Shown here: piece after piece, positions 1 to 64,000 of the stretch
How the letters are laid out: each line of letters begins with the position of its first letter
How positions within the stretch are numbered: the first letter of the stretch is position 1
Assembly: GCA_963924565.1 (NCBI GenBank)
Contig: OZ004609.1
Span: 27,714,001-27,778,000, forward strand
Source of the DNA: Ascidiella aspersa
Taxonomy: Eukaryota
Reading direction: 5' to 3'
DNA: 64,000 bases
Translations under genes and position numbers: made by a program
Notes under the pieces: generated by a model
Seen by the model: only the letters and a program-made list of their open reading frames with translations
What the model was told of the DNA's origin: nothing
The model's database searches: none

Positions 1-2094
1 GAACGTTCCATCGCATTGTTGGTTGGTTGTGTAGCAAGCGCCGTTGTCGCACTTTAAATCGTCACAGTCCGGGTAAGCTAATCATAAACGGAATCATTAG
101 AGAAATGTAATAATTTTTTCACGCTCCCCTACTGTTAAAATAATACATTTGACGCATGGTTGCGCATCGTGATTCTCTTCATAATTTTGTTTCATCATGA
201 GAATAAAAGCAATCATTAAAGAAAGATCGCGAATATTGAGGAAAGCTGCGGTTTTCGTAGGAAAAACATGCGAGTTACAATTTAAATTCCCTCCGGCCGC
301 TAGTTTTCCACGCTTTATGTTGAGCAGTGGTTCGCGAACGAGGTGTCACGGTTAAATTCTATGGATCCAATTTTGGCTTCGGGGTTGCCACACAATCTTT
401 GAAGACATTCAAGTATTTTGTAAAGAAAGTCTGTAGGTTTTTAAAGACCTAGAATTGGATCGCTCGTTGTTTTTTTAATATAATTCTTAACAAAACAGTA
501 TAAATGCCATGGCCAACAAAACACACATAACTTAGGCCATTTGATTTGGTTTTGTCGCCGACTGCAGTGGTTTATATGGTTAGATTTGTTGATATTGATT
601 TTGAGCAAGCTTTCTCCCAAATTTCATAAAAAGGTATTATGATGTAATGACTAACATTATTTTATTTTGATTTTTTAAGCTATTTGTCTTCAGTTTTGTT
701 CATTATAAAACGTTCAGCAAAGAGAATTAGGTAGCAAATGCTTTGCTGCTATACCGACGCTTAGCATTTGGGTCGCGCCTAATAAGGTTACGAAACACTA
801 CTTTAGGCTTGAAACAACACTTACTGCAGTTGGCTTCGTCGCTACCGTCAGGACAGTCACTGGTGCGGTCGCAGTAAAAGTTCAACGGGATGCAGTAGCC
901 ACTTGTGCAATTCCACTGGTCGTCGTTGCACGTTGACCCGGCTGTAAAAATATCAATATTTTTATTGGCTGGCATTTGGTTACAGAAGGCAATGTATAAA
1001 CTGTTACTCACGGCAGCCGTTTTCGTCCTCGCCGCTTAAACAATCGTTCTCGCCGTCGCAGACGAAATGCGAAGGAATGCAGGCGCCGTCGGGACATTGG
1101 AACTCGGGTGCGGAACACGTCGCTGCACCTGCAGAAACAAACGGAACTTTGCTGTTTTTCTTTCGCAAAAAAAAACTGGAAGGTTAAAAACTCAAGCGTT
1201 TGCAGAATTCTGTACTTTAAGGTTTTAACATTTTTGGTATTGTTCAGTGACGAGGTTGTTTTACATCCATTGCACATTCTATAGCCTCCAATATTGATAG
1301 CTTGACAGACATGACAAGTTGTTACGTTTTAAACGTTCATAAGAGTTTGCACCAGTTGTATGGCTTGCGGCACACTAACAAAATCTACAAATTTCTAAAC
1401 AACATAATCAAAAGGTAACCGAAAACGTAAATCACCCTGGCAAAGATAACGCCAGCTAACTATGGTTAGTTGGAGTAAAGTTAGTTACATTTTATATGCG
1501 AAGAGCGAAAAATTATATGTGAAATGGACTCGTGTTTAGTTTTTCAAATAGACGACGGGTCGGATGAATTACATTGGCGGGCTGTAGGTTGCCGACCCCT
1601 GCTTTAAACAAAGAGGAGTGTATTGGTCGGTGATTAATTTACGGCAAAGCTACACTGAGATTTAGGCCCGTCGCTCTCCTAATTGCCAATAAGCTTTTTT
1701 ACAAACTTGTAGGATTTCGCCGCAGACCTGCAGTGGTTTACAACGTATATATAGCCTAGTTTCTTTTTAAAAAAACTTTGGTGAAAGCGCTGTTGTGTGA
1801 GTGCGTGAACCACCTTTGCATTTCATTTTTGATAAAAAAGCGATAAAGTGTTTCATCTAAGAGCTACCTATTTTTTTTTCAAATAATAAGTTGTCCTCAT
1901 TTCCCCAAAAAAGGTTATTTTAAAATGCTCAAAAGTGTTTGGTTTTTGCAAATTAGCTTTTTTGCTTTTAAACTATCGAATATAACCACACGTATTATAC
2001 TGTGCTCACCTTGTAAAACACCGTGCTTACCTGGTTGTGGCGTAACCAGGAGGCAGAGCGTCAAAGTCAAACAGATTCTTATTGCGTTAAGCAT
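1..2094 (-). CDS. LDL-receptor class A (LDLa) repeat protein, N-terminal part; continues beyond the left edge
   Basis: Exons 2031-2094 (signal peptide [21 protein letters not shown]), 1012-1128 ([35 protein letters not shown]), 825-941 ([35 protein letters not shown]) and <1-77 ([22 protein letters not shown]). GT-AG phase-1 introns, one LDLa module per exon. The family (LRP, LDLa-GPCR or protease) cannot be determined here. Confidence 0.9.
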
Positions 2095-2424
2095 CTTGAA
2101 CAAACTCTAGCATACTCTAATGCAGTGGTGTCCAACATTTTTATTAAGCGACCGCAATTTAAATAAAATGAAATAGGAAATTACATTGCGACCCCGTTTT
2201 ATTTTCAGATAGTAATAAAATATATACATAATAATGCTGGAACTATAGGTAATACGAGCAAATATGCCTAAATGATACGTATTTTCAGAGAACTGTGGCT
2301 CCATATGTGCACCAAATTGATTTCTTTTAGGAAGTTTTATTTAAATTATGAATTTGAATTTAGCACACGAACGAACACAAAGTTTTGAATTTGTTTCGAC
2401 CCTAAATTGCATTTACAGATACTA

Positions 2425-3799
2425 CACTGTTAAAAAAATTCTGTAAAAATTACACGATTTTCCTGTGCAGCAGTTTTACATGGAAACACTGTAAAAATTT
2501 TACTGTTGAATAACTGGTAAAAATTACTGACTAATTTTTGTAAATATGGATTTCTGCCTGTAAAATTTACTGCGTAATAATGTAATTTTCACACCATTTT
2601 TGCAGGTAATTATTACTAGATTTTGAGGTAAAACTGCTGCACGGGAAATTCGTGTAATTTTTACAGAATTTATAGTCTGGAAAATTCTAAGGATTTTTTC
2701 TGTAATTCTAATAACACTAAATTTCATTTTTTTAGTACCCCACTTTCCTTTTTTTTTATTTAAATAGGCAAGCAAACACGATACTGAACACTGTGTTTGA
2801 CGTTTATTGGTTGGAATTGGATTTAGGTTCCTTTTGCAATCAAATTGCAAAGGCGTAAAACCCTTGGGTGGACATCCTTCCGCTTCCGCTTTATACCTCT
2901 TCCACTCTTCCATCTAATGCCGCAAAGTATCTGAAAATAACAAAAAGCCAAAGTGATTGTATCTCAAACAATAAAATACCGCTACAGATTGTATTTTTTT
3001 TTCTGTTTAAAATTTAATAATGTAACATGACTGCAGGTTAAACGGTAGGCTATACAAAGGATGGTTACCACTAACAACCCCTAACCAAAACTATGACGAT
3101 TATTAACCTAATACATTTACACATGTGCATTTATGGTAACTTATTACTCACTGGCGTCATCTATTGAATTCGCAAATTGGCTTAGTATATTTAAAATTAA
3201 AATTTAATCAATATGATAACGATGAAGCAAAGTAAAAAATCCTACAGGCAAAAAGTCTAAGATATAGTCAAGTTATTTCTGTTAAACTTCCCAAGGCGAA
3301 AATATGTGTAACTTTTACTATTATCATCCAGTGGAAGCACTGTTTTAAATATTAAATTAAAAAATGATAAATTACAAAGTAAAACCATACCTTTGCACAA
3401 ACTCCAGCAATATTTCACAGCTTTTTGGATATACCATGTTGAAAACATAAAATGAGCAAAATTGGTAGACAAATGCTTGAAAAAAGTCACTGAATGTGCA
3501 GGCCAAATTTTTTTCTACCAAGACAACAAATTTTGTGGCATCAACAGGAGTCATACCTATTCAACATAACAAACAATAGCATAACTTAACTGACAAAAGT
3601 AATATGCTAAAACCCATCAACCTATCTTTATTCAACAACCATTATCAAAAAAGGCAAAGATTAAAGTTAGACTTTAACAGCATTGTAGCCTGCCTTGGTA
3701 ATACAGTTGCACTGCACAAGCAACTTGTTTGGTTTTATGGTTTCAGGTTTCAAGTTGAGAAAACATACATGCTCATAAAATGATCGCATAGCGCAACCA

Positions 3800-3836
<37 letters not shown>

Positions 3837-5422
3837 GTAATTAGTTATGTTTACTAAGTGATTTTGTAACAACATTATTACTAGCAAAAACTTTACCTAG
3901 CACTACAATAAAAGGTGTCGCTGGTGCATCTTCAACTATATTTTCAAAAAGAGTGTCGCTCTGCAAAATAAAACTTATGTAATAAATTACATCAAATATC
4001 TGACCCTAAGAATGTACAATTATTATTCTTAAAAACTTTTATCCAACCTTACATAACTATTAAATTTCCTTTAAATTCAAACTATAGCAATTGATCTGGT
4101 TTAAATGGTTAGCATTTAGATGTCATAAAATTAACAAATCAGATAGACTTACCGAATAGCATTTGTATATATCGGACACCTCTTCTTTAAAAAAACTTGA
4201 CAGAATATCAAACAAACTATATGATTTGGCCAACTCTGTGTTTGGTTTTAATTTCAGTTTTTCTTTTATTTCTTTAATGTTCAACTCAGCAAAAGTTCTG
4301 TAAAAAGTCACTAACTTTACAAAGTTGAATTTATAAGAATTAACGCTACGACAAGATTTTCTTGCACTAAGGAAAAATGTCATCTTTACACTAAACTATC
4401 GTTATAACAGGTTGGTGAAATTTTGATAGTCACAGGCCCCAAAAAAAAACACTCAAAAGGTTTTGGCAGGCAAGATAAATTCTAAGTGATAATTTGTTGT
4501 TATAACCTGAAGTTCTTAAAACATTTACAACTGAACTTAGGTCTAATTACATTTAAGAGGGTGGTAATGCATTGGCACAAAAAATGTGTAAAATTTGAGT
4601 GCACATGGCGTCATCCATAATCACAAGTAAAATGTGAAATAAAACAATTATCAAATGGACATTTTACCTCATAACCAGTCCGGATGTGCAGTTTTAGGTG
4701 CCTAAGCAAAGACTTGGAATCACATAAGGTTTTTTGACATATTTGTAAATTGCACTTAAGATTCATTTTAAACTTTCGAATTACGAAATGAGCAGCAAGT
4801 AACCTACAATATAAATACATAAATTTACATATTTGACTGAACAACCACAACCTAAAAAGCATCAAATAGAATTGATTATCTTCTCTTGATTATCTGACAG
4901 CTCAAAAAATGTGTTGCACTAACCCTGACTATACACAAACATTTCTTCTCTTATTACTAAACTCAAATATTTCAGTTCGGCACATGTTATAGGTTTTATC
5001 AAATCAATATACCTCGATGCAGGACTGCTAACTTAACACTGATATTTTTTTATAAAAATTATGAACTCATTAAAATAAACCAAACCAAAGTCTATTTTGC
5101 TATCCTTAAGTTACAAACATATTAACTAATTAAATTATTTTCTTAACGTTTCGTAAGAATTTAACAACCAACAAAATATTTTACTTTTCCGGTTCTACTA
5201 ACCACGTTTTTTTTGGATGCTCAAAGAAATATTTCCATTTCACTGTTACGTCACCGACTTTTTTCTTTCGTTTGAGACGAGCGATTTGATTGGTCGGCCT
5301 AAAGTTCCCGCCAAACATATTAAACATTTTTACACTATTTTAGAGTAAAACGCTTTACAATCACCAATGTAAAATATTTACCGTTGTTCTAACGGTAAAA
5401 TTTACAAATTTTTTTAACAGTG
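2425..5422 (-). mobile_element. EnSpm/CACTA-type (CACTG) DNA transposon, degenerate internal-deletion derivative
   Basis: TIR CACTGTTAAAAAAATT at 2425 and its reverse complement ending at 5422, flanked by TA on both sides. Minus-strand remnants: C2H2 zinc finger (ICQKTLCDSKSLLRHLKLH, ~4680-4770), possible transposase debris (~4120-4400), and a spliced accessory-protein remnant (FYVFNMVYPKSCEILLEFVQR at ~3390-3554; VHPRVLRL at ~2850-2875). Confidence 0.85.
3800..3836. repeat. (TA)n microsatellite
   Basis: Direct TA run with one interruption. Confidence 0.9.
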
Positions 5423-5718
5423 TAGGTACAAGAGGATTTTTTAAACTTGTTTTTAAAGTGGAAGATTGTTTTCTGCGCAAACCATAGAATCATTAACGCA
5501 TAATTTCGATCAACGCATCAAGTCAACTAAAATCAAAAAAATACTTTTATCGAAAGTTTATACTTTCCATGTTGTTGATCCATTTAATCGATATTTCGTC
5601 AGAGTTTTATATTCAATTAGGTTTTTATACAAATCTCAAATTTGCCGTAAATATTACACCTCTAAGCAAAAGTTATTTCGGTTGACTTTAATTACAAATT
5701 AAAATGCCTTTTAACATA

Positions 5719-5905
5719 CAGGGTGTTCATAAAGTTTACAATTTCGAAATTTTGTTATTAATGAGTTCTCGATAACGTATTAAATTAAGTAAAATAATCT
5801 AAATGGCAAAAACATTGATAAACACCAATAAAATAAAAACAACCCTGGTTAAGATATATTGAGAACTGACTTTGAAATCGCAACAGGAATTTTTGAATAC
5901 CCCGT
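5719..5905. mobile_element. Possible decayed Tc1/mariner-like MITE
   Basis: ta-CAGGGTGTTCATAAA ... TTTTGAATACCCCG-ta; imperfect TIR with TA flanks. Confidence 0.35.
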
Positions 5906-6866
5906 AGATTTATTTCTGTTAAAAGCGTTTTAATTTTTAGGCGGCTATGTTGCAACGGCTGCAACGGTCTACGATAATTACCAAATCACCTGAAACTCAA
6001 TGTACAGCTTTAAAACAAGGCAAAACACCAAAACGACTCGACTTTGCCCACTTTTTTAATATATTTGTTGGTGTGCCTTTCACGACGCTCTGCAGCGCTA
6101 TTGATGCAAAAGCAAAGTCCGGGCGATTTTTATCCGTGGAATTTTGCAACCTTTACGAATTGCAACATCGGCTGCATTAAAAAACAAACGAGTTTTTTTT
6201 TGTCGAAAAAAGACAAGCGGGCGATGGTATGGCGCTATAGGGAAGGCGATGCGAGGAATTTACAGAAAAAAATGGACTTCTTTCATGTATTTTCAACACA
6301 ATTGGTGCCAAGCCGCGCGTACGCGTCACTTCATCGCACAACAAATAAATACCTCGTCCAGAAATTAAATTGGCGTCATCGATGTAAAATTTGCGTTTTA
6401 GCGTTTTAAAGCACAAAGCAAGCGAACTAGAAAATGCCGCTTAACTGGCATATTAATCCAACGCACTTGGTAAAGCCATGCAGGCCTATTGTCACCGTTA
6501 CAGTTCGGACTCCTGCTATAACGGCAGCCGTTAAGTTAAGTTGCGCGTTTGGCCGTAAATGCAAGTTGGTACTAGGCAAGATAGACATTAGACGTTTAAG
6601 TTTTGTTGTTTGGCATACTGGCTTCTGGCGTTTTAAAGCAGAATAAACCAATTTGGCGTAATCTGTTTCCCTGCTATCAATATAATGTCTGATGGCCAGG
6701 GAGATGTTTAAGATTTGACTGTATGTGTTGTCATTCTGGCTATTGATGCTCCAAAGGAGAATACACCGTTTTGGCGCAATCTGTTCGCTGCAATCAATGC
6801 CCTTAGTCAGCCAAGAATCATAACTCATCAAAAGCTTTATACAATGAGATAAAAACATACACTACT

Positions 6867-9800
6867 TCTTCTTCTTCTTTCGTGAGTCAAACACGGAGCT
6901 CTGTTGACGAGAGCCATTTCAGAGTGTCATTATCGAGGTCTCTGAGGCCTCGTTCCCCATGGGGTGGGCGGTAGGTGGTACATTCCTCCACGATGTGGTC
7001 CGCAGTTTGGTGGTGGGCGCAACATATGCAAGCCGGATTGTGGGTCAAGCCCCACTTCAGCATCGACGCTCCGAAACAGCCGACGCCAGTACGGAGGCGG
7101 TTAAGATTAACCCATTGTCGCTGTGGAAGGTCCAGGCCTTTTACTTCATAAGGGCTGTCTGTAAAGCGATGTAATCTTGTTTGTGGAGCTGCTGACCACC
7201 TCTCCGTCCACCGGTTCTTTACCCAGGTGTCCTTGGACATGCCATCTCTGACGACCTGTAACATTGTCTTTGCCTCGATTTTAGGCGCTGACGGAGAGTC
7301 TTCTCTGTGACAACGTTGTGCAGTAGATGTTCTTCGGTGCAGAGCGCTTTTCTACAGAGGGCTAGGGTCGCTGCCTCTCGGCGAATGTCAAGCGGTGGTA
7401 TGCCAGCCAGCACTGGCAGCTGCTCGGTTGGCGTGGCACGTAGGCAGCCAGATATGACGCGCAACGCACTATTAAGGGTAGTGTACACCTTCTTGGCGTG
7501 ACTACCTCGGCACCACACAGGGGCACAATACTCAGCGGCGGGTAGAACCAGAGCCTGGTCAGATATACGCAACACTTTAGTTGAAGCTTCCCATGTAGTA
7601 CCGGTTAGGCGGCGTATGAGCGCGATGCGAGCGGCTGCCTTCGCCCTGACGCTGTCGACGTGATGCTTGAACGTCAGCGTTCTGTCAAGCTTGACCCCGA
7701 GGTATGTGGGAGTAGCATTATGCTGCAACAATGTGTTGTTGACGCGGATGTTTGTATTACGCTTGGCTTCCCTGTTATTTAGGTGAAACATTGTGGCCAT
7801 AGTTTTCCCCATGCTTAATTTTAGTCTTCAGTTTTTGAAGTAAGATGACAGGATCCCCAGGTATGCGGTGAGACCTTCTTCGGCTTCGTCCCATGTTGGC
7901 TTGCTGAGTAGAATTGCAAGGTCATAGCCATATTTCTTCGACTGGGTGGCGGGTAAGTCGTGGATATATATGTTAAATAACATAGGGGCAAGGACGTAAC
8001 ATTGCGGTACGCCATTCCTCAGCTTTCGAGTCCTACTACACTGGCCGTCACTTGTGTGGAGCTGAAAGCTACGGTGGCTAAGCATGTCTAAGATGAAGTT
8101 CACCATGTGCATATCTGGGATCATCTCCAGAAGCTTTAGGTGAAGACCACGTAACCAAACGGAGTCATACGCAGCCGTGAGGTCGATGAACACGGCTCCG
8201 ACTTTTTCACCAGCCTCAAACCCATTCTCTATATCTTGGCACAGTAGGGTAACCTGGTCTGTGGTAGATCTGCCACTGCGGAAACCCGCTTGCTCCTTGG
8301 GCAATTGTGGATCGATAATTGGATTTAGGCGCGTGTGGACAAGTCGCTCCAACATCTTGTAAGGCACACACAGTAGCGATATAGGGCGATAGCTCTTCGG
8401 GTCGTCTTTTGGTTTGTTTGGCTTCGGTAAAGCTATAGCCTTTGCCCGACGCCAGATCTTGGGTAACGTGCCAGTTCAAAGACAGGTCGAAAAGAAAGAG
8501 GTTAGCCATGAGGACATTTTCCTTCCTTGGTGTTTTATAAACTCAGGATGGATTCCATCGATGCCTGGTGATTTGCCCACTTTAAGTTGTTTGGTGGCTT
8601 CCGCAAGTTCTTCAACGGTGAAGTCAATTGAAAGGTTGGAGTTACAGGTTGGGGACGTACGAATTTCTTTGATCTTGGCTTTGATGCTTCTGCTGAATGG
8701 CCTGTCTACATTAGGGCAAAGTTGGGCGGCAATCGCATTGGCCGTGATGGGGCATTAACTGGTTTTTGCCGACCTTTCAGTTAGCCTGTTGACTGTTTGC
8801 CAAGCTCTACGACTGGAATGAGTAAAGTCTATTGACTTCACTGTTTCAGTCCATCTCTCCCTTCGTTGGTCGTTTATTCTGCGGATGAGATCATCGGCGG
8901 CCCTTTCTCGCTCATGGATGGATTCCGTCTCATTTTGTGTGCGAAGTAAGTGCTCGCATACTTTGTCCCAGCAAGGAACGTAGTTGCTACGAAAGCCGCG
9001 GGAAATGTTATTCTTCGCAGCAGAAGTTATAGCCTTGCAGAAGGCGCTATAAGCGCAGTTGATGTAGACTGAGTTCGGGGACGGCAAGCCAACAGCTACT
9101 GCATCGAGCTGTTGCCTGAATCTTTTCCAGTTAGCTTTGCGGAAATTCCAACGCCTTACGGGATTCTCTTCGATAAGCTGAACTAACGCTGGGGTTAAAA
9201 TCAGCGATGGACGATGGTGAGAATGGGGGAATATATCCAGGACGCGCCTCTCCGGCATTAGCTCACCGGCGCAGCTCTTAAAAAAAGCCAGGTCGGGATT
9301 GGTGTCGGTGTTCCAGCGTGCGGAGTGGAATGTGGGTTGCTCTTTGGGATTGAAAAGTAGAGTGGCGTCAATGGATGAAGCCTATTCGATAAGGGTATCG
9401 CCGTCTGCATTGGTTACGCTGTAACCCCAGTCAGTGTGATGGCAGTTAAAGTCGCCGGATTAGTGCGCTGGTGCGGTGACATCTGGAAGTGAGTCGAGAT
9501 ACAGTCTGCTGGGTGGTGGCTTGTAGATGTTGACGATGGTAGTGTCTTGTACCTTGGTTGTCAGCCACTCCACAGTTGTGTTGTCGTCAGACTGCGTTAT
9601 CGCTGACCAAGGTTTTCCATTCCTGATAAAGGTTGCGATGCAATGCTGCTTGTTTAGTGTGAATCCGGCCAGGTTGAAACCCAGTATCTTCAGGACGCTA
9701 TAGAGTTGGTAACATGCGTTTCCTGCAGGGAAATTATCGCAACTTTGTTGTTGTTGGCGATATGTGCAATGACGCTGAGTTTGGCTGCTGTAAGCGCCTC

Positions 9801-10002
9801 AACGTTGATCTGTAGCAGTGCCAAGTCTTGGCTTTCGACGAACGTTGTTTTTGCCGCCTGGCCTGAAAAGGCCACACGCTTCCTTGGACTTGACGCCGGG
9901 TTATGAATTATTTGACCTGTTTGACGGTTTAAAGACATTGGTTTCGCTTATGTTAGCTACTCATAGGGGATGACACGTAAAGGCTGGCTTTGTATCCCCT
10001 AT
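6867..10002 (-). mobile_element. Full-length, inactivated single-ORF non-LTR retrotransposon (APE endonuclease + reverse transcriptase; Daphne/L2-like clade tentative)
   Basis: 12-bp TSD ACATACACTACT at 6855-6866 and 10003-10014, and a (GAA)n 3' tail. ATG at 9938. APE motifs (LQINVE, LQETH, GDFN) and RT motifs (YRPISLL, EQAGFR, FIDLTAAYD, PQxYVLAPMLFNIY). The YADD box is broken (YGYDLA). C-terminal CxC-H-C motif. Several frameshifts and stops. Confidence 0.93.
9931..10000 (-). ncRNA. Candidate degenerate HDV-like self-cleaving ribozyme in the LINE 5' UTR
   Basis: Minus strand: P1 AGGGGAT/ATCCCCT, P2 AAAGCCA/TGTCTTT (6/7 pairs), P3 GCC/GTC (2/3), L3 TTTACGT, J4/2-like CCAA. Starts 2 nt from the TSD. 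Fitted by eye. Confidence 0.45.
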
Positions 10003-10500
10003 ACATACACTACTGATCGTCCGCATAAAGAACAAAGCAAGTGGGAATGGGATTTAAATCTTGTACCGAACACAACTCCTTGGGACAGGTTATATAAAAA
10101 CACCTGTAAAGCCACAATTGAAACTTAACTGCGATCCTTTCAAATTAAACTTAATCTTCGTGCGATTGTGACCAATGATGCGCTATTCTGGTTTGATATA
10201 ACTGAAACCAACCGGTGTGTGTTTTTGCAACTTAAATGTTGAAACAATTTCTCATGTGTTTTTCTGTTGCGAACATGTTGCAAGGTTTTGGGAAGAAGTC
10301 ACTGCTTGGATTTCATCAAAACTTTTTATATCCCTTCAAACCATTCCAGTAACTGTTCTGTTCGGTATTGTAAATGAAACCGACTTGCTAAACTGTTTAC
10401 TGATTTGCTCTCGCTTTGTGATTTATCGTTGTAAATATGCCAAAACTTTGCCTTCTTTAATGATGTTTAAGAACATGGTAAAAACAGGGAACCAAAACCT
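10003..10500 (+). mobile_element. Tx1/L1-type LINE 3' fragment (zf-RVT region); its 5' portion lies at ~6760-6866
   Basis: KWEWDL..WDRLY..T*LRSFQIKL..IVTN..CVFC..ETISHVFFCCEHVARFW. The frame is continuous across the removed insertion: SKALYNEIKTYTT|DRPHKEQSKW. Confidence 0.85.
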
Positions 10501-11180
10501 ATAGTCATTTTTTTCACGATTAAAGCGACAAAAAAGGCAACTCAAAGAGGAAGCCGACAATAAAATTTAATTAAGGTTGCCAAGCTTATTTACATCAATA
10601 ATTCACAAAATTAAGTCATAACGTGACGTCATTAAATAAGTTAATATTGAGCTTTTTAGAAGACATCTGTAAAAAGAGTAAAAATAAAACAAATGAGGCA
10701 ACAGTGTGCACGAATTCGCAAAATTTCCGTCTATATATATACCGATAGGTTTACGCTTAAAAGTGAAATACAAGTTCGCGAAATACGAAAAGGATTGCCA
10801 TTCCCTTATACAGGCAGTTGGAATCTTTCAATATGGAAGAGCAAGGTATTTACGTTTATTTGGCCACAAAGACAAATAAACATTTGCAAACATGTCAATC
10901 GAATGCTATATGTAAATCTTAATAGTTCGTATACTAGATACATTATACTTTTCTGAAAAAATAGTTAGTTATCATCTAAAAACACCCGTGAAATTTCCAA
11001 AGCTTGCTGCATATTTTTTCCGACAAAATTCGACAAAAAATCGGTCAAAGGTTTCATACCACCGCCAACTAGCGGTTAAAATGTTTGTTGATTTTCGAAA
11101 TTAATAATTGGAAACCTGAATAACACGTGGTGAAAACAAAAACGAAAATTGGTTTTGATGTAAAATCTATAATTATTAAA

Positions 11181-12556
11181 CTAATTCGACCTAGATTCTG
11201 GTAAGGGTAACTGGGATGACGCCGCTTCTATCGAACAAGATTCCTTTCCTCGAGTTTCGACTGCCACTGAGTAGGGTGGCGGTAATTCTCCCGTCATAGT
11301 TTCGCAATATGCAGGCGGCCGCTGGCTTTTCCACGCCGGTTCTTCAGTGCGACTCGGCCAGGTTTCACACTGATGCTGTCGTGCTTGTTGATTAGGAACG
11401 GTTGGCTGCGTTGCCAGCGTTGCTAATGTCAGGTTTTCTAAACGTGACAAAAATGACATAAAAAAGTGTCATTTTACTCCCCTCTTATTCCTCCTTCATT
11501 CCTCTAAGTTATTCTTAAGCACAGAAGTAGTTTGCCGCTTTAAAATAAACCGGTCATTTACAGTGCCATTTTCGTATCTTCAGCTCAGTTAGTCGTTTTC
11601 TCTCATGGTGAAAATTTAAAAGGTTTGAAATGTAAAATAATCAGGTAAGTAATCTGATATGGTATGCATGCCGAATTTTCTTTAATTGCGAATATGTTCA
11701 AACCTTACCTAGGCCGCGTGCCATAAAATTAAACCACGTTATGTTTACCCGAATTCCGTTAAATTCAGCTTATAAATTGCAGGATATAGACGCGTTTCTC
11801 TAGAAATTCAGAGACAGACTTCACATAGTCGTAGCCTTTACCAGCATGTATTGATGTCAATCAGTCCCGTCGTTTTTCGTGTTAAATTTTATTTTAAGCA
11901 TTAACTGGCAGGAATATAAATGATTTCAATTACTGACCAAATATTGCGGATGTATACTAAAAAGTCATTTTATGTTTGTTTGGCTCAAGGCTGTATTTTT
12001 TTTGTTTACTAATTCTTAAATATATAATATTAATCAATATTCATAACTATGCAAAAAAAAGTTTAAGCGAATGTGTAAAAAGTTAAAAAGTTTTTCGAGT
12101 GAATTGACTTTTAGCAATTAATCTACCATGATCTTAGTTATTGGTGATATGGTGCGTTAGAAGCAAAAAAATTGTGTTAGAATTGTTTTTTTATGTTGTG
12201 CTAGCCAGCTAGCCTATAAAAAAGACTCCTACGTCCGTTTGAAACCACCAGTTTTAAAAAGAAAAGTTAAATTTGACATGATAAAACGTCTTTTTAACAC
12301 ATCTTAAAAAATCAATCAATCAAATAAAAAAGTTAACATTGCAAACGTAAGAACGCTCCCTTACCAGGAGGACGCCGAGTTCTTTGATGGGCACGAGAGG
12401 GCCAAAACTGTTTAAAAAAGAAAATGAGGAACAACACCAACAACAATATAACAACTCCAGCCGTCAGCCATATTCTAAAAAAGAACGGCATTTCAATAAA
12501 ATGTCGTTGTCTTGAACGTCAGCAACCACATATACTTACTCATATGCTTCCACCAT
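11181..12556 (-). CDS. Small single-pass membrane protein with two PY motifs (127 aa); architecture like WBP1/VOPP1/Commissureless-type adaptors
   Basis: Exons 12540-12556, 12365-12474 and 11181-11437 (384 nt, phases consistent, GT-AG). Protein: MVEAYE-IWLTAGVVILLLVLFLIFFF-KQFWPSRAHQRTRRPPENLTL...RPPAYCETMTGELPPPYSVAV...RSN*. Confidence 0.78.
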
Positions 12557-25330: not shown

Positions 25331-26701
25331 TAGGCCTACCATGTCCTCTTTTAGGAGGATTTGTCCTCTTTTCTCAAGAAAAGTGAATGGTCCGAGGACG
25401 CTTAAAAATAATGTCCTCTTTTTTCGCATTTCAACTTAGTTGCTTCTACTTTTAACAAGACTTTTCGGCGAGACGTTGTATTTATTCCCAAAAAATTACT
25501 ATAGCCATGAAACATGCTGAATTGCTGTTTTAAAAAGTTTTCCAACACATTGCCCTACCAGCACTATATTCTTGATTGTTATTGCAAACATTGCGCCGGA
25601 AAAATTTCAACCGAACCTCACATGTAAAAAGGCCTATTAATACAGCAAAGGTGTGAGTTTTGTAGGCCTTGCCTATCATCAGTGTTACTGTATAGGCTAT
25701 GTTCTTATTTCTTACAGAAGCTTGCATAGTTAGTCTATAGAAGGGGTCGGCAACCTACGGCCCGCGGGCCGGATCCGACCCGCCGATGTAATTCATCCGG
25801 CCCGCGGCCTCTTTGACAAAATAGACACGAGTTCATTTCATATACTTTTTGACTGTCTAAGCTACGCAAGTGCGCAAACATTTTTTAACGTTTTAATACT
25901 GCATTTTTACCTAGATCAGCGCTTCTTTACAGTTGCGCCGTGGGAGACCGCCAAGTGCGTCACGAAAAACGTATTCAAAATGTTGGACATATGTTTTCAA
26001 ACATGTTTTTATTTTCGGCAATGTAACATTATATTTTTCGGCTTTTATTTTCGGCAATGTAAAAAACTTGCAAGAAATGCCGGTATACCAAAAAAAAATC
26101 GCGCTCGCCAGGTCTGCCCAAACTTAAAAAAGGTTAACATACACGGAGCTGGATTAACTTTAAATGTTATCGCGTTATCTCATAGTAGTTTTATTACACT
26201 TTTCATTAGTAGTATTGGTTGACGGCGTGTGAACTCGAATTTTAAACCAAATAAACGCTTTTTTTCGTGCTTTGCGCCAACACTTTACTGATTTCTTAAA
26301 TGCGATTAAACACCTTTTTAATTGCAAAAACGATCCGAGGCCCGGCTGATTCACAGTTGTCCAAACATGAAAATAGCACAATTCTTAGTTATTATTTTGT
26401 GCGTTTGGCAGAACGTCTTTCTGAGTTTGGTTTGGGCCCGCGACTAGAAAAAGGTTGCCGACCCCTGGTCTTTAGCATACATGTAGTTGTCAGCAGATTC
26501 TTTCAATTTTCTATAATATTCTTTAAATTTAGACAACCATAAAGCAAAATAAGCGGGTGACACGTCAGTTGTAGCCGCCGAAGCCACCATGGCATTTCAT
26601 ACAGTGAAGCACCATTATAGCTATAAATCAAACGACTGCACCTCTTTTACTAGCCGGCAAAAAATGTCCTCTTTTTGGGTGCTGAAAATATGGTAGCCCT
26701 A
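25331..26701. mobile_element. hAT (Blackjack-like) non-autonomous element carrying a nested MITE
   Basis: TIR TAGGCCTACCAT / ATGGTAGCCCTA; TSD ATTTATTA/ATTTATCA; subterminal TGTCCTCTTTT motifs at both ends. Confidence 0.8.
25741..26467. mobile_element. hAT (Charlie/Buster-like) MITE, nested
   Basis: TIR AGGGGTCGGCAACCT / AGGTTGCCGACCCCTG; TSD GTCTATAG/GTCTTTAG; GGCCCG subterminal motifs. Confidence 0.88.
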
Positions 26702-26993
26702 ATTTATCACCAACTTTAGAATACGCAACAAAAATGCAAACAAAATTAAAAAAATAAAGGCTAGCAATATTGTCAATCAGTTGAAATTTGCAGCATTTTT
26801 AATACACACATTTGATGTATGCACTATACTTTTAATTAAGGCTTAGTCATATCAAACAATTTCTGGCACAGAGTCATGGAGATCATTGTAAGCTGGCTCA
26901 TTGGCCTAACTCTACTGTCCGAAAGTCCTTAATAACAAAAATGACCCAATAAGTACAAAAGTTGTGTATTATAACGTAAAACTAGGCAAGACA

Positions 26994-29897
26994 TTAATTT
27001 TTTCCTGTAGAACCAAAGCCACCATCACCCCTTTCGGTTTCTTGCAAAGTCTAAAAAAAAATTAACAAATGGTTTGCTTATGGGAGATTTGAGTAAAGAA
27101 TGAGGCTTTTAGAAATAAGGAAGGTTAAATCATTTTTCATTACAGGATAGATAAAACTTACCAAGTTGCCATTTGGATGAGTGTCTACCAATCATCACTC
27201 ACCAAAAATGTCTGTGGTAGGAGTTTTACCATGAACGCACATGTTTAATTTGTTGTTGAAGTTGCACAATGCACAAGCATTATTGTTAGCAATTAACAAA
27301 ATTTTGGCCTTTTAGATTTGAGAGTAGAATTTGTCACAAATCAATAAAATTTAGTTCAACAGTCCTGATAACAACCAACTCTTGCTTAAAAATCACTTGG
27401 CAGTCAGGTGTAAATCAGCACTCTTGATAGGTTAAAAACTCAACCCCGCGATATTTCATTTGCATCTGACAACATTGGTAAAATATGAAATCTTCTAGTA
27501 ATACATAGATACTCTATTTAAAATACAACTTTTTTTTTTCAAAAAATTACTTACATTAACTTCTGATAATGTCGGATGAAAGATTCTCTCACAAATAAGC
27601 TGGGCTATGCGGTCTCCTTTTTTCACTGCAAAAAAGTACACAACTGTACAACAAATGAAATAATGAAAGACACACACACATATGTACAACAAATGAAATA
27701 ATGAAAGACACACACACATATGTACAACAAATGAAATAATGAAAGACACACACACATATGTACAACAAATGAAATAATGAAAGACACACACACATATGTA
27801 CAACAAATGAAATAATGAAAGACACACACACATATGTACAACAAATGAAATACTATGTTAATTCAGTCATCCATTATATCTGTTTGGGAAAATTTCGGAG
27901 TTTTTTTAAGAAACACTATATTTTACTTTCTTTGTTAATATTAGGCAAAAATATTGGTTTAAACTTACTGATACCAAAACATCAGTAAGAGTTTAACAAA
28001 AATTAATATATATAATATTCTTCTTAACAAACGATTTAATTACCGAATTTGTCATTTGGTTTCATTTCTATGTTTAGCGTTTGGTTTATTTTGTTCAGAA
28101 TCATGCAACATTATTATGCAATAAGATGTGTATAAATAAAAATGTACAATTACAAAGATATGGTAATTGCTGTGTCTTGGGTAAATAAAAATTAGCTTGA
28201 AAAATTTTTAGGATTTTAAAAAGTGACACACTTTTTAGATACTCGGTAGGATGAAAATAAAATGTGTCTCCCGGATTATACTATTAAAAATTACACTTAA
28301 AGTATTGCATAAACAATTCAAGATTTCATAGTCTTATATTTATTACTGGAAAAACTTAAAATTTCCAAACATTTGCCATGTTCAGTCCAACCTTCAAAGT
28401 CCTTATCGTTGAAATTAAACAATATAATGCCAACATTTCCTCGATAGTCTTGGTCAATGACTCCAGCTCCAACATCAATAAAATGCTTATGGGTCAATCC
28501 TGACCTAGGAGCTACCCGGCCATAGCAACCATCAGGCAATGCAATTTGAATGTCTGTTTTTGCTAAAACTTTTCCTTTGCTTGGAATGATATAATCATAG
28601 GCACTAAAATAAAATTAATTTGTTTAGTTAAGCAATAACCTTTTCCATATAAAATGTACTCAAAAAACAAACAAATAAATAAATAAACTAATTTGGTTTG
28701 TTAATTGCATTCCATTTTTACATTAAAATTTATTTGTCAGAGTTGTTTATTTCACTGTGGAAAGTATGGCAAACCCAACTAAGGATTTTTTTGTAACAGG
28801 CCAAATCTACAACACAAATTAAATTTAATATGCACCCTGATTGTTTTAAATTTTTATCATACTTATGTTTAGTAAACAATTAAAGCACTGGCGCTACACA
28901 TTGTGAGGCTAACAATAAGGTTGTCAATTCCCATGTAAAGGCTTTGATTTTTTTCTTAGGCTAGACCATGCTGAAATGTGCAATATACCAATTCAGGTAT
29001 GCACAATTTTCTTTTAACAAAAAAATCGGTTTGCAGTGCACCTGTTCCAGAATGCCTGACTGCATTACATAATTTGTAGCCGCCAAAGATTCACGCTAAT
29101 ATTTTTTCGGCTGAAATCCTACGCCAAAAACAACAATTTGTTTTGGTATATTCATAAGGCCAACGATGTTTCACGCCAAATGACGTCACTGGCGTGATTT
29201 GGGGCAAGCATTCCATGCCATAGATCTCTGACAGGAAGACACTGGAATGCAATCGGGATGGAATGCAGACTGGCCACCAATATGGTAAGTAGTCGGGGGT
29301 AGTTAAATGTGTGAATCAGCGTTTGGGTTCACCGTTCAGGAAGGTTATGTTGGCCAAGTATTATTATTATATTTATTGTCCAACATGTATATTTCTTCCT
29401 TACAATTTTAATATTGACGAATTATTTAGTTAAAAAGTGGTAGGATCTAAGACTAGAGCCGCCAACATGTGTAACGTTTTAAAATTTTGCACATAATGTA
29501 TCTTCAAATTTGAGATAGACCGATATATCGATTTGCCAATAATATCGGCCGATATTTGGCTTCTACCGACCTAACGGTAAAAAAGAATCAGTATCGGTTG
29601 ACAAAACTGTAAAAAATCGGGTATCGGTCCAAAAAAGTAATAAATATATATATATATACACGAGCCAACTCAAATTTTAGTTATTTAAACCCTATTTTAA
29701 ATTGTGTTTTAACATTACCTGTACAAGTCAAAACCAGCAGCTAGCTTTGAACCTTTGCTTGGTGCGGTTGCGTGTTCAGATAATTTAGCAAATTTAAGAA
29801 CAACGTTATCTTCCAGTTTAGCTCTCTTTGGAAATGGTACATTTTGCATTTCTTTCAGCGGTGAAACGCGCATTTCATTATAGAGTACGCTAGCCAT
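26994..29897 (-). CDS. DUT: dUTP diphosphatase (trimeric dUTPase), 172 aa
   Basis: Exons 29719-29897, 28392-28603, 27555-27625 and 26994-27050 (519 nt). All five motifs present: [36 protein letters not shown]-terminal PKRAK is NLS-like. Confidence 0.97.
27645..27852. repeat. 38-bp minisatellite, ~5.5 identical copies, in dUTPase intron 2
   Basis: Unit TGTACAACAAATGAAATAATGAAAGACACACACACATA. Confidence 0.95.
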
Positions 29898-29986
29898 TGT
29901 AATTTGAGCTTCGACAAATTTAAAAGTCCTAAAAATATACCGAGCACTTTTATTCGTAGAGTCTTTTACAGTTTTAGTGAGTGTAA

Positions 29987-30269
29987 AGGCCCGTTCACAC
30001 TACAGCTGCACTGAGCTGAGCAAAGCGTAATTTGCATTTAAATTCTATTGTGGCGAGCGTTTCATGCTTTGCTAAACTCAAGCCCCGTGCAGCAGCTGCA
30101 GCTAGCTTAAAAATACGCTTTGGAGCGATTTTCACGCTTTGCTAAACTCAAGCCCAGTGCAGCTATAGAAACACATTACGTTTAGAGCGATTTTTACGCC
30201 CAGCGCAGCTCACTGCAGCTGAAGTGAAAACAATTTCACGCCCAGTGCAGCTGTAGTGTAAACGGGCCT
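29987..30269. mobile_element. PIF/Harbinger-type MITE
   Basis: ~30-bp TIR AGGCCCGTT(C/T)ACACTACAGCTGCACTG; TAA TSD on both sides; internal direct repeats. Confidence 0.88.
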
Positions 30270-30297
30270 TAAAAAAGTTGTTTTGCATGTTTTCCAA

Positions 30298-30307
30298 TTT
30301 TGGCGGG
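30298..30307. promoter_or_regulatory. Possible E2F-like site upstream of dUTPase
   Basis: TTTTGGCGGG about 400 bp upstream of the DUT ATG. DUT genes are typically S-phase regulated. Motif match only. Confidence 0.3.
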
Positions 30308-33300
30308 GTTCTAATTTTGGTGGCATGTTTTTTTATTTGGGGAGTTATGTGTTACAATTCAGAAAATCACTTTTGTTGGCAAACGGGATGGGAAAATGTG
30401 CAAATGAATAATTAGCCTAAAAACTAAAACATATATTGCAAAAAATTTAAAAAATAACTTTTTCACCGTCGCAATTAAAAAAGGTTGTGTTCCAACTAAA
30501 AATTAATAAAGGTCCAACCCGTTATGGAAGACACTAAATTATTTGGCCTTTGCAACACAACTAAGGTTTCTTTAGGCAAAATATGTCGAGAACTTGTCGC
30601 CATGTCATCTCGTTTTTTTCCCGCTCTGTTTTTCCCGTATCACCTTGCTAAAATACAAGAACAAACCTTGGTCCCGTGTGGTCCAATTACCAACAGTCTT
30701 CCATACGCAAACCAACAACAAACCACTCACCACGAACCAGACAACAGCAACAACTAATACTTAAAAAATAATTGCTATTTGTCAGGCGCTAAACTCCGAT
30801 TTTTTTTAAATCATTCCTGTTTTTTTGGTTATTGTGCCAAAAGCGTAGCCTACAATTGAAAATGACCTCGTACATTTTTCAAATTAAAAAAATAATTTTA
30901 GCACTAATTAAACAATATTTACACATTGCAGCCTATTAATGGCGTTCTTTCGTAACTTTGACATAGAGAGTGAGGTTACTTTGATACAAAATTAACGTTC
31001 TGTTCTATAAGACATAAATCGCCAAAATAAGAACTAAACAACAGTTTAAATCAAACCCCAACCCTATAACTTTATGACAAACTTCATTAACTTTTTTACT
31101 GTAAACCGAATTTCAATCACGCCCTTTAAACAATCCTAACCCCAAACAATGGTAAACAGTTTGGTACCAAAACAGCAGCATCTTGACGGCGCCGTTTAAA
31201 CTGTGTCGCCCAAACGTCGATACCAGGAATATGGCGTATACAATTGTTCCATACCAGCCCCTGCGATTCTACAGTTTTTTAGGCCTTTCAGATCTTATTC
31301 TGAAGGGTATTGGACTTTTTTGTGTTCCCACATTTTTTTTATTTATTTATTTAATTTACGTTTAATTTCTATCTGCTTAACAATAACAAATATTTCAAAA
31401 TTTAAATTCGCGTACTTTCCGTTATCGTGATTGGACAAAACAGAAAATATATTTTGTAGCAAAGTTAAGCAACTTTTTCTGCATCGGGCGCATTTCACAA
31501 TTTCTAAAAGGATTGACGTTATCAAAAAAACGTGAATCTCCAATTACAAATAAACATACCGGTAATTTAACAGTTTATCAACGATTTTGTCATTCTTTTA
31601 ACAACAGTGAAATATTCGACGTTCAGTTACTTTTATTATTAATGATAATAATATTGCTTCGGGTGCACCGCAGTGCGAGAGTAGAACCAACACATTCAAA
31701 ACAACAATAAACAGTAAAGCAGAACTGTGAATTGGACCACTCGAAATTTGGTGACTGATTTGCAGGACCTTGGTCTTTTGTTCTCAGAACCAGAACCTTT
31801 TGCAAGAAACTAAAAATTTCACCAACATAGAACAGTTACCGTCCCCAAAATTATTTTGAAATGCGGAAGTATTTGACACTTGACTGGTGGGTGCCGGACA
31901 TTATGCGAACAGTAAAACAAAACAAAAAACACCTGAAGATTTTTTGTCTGGTCACCTTTGCAGTTAAGGTCGTGTACGGTTTATATTCATAAGAAATAGA
32001 AGTAATAATTTTACTTTATTTCTTTTAAGATTTCACTGAGCTTTTTGCCTATTTAAATGTAAATCAAGGAGCAGAACCACTCTCCATGAAGAAGATAAAT
32101 AAATAATTGGCACTTGGACCCTTTCGTGGGGTCGTCCACCAGGATAAAAAATAGGCGAATGATAACAGAATGAGAAGAACAAGAATAAAACAAAAAAAGA
32201 GCACGATTACTTGTATTAACGCAAATCGGCCGTTTACACTATTAAGGGGCTCACTTGTATGAATTTCACGGCATAGCATGTCAACGTATTTCATTCCCAG
32301 AACAAAAACAAAGATAGGGCACGTTTTTAAATGACGCTTAGAACGTTGTACGTTGCAACTGAACTCGACACGCCCGTTGTGCTATATTCGCACATCGCAA
32401 ACATTACAGTGAAGAGGTGTCATACTGATGTACAGTTGATTGGCGAGTTGGTTATCAAGTCAGCCTTAACAGTTTGGTCCGGCCGAGAAATTCGTACACA
32501 TTCTTTGCGCATATAACACTGTAGCCGTGTAGCAGATAAAGGTCCGAACCAGCGGTTTGCCAGTGATGCGCGCATACATTGCACTTATTATTGCAGCGGC
32601 AAGTCCCGGCAAGTCGGGAATTAATTTGAATCGCAGGAACACTGTGGGGATTCACAGCATCCAATTGGAATTAGCCGCGGGCCTTGAAGCTTCGAGTTGT
32701 AGTTTGACTTGGATTTTTGCAGCAAAAGGTTTGGGAGATGCACTTAAAGCGAAATTGTTACAAGATACAGGGGTGGATCATATATTTATAAACCAAAGAG
32801 GGAAAAATACCAAAAAAGGGAAAAATACGACACATTATAGGATGGATAATAAGGGATTAGTAAGTTTTAGGTTTACAACTTAAAGTTAGGACACGGTATC
32901 AATACGCTATTGGTGCATGCTTCAGAGAATTTTGGATTGATATCAAATTTAATGGGAAAATTACGATACTGTGCGTTAGGTTATGTCGGATAATATATCA
33001 GTGCCGACCCGACGTCGTATTTAAATTTCGTTTTTGTTCACGTTACTACAATGCCTGCTTCTACAGTCTGGTAAATGCATAATTACGCAAATCATTCTGA
33101 AGTCTTGGCATTTTTTACGAAAAAATGGAGCCATGTGAGGTAGCAGATTGGCGTTAAAGCGCTGGTTTTAAGAAACTTGAGACAAGATGTGCGGCGCAAA
33201 TGGCACCTCAAAGTTGATTCAAATGTTGATTTCAAAATGCAAAAATAGCGCCGAGCCGCTTATATAACGAAAAAGAACAACAAATCGCGTTTGAAACGGT

Positions 33301-34039
33301 GACGGCGCGCAGATATAAAGGCGGCACAGTGGATGAAGAAACTACATAGCGACCTTGCCATGAATCGAAAACAACGGCGCGATTTCATTTAGCAAAACCA
33401 TCGCGAATAAACAAGAACCTTGATATTTCATCAAATGAAAGCGTTCGGGACGATACGGTAAATCGAACCACGGTAATAAAACGCACCGGTTGGAAAATAG
33501 AAAACAGAAAATATGCGTTTCGATTTTATAAAATTATTTGTGGGCCAAGCGTCTGTCCTGTAGCGTTTGCGTTAAAAAAAAAAAAATTTTTTCTTAACTG
33601 TTTGCTGTTTATCCGTTTGAGCATGCCACAAAAAACGGACGGAAAACTGTATGACAGGTAATCACATAACTGAGCGTAGCAGAAAAAAATAGCACAACGC
33701 GAAACGTTAAGGATTGCCATACTGAACAATGGAAACAGTTCGGCGTTGAAAAAGAAAATGCTTCACAAAAACCGAAACGGGTTACCTTACGGATACACAC
33801 CAGACAGAGAGCTTCTACACTTGGAGCGAAAAAAAAAAACAGTGATTAGCGACGCAGGGCGAAGACTCATCACCAACGAAAAAAGTCACCGCTGCAGCAC
33901 CGGGTATGAAGAAGTAAGGCAAAACGAAAAGTCGCTGCACTTGCGTCACCAAAATTCAGTCGGACTCAGAACTCGGCTTTATCTTCTAGGCCGGAGTCGG
34001 ACTCGAATTGAGTAGTTTTAAACCGACTCCCCATCTCTG

Positions 34040-34135
34040 TCGTGCAGTGGCCCGGTCTGAAGGTAACGGGTGGACGCAGATACGGGTTTTGGGACAGGTA
34101 TTGCTTTTGCAACACTCTACACTACAATTACGCAA
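34040..34135 (-). pseudogene. THAP zinc-finger remnant (transposon-derived), cut by a hAT-like end
   Basis: RNCSVECCKSN..VHPLPSDRATAR matches the N-terminal half of THAP (CxxxxC..HxxPxD). It abuts a CAGAGATG hAT-like terminus at 34039. Confidence 0.5.
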
Positions 34136-34642
34136 AAACAGCGACAAATAATTATTTATATAAACATAACTAACTAATACAAATACATAACGTAATACTG
34201 GTTCGTTTCGAATTTCCGGCGACAATGAAGTGACCCACACGTAAGCACCAGATTTGACACGAGGGAGCGTACTTGCGACGAAACACCATATATACTAAAA
34301 TAAAAAGAAAGTGAATCGTGAAACCAGCAACGCGCTGTAGTAAAAATAAAAGGTAATATATGAAAAGAAAAATCGAAAAAATATTGATGATGGTAATAAT
34401 AGCGACGAGAATAACAAAACCGAAACGACACGCGATTGGCACCTTCCATAAAGTATTCGTATTTTCAATAGTTTGGCGCACCATGCCATCCCGTAATACT
34501 TATACAGTCACCAGCGGCGGATTGCTTTCCAGGTCGTAGTTGACAAGCCTTGACGCGCGACACAAAATGCGCGACAGGCGACACGCAACGTGAAGTCGAC
34601 ACTCGATGCGAGACAAAAGTGCGACAAAGCACACACGACCCA

Positions 34643-37600
34643 TCACCGAATCCTTCCATTGCTTTTAACCGGGCCAAGTTCCGACTTGGGATCGGGGGAG
34701 AAACTAGACCAGGGCTGGTTGGCGCAAAGGTTGGGCGTGGTCTGGCGCGGCCGGAAGCAGCCATCGGGCTGGCGTCGGCGCCAGTCGCTGGGCGCAGACG
34801 CCGCGAAGCAGTAGTCCTTGGCCGACCAGACGTCGCCAGCCACCTGGTCGATCCAGGCCTGCAGCTTGGCGCCTGCCGTGTGCTGCGAGATCTTGGCCAA
34901 GCGTTCGGCGCTTCTCTCGTTTCTGCGCAGGCCGAGCGTGGTGCGAATCGAGTAGAGGTTGCGCGCGGCCGCGTTCACTTGCTGGTCGTCGAGCACGCCT
35001 TGGTTGTCGCTGGCCAGGCTTGGGTCGCCCGGCAGCCCGGACACGAACTCTAAAGGCACGACGTGGAAGGCGATCTCGGCGCAAACGCGCGTGAACTGAC
35101 GCTGAACGTAGAAGCGGATCAGCCAACGGCCGGGTCGCAGCGGTTTGCGCAGGCTCAGCGGCGTTTCGGTGACGCCGGCGGCCTTGGCTGGAGTTCTGAA
35201 GTCGTTGTAGTCGCTGACCACGTTAAGCGGATCTATGGCCACCACCGTGACCACGAAGTCTTCGTCGGCGCGGCGCCATCGAGCCACTAGATGCACGTCG
35301 CTGTTGGGCCCGATAACGCCGCCCCAATCGCGCAAGGTGAGCTCCTTCACGTCCCAGTTGGTGCCCACTTTGGCGCCCTCCAGTCGTCGTGCGAGCTCCG
35401 ATGACGCGTCGAGGATGCGCAGTTCGGATTTGGCCGACATCAGAATCTGTCGTCATAAGATAAGGAGTTTTGTTGAAGACATTTATTTTAAATGGCAATT
35501 TCCTTTATTAGGGCAAATTGTTTTAATTTGTAACCGTTACTTTACTTGGTATACAGCAGAAAAAAAATCCTAAATCAAATATTATTCGAAGTTGCATCTA
35601 CTTTAGATGCAGGTTGTTGCTGAAAGGTAAAGCACGAGTAGTGAGAGATACGTCTTATATTCTGCATGTCGCGATAGCCTCTATTTGGCATAATTGGACG
35701 ATCTAAATTTTATTTAATTTATATTCTGTGCGGCCATGTTCTATATACAACATACAGCACAGTCCAGGTTGTTCACTAATGCACAGTCTTTAACTTGCGC
35801 CTTTAGTTTGCAAAAATACCATTTTACAATTTTACCTGCATGGGAACGATTCCTTCGCCATCAGCAATATCACCATCTTCCGCCTTTTCAGTGTTCTTTC
35901 GCCAGGACGCGTCAACGGTAACCAGGTAGCCGACGAACTCCTCGTTTCGCTTGTACATCTCAACCTGGATAAAAATGCTTCGGTAAATAAAACAGAGCAC
36001 TGCTCTACAATGGTCCCATACGTTTCGTCGCTCCTTACTGTTAAAATTGGTTTAACTCTTTGGGTACACTATGCACGGATCTGTAACGAAGCTTGATACT
36101 TTGTATTGCAAAGCCAAGAAGGTCGAGTAGATCGACTTTTGGCTTTGCAGTTCATTATCATGGTATAACTCTAAGTGTAAAAACCAGAGTAAAAATTCAT
36201 TCGAATTAAGGAACTAAAGTTGACCTTTTAGGCGAAGTATATACTCTTTTAAAAAAAGTCCGAACCTATATTTTACTTGTGATTTTGGACTTCCAAGTTT
36301 TACTTGTTTTCTATACGCATCAGCGTACATACATACGTGTAGTAATCGACAAGCAGAAACCTGTGGCCAATGGTTACAAATACATCCTAAGAGTGTAAAA
36401 AGTAAAGTGTAAATGAGCGTTAAAAAGGGTAAACGAATAAGTCAAGAAGTGATTTTGATATGGTCAATCAAAACAAAAAGCTAAATCAACGCAAACCAAT
36501 GCGTTTTTTTAAGGCTCGTCAATATAACAAATTGGTAATGTGATCTGCATTTTATTATTTATCATGTCTATGTATCGTCAAAAGCATGAACAAGGTAAAT
36601 CATAACAAAATTATAGGAAATGGTTTGAGACGGTTGCCCGCGATACCAATCTATGGGGAGAAAGAAATCAACATTATTTTTGCGCAATACGTAAAAAAAA
36701 GATCAAGATAAAGTATTAATACCTTTAAATTTAATAATTATCACACTTGACGAAACGAAATAGGAATAAAAAATATCCACTAGTAATGCTTATAGCCTTT
36801 CATGCTTTGTGACCCCATTACCAAACTGCAACCGCCGGGACTAGGTTTCTTTAAAATGTCTGCCAGTTTCCATTCTATATTCTCCACATTACAATCATAT
36901 AAGATTAATAACACATGTCTCTATCTGTCGTCTGGTGCTTCTAAAGTACCTCTGCCAACGATATTGAAACACATTTTTAAGATACCGAAAGCGTTATTTC
37001 TATCAAATTTGCAAATTTTAAGAAATTGAAACGTTGAAGTTATTTTTCAGACTTAAAGGTTAAAATTTTCAAAGTGGAATACGCTGTGTTGGATCGCAAA
37101 CTATAGCTGACGTGGCTATGAAATGTCGATGATAAACAACAAACACAACCAAAAATACACATATAATCCATAAATGTAAACAGCGGACAAGCCAAGGTTG
37201 GCTCCGTCCAATAATTGCTCTTTAAATAACTGAGACCTCAAAGGGCTAATACCATCAAGCGCACCTGCGTAACGGCGTTGACGCGCAGATGACAGGGGTC
37301 GGGGTTCGGGTCGTTCTTGCTCAGGTGCGAGTTCACCTCAACCAGTCCGATTCGCGCAAACGAGGCGAAGTGAGTGAGGTGAGCATCTGACACGGAGGCG
37401 GCGCCGTCGGCGCGATCGTACACGCTCTCCCAGTATGAGGTGAGTCCTGGGGTGCCAGATGGGTACTGGCCGTACATCTTGAAGTCCAGGTGGTTGACCT
37501 GAGGAAAAGTAAAAGGGTGAGAGAGTTAGCGTCAGTTGGGCGGCGTTTTTTTTTTCAGTATGAAAAAGGGAATGCAACAATCATGGCTGGTGGACCGTAG

Positions 37601-40600
37601 GGTTATGTTTGATGATTTTTCTTATGTATTTTCGGAACGGGTAGCATATTACGGAATTGAACAGATTTATCAGTATTTTTTAGAAACAACATTTTTTGGG
37701 TAGTGCGGGCACTTTACATTAGGTACGGTAAAGATGCAGTTATCATTGTACCTCTCTATACTTCTCAAAAAGCATACGGAAGAAAAATCCTGTTATGTGC
37801 AAATCAAATGACAAAATGACAGGGTTGCACGATAATATCAGCTCTATTAGACAGGGGTCGAAACCAAATACCAAATCGTATTATCGACGCCGATCTGATA
37901 TATAATTAGGGTGGAAATTTAAACACAGGCAAGAGATCCAACGAAATGATTTTTATCTGCAGAATATATTTGATCTTAAATTTGCAAGTTTACAATATAT
38001 ATAATTAGTGCGAAGTTTGACAATTTCTTAGAGTTAACATTAAAACTCTATACCAAAATATACATTGACTTGGTTCAACACATTTAAGTATTGTGTTTCT
38101 TGTCATAAGATGATGTTGGCCATCGGGTTGAATAGCTACATAAAAAGCATATACGAATGAACGGGTTAATCAAACGTTTTTATAAAAAGCTCCTTAATAC
38201 TGTAAATACCTGGATGTTCAGTTTGTATAATTGCCATGGCATTACCGTAAACACACAAAGCAAGTCCGGTATCTTAGCAAAGATCGATCCCAAAGGTACA
38301 GCAGAAGACACTTGTTCGAAAATTTCATTAATAAAATATGAGACGACCGTTGTTGTTGCGCGATTCTCGTTAGCGTAAAAGGAAAAGGGGGTAGTTTGGG
38401 ATTAGAACTAACAATCGAAAAGGCTATATACTGCACTATTATTAGAAGGTATAAAAAGCTGATGTTAAAGATAAATGGTAAAACACGAATTTTTGTGGTA
38501 TGTATTATTAAAGCCTCGCACCGCTTCGAACAAAAATCAGTTAGCAAGGCCAAGAACTTTCAATGTAAATATGCATTTCGCCATGTAAATAAATGGCATC
38601 ATCAGTTTATCTGTACAAGTAAATAAATAGAAAAAAATATTAAAATAATAAAATGTAAAATAAATAAATAAAAAATGCATTCAAAACTGACATGGACAGA
38701 GACAAGGTGCGTTTTACGCCAGCCACTAAAGTATAAAAAATGAGAATCATAATACGTGAAGCGGCCGCTCTCATGCATTACTAAACTATAAGTAAGTTCG
38801 GAAATAAGAAAACGTCTTGTTAAGTATAAAACAAGTTAGCGACCTGATTTGTAAAGTTAACTGGGATACTGGGATACCGATTTTTCAACATTTCTAAAAC
38901 GAGCAATATGTATGGTACACACGTTCACGTTATGTTGTATCCGCGTTCTATTTTTTTTGGTTTGCTTTCAGGTGAAGCATATAGGATCAAAACAAAAATT
39001 GTGCAGTTGAGGTTTTTACCACAGACAAAGATTAATTTATAGTCAAATACTGATGCCATTTTAACGCTTTAAACTAAGCCCGAAAACAAAAGACCTAAAT
39101 CCTACTGTAAAACTTAGCCCCAGTGTGTCCGTCTAAAAGGGACCAAGGTAAATATCATTCTTGGAATAAAAGAAAACGAACGATGGCGTAATCCTAAGTG
39201 TGTTTAAGAACCGCACAAAAACGTCCGCCCCTGAGATTTAAAAATGCGATTCCTCAGAGTCGTTTCGCACCACACCGGAAAGGCCAGTTTACGCCCGAAG
39301 TTGGAATGCACGCCGCTGCACTCTTTTCAAACGGTGGCGGCCCTTGGCAAATATTAGCCGAGCAGAGTTGAGCGGGGTTTGGAGCGAAAGTGACACGGTT
39401 GTGCGTCCGGTCGACGCAAAGCCCACCGAACCAATATCCAGGCGAAATGATGCGCGGCAAATTCGATGCGAAAACCGTAAAATCCGGCATCACCTGCAGC
39501 TGCAGCCTTGGTTCACCACGCAACAAACGTTACTTATTTTTTGCTTAAAAGTTTCGTCTTTAACATTGATCCTCAGCATATTATAAAAACATTCATTTTT
39601 GACATATTACATGAGTGTTTCTTAATCAGGTGAATGGTTCACCCCAGGGTGAATAAATTTTTATCAGGGGTGAACCAACCAAAAGGGGTGAACAAAGGTG
39701 AACCGTCAGAAATGGATAATAGCTTGCGAGCAGGGCAGATATTCCGGGTGTTCAACCTGTTCAGTGAACAGGTGAGAATTTCCAAAATCATATCATGAGA
39801 CAAGGGTGAATGAAATCTGGAGAGATGCTAGGGGTGAACAAAACTAAAAAAGTTTAAGAAGCACTGTATTAAATGACAGTTGATTTCTGAACACATATCT
39901 GGTTTTTTTTAATTCGGGAATGAATCAAGGTACGTTGAAGTTAAACTGATGCAAACATAGCTCTGCGTATTTAGAAACATAATTTCAGGTTTTCATTCAA
40001 GGAAAGGCCCTTGTTTAAAGAAGTGTGTGGGAAAATATCTTTACTCGTCTTTGTCTAGGAGTATTTGTTTTTCGGGGCCGGCTGTGTGATAGTAGTACCG
40101 TTCCCATGTTATTTATTAACTTATACAAGGTTTTGTTTTTATGTTGTTTGTACATCGTGTAACCTTGACACTAATAACAACCCGAACACAAAATAGAAAC
40201 AAGCCTTTTCACCAACTAATCAGAAGAAGCGTGTTGTCGCGTTTTGGTCTTTTGATAAACCCCAACGGTTCGTGACGTGTCATTTAATTCATAAAAACAC
40301 AAATGACGACTGTGTGTGCAGATAAATGTTAAATCAACATACAAGGGAGTTTAATCCTGTAAAGTTCCGGATCGAATTTGCACAAACCTATTGTATCAAA
40401 GCGCAGTGAAAAGAAACAACCACTTTCAGACTTGTTCAAGAAACGACGAAACCGACCTTAACAAAATACATTTGACCAAAGTAAGCTTTACAAACGTCGC
40501 GACGGTGTCAAAAGAAAACAGGTTTGGCTCTGAGCATAAGTAGGAAAAAAATGCAATGGACAAAAAGTGTGTCGACTATCAAGCGCTGTTTATTCCCTTT

Positions 40601-43600
40601 CGCCGAGTAATGTTTTACGAAATTTAGCCAGCCAGGCCTTTCAACACGCAATCGGAACAAAACCGCTTGGATGTTTCCGCTTAAGCTCGGTGCCTGCTGC
40701 AAAAGGAGTTGCCTGCTTCGTAAAAGGCAAACGTGTAATCGAGGAAGCTGTTGAGGCTGACGCGTGTGCCGATAAACAGGGGAAGGGGAGAGTTTCAAGG
40801 GAAGTTAAATGGCCCAGGGCTGGGACGGCTATACACAGACCAGATTACATGTCATTTGTCCGCAGAGCGCTCGCCTTTACAAAAAGTAGAGTTCCGTATG
40901 TAAATATTGGTACAAAACACTGCCAATTTATAATTCATCGACAAGTAAAAAAAACAACAAGCCTCTTTTCTTTGGGCTTTGTGTTTGCCTTCTTATAAAT
41001 CTAATTACGAGTTTACTAAGATGATGACAGCGCTCGTCAGAAGCTCAAATACGAGTGTCAGCCATTTTATGATTCGATCGATTGATACAATTACCGGAAG
41101 CTTTCAATCAAAATTTACATAAATAGATTACGCAAATGGACAAAACGCGGACATGGCCTCACGCGCGGGTTTTAACACTAAATTCTGTTTTTTGTATACC
41201 ATATATTTTTGGGTGGCCGCGTTCCACGTTCAAGTAAACCGCACTGTTCGAGCGGTTTCTGTTTATTGTCCCGTTGAACAGCGAAATAAGGGACACACGT
41301 TGTGCCTGAAAGAGCTGCAAGACCACACCATACAGATCTATGCACTCGCCAAATGTGTAGAGCCGCGTCTTGTTAAAATCCAACTGAACACAACTGCACC
41401 AAACTCACCACTTCTTGGTTGATGATCTCCTCGAACTTGCGAGCAAAGAACACGGGTCTGGTGGTCTGCAGTCGGCCAAGGTCGGATGGGAAGAAGTCGT
41501 TGGGTGAGCAGCCACACCAGTCCACGATGTGCTGAAGTATTGAAAAAATATTACGATGTTTCGCTAAAGTTCTACGCTCATTTGGTTTCGGCGGTTTAGG
41601 CTTAATAGGCGTTTTATCGTGTTCGCATAAAGCTATTTAATGATTAAATGTTCTGCAACGGTTTGCGAAAATATATATGTACGCCTTTTTGATGTGTTTT
41701 GGCTCTTGCTGCAGAATCTTCATGATGGGCACTAATGTTGTTGTTTGTTTGTTACAATTTTAGACTTGAATGAAAAACAACAAAAAATCAGAGGTTCAAG
41801 TTGCCGACGAAAATTTGTGAAATAAACGAAAAGAAAGCAGTATACGCCAACTATAGTAACAAGCACCCTGAATGCCTAACACACTTACCTTGTACTGGCA
41901 CTTGCAGCCTCTGGCCCGGTTCCAGTTGGTGACGCGCAGGTTGTTGTCCACGAAGGTTTCACACTGATCACTGTTCTGCACCAGGGTGTGAAAAAACGAC
42001 TCGGCAGGGAGCAGCGTGTACTTGTACCTGCGAACACGCAACGGCATTGGAAAATTAGACCTCTTTACAATAGGTTAGGAATTATAAAGTCCACAAGTGT
42101 GGCTTGTAATGTTCAGAGTCTAATTTTAAATATTTTAGGATGTACAACTTGGCTGAAGCACATCGAATATTTACTTACATTTCATATGTTTTTGAAACGG
42201 AAAATGATTTTTTACCCGTTAAATCGAACAGTAAATCTACCGAGAATTGGGAAACAACTCATGCTAGCTAGCTTACACTCTTTAGCAGTATGTAGAACAC
42301 GGATTCATTTTTAAAATGTGCAAACAACTGCTAGTAGGTAAGCTGAAGAATATTGTTTTGAGGAGGGTAGTATCTCTCACAGTTTTTCTTTCTTTAAAAC
42401 AAGATTAAGTTGAGCGGGCATCCATCAAAAAAAAGTATTTAAAAAAATATTTGTCTCAAGTTTCATAAGATTACAAAATTAAGTAAACGAGTTACAAAAT
42501 TGACGTCATAGGTACGTAATAAGGTGGGGCGACAAGGGAGGTCAACGCATCTTTATTTTTTCCATTTGTTTCAGTCACTCGTGATAAACAAACGTTGGCA
42601 CAGACACACCTGAAACTTAAATGGTTCATATACGATTCCGACAGTGTTACGTACTGATACGCAATTGCACCAGAGCCTCCTTCCTGTTTGCATCTTGGTT
42701 TTATTTTAAGCCCAGTATTGAATTCAGTCCGCAACATACAGCGGGCTTTTAATACGATTAGGTCGTTTTCTGTTGCGTGTCGCGGTTCCCCTTAAAAGTC
42801 GATGGCAATTAGGGGAAGATGCGAAAAGGATTTCGATGTAAAACAAGCCAAAATTTTACGTACAACGAAATATGCGACTTTAGGGGAGCCATGGGAGTCC
42901 TTAATTAATGTTATCAATGTATTAAAAACACGCTCTGTATTCGTTCCTTTTGTAGCACATTCTGTCCAGCGTACAGAACAGTACCCGCTTCAATGTTAAA
43001 TTAGGCTACACCTGGCCGCGAAAAAAATGGTCAGTTTATATAACCAAAAACTCAGGCTTTTATTGCAATTACGATTTTTACCCTTTTCACACGCACGATA
43101 AAAGCAACCAACTTTTATTTCCATCCTAGATTTGCTTTTATACCACCGATTAAAAAAAGTAGCCGTATCAAACTCTTTAACATTCCAACTATTGTCGAAA
43201 TGGTGAAAGTCGAGGAAATCGATAAACCGCTTTGTTGAAGAAATGCTACAGTCTGTAGTTCGTATTGTAGAAAACACAGGGTCATTTTTATCGTACACAT
43301 AAATATTGCAGGGCGAGTAAACTTAAGTCCATTGTTCAATGTATCTACTGGAACTATCACCATTTCTGTGTTTACGGGCTACTATTGTAATTTAAACAGG
43401 TCCTTGTTAAAACCATATGCTTCAAATGTAACCATAAAGTAGTTTCAATGACGTTTTGCATATGCTTTGCCAGTCAACCTTACATTGCATACCAATTGGC
43501 GACAATACACTGAAGGGCTTTGGTTAAACCGTAGCTATGCAGCCAAAACATATGTCAACAGCAAATCTGTCAGTCAATGGGTTTGGCGATTACTAAGTTG

Positions 43601-46600
43601 TTTCAAGTGTACCGAAATATATATAAAATACTTTGTATTTCAATTTTTGCTATGTTTTAAGCTTCTTTAACCTCGGTACAAGTATTTGTATACGATTGGA
43701 GTAAAACAAATCAAAAAAATACTAGTAAGAATGTCGCAAACCATTTATATTTTATTTGGAGTGCCTTAAGCCAAACGATGGGAAACAACTGGGTAACTAC
43801 TGTGAAACGCTGGGGGTGAATTTTTGATCAAGACGCAGGCGACTGCAACATATAAACAACTTACACAGATTTATAAAGGGTGTACTTACCAGAGTTTCAG
43901 GTCGGAAAGCAGCTGGTCTTTGCCCTTGATGACGTATTCGCAAAGACGCCGGTTGAGAGCCACCCAGTCGCTTCCGCCGTTTACTGTGATTCCTGCAAAC
44001 GAGTTGAAAACATTATGCTTAAACATTGCAAAACAACTCTGCCGCGAGTTTTTTTTACAACTTTAATTTTTTTTAAGCTTCGCTGAGCATACGGCAGTCA
44101 AATCGCCTTACACGACAACAGTGTTCGAAATTCACGCCGTCTTCGCGTTACATTTAGCGTATATTTCTACACATGCGATGGGGAACTAGTTTATTGCTTA
44201 GCAAAGCTTAAATAATAACGACTCATGAAAGGAGCTGCTATTACACTGCTGTACCGCATTATATTAATAGGATTAGTTATTAGAACCAAATTCAAAGACT
44301 GTTATAGTATTAACATGGTTCTATAAGAAACTTCGAATTTCCAATGAATTTTTGTTTTCTTTAGTTTAGGTCAACTCATCGGGACATGTCAGTAGCCGAC
44401 TCCATTTTACACACTAGAAAATTTTCAAGGCAAATAAACCGCATGTGGGCAAATTAAACTACAACATACCACCACACTCACATGCAATACAACAGATTAG
44501 ATGCCTTTAGTGCCTTTAGATTACAAGAACACAATATTAACCCCGTGACGTTTTGCAGTTAGTTACGCGTTTCGTCATTTCGCGTGGCACCATCATTCTA
44601 TCTATTAATACAAACGATTAAAATTTAATTATGGCCAAATCGAATTATACAGCTGACCCGCTTAGCTTGTACGACAAAAGTGATTACCAAAGGGCAAACA
44701 GTTTAACGGTATTATCGTTTCTATTGAATATTCGTTGATAACATCTGTTTTGTGTGCGGTTTTGTGATCAACCACAGGCTAAAACGAAAACACAGTTCAA
44801 TTTGGGATATTCTTTGTCAAATTCCCTGTCAATAATCACCCAAGAAGCCAGTCTTGTCCTACGGCCCTCAAGTTTCTGGCCAGCAACCTGGAAACCCCGT
44901 TTGGCTTTTTCCCCAGAGCACACTGTTTAAAGCGAACGGAAAAAAAAAGCCGGAAATAAGGGCGGTTTCTGATTATTTAGCGAAATATGCTATCCTGGAA
45001 AAAATTGATGCTGGATATAGCTTCTGTAAGGTTTTTAGCAGAGTGTTGGATTGCTATAGGTTTGAACAAAATCTCATGTGTTTAACCAGCAACTCGGAGA
45101 TATGTTCATAGGTTTTTTTCCGCAGTTGTAATAGGATACGCCGAAAGCAAAAGCAGTTGATAGGCAAGTATACAGTGTATACTATACACACATTCTTACC
45201 TTCGGGAAGTTCCCGTTCGCCCAAGCGCCACATGTGTTGGTCACATTCCACAAACACTCGGTTGAGGCCCTACAATAATAAATAAACAAACACCTCTGTT
45301 AACAATTGCGTTAAATTTTAACAGTCAACGAGTAATTGAGCAAGCCTTTTAAGAACAAACAATATTTTTCAGTTCTTTAAAACAGTGTTTACGAAAGTAC
45401 TAGGAAAATAAGGCGAAGGGAAATCATTCATAACTTCGTTTTTATAATTCTGTATGTGGCTTTAATGTTCAAAAAGAGTGGCGACCTGGACAACGCATGT
45501 ATATCATCTAGTACTATATAAATTTAAACTAAAAACGATCAACTGCTTACTTTTTTCGGCCTTACATAGAACCTAAAACTGTAATCGTTTTGCGCAACAG
45601 GATTTGCTCGGCATTTTATCTATTAGACACTTTTTTAAATTACGTAGCCTAGGGGTTGGGCAACCTGTTAGACGCCAGTTAACGACAGTGATTTTATCTA
45701 TTTGTAAGATTCAGAAACGAGACTCACGCCTAGATAATACACAAATCGGTAGGCGCACAAAAACGCATCCATCATTTTTTGCGGCACCTTTTCGTACTAC
45801 AGTCGCGTGTCCGCGTCATACGGCCCTTGACATTTCATTGGGCGACTCGTTATTTGCTAGTGCTCCAAAAGCGATGAAGCATCCTCAAAGCGCAGGACCC
45901 TTTCAAACGATTGCAATTGACTTGGGCGCAAAACGTTCGGGCCAGTGTCAATTTACGCCCTCGCCAGCGCGCCGTAAGTTTATGCGGCCGCTCAAACGAC
46001 TTCGATTATTTCCGTTGTTATAACCGGTTTTGCAAAGGCGAAATCGTGGCGGGGGGAGTGCAAATTGGCCTGGTACGATGACAAATAGAAAGTTCGACTA
46101 TAGGATCACGTTTCGGGAATATACGCACAGCATCATGTTTTTTTTGCTATTTACTTAACCTAAGAAATCTGCCTTTTTGCAGTTTCAAAACACTTGATCA
46201 CCAATAACCAAAAGTGGTAACATTATTTTTCTTTAAAGGGCGGTTTCTGAAGATTGCTTTTTGAAAATCCACCTACATTTGCACTTTCCATAAATTAATT
46301 CGACCGCTAACGACCAAGTCTGTAGTAATTTTTCGCAAAATAAAGCATGAGGTCTTATCCACAGATTAGTCCAAAGTAAATGTGTATCTGGTGTTGACTG
46401 ATTCTAATATATGTGCAACGTTCCCAGTGTCGCATAACCCTATACACCGAGTTTGCGTTGACATAAATTCCAAAGCTGTTGTTTAGACCAACGTGACACA
46501 CAAAAGCCTAAGTCGGTGCCGCGCCATTGCCTATAAAAAAGCGTGCAACAATACCAGCCGACTTCATAACATAAATCTCCGCCAAACGAGGCACGCACTA

Positions 46601-49600
46601 AGGCGGGGATAAAACGACTACCGGCTCGAGCAAATACACTTTCGGCCTGAATAAACACCCGAAAGGCGCGAGCTTGCGTGGTATGGGCGGACAAATTGCG
46701 TGCGTGCATAGGACTAAAATGAGCGGTAGTTGAACTTGAAGAGCTTACCTGCTTTTTGATGAACTTATCGTCGTCCCGCCCGTGCGACTTCATGAAGTTC
46801 TTGTCGCGGTAGGTTGCCAGGAAGTTGATCTGTTTGGGGAAAGGGAGACGACATTAGGCAAAAACGAGGCACGGGTATTAAAAATTGCAAGTGGCTGCTA
46901 TGGCTTAAGCGTGTTTTTCCTACTTTAGTAATCATTTTTAAATATCACGTAGCTTTTTCAAACTAAGCGGGCTGGTGGATACTTGTTTAACGAGCAAGTG
47001 TAAATATGTTGGGAAGTGCTTGTAAAACACACAATGTTGCATTCACAGCAAAGTCAAAATTGGAATTATGCTGTTTGGCACCACGAATTCTATAACTGGT
47101 GTCAGATTGAGTCGTTAAAAACACGTACAAATGACAATTTAAAACAGTTAGGTGCGACCAAATCTGTCAAACAACCGCACAAAAGGATTTGAGGAAATAA
47201 TTGTCGGGGCACCAGGGAACCTAACATCGCACCACCTACATCCTTCCGTTCATTAACCATGTCGCTCGCATTCTTTCTTTGGTGACTCAAACTGCATCAG
47301 TAACATTTGTTCTTTGAGGGGTGGAAATTACATCGGCATATAGCGGAGAAGTTAAGCGCGAAACATTAAAGTTATTGCGGGTTGCAAAAGCTGGCGGATT
47401 AAGGTCACCATAAGGGCGCGAGGCGGTCTTGGGCGAAATTACGGGGTTGCGCGAACTGTACAGCGGTCGACTAAAAAGTGGTTGTGATTATGACACTTAG
47501 GTGCCAGACGCAAAACTGTCAATCACCGCGCACATTTAAAAAATTACAACCGCGAATTAAACAGCACGTAAATCCATTTTTTCGTCTTTTCAAATGCGAC
47601 ACCGTAAGCAGTTATTGTTTTTTTGTAAAACACTGGACTTACACTTACAAGCCAACTTTGATTATCTTTTGTAAACAGTGCGTTATGCCCATTAAAACCA
47701 GGTTTTAAAAATAAAACGCTTTTTTATAGATCGCAACGTATGCACAAATATTTTCCAAACGACGTTTTCGTTTTAAAAGAATAATGGAAACCATTGTACT
47801 TTAAAGCAGTTCAATGGGTGATTGGAACCCTGAATGACAGCAAAATTTTACTAAAAGTATTTTCTGCGCGACGAATATGCGTCACGTTGAAACGATTGTT
47901 ACCTTTGCAAAAACATCACGAAAATCACAAGTGTCAATCGCAGAGGGGCCGTTTACGACACTTTGTCCACTGCCGCTCAGATATATCATTATAACACAGC
48001 GGCAGTGGACAAAGGCGTTTCATAAATGTTATGACAACTGAACGGAACATTATCCCCTACGGTCTAGACCTCTTCCTTTGTTGTTTTTTCGCCCGAGTGT
48101 TTGGAAGGAAAAGTTTGACTCTACTAAAATGACGACGCCATTGTGTGGCGGTTATGCGATATGATCAATTACGCTTCAGGCACGCTTCTTTCCTCTTACG
48201 ATGGAATACTTTTGGGAACACAATGGAAAAATCTCGCGGCTTAAAACTCCATTTATCAAGTCGTCATGCTTACAGAGAGGGTATTTCAAAGCCATTATTC
48301 AAAAAACATTAGGCGTTCTGAATAGAGCTATATAAACATACTATAAATAGATCTAGTCGCTTGTAATTTACGGATGTGAAACTATCAATCAACTAATAAG
48401 CATTGTAGCAATTAGTGCTGATCCTGCACTAATCTGTACAAATAGTGGGAACAAAGCACTCACCAGCTTTTCGTCACTTTCAATCGGAAAATCCAAGGCG
48501 CTGAGGTTAATGAAGAAGTCCCAGCCATGCCAGAGACGGAGGACGTCGGACATGGAGCGCAGAAGCATCTGCAAGAGACTGGATCCTCCCCAGATGGTGG
48601 CCATCCTCCAAGGAGCCACGGCCACATTGGAATACTGCTTAATTTCTTTCTTTATTTCTCTGTTTACAAAGAAAATAAATTTGAACGTATTTTCAAATTA
48701 AAATGATACATGACGCATATTCGCGAACGTTTTCTTTATGTTTTGCATTTTGACAAAAATCATAGACTTAAGTAAACCACGGAAAAAATAAATCAATACA
48801 AAACAGAAAAACACTCATTTGCCTGGTTTTACAAACACTCCACTTCTTTACCTCAGTAAGTAGTCCGAGCGCTTGTCCACATGAATGTAATAGAAATGGT
48901 TGCGATGATAAATGACCTTTAATAATCTTTTGAATTGCCTGAAAGCACGCCCGTGCACAACAAGCATGTAGCAGATTCGGACAGGCTTTAACCTATCATC
49001 CATTTGAGGCATTGGCGCATCATTAGTGTACTTGCCCGTATGAGCACAATATCTAAAATATAGGTTTTCATTCCTAACTTGAGCCATTTAATAATCATGC
49101 ATCAAACATAATCAAGTTAAAACTACCCAACATATTCACCTGTCACCAAGGCAAGTTAATGCAAACAAAACTGAATAAATTATACAAACAATTTATAAAT
49201 TATAAAAGAAGTATGAACATAGAAAAACATTGACATTTCAACTAAATAAAAAATTACACCATACCAATGTGTTTTTTGAGTAAATATAAATGACATGTGT
49301 CGACTATACTCAAGTAAGTCACAGTACTGCAGTCTAAGGAAGTTTCTATTTTACCTCGGCATGGTCTTGGGCAGCAGAGCGAGGTCTTGGTGTTTGCATG
49401 CAGTGTCTGCGATTTCCTGTTTGCACGCATCTGAGGTGGCACGAGAAATGGCAGACTGGGCATCCTTGTGAGTCACTTCACACCTGTTTAAAATAAACGG
49501 TTGTATGGAAATTTAGACACTATATCAGGGGTGTGCAATCTATAAAAATCCGGCCCGCCAACGCTAATCACCCGACTCATGATCTATTTTACAAACTGGG

Positions 49601-51610
49601 CACGAGTTCATTTTCCATATTTTTTGGCTAGTTCAACTAAATAAGAGCAACATTTTTTTATGCTTTACACCCATCTTGTTCCTGCAAAGAGTGTAACATG
49701 TAGTTGGACCCCTTTTTAATTACAAAATACCCTAGGTTTACCTCTGATTAACGGTCGTGGCAGATGTTATAATAAGATGCGTAAAGTCTACAAAATTAAA
49801 ATTAAACGGTTCGAGGCCTTTTTGAGTTTGGCTTTGGCCTGGGACAAGAAAAAGGCTGCCCACCCCTGCTCTATATAAATATTGCATATATATTTGTTCT
49901 GCAGTTAAATGTAATCAGACAAAATTATGTCAACAGCTATACTTAAAATTTGTGTTTTCATTCAATGTTAGGTTGGGAAGAAAACAATTACAATTTGGCA
50001 ACTCTTTTTCACTGTTATGCTGTCCTAATAACACTTCTCACACTAGCTTGCTACAAACTTGTTTTTGATACGCACATGTTTGGCCAGGGAAAAATTGTAT
50101 AATTATATTTGTTGTGTAAGTTCTCAGCAGTGGCTAATTAATGAAATTATCATAGGATGTTTTCATTTTTTGACATGCGTGGCTATTTCATTTGTTTTAA
50201 TGCTAGTTAAGATACCCTAATACTAGTACTTCTGATAAATAGAAACTGTTCTGACGTTGAATAGAATTAATTGATTTACTTAAATATGGAATAGGCTTAC
50301 TTTGGCATAAATATAATGCTCTTTGTTTTTTCATCTTCCTCAAAATGAACTGCTTCATGCATGTTTACTTTGGATTGGTTGAAATTGCCAGCGGCAATAA
50401 CTTCCTGCAATAATAATATTTGCTTTATGGTATGGATAACACAAACTGCAGATGCAGACAGATGTTAACCTCATATAAGTGAAGGTTTCATCAGACATTG
50501 TGTTAAATACCTAATATATAAAAGGAAAAACAACTAGAAAAAATGTATGTAGGATTCAAAACCTAAACAAAAACTATAACCAACATCTACCACAACTACA
50601 AAATTAGCTACTAAAATCTAATCAAATATTTATATTTAATATTTTAGTTGCATTGACTAAAATATTACTTTATCAGCTGGGTCTTCTAAAATTCCAACAT
50701 TTTTTCCAGCATGTTGAAGAAACTGCTCTCGGAATCGTGGATCTTTCGGATTGAATAGATCCACATTCTTATCAAACTGGGCTAAATGTGAGCGCTCCCC
50801 TTGCAGCATTGCTTTTGCTAACTACAAAATATTTGTTTATCTTAATGACTCATGTGATGTTTTGAACATATTTAATTGTTAAAAGCTAAGTAATTTTGAC
50901 AGCAAATGGAAAAAGTTAAACACTACAGTATGTTGCCAGCAATATAAATGAAACAAGTCGAAAAACAAAATGTTATAAATACATGGACATTTTGTTTAAT
51001 AAGTATAGTTAAACTGCTTGTAAATGTATTGAATTTACATTTAGCATATCAATTTTTGTTGCTATGAATAAATCTAATATTCCGACCAAATATTAAGTTT
51101 TTTAATAACATATTTTTTAAGAAAAATGCCATGTTAAAACCACATCTAAAATATATTACTTGATCATGTTTAATTTTTTGAATTTCGCGGATTCTTCTCA
51201 TTTCCTCTTCTTCTAATAAATTTGGGTTGGACTGCAGTGCAATTAAAGCCTTAAGAAACACCAAAATTTTTAGTTCATTCAGTGACATAAGAAATCAATA
51301 TACAGTAGTAGGGTATGTACTGTGTAAATTGATTTAATTGCTGACACAGGAAAAATCAAACTAATATATATTTAATGTTCAGCTTTAAACAAATAATTAT
51401 TTTTAGTAATAACATTAGTGGGTCGAGAAAATATTACTAAATAAGGCATCTATACAAATTTAAGCACTGAATAATTTATTTGGTAAAAACTAATTTGAAG
51501 AACAGCTTTACCTGTATAAAGAGAAAAAACATCATAATATAAAGACAAAATTTCCATCTTCGAGCCAATCGTTTTAAACTTCTAAGCAGAAACATCTTGG
51601 CAAGATGCAT
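34643..51610 (-). CDS. XYLT: Xylosyltransferase (protein O-xylosyltransferase, GT14), ~884 aa, 15 coding exons
   Basis: Exons 51512-51610, 51160-51249, 50669-50821, 50301-50404, 49355-49483, 48852-49052, 48464-48659, 46749-46829, 45200-45269, 43890-43992, 41889-42027, 41409-41531, 37265-37498, 35836-35964 and 34643-35446 (2655 nt, in frame). Type II TM near the N-terminus. Motifs: [83 protein letters not shown]. Confidence 0.96.
39613..39866. mobile_element. hAT MITE in an XYLT intron
   Basis: AGTGTTTCTTAA ... TTAAGAAGCACTG; TSD TATTACAT/TATTAAAT; repeated GGGTGAA motifs. Confidence 0.75.
47961..48014. repeat. Perfect 17-bp inverted repeat with a 20-nt loop
   Basis: CTTTGTCCACTGCCGCT / AGCGGCAGTGGACAAAG. 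Confidence 0.85.
49526..49868. mobile_element. hAT MITE related to 25741-26467
   Basis: CAGGGGTG ... CACCCCTG; TSD CACTATAT/CTCTATAT; shared internal CACGAGTTCATT. Confidence 0.8.
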
Positions 51611-54269
51611 GTTGTACTGTTTTTGTTCCAAACTACTCCATTGTGTTGTTTTCAAATAGTTTTAATCAAATTTGAAAGTCACAATTTAGGCTAACAATCT
51701 AAAACATGTAAAATTTATCATAAATATGTTCTGGAAAATTTGTATGATCATGAACAAATAACAATGTGACATGGTAACAAATCTAGTTATGGTAAAAACT
51801 AATGTATATTTTAATTGATGTAACCTAAACGTAAATCTCTGCTAGGTGAAAAGGTTTTTTGGTGCTGGTCTAGAATCCTACCACATTTTTGGGCGCTGGT
51901 CTTCAATCTTACCCCTGTTTTTTTTCACAATGAAACCAACTGTCAAAAATGAATGAAACAAATTGTCAAAAATGAAATTGCAAGGGAGAAATAAATATGG
52001 CAGATTCAATATAATAATAATACTTAAACCACCAAAACTTGCACCCAAAATAATGCTAGAAATATATTTAACACCCCCTTCTCCCCAAAAAATCAAATGG
52101 ACTCATTACTAGGGCGCACTTTTTGAACGTTAGTTCATCCAGTCACAACTCCTTACTTTAGATTTCCAATTTATCTCAGCCTGGTGTAAAATTGAATAAT
52201 TTCAACCTTTTCTTCTGCCGTTTTGCCAGCGGCTTTAACTAATCAACGCACCGACCACAAGCAATACAGTGCAGTGTTTTGTAAATAAATCTCAGAAGAC
52301 ATGTGTCAAGAACCAATTAATATCTGGACCTAACCGCCTAACTTTTAAGTTATGCTATTAAGTAAAAGTAAAGGGCTTTAAAAAACAATGTGTGGCTAAG
52401 GTTTCCTTGAAACACTATACGCATCTTATTGTAAAGCAAAGTGCGTAAAACCACCGTCTTTTTATTTTTAAGGTAAATGCATTACAGTTTGACTGACTGA
52501 TTACATTGCAAACCGTATGTTACTTAAACCAACGTAAAGTTCGCTGTTAACCACAACGCTACGTGATCGTAATCCCTTTAAACTTCAACAGCCGACAGTC
52601 AACGCGTTTCCTGATGTCTAGTTCACTAGTTATGAACAAACTGTACTGCTGAGTTGACATAGAATGCTTACCATTTATCTAATCGCGCCAAACGAGAGGC
52701 GTAGCGCGACTGCAAAATTTATTTTTAGATGGGAAAGTTAATATCCAAATAAAAATTAAAATCGTTGAACTCAGAAAAAAAAACTTTTACAACATTGTTT
52801 AACTAATTACGAAAAGATTAAACATATTACTAATATTTTGTTATTTTTGGTGTGCTATTTGTAGGGTTGCGTGCAAAAATATACTTTTACACATTTAAAT
52901 TAGGTTTTTAGGATCGGCACTGTTTAACCAACGCCTAGTTAAATAATACAGGCGTTGGTTTAACCATAGAGCACTAATACTAGAGGCGACAGTCGTAAAT
53001 ATCGGCAGATCGGTCACGCTTGGATGAACCGGGTAAGATTCGACCTTTTCCAACACCCGATCCGACTCGTTTAGGTCGCTTCAAGCCGTCTTATAATTTC
53101 ACTTCTTCGGCCTTAAAGCAGTCCCGTGGATGTCCACTGACCCACTGGTGGGTAAACTTGCCTGCTTTATGCCAACAGCTTATTCCACTCGGTTCATAGC
53201 ACTCACGAATCTTCGTGAATGTGATTTACTGGCAAGCGGCTATAGAGAAACGCAATATTTTGCTTTTTTATTACACAAAGGTAACGATTTCACCCGAGAA
53301 TGATGCAAAGATGAACTACTTAAGTAATAACGAATAAAAACAGCAAAAATATATTTAGTTTACGAATAACTAGGAAATACGAAAATGTAGAATTTTTAAT
53401 ATTTTTTTTTAAAACTTATACTCTCGTATAAGGGGACTCCCCATTGTAGCGACCGTAACACTAAAAAATTTCAATTCAGCTTAAAAAGTTGTCTTTCTGT
53501 CAGCACGGTTTTAAAAATTATGAAAAAAGGCAAAAAGTAATTACCTGATCAGTTAACATTTCCTGTCAGCTATGTTTTAGTCATGATAAAGTGTATTATA
53601 TTCGGCCCTGAGGGTGTCATGTAGCCTGCAGAGCCACTGCCTGTACAAGTAGCTTTCCCTGTTATTGCATTGCAGCAATAATATATTGTTGAAAATGTTA
53701 GGCGCAATCTAACCTATAGAAGATGGTTGCTTACTAGTCTTTACTACCGTTTTGGACAGCCTAACGTATAGTAAAGGGCTTTGTTACTCAAATAACGCTA
53801 TACCTGCAGAACGAGTCTGTGACCCGACTACCGCTAACATTCGGTCACATTTTTATTAGTATTTAACTGTTTTCACTAGTCTGGACCTATCACTTATCAA
53901 GAAACACAGCCGTTTAAGCAATCATTTTTTGTGGCTTGTCTAGTTGCCCAGGTCTAAACATGTAGCGAGCCAACATATTTGTAATTATAACTTGTGCGCT
54001 GTGCGTAAATAGACCAAATCTTAGTTTAAAACTGTCCTGGCATATTTCGTTTTCCCCCGAACCAAAGTCAGCAACTGACTAGCTTACCCGCCATCGCCCT
54101 TGTCCCGTATGGAAAATATGACAGATTTTGATGAAATCTTGCGATTGCACTGCCAGAAAATTTGGGATGACCTGATGCAACTAAGGTCAAAACTGCACCC
54201 GCCAATATAATTTGTTGAAAAACTGCTATTATGCTATTATATTCATTTTCAAGGGTTGAAGGTCTAGTC

Positions 54270-54832
54270 CATTGTTTCTTAACCTTTTGACTTGGTGGCA
54301 CACCTAAAGACGTATGAAAACGTGGCGGCGCACCTTGTGAGCGAAGCGAGCGAGAATTTTTTTAGGTGTACCCGGTATTTCTCTTACTGCAATTTTTCAA
54401 ATATTGTTTAATAGTTGCATATCTTTAAAGGGACTCCAGTGTTTAAGACTGAAAACGTTATTTTGTCCATTTAAGTCTTATTCCGATTAATTTTGGACTT
54501 ATTTTGACATGTTTAGGTCTTATCTAGACTATTTTAGATCTTATTCTGTCGTGGTTATTACTGCGAATATGGCGTTATTTTTTCGGTGGTCTTAATAGGC
54601 CAACTATGAAAGCCTGTTATAGATTAATTATATGATTTAGATATTGCTGCTTTGTAGGCTTATTGAGTTTTCCACTTGAAAGCCTTGTGAAGTCAATGAG
54701 CTAAGTTAATTGGAAAGTAAAAAATATGTTTTATATAATAGGACCTACATTATTTTTTCTTTTTGTTTGCGGCGCACCTGGCAGCCTTCCATGGCGCACC
54801 AGTGCGCCGGGCGCACCGGTTGAGAAACGCTG
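54270..54832. mobile_element. hAT MITE
   Basis: CATTGTTTCTTAACC ... GGTTGAGAAACGCTG; perfect TSD GTCTAGTC; GGCGCACC subterminal motifs; carries decayed TAGGTCTTATT repeats. Confidence 0.85.
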
Positions 54833-55801
54833 GTCTAGTCTGTTAAAAATAATTGTGGGTGCACTTGTCATACTTTCCATGATGGACTCTTGTGCTATAA
54901 TATAGTTTAACACAGCTACTGGAAATACACCCAACCATACACAACAATCATATTGCAATACTTGCGAGACATGTTCTTGCTGCACTGTGAACTGTATTTA
55001 TTAAAAGCAGAGCTATGCTGAATTTTTTTAATTTACATATTTTCAATAACCTGACTATCGCTACACTGACAATATGCACTTTAAAACACTGAGGCAGTTT
55101 CTTCAGTTTTGATCTTTTTTGTGTTGGCTCATGGACTGCCTCCTTAAACGACTCTTGATAACTATCACATTCACTGTAATGTGTTTTAAAAAATGGTGTG
55201 CTTAGGAGTATTTTTTTACTTTTGCTCATTGTAGCATCATAGTGCCACCGTGCTATACATCCCCCAAAATCTATACTGCATTAAACTGTTTATGCCCCAA
55301 ATGCTGTGCATACTATCGTATGTTGAGCTGTGTGACTTATAAATGCTACAAAGTAAATTTTTATTAAATGAAACTATAAACTTTTTGCACTAAACGTCTA
55401 ATTGTTAGTATTAAGTGTTTTATGACAAAAACTCTGTGATATAATTCGCTTCATGTGCTGGGCCTTTAAAAGCTCTTGAAAGAGCATTTTGGGCAGCGAC
55501 AAAAAAGTTTGTAGGCCACTGCTTAAAGAACATTGTACCCAAGTTGGAAAGTTTGCCTTATCTTATGCAGTTGCACTTTGTGCATTTTATGGAAATTTAC
55601 TGTGGAATCAGATTAACTCCACAATCACAATATAAAACCCCTAGTACAGTTTTCAGTTGAACTTTATCTAAACTAGACAAATTGCATTTGTAAGGTTATT
55701 ACAGCCTATTCTGTTCTCCAGGACAGGTGCACACCCAAATTAGTAAATTATAGAAAAAGATTTAGTTGTGATTGGATTCCAAACTATAATAAACATTAAA
55801 C

Positions 55802-56301
55802 CAGGGGTGTCCAACTCAAACATGCCGGAGTGCCAATTTTTATCTTATAACTTCTTCCCGTGCCAAAGTATCGTAACCGAACCAATTCTTTTTAATCATA
55901 AAAGCGTTTTTTTACCAATAATCAGAATGTTTATTTAAACTTGAAAAATAACTATCTAGTAGAAAGGCGCAGCCCTACATCAAAGTGTCTCTCGGTGAGC
56001 TGACTTTTGTTTCTTTACACCAAGCTATATAATATATGTGAATGCTAGCCTCCACACAGTATAATGTTACTATATCAAAAGTAATTGTTGGTTGTCGTGA
56101 TTGCCGCGATTGTTTTATATTGTGAACAAACAATGGCAATTGGTTGTATAACAAACTTAATATTTTCTGAAAATTGGCTCTATAACAAATTGAGCTTTTT
56201 TGTCAATTGGCTAAATAACAATTTTAGTGTTTTTTGGGCAGGGCTTGCGTGTTTTTTTATTAGGTCGCGTGCCAAATGTGGCACCTTGTTGGACACCCCT
56301 G
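55802..56301. mobile_element. hAT MITE (500 bp)
   Basis: TIR CAGGGGTGTCCAAC / GTTGGACACCCCTG; perfect TSD CATTAAAC. Confidence 0.92.
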
Positions 56302-57074
56302 CATTAAACCTTGGCCCAACTGAAAATTTGATGCCACTCACCTGAGGTCTTGACCAAATGTGCCATGAAATGCTGACTGAAAACAACACATTTAACGGTT
56401 ACTAATACTATTTTACCTTGCCAATCCTGTCTTCGACATGTAACTTGGTATCATTACAATTTTATTTTAATCACATGTGATAACTATGCAGTGCAAAGCG
56501 ATTTAGTAGAGTCAGAGCTTTATTATTCATGATATACTTTTAAAAAGGCAATACAGCAATCAACCGCAAAACTATTTGCTAACATTTATATTAATATCAT
56601 GAAATTAAAACAAATATTCAACATTATAAACAACTGACATTTCAAAAAGTTGTATAAATTGTAGACCATAACTACCAACAAAAAATATCATAACAGAAAC
56701 ACCTGGTTGTTGCCCAAACTTAATTTTTTGTTTATTTAATGAGTGCGGTGCAGCAAAATGAGCTCTTTACAAAGGGGGGGGGGGGGAACTGTTGTATTGT
56801 ATTTAAGTTTTGCTACAACTGATCTGGTTAATCAGCTGAATATGATGCTGAAAATAACATGTTACTATTTGCCATTAATATCTTATTATCACTGGGTAAA
56901 TACACTGTAAAGTAACCTTTGTTAACCTCGAGTAACCCCACATAAATATTATTATTAGGCGAAGGTTAACAGCAAATAATTAGAAAAACGCTGGTGTCGC
57001 AGTACATGGCTACCTTTATAGCAAGTACAGTAATTGTTTCGCCACTGCTACAGACCTTTATTCAAACTTGCCAC

Positions 57075-57510
57075 TTGCGTATGTACAATTAGGAGCAACT
57101 CTTTGCACTCCAAGCTCAACCTATACTTCAAGCTAAAAACTATATTGGTTCCAACCATCAAATACAGCAAAATTAGATACAATATAAGCTTAAAGATTCT
57201 CTATTAAATATTGAATATCCCTATGTTTAACCCACTCTTCAGCTAAGCATAATGGGTGCAACAAATTCAGTCTGCAATTTCATTAATATTTTTAATTGCG
57301 TATGTACAATTGAGGCAATTCTTTGCTGTAAAACTTGAACTATATTGGTTTGAACATCCAAAACAGAGAAATTAGATGCAATATAAATTTGGATTTGAAT
57401 CTTAAGACCCTTTATTAAATATTAAATATCCCTATGTTTAACCAACTGTTTAGATAATCGTAATAGGTGCAACAAATGTCCATCAACAATTTCATTAATA
57501 TTTTAATTAC
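57075..57510. repeat. Diverged ~220-bp tandem duplication
   Basis: TTGCGTATGTACAATT...AACTATATTGGTT...AATATCCCTATGTTTAACC...GGTGCAACAAAT...CAATTTCATTAATATT occurs twice, head to tail. Confidence 0.85.
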
Positions 57511-59452
57511 TTTTTGATAAACTGTCCAATACAAATCAGTTATTTTTTCGGGTTTACAAATCTCTTTAATGCATAGGTGATATTTTAGTTATATCTAAAT
57601 AACAAACAGCTATGAAAATGACTCAGAAAAACAAGACTCTTGTTATTTTAGAAAAATGTTGTTGGAAATATCTCTTATTGCAAGACAGAATCACAATTAG
57701 GTTTAATGTTACTTTATACCACTGGATTCTAAATAAAAAATTATATGTAATTTTTTGTACTGACATTATTTGAGACTACTAAATTATTTTCCCTGGATTT
57801 TTACACATTATCAGCAAAGATGTACAGTGTAATTTATACTTATGTCTTATCGATAGATAACTTTTAAGTATTTCAACCAGCACTTCTGCTAAACTATATA
57901 TTGCCCTTCAAACTTCATGAGCATTTTAAGGCATTTTGCTAATAAAGTGTATCTGTACTGGTACAACATTCTCGATTACTAGATAATATTGGTATTTTGG
58001 AGTTCTAACAACCTGTTTATATTTGTGTCATTAATTGGAAAATACCAATCAAATTTTAACTACACTTCTGTTTTAATTTTTACATATTTTTAATAAACAA
58101 ATCCTATTAGAATGTTGACTAAAAAAACAACATGACTAGGCATTTGTTTAAAGAATTGCTTTGCCTGTATTAAAATTGGGGTTTGAAGGAATAGATTTAA
58201 ACAAAAAAATCAGCTTCTAGACATTTTGTTAGATAACAGGAATCCTAGTTCCTTTTTTCAGCTTTAGGAAAAATTACTTACAAATTGGTCACTTGCTTAA
58301 ATCCTATAGATGACATGTGGAACAGTTTAACATTAGTTTTTTAATCAGGATTGTTTTTCTTTAATTTGTTTTTTAGAATTCAGCAATAGTCTATCAAAAT
58401 GTAAAGTTGCTTTTCTCTGAAGAACTGATACCAAATGATAAACATGATATTATTATGCTACATGTTATGATAAACCAGATGAGATGAATATTGAGGATAC
58501 ATCATTGTAAAATAATTGATCAATCAATACAAACAGGTGTTTAAAATTAAAATGACTAAGTTTCATATTTCATAAAACTGTGGATTTCAGTGTTGAAATT
58601 ATAATGCCTAAAATAAAGCTAATGATGTTTTCTAACTACCTATTCTGTTTATATATTTGCATATACATTCAATGGGTATCTTACAATCCTACAGTTTGTT
58701 GTAACTTAGTAATGTTAAGAGGGATTTTGCTACCAATAGCACTTTCACTATTTCTTTTTCAGTTTTAGTCAGATATTGACGTTAAAGTTTGCCCACCATA
58801 TACTTTAATATTTACTGCCAGATAATAACAACTTCTGTATATATGTATGTACAGAGCAACTTGAGGGATTCCAATGTCAGCTTAACAAAGACAACCAATT
58901 TCAAGTTAAGCACAACACGCTTTCTCGCAAACTAATGTTGCTTGATTAAAGATTTATTCAAGCGTTTCAAGAATGCTACATAGTTCTCTATGGGCTTTGA
59001 TTTTGTTTAAGCCAACTACAACCTCTAGTTTGTGTTCCAAGCTCGTAGACTAATTTGTTAAAAAACTAATATGTTTCAAAAAAGGAATAATTTGTCACTC
59101 GCATTACAAGTGCATGTATGTTTAGTTTATGCGTTTATTTTTGTACATTATTTTTCATTTTTGCTACATGACGTTAATTAATTAATATTTTCAATAGTGC
59201 ATGATGTTTTTAAGGGGTTAAATAGCAATTGTACGAATTCGTCAACGGTTTGTTAAGTTGAACAAAGCTTAACTACCACTTATTTACCCAAATTGACATC
59301 CCTATTCCAACCCTTAACCTAACCCTTAATAATTTTATAAACAAACAGATCAGTGCCCAATCTTCCCATTGCTCTCTAAGCTAAATATTTTGATGTTTTG
59401 ATTTCAACGTAAGGGTATTTTGGTTGGCCACGGTCTACTCCGTCTTTGGATT

Positions 59453-62400
59453 ATATTTAGGCTTCATAAAAACTCTTTTTATTGCTATTTTTGGGCTAAT
59501 GGTGCTTGTTCTTGCTTTTCTATTACGCTGTGGAATAAGCTTAACTGCCATATGTATTTCTTCTTCGATTTGTGTCTCTTACTCACTAATTGGCTCACAC
59601 TTTTGTTAAGAATTGCAACTTTCTCATTGACAATTTAGAACAAACTACTATGCCATGTAAAAAGTATCTGTTTTGTGTTGCTTTTGGGTGATATTGTTTA
59701 TTTTTTTCCGTATTAATCTGTTTTGTAACGTTCTACTCTGAAACGGTTATCAATTTGGGGCGGCCTTCATTTTAAACGTCATTTTGAATATGCTTCCGTG
59801 TAAAAAAACAAATACTTTTCAAGTTATTCACTAACTTGATCGATTAATATTGTCATAAATCGTCATCTCTTGTCGTATAACGTGCCAAGAGTAAAATTTG
59901 ATTGTGCTTAATAATATGAAATAAAGAAAACAGTTGTTAATGAAAGGCGATTTTAATGCTGTTAACAAGTCATTTAGAAATGTAGTCCCAGTCAAATCAA
60001 GAAAACCATTACGTGGTAAATAACGTGGTATTACAAAAAAATATTTCAAGAATGTTCTTAAATAAAAAAGTCTGGTATTTTTGACTAAAACGCTAAAATG
60101 TCAAGTCTTCAAAAACTAAAACTTGAGTGCATTTTATCATAGGAATACAATGTTGAGGAAAATACAGCTGTTGTGTTATGTAGTAATCAAGTGACCTTGC
60201 GGGCAACAATTAAGTTTTGCGAGCCAAGTTTAAAAACGACTTGGATAACTTATTGTTATCTAATATACTTTTAAGAAAAGCAAAGAATTTAGTGTAAAGC
60301 AGGTTTAGTTACGTTATTTTGAAATAGAAGGTAAAAATGTAACAAATCACATGTTTTTTTCCGCTTTTGTGTAACGTGCACGACGGAAAAATTTTATCTA
60401 TCTGCATCTATGCTTATTCCTTACATATTTGTGTTGGTGTTTTACCAATTTTTATTAAGAATGGTTTAATCTTGCTTTAAAATAAATCCGTCGTATGCTT
60501 GGTCAGCTGTGTTGTAGTGTTTCAGTGCAGACGACGTTTAATACGCCCTCGCAAATTGTACAAACGACCTTGTTATTGCGGTGAATTCTATCGCAACCTT
60601 GCGGATTACATAATTCTGTGATTTTGTCAATTTATATAAAATGTTTAAATCGAATTTTATGCCTAAGCCTCGACAGATATAATTAAGACAGATGTACAAC
60701 GTGCTAAAATATCAAAATTTTTATCGATTAGGCCTAAATTTTACCTCAGTAAATATTGTAAGGTTTTATAACAACAGGAACCTAAAATGCATAGCTCTGC
60801 TGTATTACTTGGGTTATCTCGACATTTTTTTTAAATAAGATAATCTTAGTGGTACAACAGTGAGAAAAATGATTGAGATGAACTTTCACAAGAGATACAA
60901 ACATTTTGAGACCGAGATAAACACTTAATTAGTATTAACGTATTTGAAAATCGACGCATTATTTTTATGATCAAAATATAGATTCCGAGCTTTCCAAAGG
61001 AAATGAGTCAAACACGAAATCTGTATTTTGATCGCGAAGTTACTAAGTCGATATCAAAACTTATATTCCGATCAGTGTCGATCTTGAAATGTCCATCAAG
61101 TTTCTGAAGTAAATAAGTCAAACACGAAATCTGTATTTCGATTATGAAGTTAATAGGTGGATATCGAAGCTTATATTCCGATCAGTGTCGATCTTGAAAT
61201 ATCCATCTACTTTCCAAAGGAAATGAGTCAAACACGAAATCTGTATTTTGATCGCGAAGTTACTAAGTCGATATCAAAACTTATATTCCGATCAGTGTCG
61301 ATCTTGAAATGTCCATCAAGTTTCTGAAGTAAATAAGTCAAACACGAAATCTGTATTTCGATTATGAAGTTAATAGGTGGATATCGAAGCTTATATTCCG
61401 ATCAGTGTCGATCTTGAAATATCCATCTACTTTCCAAAGGAAATGAGTCAAACACGAAATCTGTATTTCGATTATGAAGTTAATAGGTGGATATCGAAGC
61501 TTATATTCCGATCAGTGTCGATCTTGAAATATCCATCTACTTTCCAAAGGAAATGAGTCAAACACGAAATCTGTATTTCGATTATGAAGTTAATAGGTGG
61601 ATATCGAAGCTTATATTCCGATCAGTGTCGATCTTGAAATATCCATCAAGTTTCTGAAGTAAATAAGTCAAACACGAAATCTGTATTTCGATTATGAAGT
61701 TAATAGGTGGATATCGAAGCTTATATTCCGATCAGTGTCGATCTTGAAATATCCATCTACTTTCCAAAGGAAATGAGTCAAACACGAAATCTGTATTTTG
61801 ATCGCGAAGTTACTAAGTCGATATCAAAACTTATATTCCGATCAGTGTCGATCTTGAAATGTCCATCAAGTTTCTGAAGGAAATAAGTCAAACACGAAAT
61901 CTGTATTTCGATTATGAAGTTAATAGGTGGATATCAAAACTTATATTCCGATCAGTGTCGATCTTGAAATGTTAGTCTCATTTCGGAAGTAAATAAGTCA
62001 AACACGAAATCTGTATTTTGATCGCGAAGTTACTAAGTCGATATCAAAACTTATATTCCGATCAGTGTCGATCTTGAAATGTCCATCTAGTTTCCAAAGG
62101 AAATAAGTCAAACCCGAAATCTGTATTTTGATTGCGAAGTTACTAAGTCGATATCGAAGCTTATATTCCGATTAGTGTCGATCTTGAAATATCCATCTAC
62201 TTTCCAAAGGAAATGAGTCAAACACGAAATCTGTTTTCCGATCAATGTCGATATTGAAATGTTCCTCTCGTTTCGGAAGTAAATGATTTAAACTCGGAAT
62301 CTATATTTCGATCGTGAAAACAATGCGTCGATTTTTAAATGTTTGTCACGTTTGCGAAGTAAATATTCAACCCTTTAATAGTGAATCAAATGAAATGACC

Positions 62401-64000
62401 TTAATTGTTCGGGCCGTTTTTAATGCAATAAACTAAACTTACAATCTGTATCACGATTCAAGAAATGGATATTGAGATTAAAATATTATATGTCCATTGT
62501 AAAGCGAACACGTTAATACTAATTAAGTGTTTATCTCGGTCTCAAAATGTTTGTATCTCTTGTGATAGTTCATCTCAATCATTTTTTCCACTAATGTAAC
62601 ACTTAGATTATCTTATTTAAAAAAAATGTCGAGATAAACCAAGCAATACAGCAGAGCTATACATTTTAGGCTCCTGTTGTTATAAAACCTTACAATATTT
62701 TTTGTTATAAAACGGAACCTTAGAATATTTTTGAGGTAAAATTTAGGCCTAATCGATAAAAACTTCGATATTTTAGGACGTTGTACATCTGTCCTAATTA
62801 TATCTGTTGGAGCTTAGGCATAAAATTCCACTAAAATATTTTATATAAATTGACGAAATCGCAGAATTATGTAATCCGCAAGGTGGCGATAGAATTCACC
62901 GCAATAACAAGGTCGTTTGTACAATTTGCAAAGGCGAATTAAACGTCGTCTGCACTGAAACACCACAACCCAGCTGACCGGATTTGTTTCAAAACAAGAT
63001 TAAACCATTCTTAATAAAAATTGGTAAAACACCAGTGCAAATATCCAAATTAATAGGCATAGATGTAGAGTGATGAAATTTTTCCATCGTGTACGTTAAA
63101 CAAAAGCGGAAAAAATATGTGATATGTTAAATTTTTAACACTATATTTTAAAAGAACGTGACTAAACCTGCTTTACACTGAATTCTTTGCTTTTATTAAA
63201 AGTGAATTAGATAACAATAAGTTATCGAAGTCGTTTTTAAACTTGGCTCGCACAACTTAATTGTTGCCCACAAGGTCACAAGATCACTACACTACACAAC
63301 ATGGAGCTGTTTTTTCCTCAACAATGTATTTCTATGATAAAGTGCACTTAAATTTTAGTTTTTTTGTAATAACACGTTATTTAGTAATATTTTGTAATAA
63401 CACGTTATTTACCACGTAATAGTTTTCTTGATTTAACTAGCACTACATTTCTAAATAACTTGGTAACAGCATTAAAATCGTATTTTATTAACAACTGTTT
63501 TGTTTATTTCATATTATTAGGCACAATCAAATTTTACTCTTGGCTAGTTATACTACGCAGGAGATGACGATTTATGACAATATTAATCGATCAAGTTAAT
63601 GACTACGGTCAAAAGTATTTGTTTTTTTGCACAGAAGCATATTCAAAACAATGTTAAAAAGAAGGCCGCCCTACATTGATAACTGTTTCTTACCATTTCA
63701 GAGTAGAACGTTAAAAACACAGACAAATACGGAAAAAATAAACAATATTACCCAAAAGCAACACAAAACAGATACTTTTTACATGGCATAGTAGTTTGTT
63801 CTAAATTGACGAAAAGAAAGTTGCAATTCTTAACAAAAGTGTGAGCCAATTAGTGAGTAAGAGTCACAAATCTAAGTAGAAAAACATATACCAATGACAG
63901 ATGAGCTTATTATTACACAGCGTAATAGAAAAGCGTAACGAGAATAAGCACCATTAGCGCAAAATAGCAATAAAATAACGTTTTTATGAAACCCAAATGT
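59453..64000. mobile_element. Large foldback element: inverted arms of about 1.5 kb or more around a satellite core; truncated by the window end
   Basis: 59453-60941 is the reverse complement of 62510-64000 with substitutions and small indels. No ORF of 60 aa or more lies in the core. Confidence 0.88.
60990..62360. repeat. 110-bp tandem satellite, 11 full units plus partial units
   Basis: AAAT(G/A)AGTCAAAC(A/C)CGAAATCTGT recurs at 61001, 61111, 61221 ... 62101 and 62211; two unit variants. Confidence 0.97.

Follow-up and report, generated by a model that had tools for sequence, protein, structure and literature searches.

Among foldback transposons, Drosophila FB is a comparator beside Galileo and Tetris. 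For Galileo, repair or conversion between the two TIRs has been proposed, with insertions passed from TIR to TIR (PMC3573991). The KDZ elements are among the least understood groups of DNA transposons, and their full structure is known mainly from fungi, algae and fish. Giant KDZ elements have been described (PMC12477816, PMC9977147, PMC11343200), and Kojima 2025 (PMC12730594) gives Kyakuja a 7-bp TSD and CA..TG ends, and Dileera and Zisupton an 8-bp TSD. In cichlids, the non-autonomous DNA-7_MWCITE50 has a TSD of 7-8 bp and ends tentatively ascribed to Zisupton, and the related centromeric "centroid" has an inverted repeat that encloses satellite-like units, with intermittent homogenisation of paired inverted copies (PMC13652916). 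Further background is found in 10.1101/2022.06.16.496473, PMC9297572 and PMC12810828.

The window analysed here is a stretch of 64,000 bp of Ascidiella aspersa DNA (G000:C3:27714001-27778000, in a genome of 308.6 Mb). At its right end lies a pair of inverted arms around a tandem array, which we take to be the centre of a 17-kb, gene-less, almost wholly palindromic transposon that is present in about 20 near-identical copies, is probably moved in trans by a KDZ transposase and has two arms each of which probably overwrites the other, starting at the tips. A preliminary description of the window had delimited these arms as reverse complements at 59453-60941 and 62510-64000, and this mirror is real: the two stretches align at 83% identity over 1,553 columns with gaps, and the ungapped blocks are 76-96% identical. 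The indels it had assigned to one arm are also there, at ~60041-60110 in the left arm and as duplications at ~62713-62742 and ~63360-63390 in the right, as is the core of 1.57 kb made mostly of 110-bp repeats (60942-62509, or 1,568 bp, with an array of 11.4 copies at ~60990-62242 inside it). The arms themselves, taken to be 1.5 kb long, extend much further. We added the next 30 kb and followed the mirror past the window end. This extension, suggested in the preliminary description, located both termini and the TSD, which is 8 bp long and has one mismatch. The element starts at window position 53054 and ends at G000:C3:27784111, a length of 17,058 bp, of which 6,111 bp lie beyond the window. 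Measured to the inner boundary at 60941/62510, the left arm is ~7.9 kb and the right arm ~7.6 kb long, and in five copies measured the mirrored share of the element length is 88-98%. The termini are CACCCG…CGGGTG, and the end sequence of the family is CACCCGATCC. The features are collected in Table 1.

Table 1. Positions, in the window, of the element and its parts.
Feature	Position	Strand	Remark
Left TSD copy, 8 bp	53046..53053	+	Right copy differs by one base; the family norm is 7 bp
Element within the window	53054..64000	.	Boundaries common to 20 copies that have both ends and lie in unrelated flanking DNA
Terminal ~237 bp, begins CACCCGATCCGACTCG	53054..53290	+	81-89% identical to the ends of three KDZ-transposase loci
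Left arm (long TIR)	53054..60990	+	Compared with the right arm
~348-bp segment, in the window copy confined to the left arm	54458..54804	.	In both arms in 3 copies; in neither arm in 1 copy
Transcribed, apparently non-coding arm segment	58375..59900 (right boundary approximate)	+	RNA depth 19-48, one orientation
Inner fifth of the full left arm, where divergence is highest	59453..60941	+	Self-alignment
Inner linker, mirror of 62290-62340	60942..60990	+	60990/60991 is the subfamily deletion junction with the right-arm array
110-bp tandem array, 11.4 units, the right arm's inner domain	60991..62242	.	Repeat analysis and copy comparison
~166 bp confined to the right arm	62341..62506	.	Arm alignment
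Right arm, inner part; runs past the window to the right terminus	62290..64000	-	Self-alignment

The innermost 55 bp of the arms as first delimited are indeed identical. This run is neither the longest, which is one of 59 bp at 59690, nor the true inner end, which lies deeper: 60942-60992 mirrors 62290-62340, and in most copies the mirror goes on through a second, inverted array. In 2,000 shuffles, identical runs of at least 55 bp occurred somewhere in 27% and at the very end in 0.1%. We rejected a special meaning for these bases, as the run is unexceptional as a longest run.

The element has relatives dispersed over the genome. With a 641-bp probe from the arm we obtained 43 genome matches, either left-type (97-100%) or right-type (83-85%) and mostly in facing pairs, and the terminal 19-mer had 52 exact occurrences, including 17 head-to-head pairs, against 0 for its reversed control. 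We followed 21 loci to their expected ends and found both termini at 20 and a single terminus at one. The 20 two-ended copies lie on 9 contigs; they are 13.1-24.5 kb long, mostly 16.3-17.9 kb, and sum to 357 kb, about 0.12% of the genome. Between copies, identity is about 97-99.9%, and three copies on C4 are 99.7-99.9% identical to the window copy. The TSD is a perfect 7 bp in 16 of the 20 and a perfect 8 bp in one; together with the window copy this makes 18 copies with a TSD, and two have none. The earlier reading of the structure as a long-TIR, non-autonomous foldback element with tandem repeats is thus borne out by many copies with TSDs, where a single copy lacking a TSD would have spoken against it. 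A different sample assigned to the same species gave raw DNA reads at a depth of ~195 over the arm and 6.4 over unique flank, a ratio of ~30x that corresponds to some 15 copies with two arms in each haploid genome. A contig from another sequencing run starts exactly at 53054. A P-like element, hit in its 5' portion, is the landing site of the window copy.

Although the preliminary description had called the element unclassified, its ends link it to KDZ transposases. Three loci (C9:13999019, C5:15.49-15.51 Mb and C5:7038661) share the element's end and carry CxC-KDZ transposase exons, and the identifiable transposases in loci that start with this end are KDZ in all three cases. Profile matches over the cut-off were obtained for CxC2 (1.7e-7) and CxC1 (7e-7), pieces of the KDZ exon gave 0.002-0.012, and KDZ (PF18758) was matched over the cut-off at the C9 and C5 loci. 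The nearest KDZ proteins are those of Ciona, at 70-79% across one exon; relatives of the Ciona CxC1/2-KDZ protein, all unnamed, occur in Clavelina, amphioxus, fish and molluscs, and the look-alikes among protein clusters (Atlas) are CxC2-KDZ clusters. Against the KDZ reading stands the fact that the similarity to the three loci is confined to the terminal ~237 bp plus common small repeats. This terminal stretch is likely the transposase-recognition region. The C5 KDZ-coding element has the same end on both sides, arms of ~1.1 kb and inverted 26-bp arrays flanking the gene; it is built on the same plan as the palindrome, with a gene in the middle.

A sister end, CACCCGATTCG, with 60 exact matches, defines a second family, which we denote family B. 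Five of its copies are palindromes of 8.7-11.4 kb, four of them with a central 192-bp array, and a 7-bp TSD was found in 6 of 8 end-pairs. The first 1.9 kb of family B is ~95% identical to the left end of a KDZ-coding element at C2:7181504, and a hybrid with one end of each family (A-end/B-end) lies at C4:3.33 Mb.

The element itself has no match to the KDZ transposase (PF18758) over its 17 kb apart from one weak match (E=0.024), as is expected of a non-autonomous member. Among the loci with orphan ends we found no intact KDZ transposase with the element's end, only degenerate KDZ genes; all three KDZ loci with the element's end have suffered truncation or interruption, and stops are present in the two most complete KDZ genes, which have other ends. 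Because every KDZ gene examined is degenerate, the source of the active enzyme is not among them. It is nevertheless likely that the mobiliser is a KDZ transposase of Kyakuja/Dileera type acting in trans. As in Kyakuja, a 7-bp TSD is combined with 5'-CA..TG-3' ends in 16 of 20 copies (CACCCG..CGGGTG); the absence of TIRs described for the fungal Kyakuja families is not seen here, where the TIRs are ~8 kb long and those of the C5 relative ~1.1 kb. The 8-bp TSD of Zisupton and Dileera occurs in 2 of 20 copies. By TSD, therefore, Kyakuja is the best fit.

We found no stop-free frame of more than 110 aa in 50000-64000 and no Pfam match for five short frames of the element and two of its flanks. 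When the transcribed segment was aligned across six versions, it had frame-breaking indels and no conserved frame, and on these three counts we rejected a coding cargo. A structured RNA was rejected as well, Rfam having returned a single sub-threshold match (E=0.24). Polinton/Maverick elements carry polB and integrase genes and have a 6-bp TSD; this candidate was rejected because the part of the element in the window has no long frames and the TSD is 7 bp. In one RNA run, depth over 58403-59846 was 19-48 in one orientation, against ~1-6 in the remaining arm bins that are free of nested repeats; five molecule ends fall at 58375, and the arm reads carry both left-type and right-type variants. 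This pattern likely reflects a non-coding transcript that runs inward, from tip to centre, in both arms and fades before the centre. The preliminary description had proposed that the arms could yield more than 1 kb of dsRNA or extrude a cruciform. The former finds no support, as that RNA run had reads in a single orientation over 57681-60900 and none in the opposite one. On general grounds we consider a cruciform unlikely, given that the inner arms are 87-90% alike, contain indels and are separated by a ~1.3-kb loop. In single-stranded DNA the outer arms could plausibly pair.

Comparison of the copies clarifies what lies at the centre. Fifteen of 20 annotated cores have inverted arrays on either side of a unique spacer of ~200-235 bp, and in two-array copies the left array has 5-17 units and the right array 3-11. 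The left array and the spacer are absent from four of the 20 cores, the window copy included, and the right array from one. The four copies without the left array, among them the window copy, form a young subfamily in which the ~235-bp spacer has been lost as well. The 110-bp array is the inner domain of each arm and not an enclosed passenger. The preliminary suggestion that the element carries or amplifies a satellite therefore holds as to the array, which is present; amplification outside the element is unsupported, since all 150 listed of 196 genome-wide repeat matches lie in copies or older relatives and none is a free satellite array. In older relatives, 80-90% diverged, the inverted centre with short arrays is already present; two of these relatives are apparently one-armed, and one at C6:16.72 Mb retains parts of both arms. 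CGAT words number 35 per kb in the array and ~3 in the arms, and the word also occurs in the terminus; that they are binding sites would be a guess from sequence.

To compare the arms of different copies we aligned 34 of them, after dropping 4 of the 38 for large insertions or deletions. Indels had been described as increasing outward, but over the whole arm divergence declines toward the tips, where it is 1-2%, compared with 10-13% in the inner part. Left-versus-right identity is 0.98-0.99 in the outer 2.5 kb, 0.97-0.98 at 2.5-5 kb and 0.87-0.90 at 5.5-7.5 kb, whereas left-left and right-right identity across copies is 0.98-0.995 along the whole arm. From this difference it follows that the inner divergence predates the burst and that the outer arms have been levelled. 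Variants exclusive to the two arms of one copy numbered 20 in 15 own pairs (1.33 per pair); in a control of 273 cross-copy pairs there were 8 such variants (0.029 per pair), so the excess in own pairs is ~46x. All 20 are located within 5.4 kb of the tip, whereas 53 of 170 same-side doubletons lie farther in. The 20 variants come from only four copies and hence reflect few events. In the copy at C3:6981135 the left arm is right-type over ~5.5 kb from the tip, with 10 both-arm private variants, and copies differ as to whether the 348-bp segment occurs in both arms, in a single arm or in neither. In family B the gradient is weak, from 0.97-0.99 dropping to about 0.87-0.96. The pattern of private variants points to tip-anchored conversion between arms, and it is likely that sequence is copied over from one arm of the element to the other, beginning at the tips and advancing toward the centre.

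These observations can be accommodated in the following model. A KDZ-family element would have gained its symmetry by taking the same end for both sides, and would have lost its gene, leaving the ~235-bp spacer. A CxC-KDZ transposase would bind the common terminal ~240 bp and move the entire palindrome. The starting lesion would be a break at one end or close to it, for which a transposase cut or an aborted excision is the simplest source. After resection toward the centre the opposite arm would serve as the repair template, and such end repair would homogenise the outer ~5 kb while the inner ~3 kb keeps its old divergence of 10-13%. Slippage or unequal exchange may alter the number of array units. 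Deletions at the centre, which make the hairpin shorter, would recur, and one of them may have founded the young subfamily of the window copy.

We weighed this model against three alternatives, of which the one that would dismiss the element altogether, namely that it is a one-off inverted duplication, a segmental duplication or a misassembly, has practically no probability left. Long inverted repeats are hard to assemble and we saw no spanning long read, yet fixed left/right differences recur across the 20 two-ended copies, and the dispersal of these copies over 9 contigs in unrelated flanks, 18 of them with their own TSDs, together with the ~30-fold read depth in another sample and the contig from another run that begins at 53054, leads us to reject both misassembly and one-off duplication. 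A more serious candidate is a foldback of Galileo type that depends on a transposase of the P superfamily (THAP). Galileo has a 7-bp TSD (sometimes 8) and long TIRs with tandem repeats, and a copy of 9 kb with two TIRs and no gene is on record (PMC4168063); a TSD of 7-8 bp with CA..TG ends is compatible with it too. The genome has 51 PF21787 (P) matches, some in intact open frames of 800 aa, and the window copy lies inside a P-like element. That host is only where one copy landed, however, and none of the 8 of 51 P loci examined (two families) matches the element by BLAST. The main P family has different ends (CACTGATCTC…) and an 8-bp TSD, and the transposases identifiable behind the element's end are all three KDZ. 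We therefore regard mobilisation by a P transposase as very unlikely.

A composite origin, in which two diverged KDZ-derived elements lay tail-to-tail and came to move as one, is somewhat less improbable, though still unlikely. On this account the inner divergence of 10-13% would be older than the palindrome, and conversion would have merged only the outer parts. The existence of relatives diverged by 80-90%, two of them seemingly with one arm, would fit such a history, as would the A-end/B-end hybrid, but the old relatives already have inverted arrays around a centre, the one at C6:16.72 Mb has both arms in part, and family B and the C5 KDZ-coding element share the symmetric layout. A composite origin would in any case alter only how the palindrome arose, and not its mobilisation or the conversion between its arms.

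If a gene-less palindrome moved by a KDZ transposase is the correct reading, the family supplies an animal CxC-KDZ lineage with well-delimited ends, with a 7-bp TSD and with candidate partner genes. It would also mean that a near-perfect palindrome of ~17 kb can transpose as a unit, with arms that exceed any we found in the literature searched. That search, whose scope lay outside Repbase, Dfam and most subscription papers, returned no description of this family or of a palindromic KDZ element of such size. The ~20 replicate palindromes with marked arms constitute a natural experiment on the tract length and polarity of conversion, and it is plausible that element copies serve as sites of rearrangement. 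More tentatively, and with more doubt than confidence, one could propose that animal Kyakuja-type KDZ transposases routinely create and move palindromes of 9-17 kb, made by duplication of one end, that every round of cutting is followed by tip-first repair from the other arm, a form of concerted evolution by which the ends stay matched, that the two families here arose in this way in parallel, and that the same class may underlie the inverted, satellite-bearing elements with 7-bp TSDs at cichlid centromeres.

Among known systems, the structural traits of foldback elements are all found here: very long TIRs, internal tandem repeats, a variable centre, non-coding sequence and dispersal with a TSD. 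The long TIRs, internal tandem repeats and gene-less two-TIR copies are shared with Galileo (PMC4168063, PMC3573991) and Tetris (PMC4079207), and a TSD of 7-8 bp with Galileo. The longest Galileo is a single copy of 9,021 bp with TIRs of 4.2/4.7 kb, whereas here there are ~20 copies with arms of ~8 kb; conversion between TIRs was proposed for Galileo, whereas here a tip-to-centre gradient has been measured. Tetris has free satellite arrays (PMC4079207), and none was found for this element among the matches listed. With Kyakuja KDZ elements the element shares CA..TG ends and a 7-bp TSD (PMC12730594), but the fungal Kyakuja are described without TIRs. As in other KDZ elements (PMC12730594, PMC12477816, PMC9977147), we find CxC1/2 together with KDZ in relatives, a size above 10 kb, nested insertions and a case for mobilisation in trans. 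The giant KDZ elements of Ectocarpus (PMC12477816) and Chlamydomonas (PMC9977147) owe their size to cargo genes and nested elements, whereas this one is mirrored and gene-less, and its host is an animal, in contrast to those two and to the fungal hosts of Kyakuja. The likeness to the cichlid DNA-7_MWCITE50 and centroid (PMC13652916) is one of described features, and the centroid sits in a centromeric satellite context, whereas the copies here are dispersed, one of them inside another transposon. Galileo is moved by a transposase of a different superfamily (P) from the KDZ to which this element is tied; the element thus behaves like a foldback but is tied to KDZ, not to P.

Palindromes of family B, a sister of the family to which the 17-kb element belongs (family A) with an end of its own, span 8.7-11.4 kb; most have a 192-bp array at their centre and are flanked by a 7-bp TSD. 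Mini versions of 1.4 and 2 kb are also found, and the end itself has 60 exact matches in the assembly (G000; contigs C1-C9). Five of these ends recur at a spacing of exactly 5,125 bp in a tandem array of 5.1-kb units (G000:C4:13742440-13762958). A third end type builds a palindromic element of ~610 bp, which we found nested in family B ends at a depth of about 200 bp. The same end type stands ahead of the fullest KDZ gene (C5:15.33 Mb), and a 108-bp array comes after that gene.

Miniature derivatives that consist of nothing but the ends also occur. The family A copy at C1:1346102 (L068:1-4660; L-numbers denote stretches of sequence read) contains a nested 6.4-kb insertion with a weak match to Transposase_21 (CACTA/EnSpm-like), and insertions of 4-10 kb are present in other copies as well. 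A 22.6-kb copy (G000:C7:25489460-25512049) has mismatched flanks and no TSD, and is possibly a recombinant of two insertions. At C4:3.33 Mb (L056:6983-7583), a hybrid element combines one A-type end with one B-type end, and is 73% identical over 600 bp to the transcribed arm segment of the 17-kb element.

Features and their locations
Feature	Location	Strand	Remarks
Family B copies	G000 C2:28619853, C4:18170667, C5:1965390, C6:8034037, C8:25589713 and others		
Third end type	L102:754-1362; L096:3034		CACCCGATCCGT
Miniature derivative, 503 bp	L066:2862-3364		ends only
Miniature derivative, 161 bp	L058:9325-9485		ends only
Non-LTR retrotransposon-like frames	window 6890-9798	-	
Young P-element family	G000 C2:17.16 Mb, C6:20.20 Mb, C1:16.39 Mb, C2:6.84 Mb and others		
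P-like element	L033:6113-8398		immediately right of 17-kb element; open frame and PF21787 match

Elsewhere in the window, the non-LTR-like frames resemble an endonuclease and a reverse transcriptase. Two related 21-bp minisatellites (23868-24131 and 54470-54545) are both part of a common dispersed repeat, the latter lying within the left-only segment of the left arm. A sequencing run labelled as a different organism (X4) contained 59% of the sampled words and covered both arm and flank; the label may be at fault, or the run may derive from a relative.

The assembly encodes a young family of P-elements, about 6-6.7 kb in size, with 800-aa open frames, 8-bp TSDs and 97-99% identity. Only a few bases separate the 17-kb element from a downstream frame that opens with an ATG; this frame gave no Pfam match, but we take it to resemble a THAP domain. 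An exon of a P-type transposase (PF21787, 1.4e-5) comes next, and the 5' end of this P-like element is split by the insertion.
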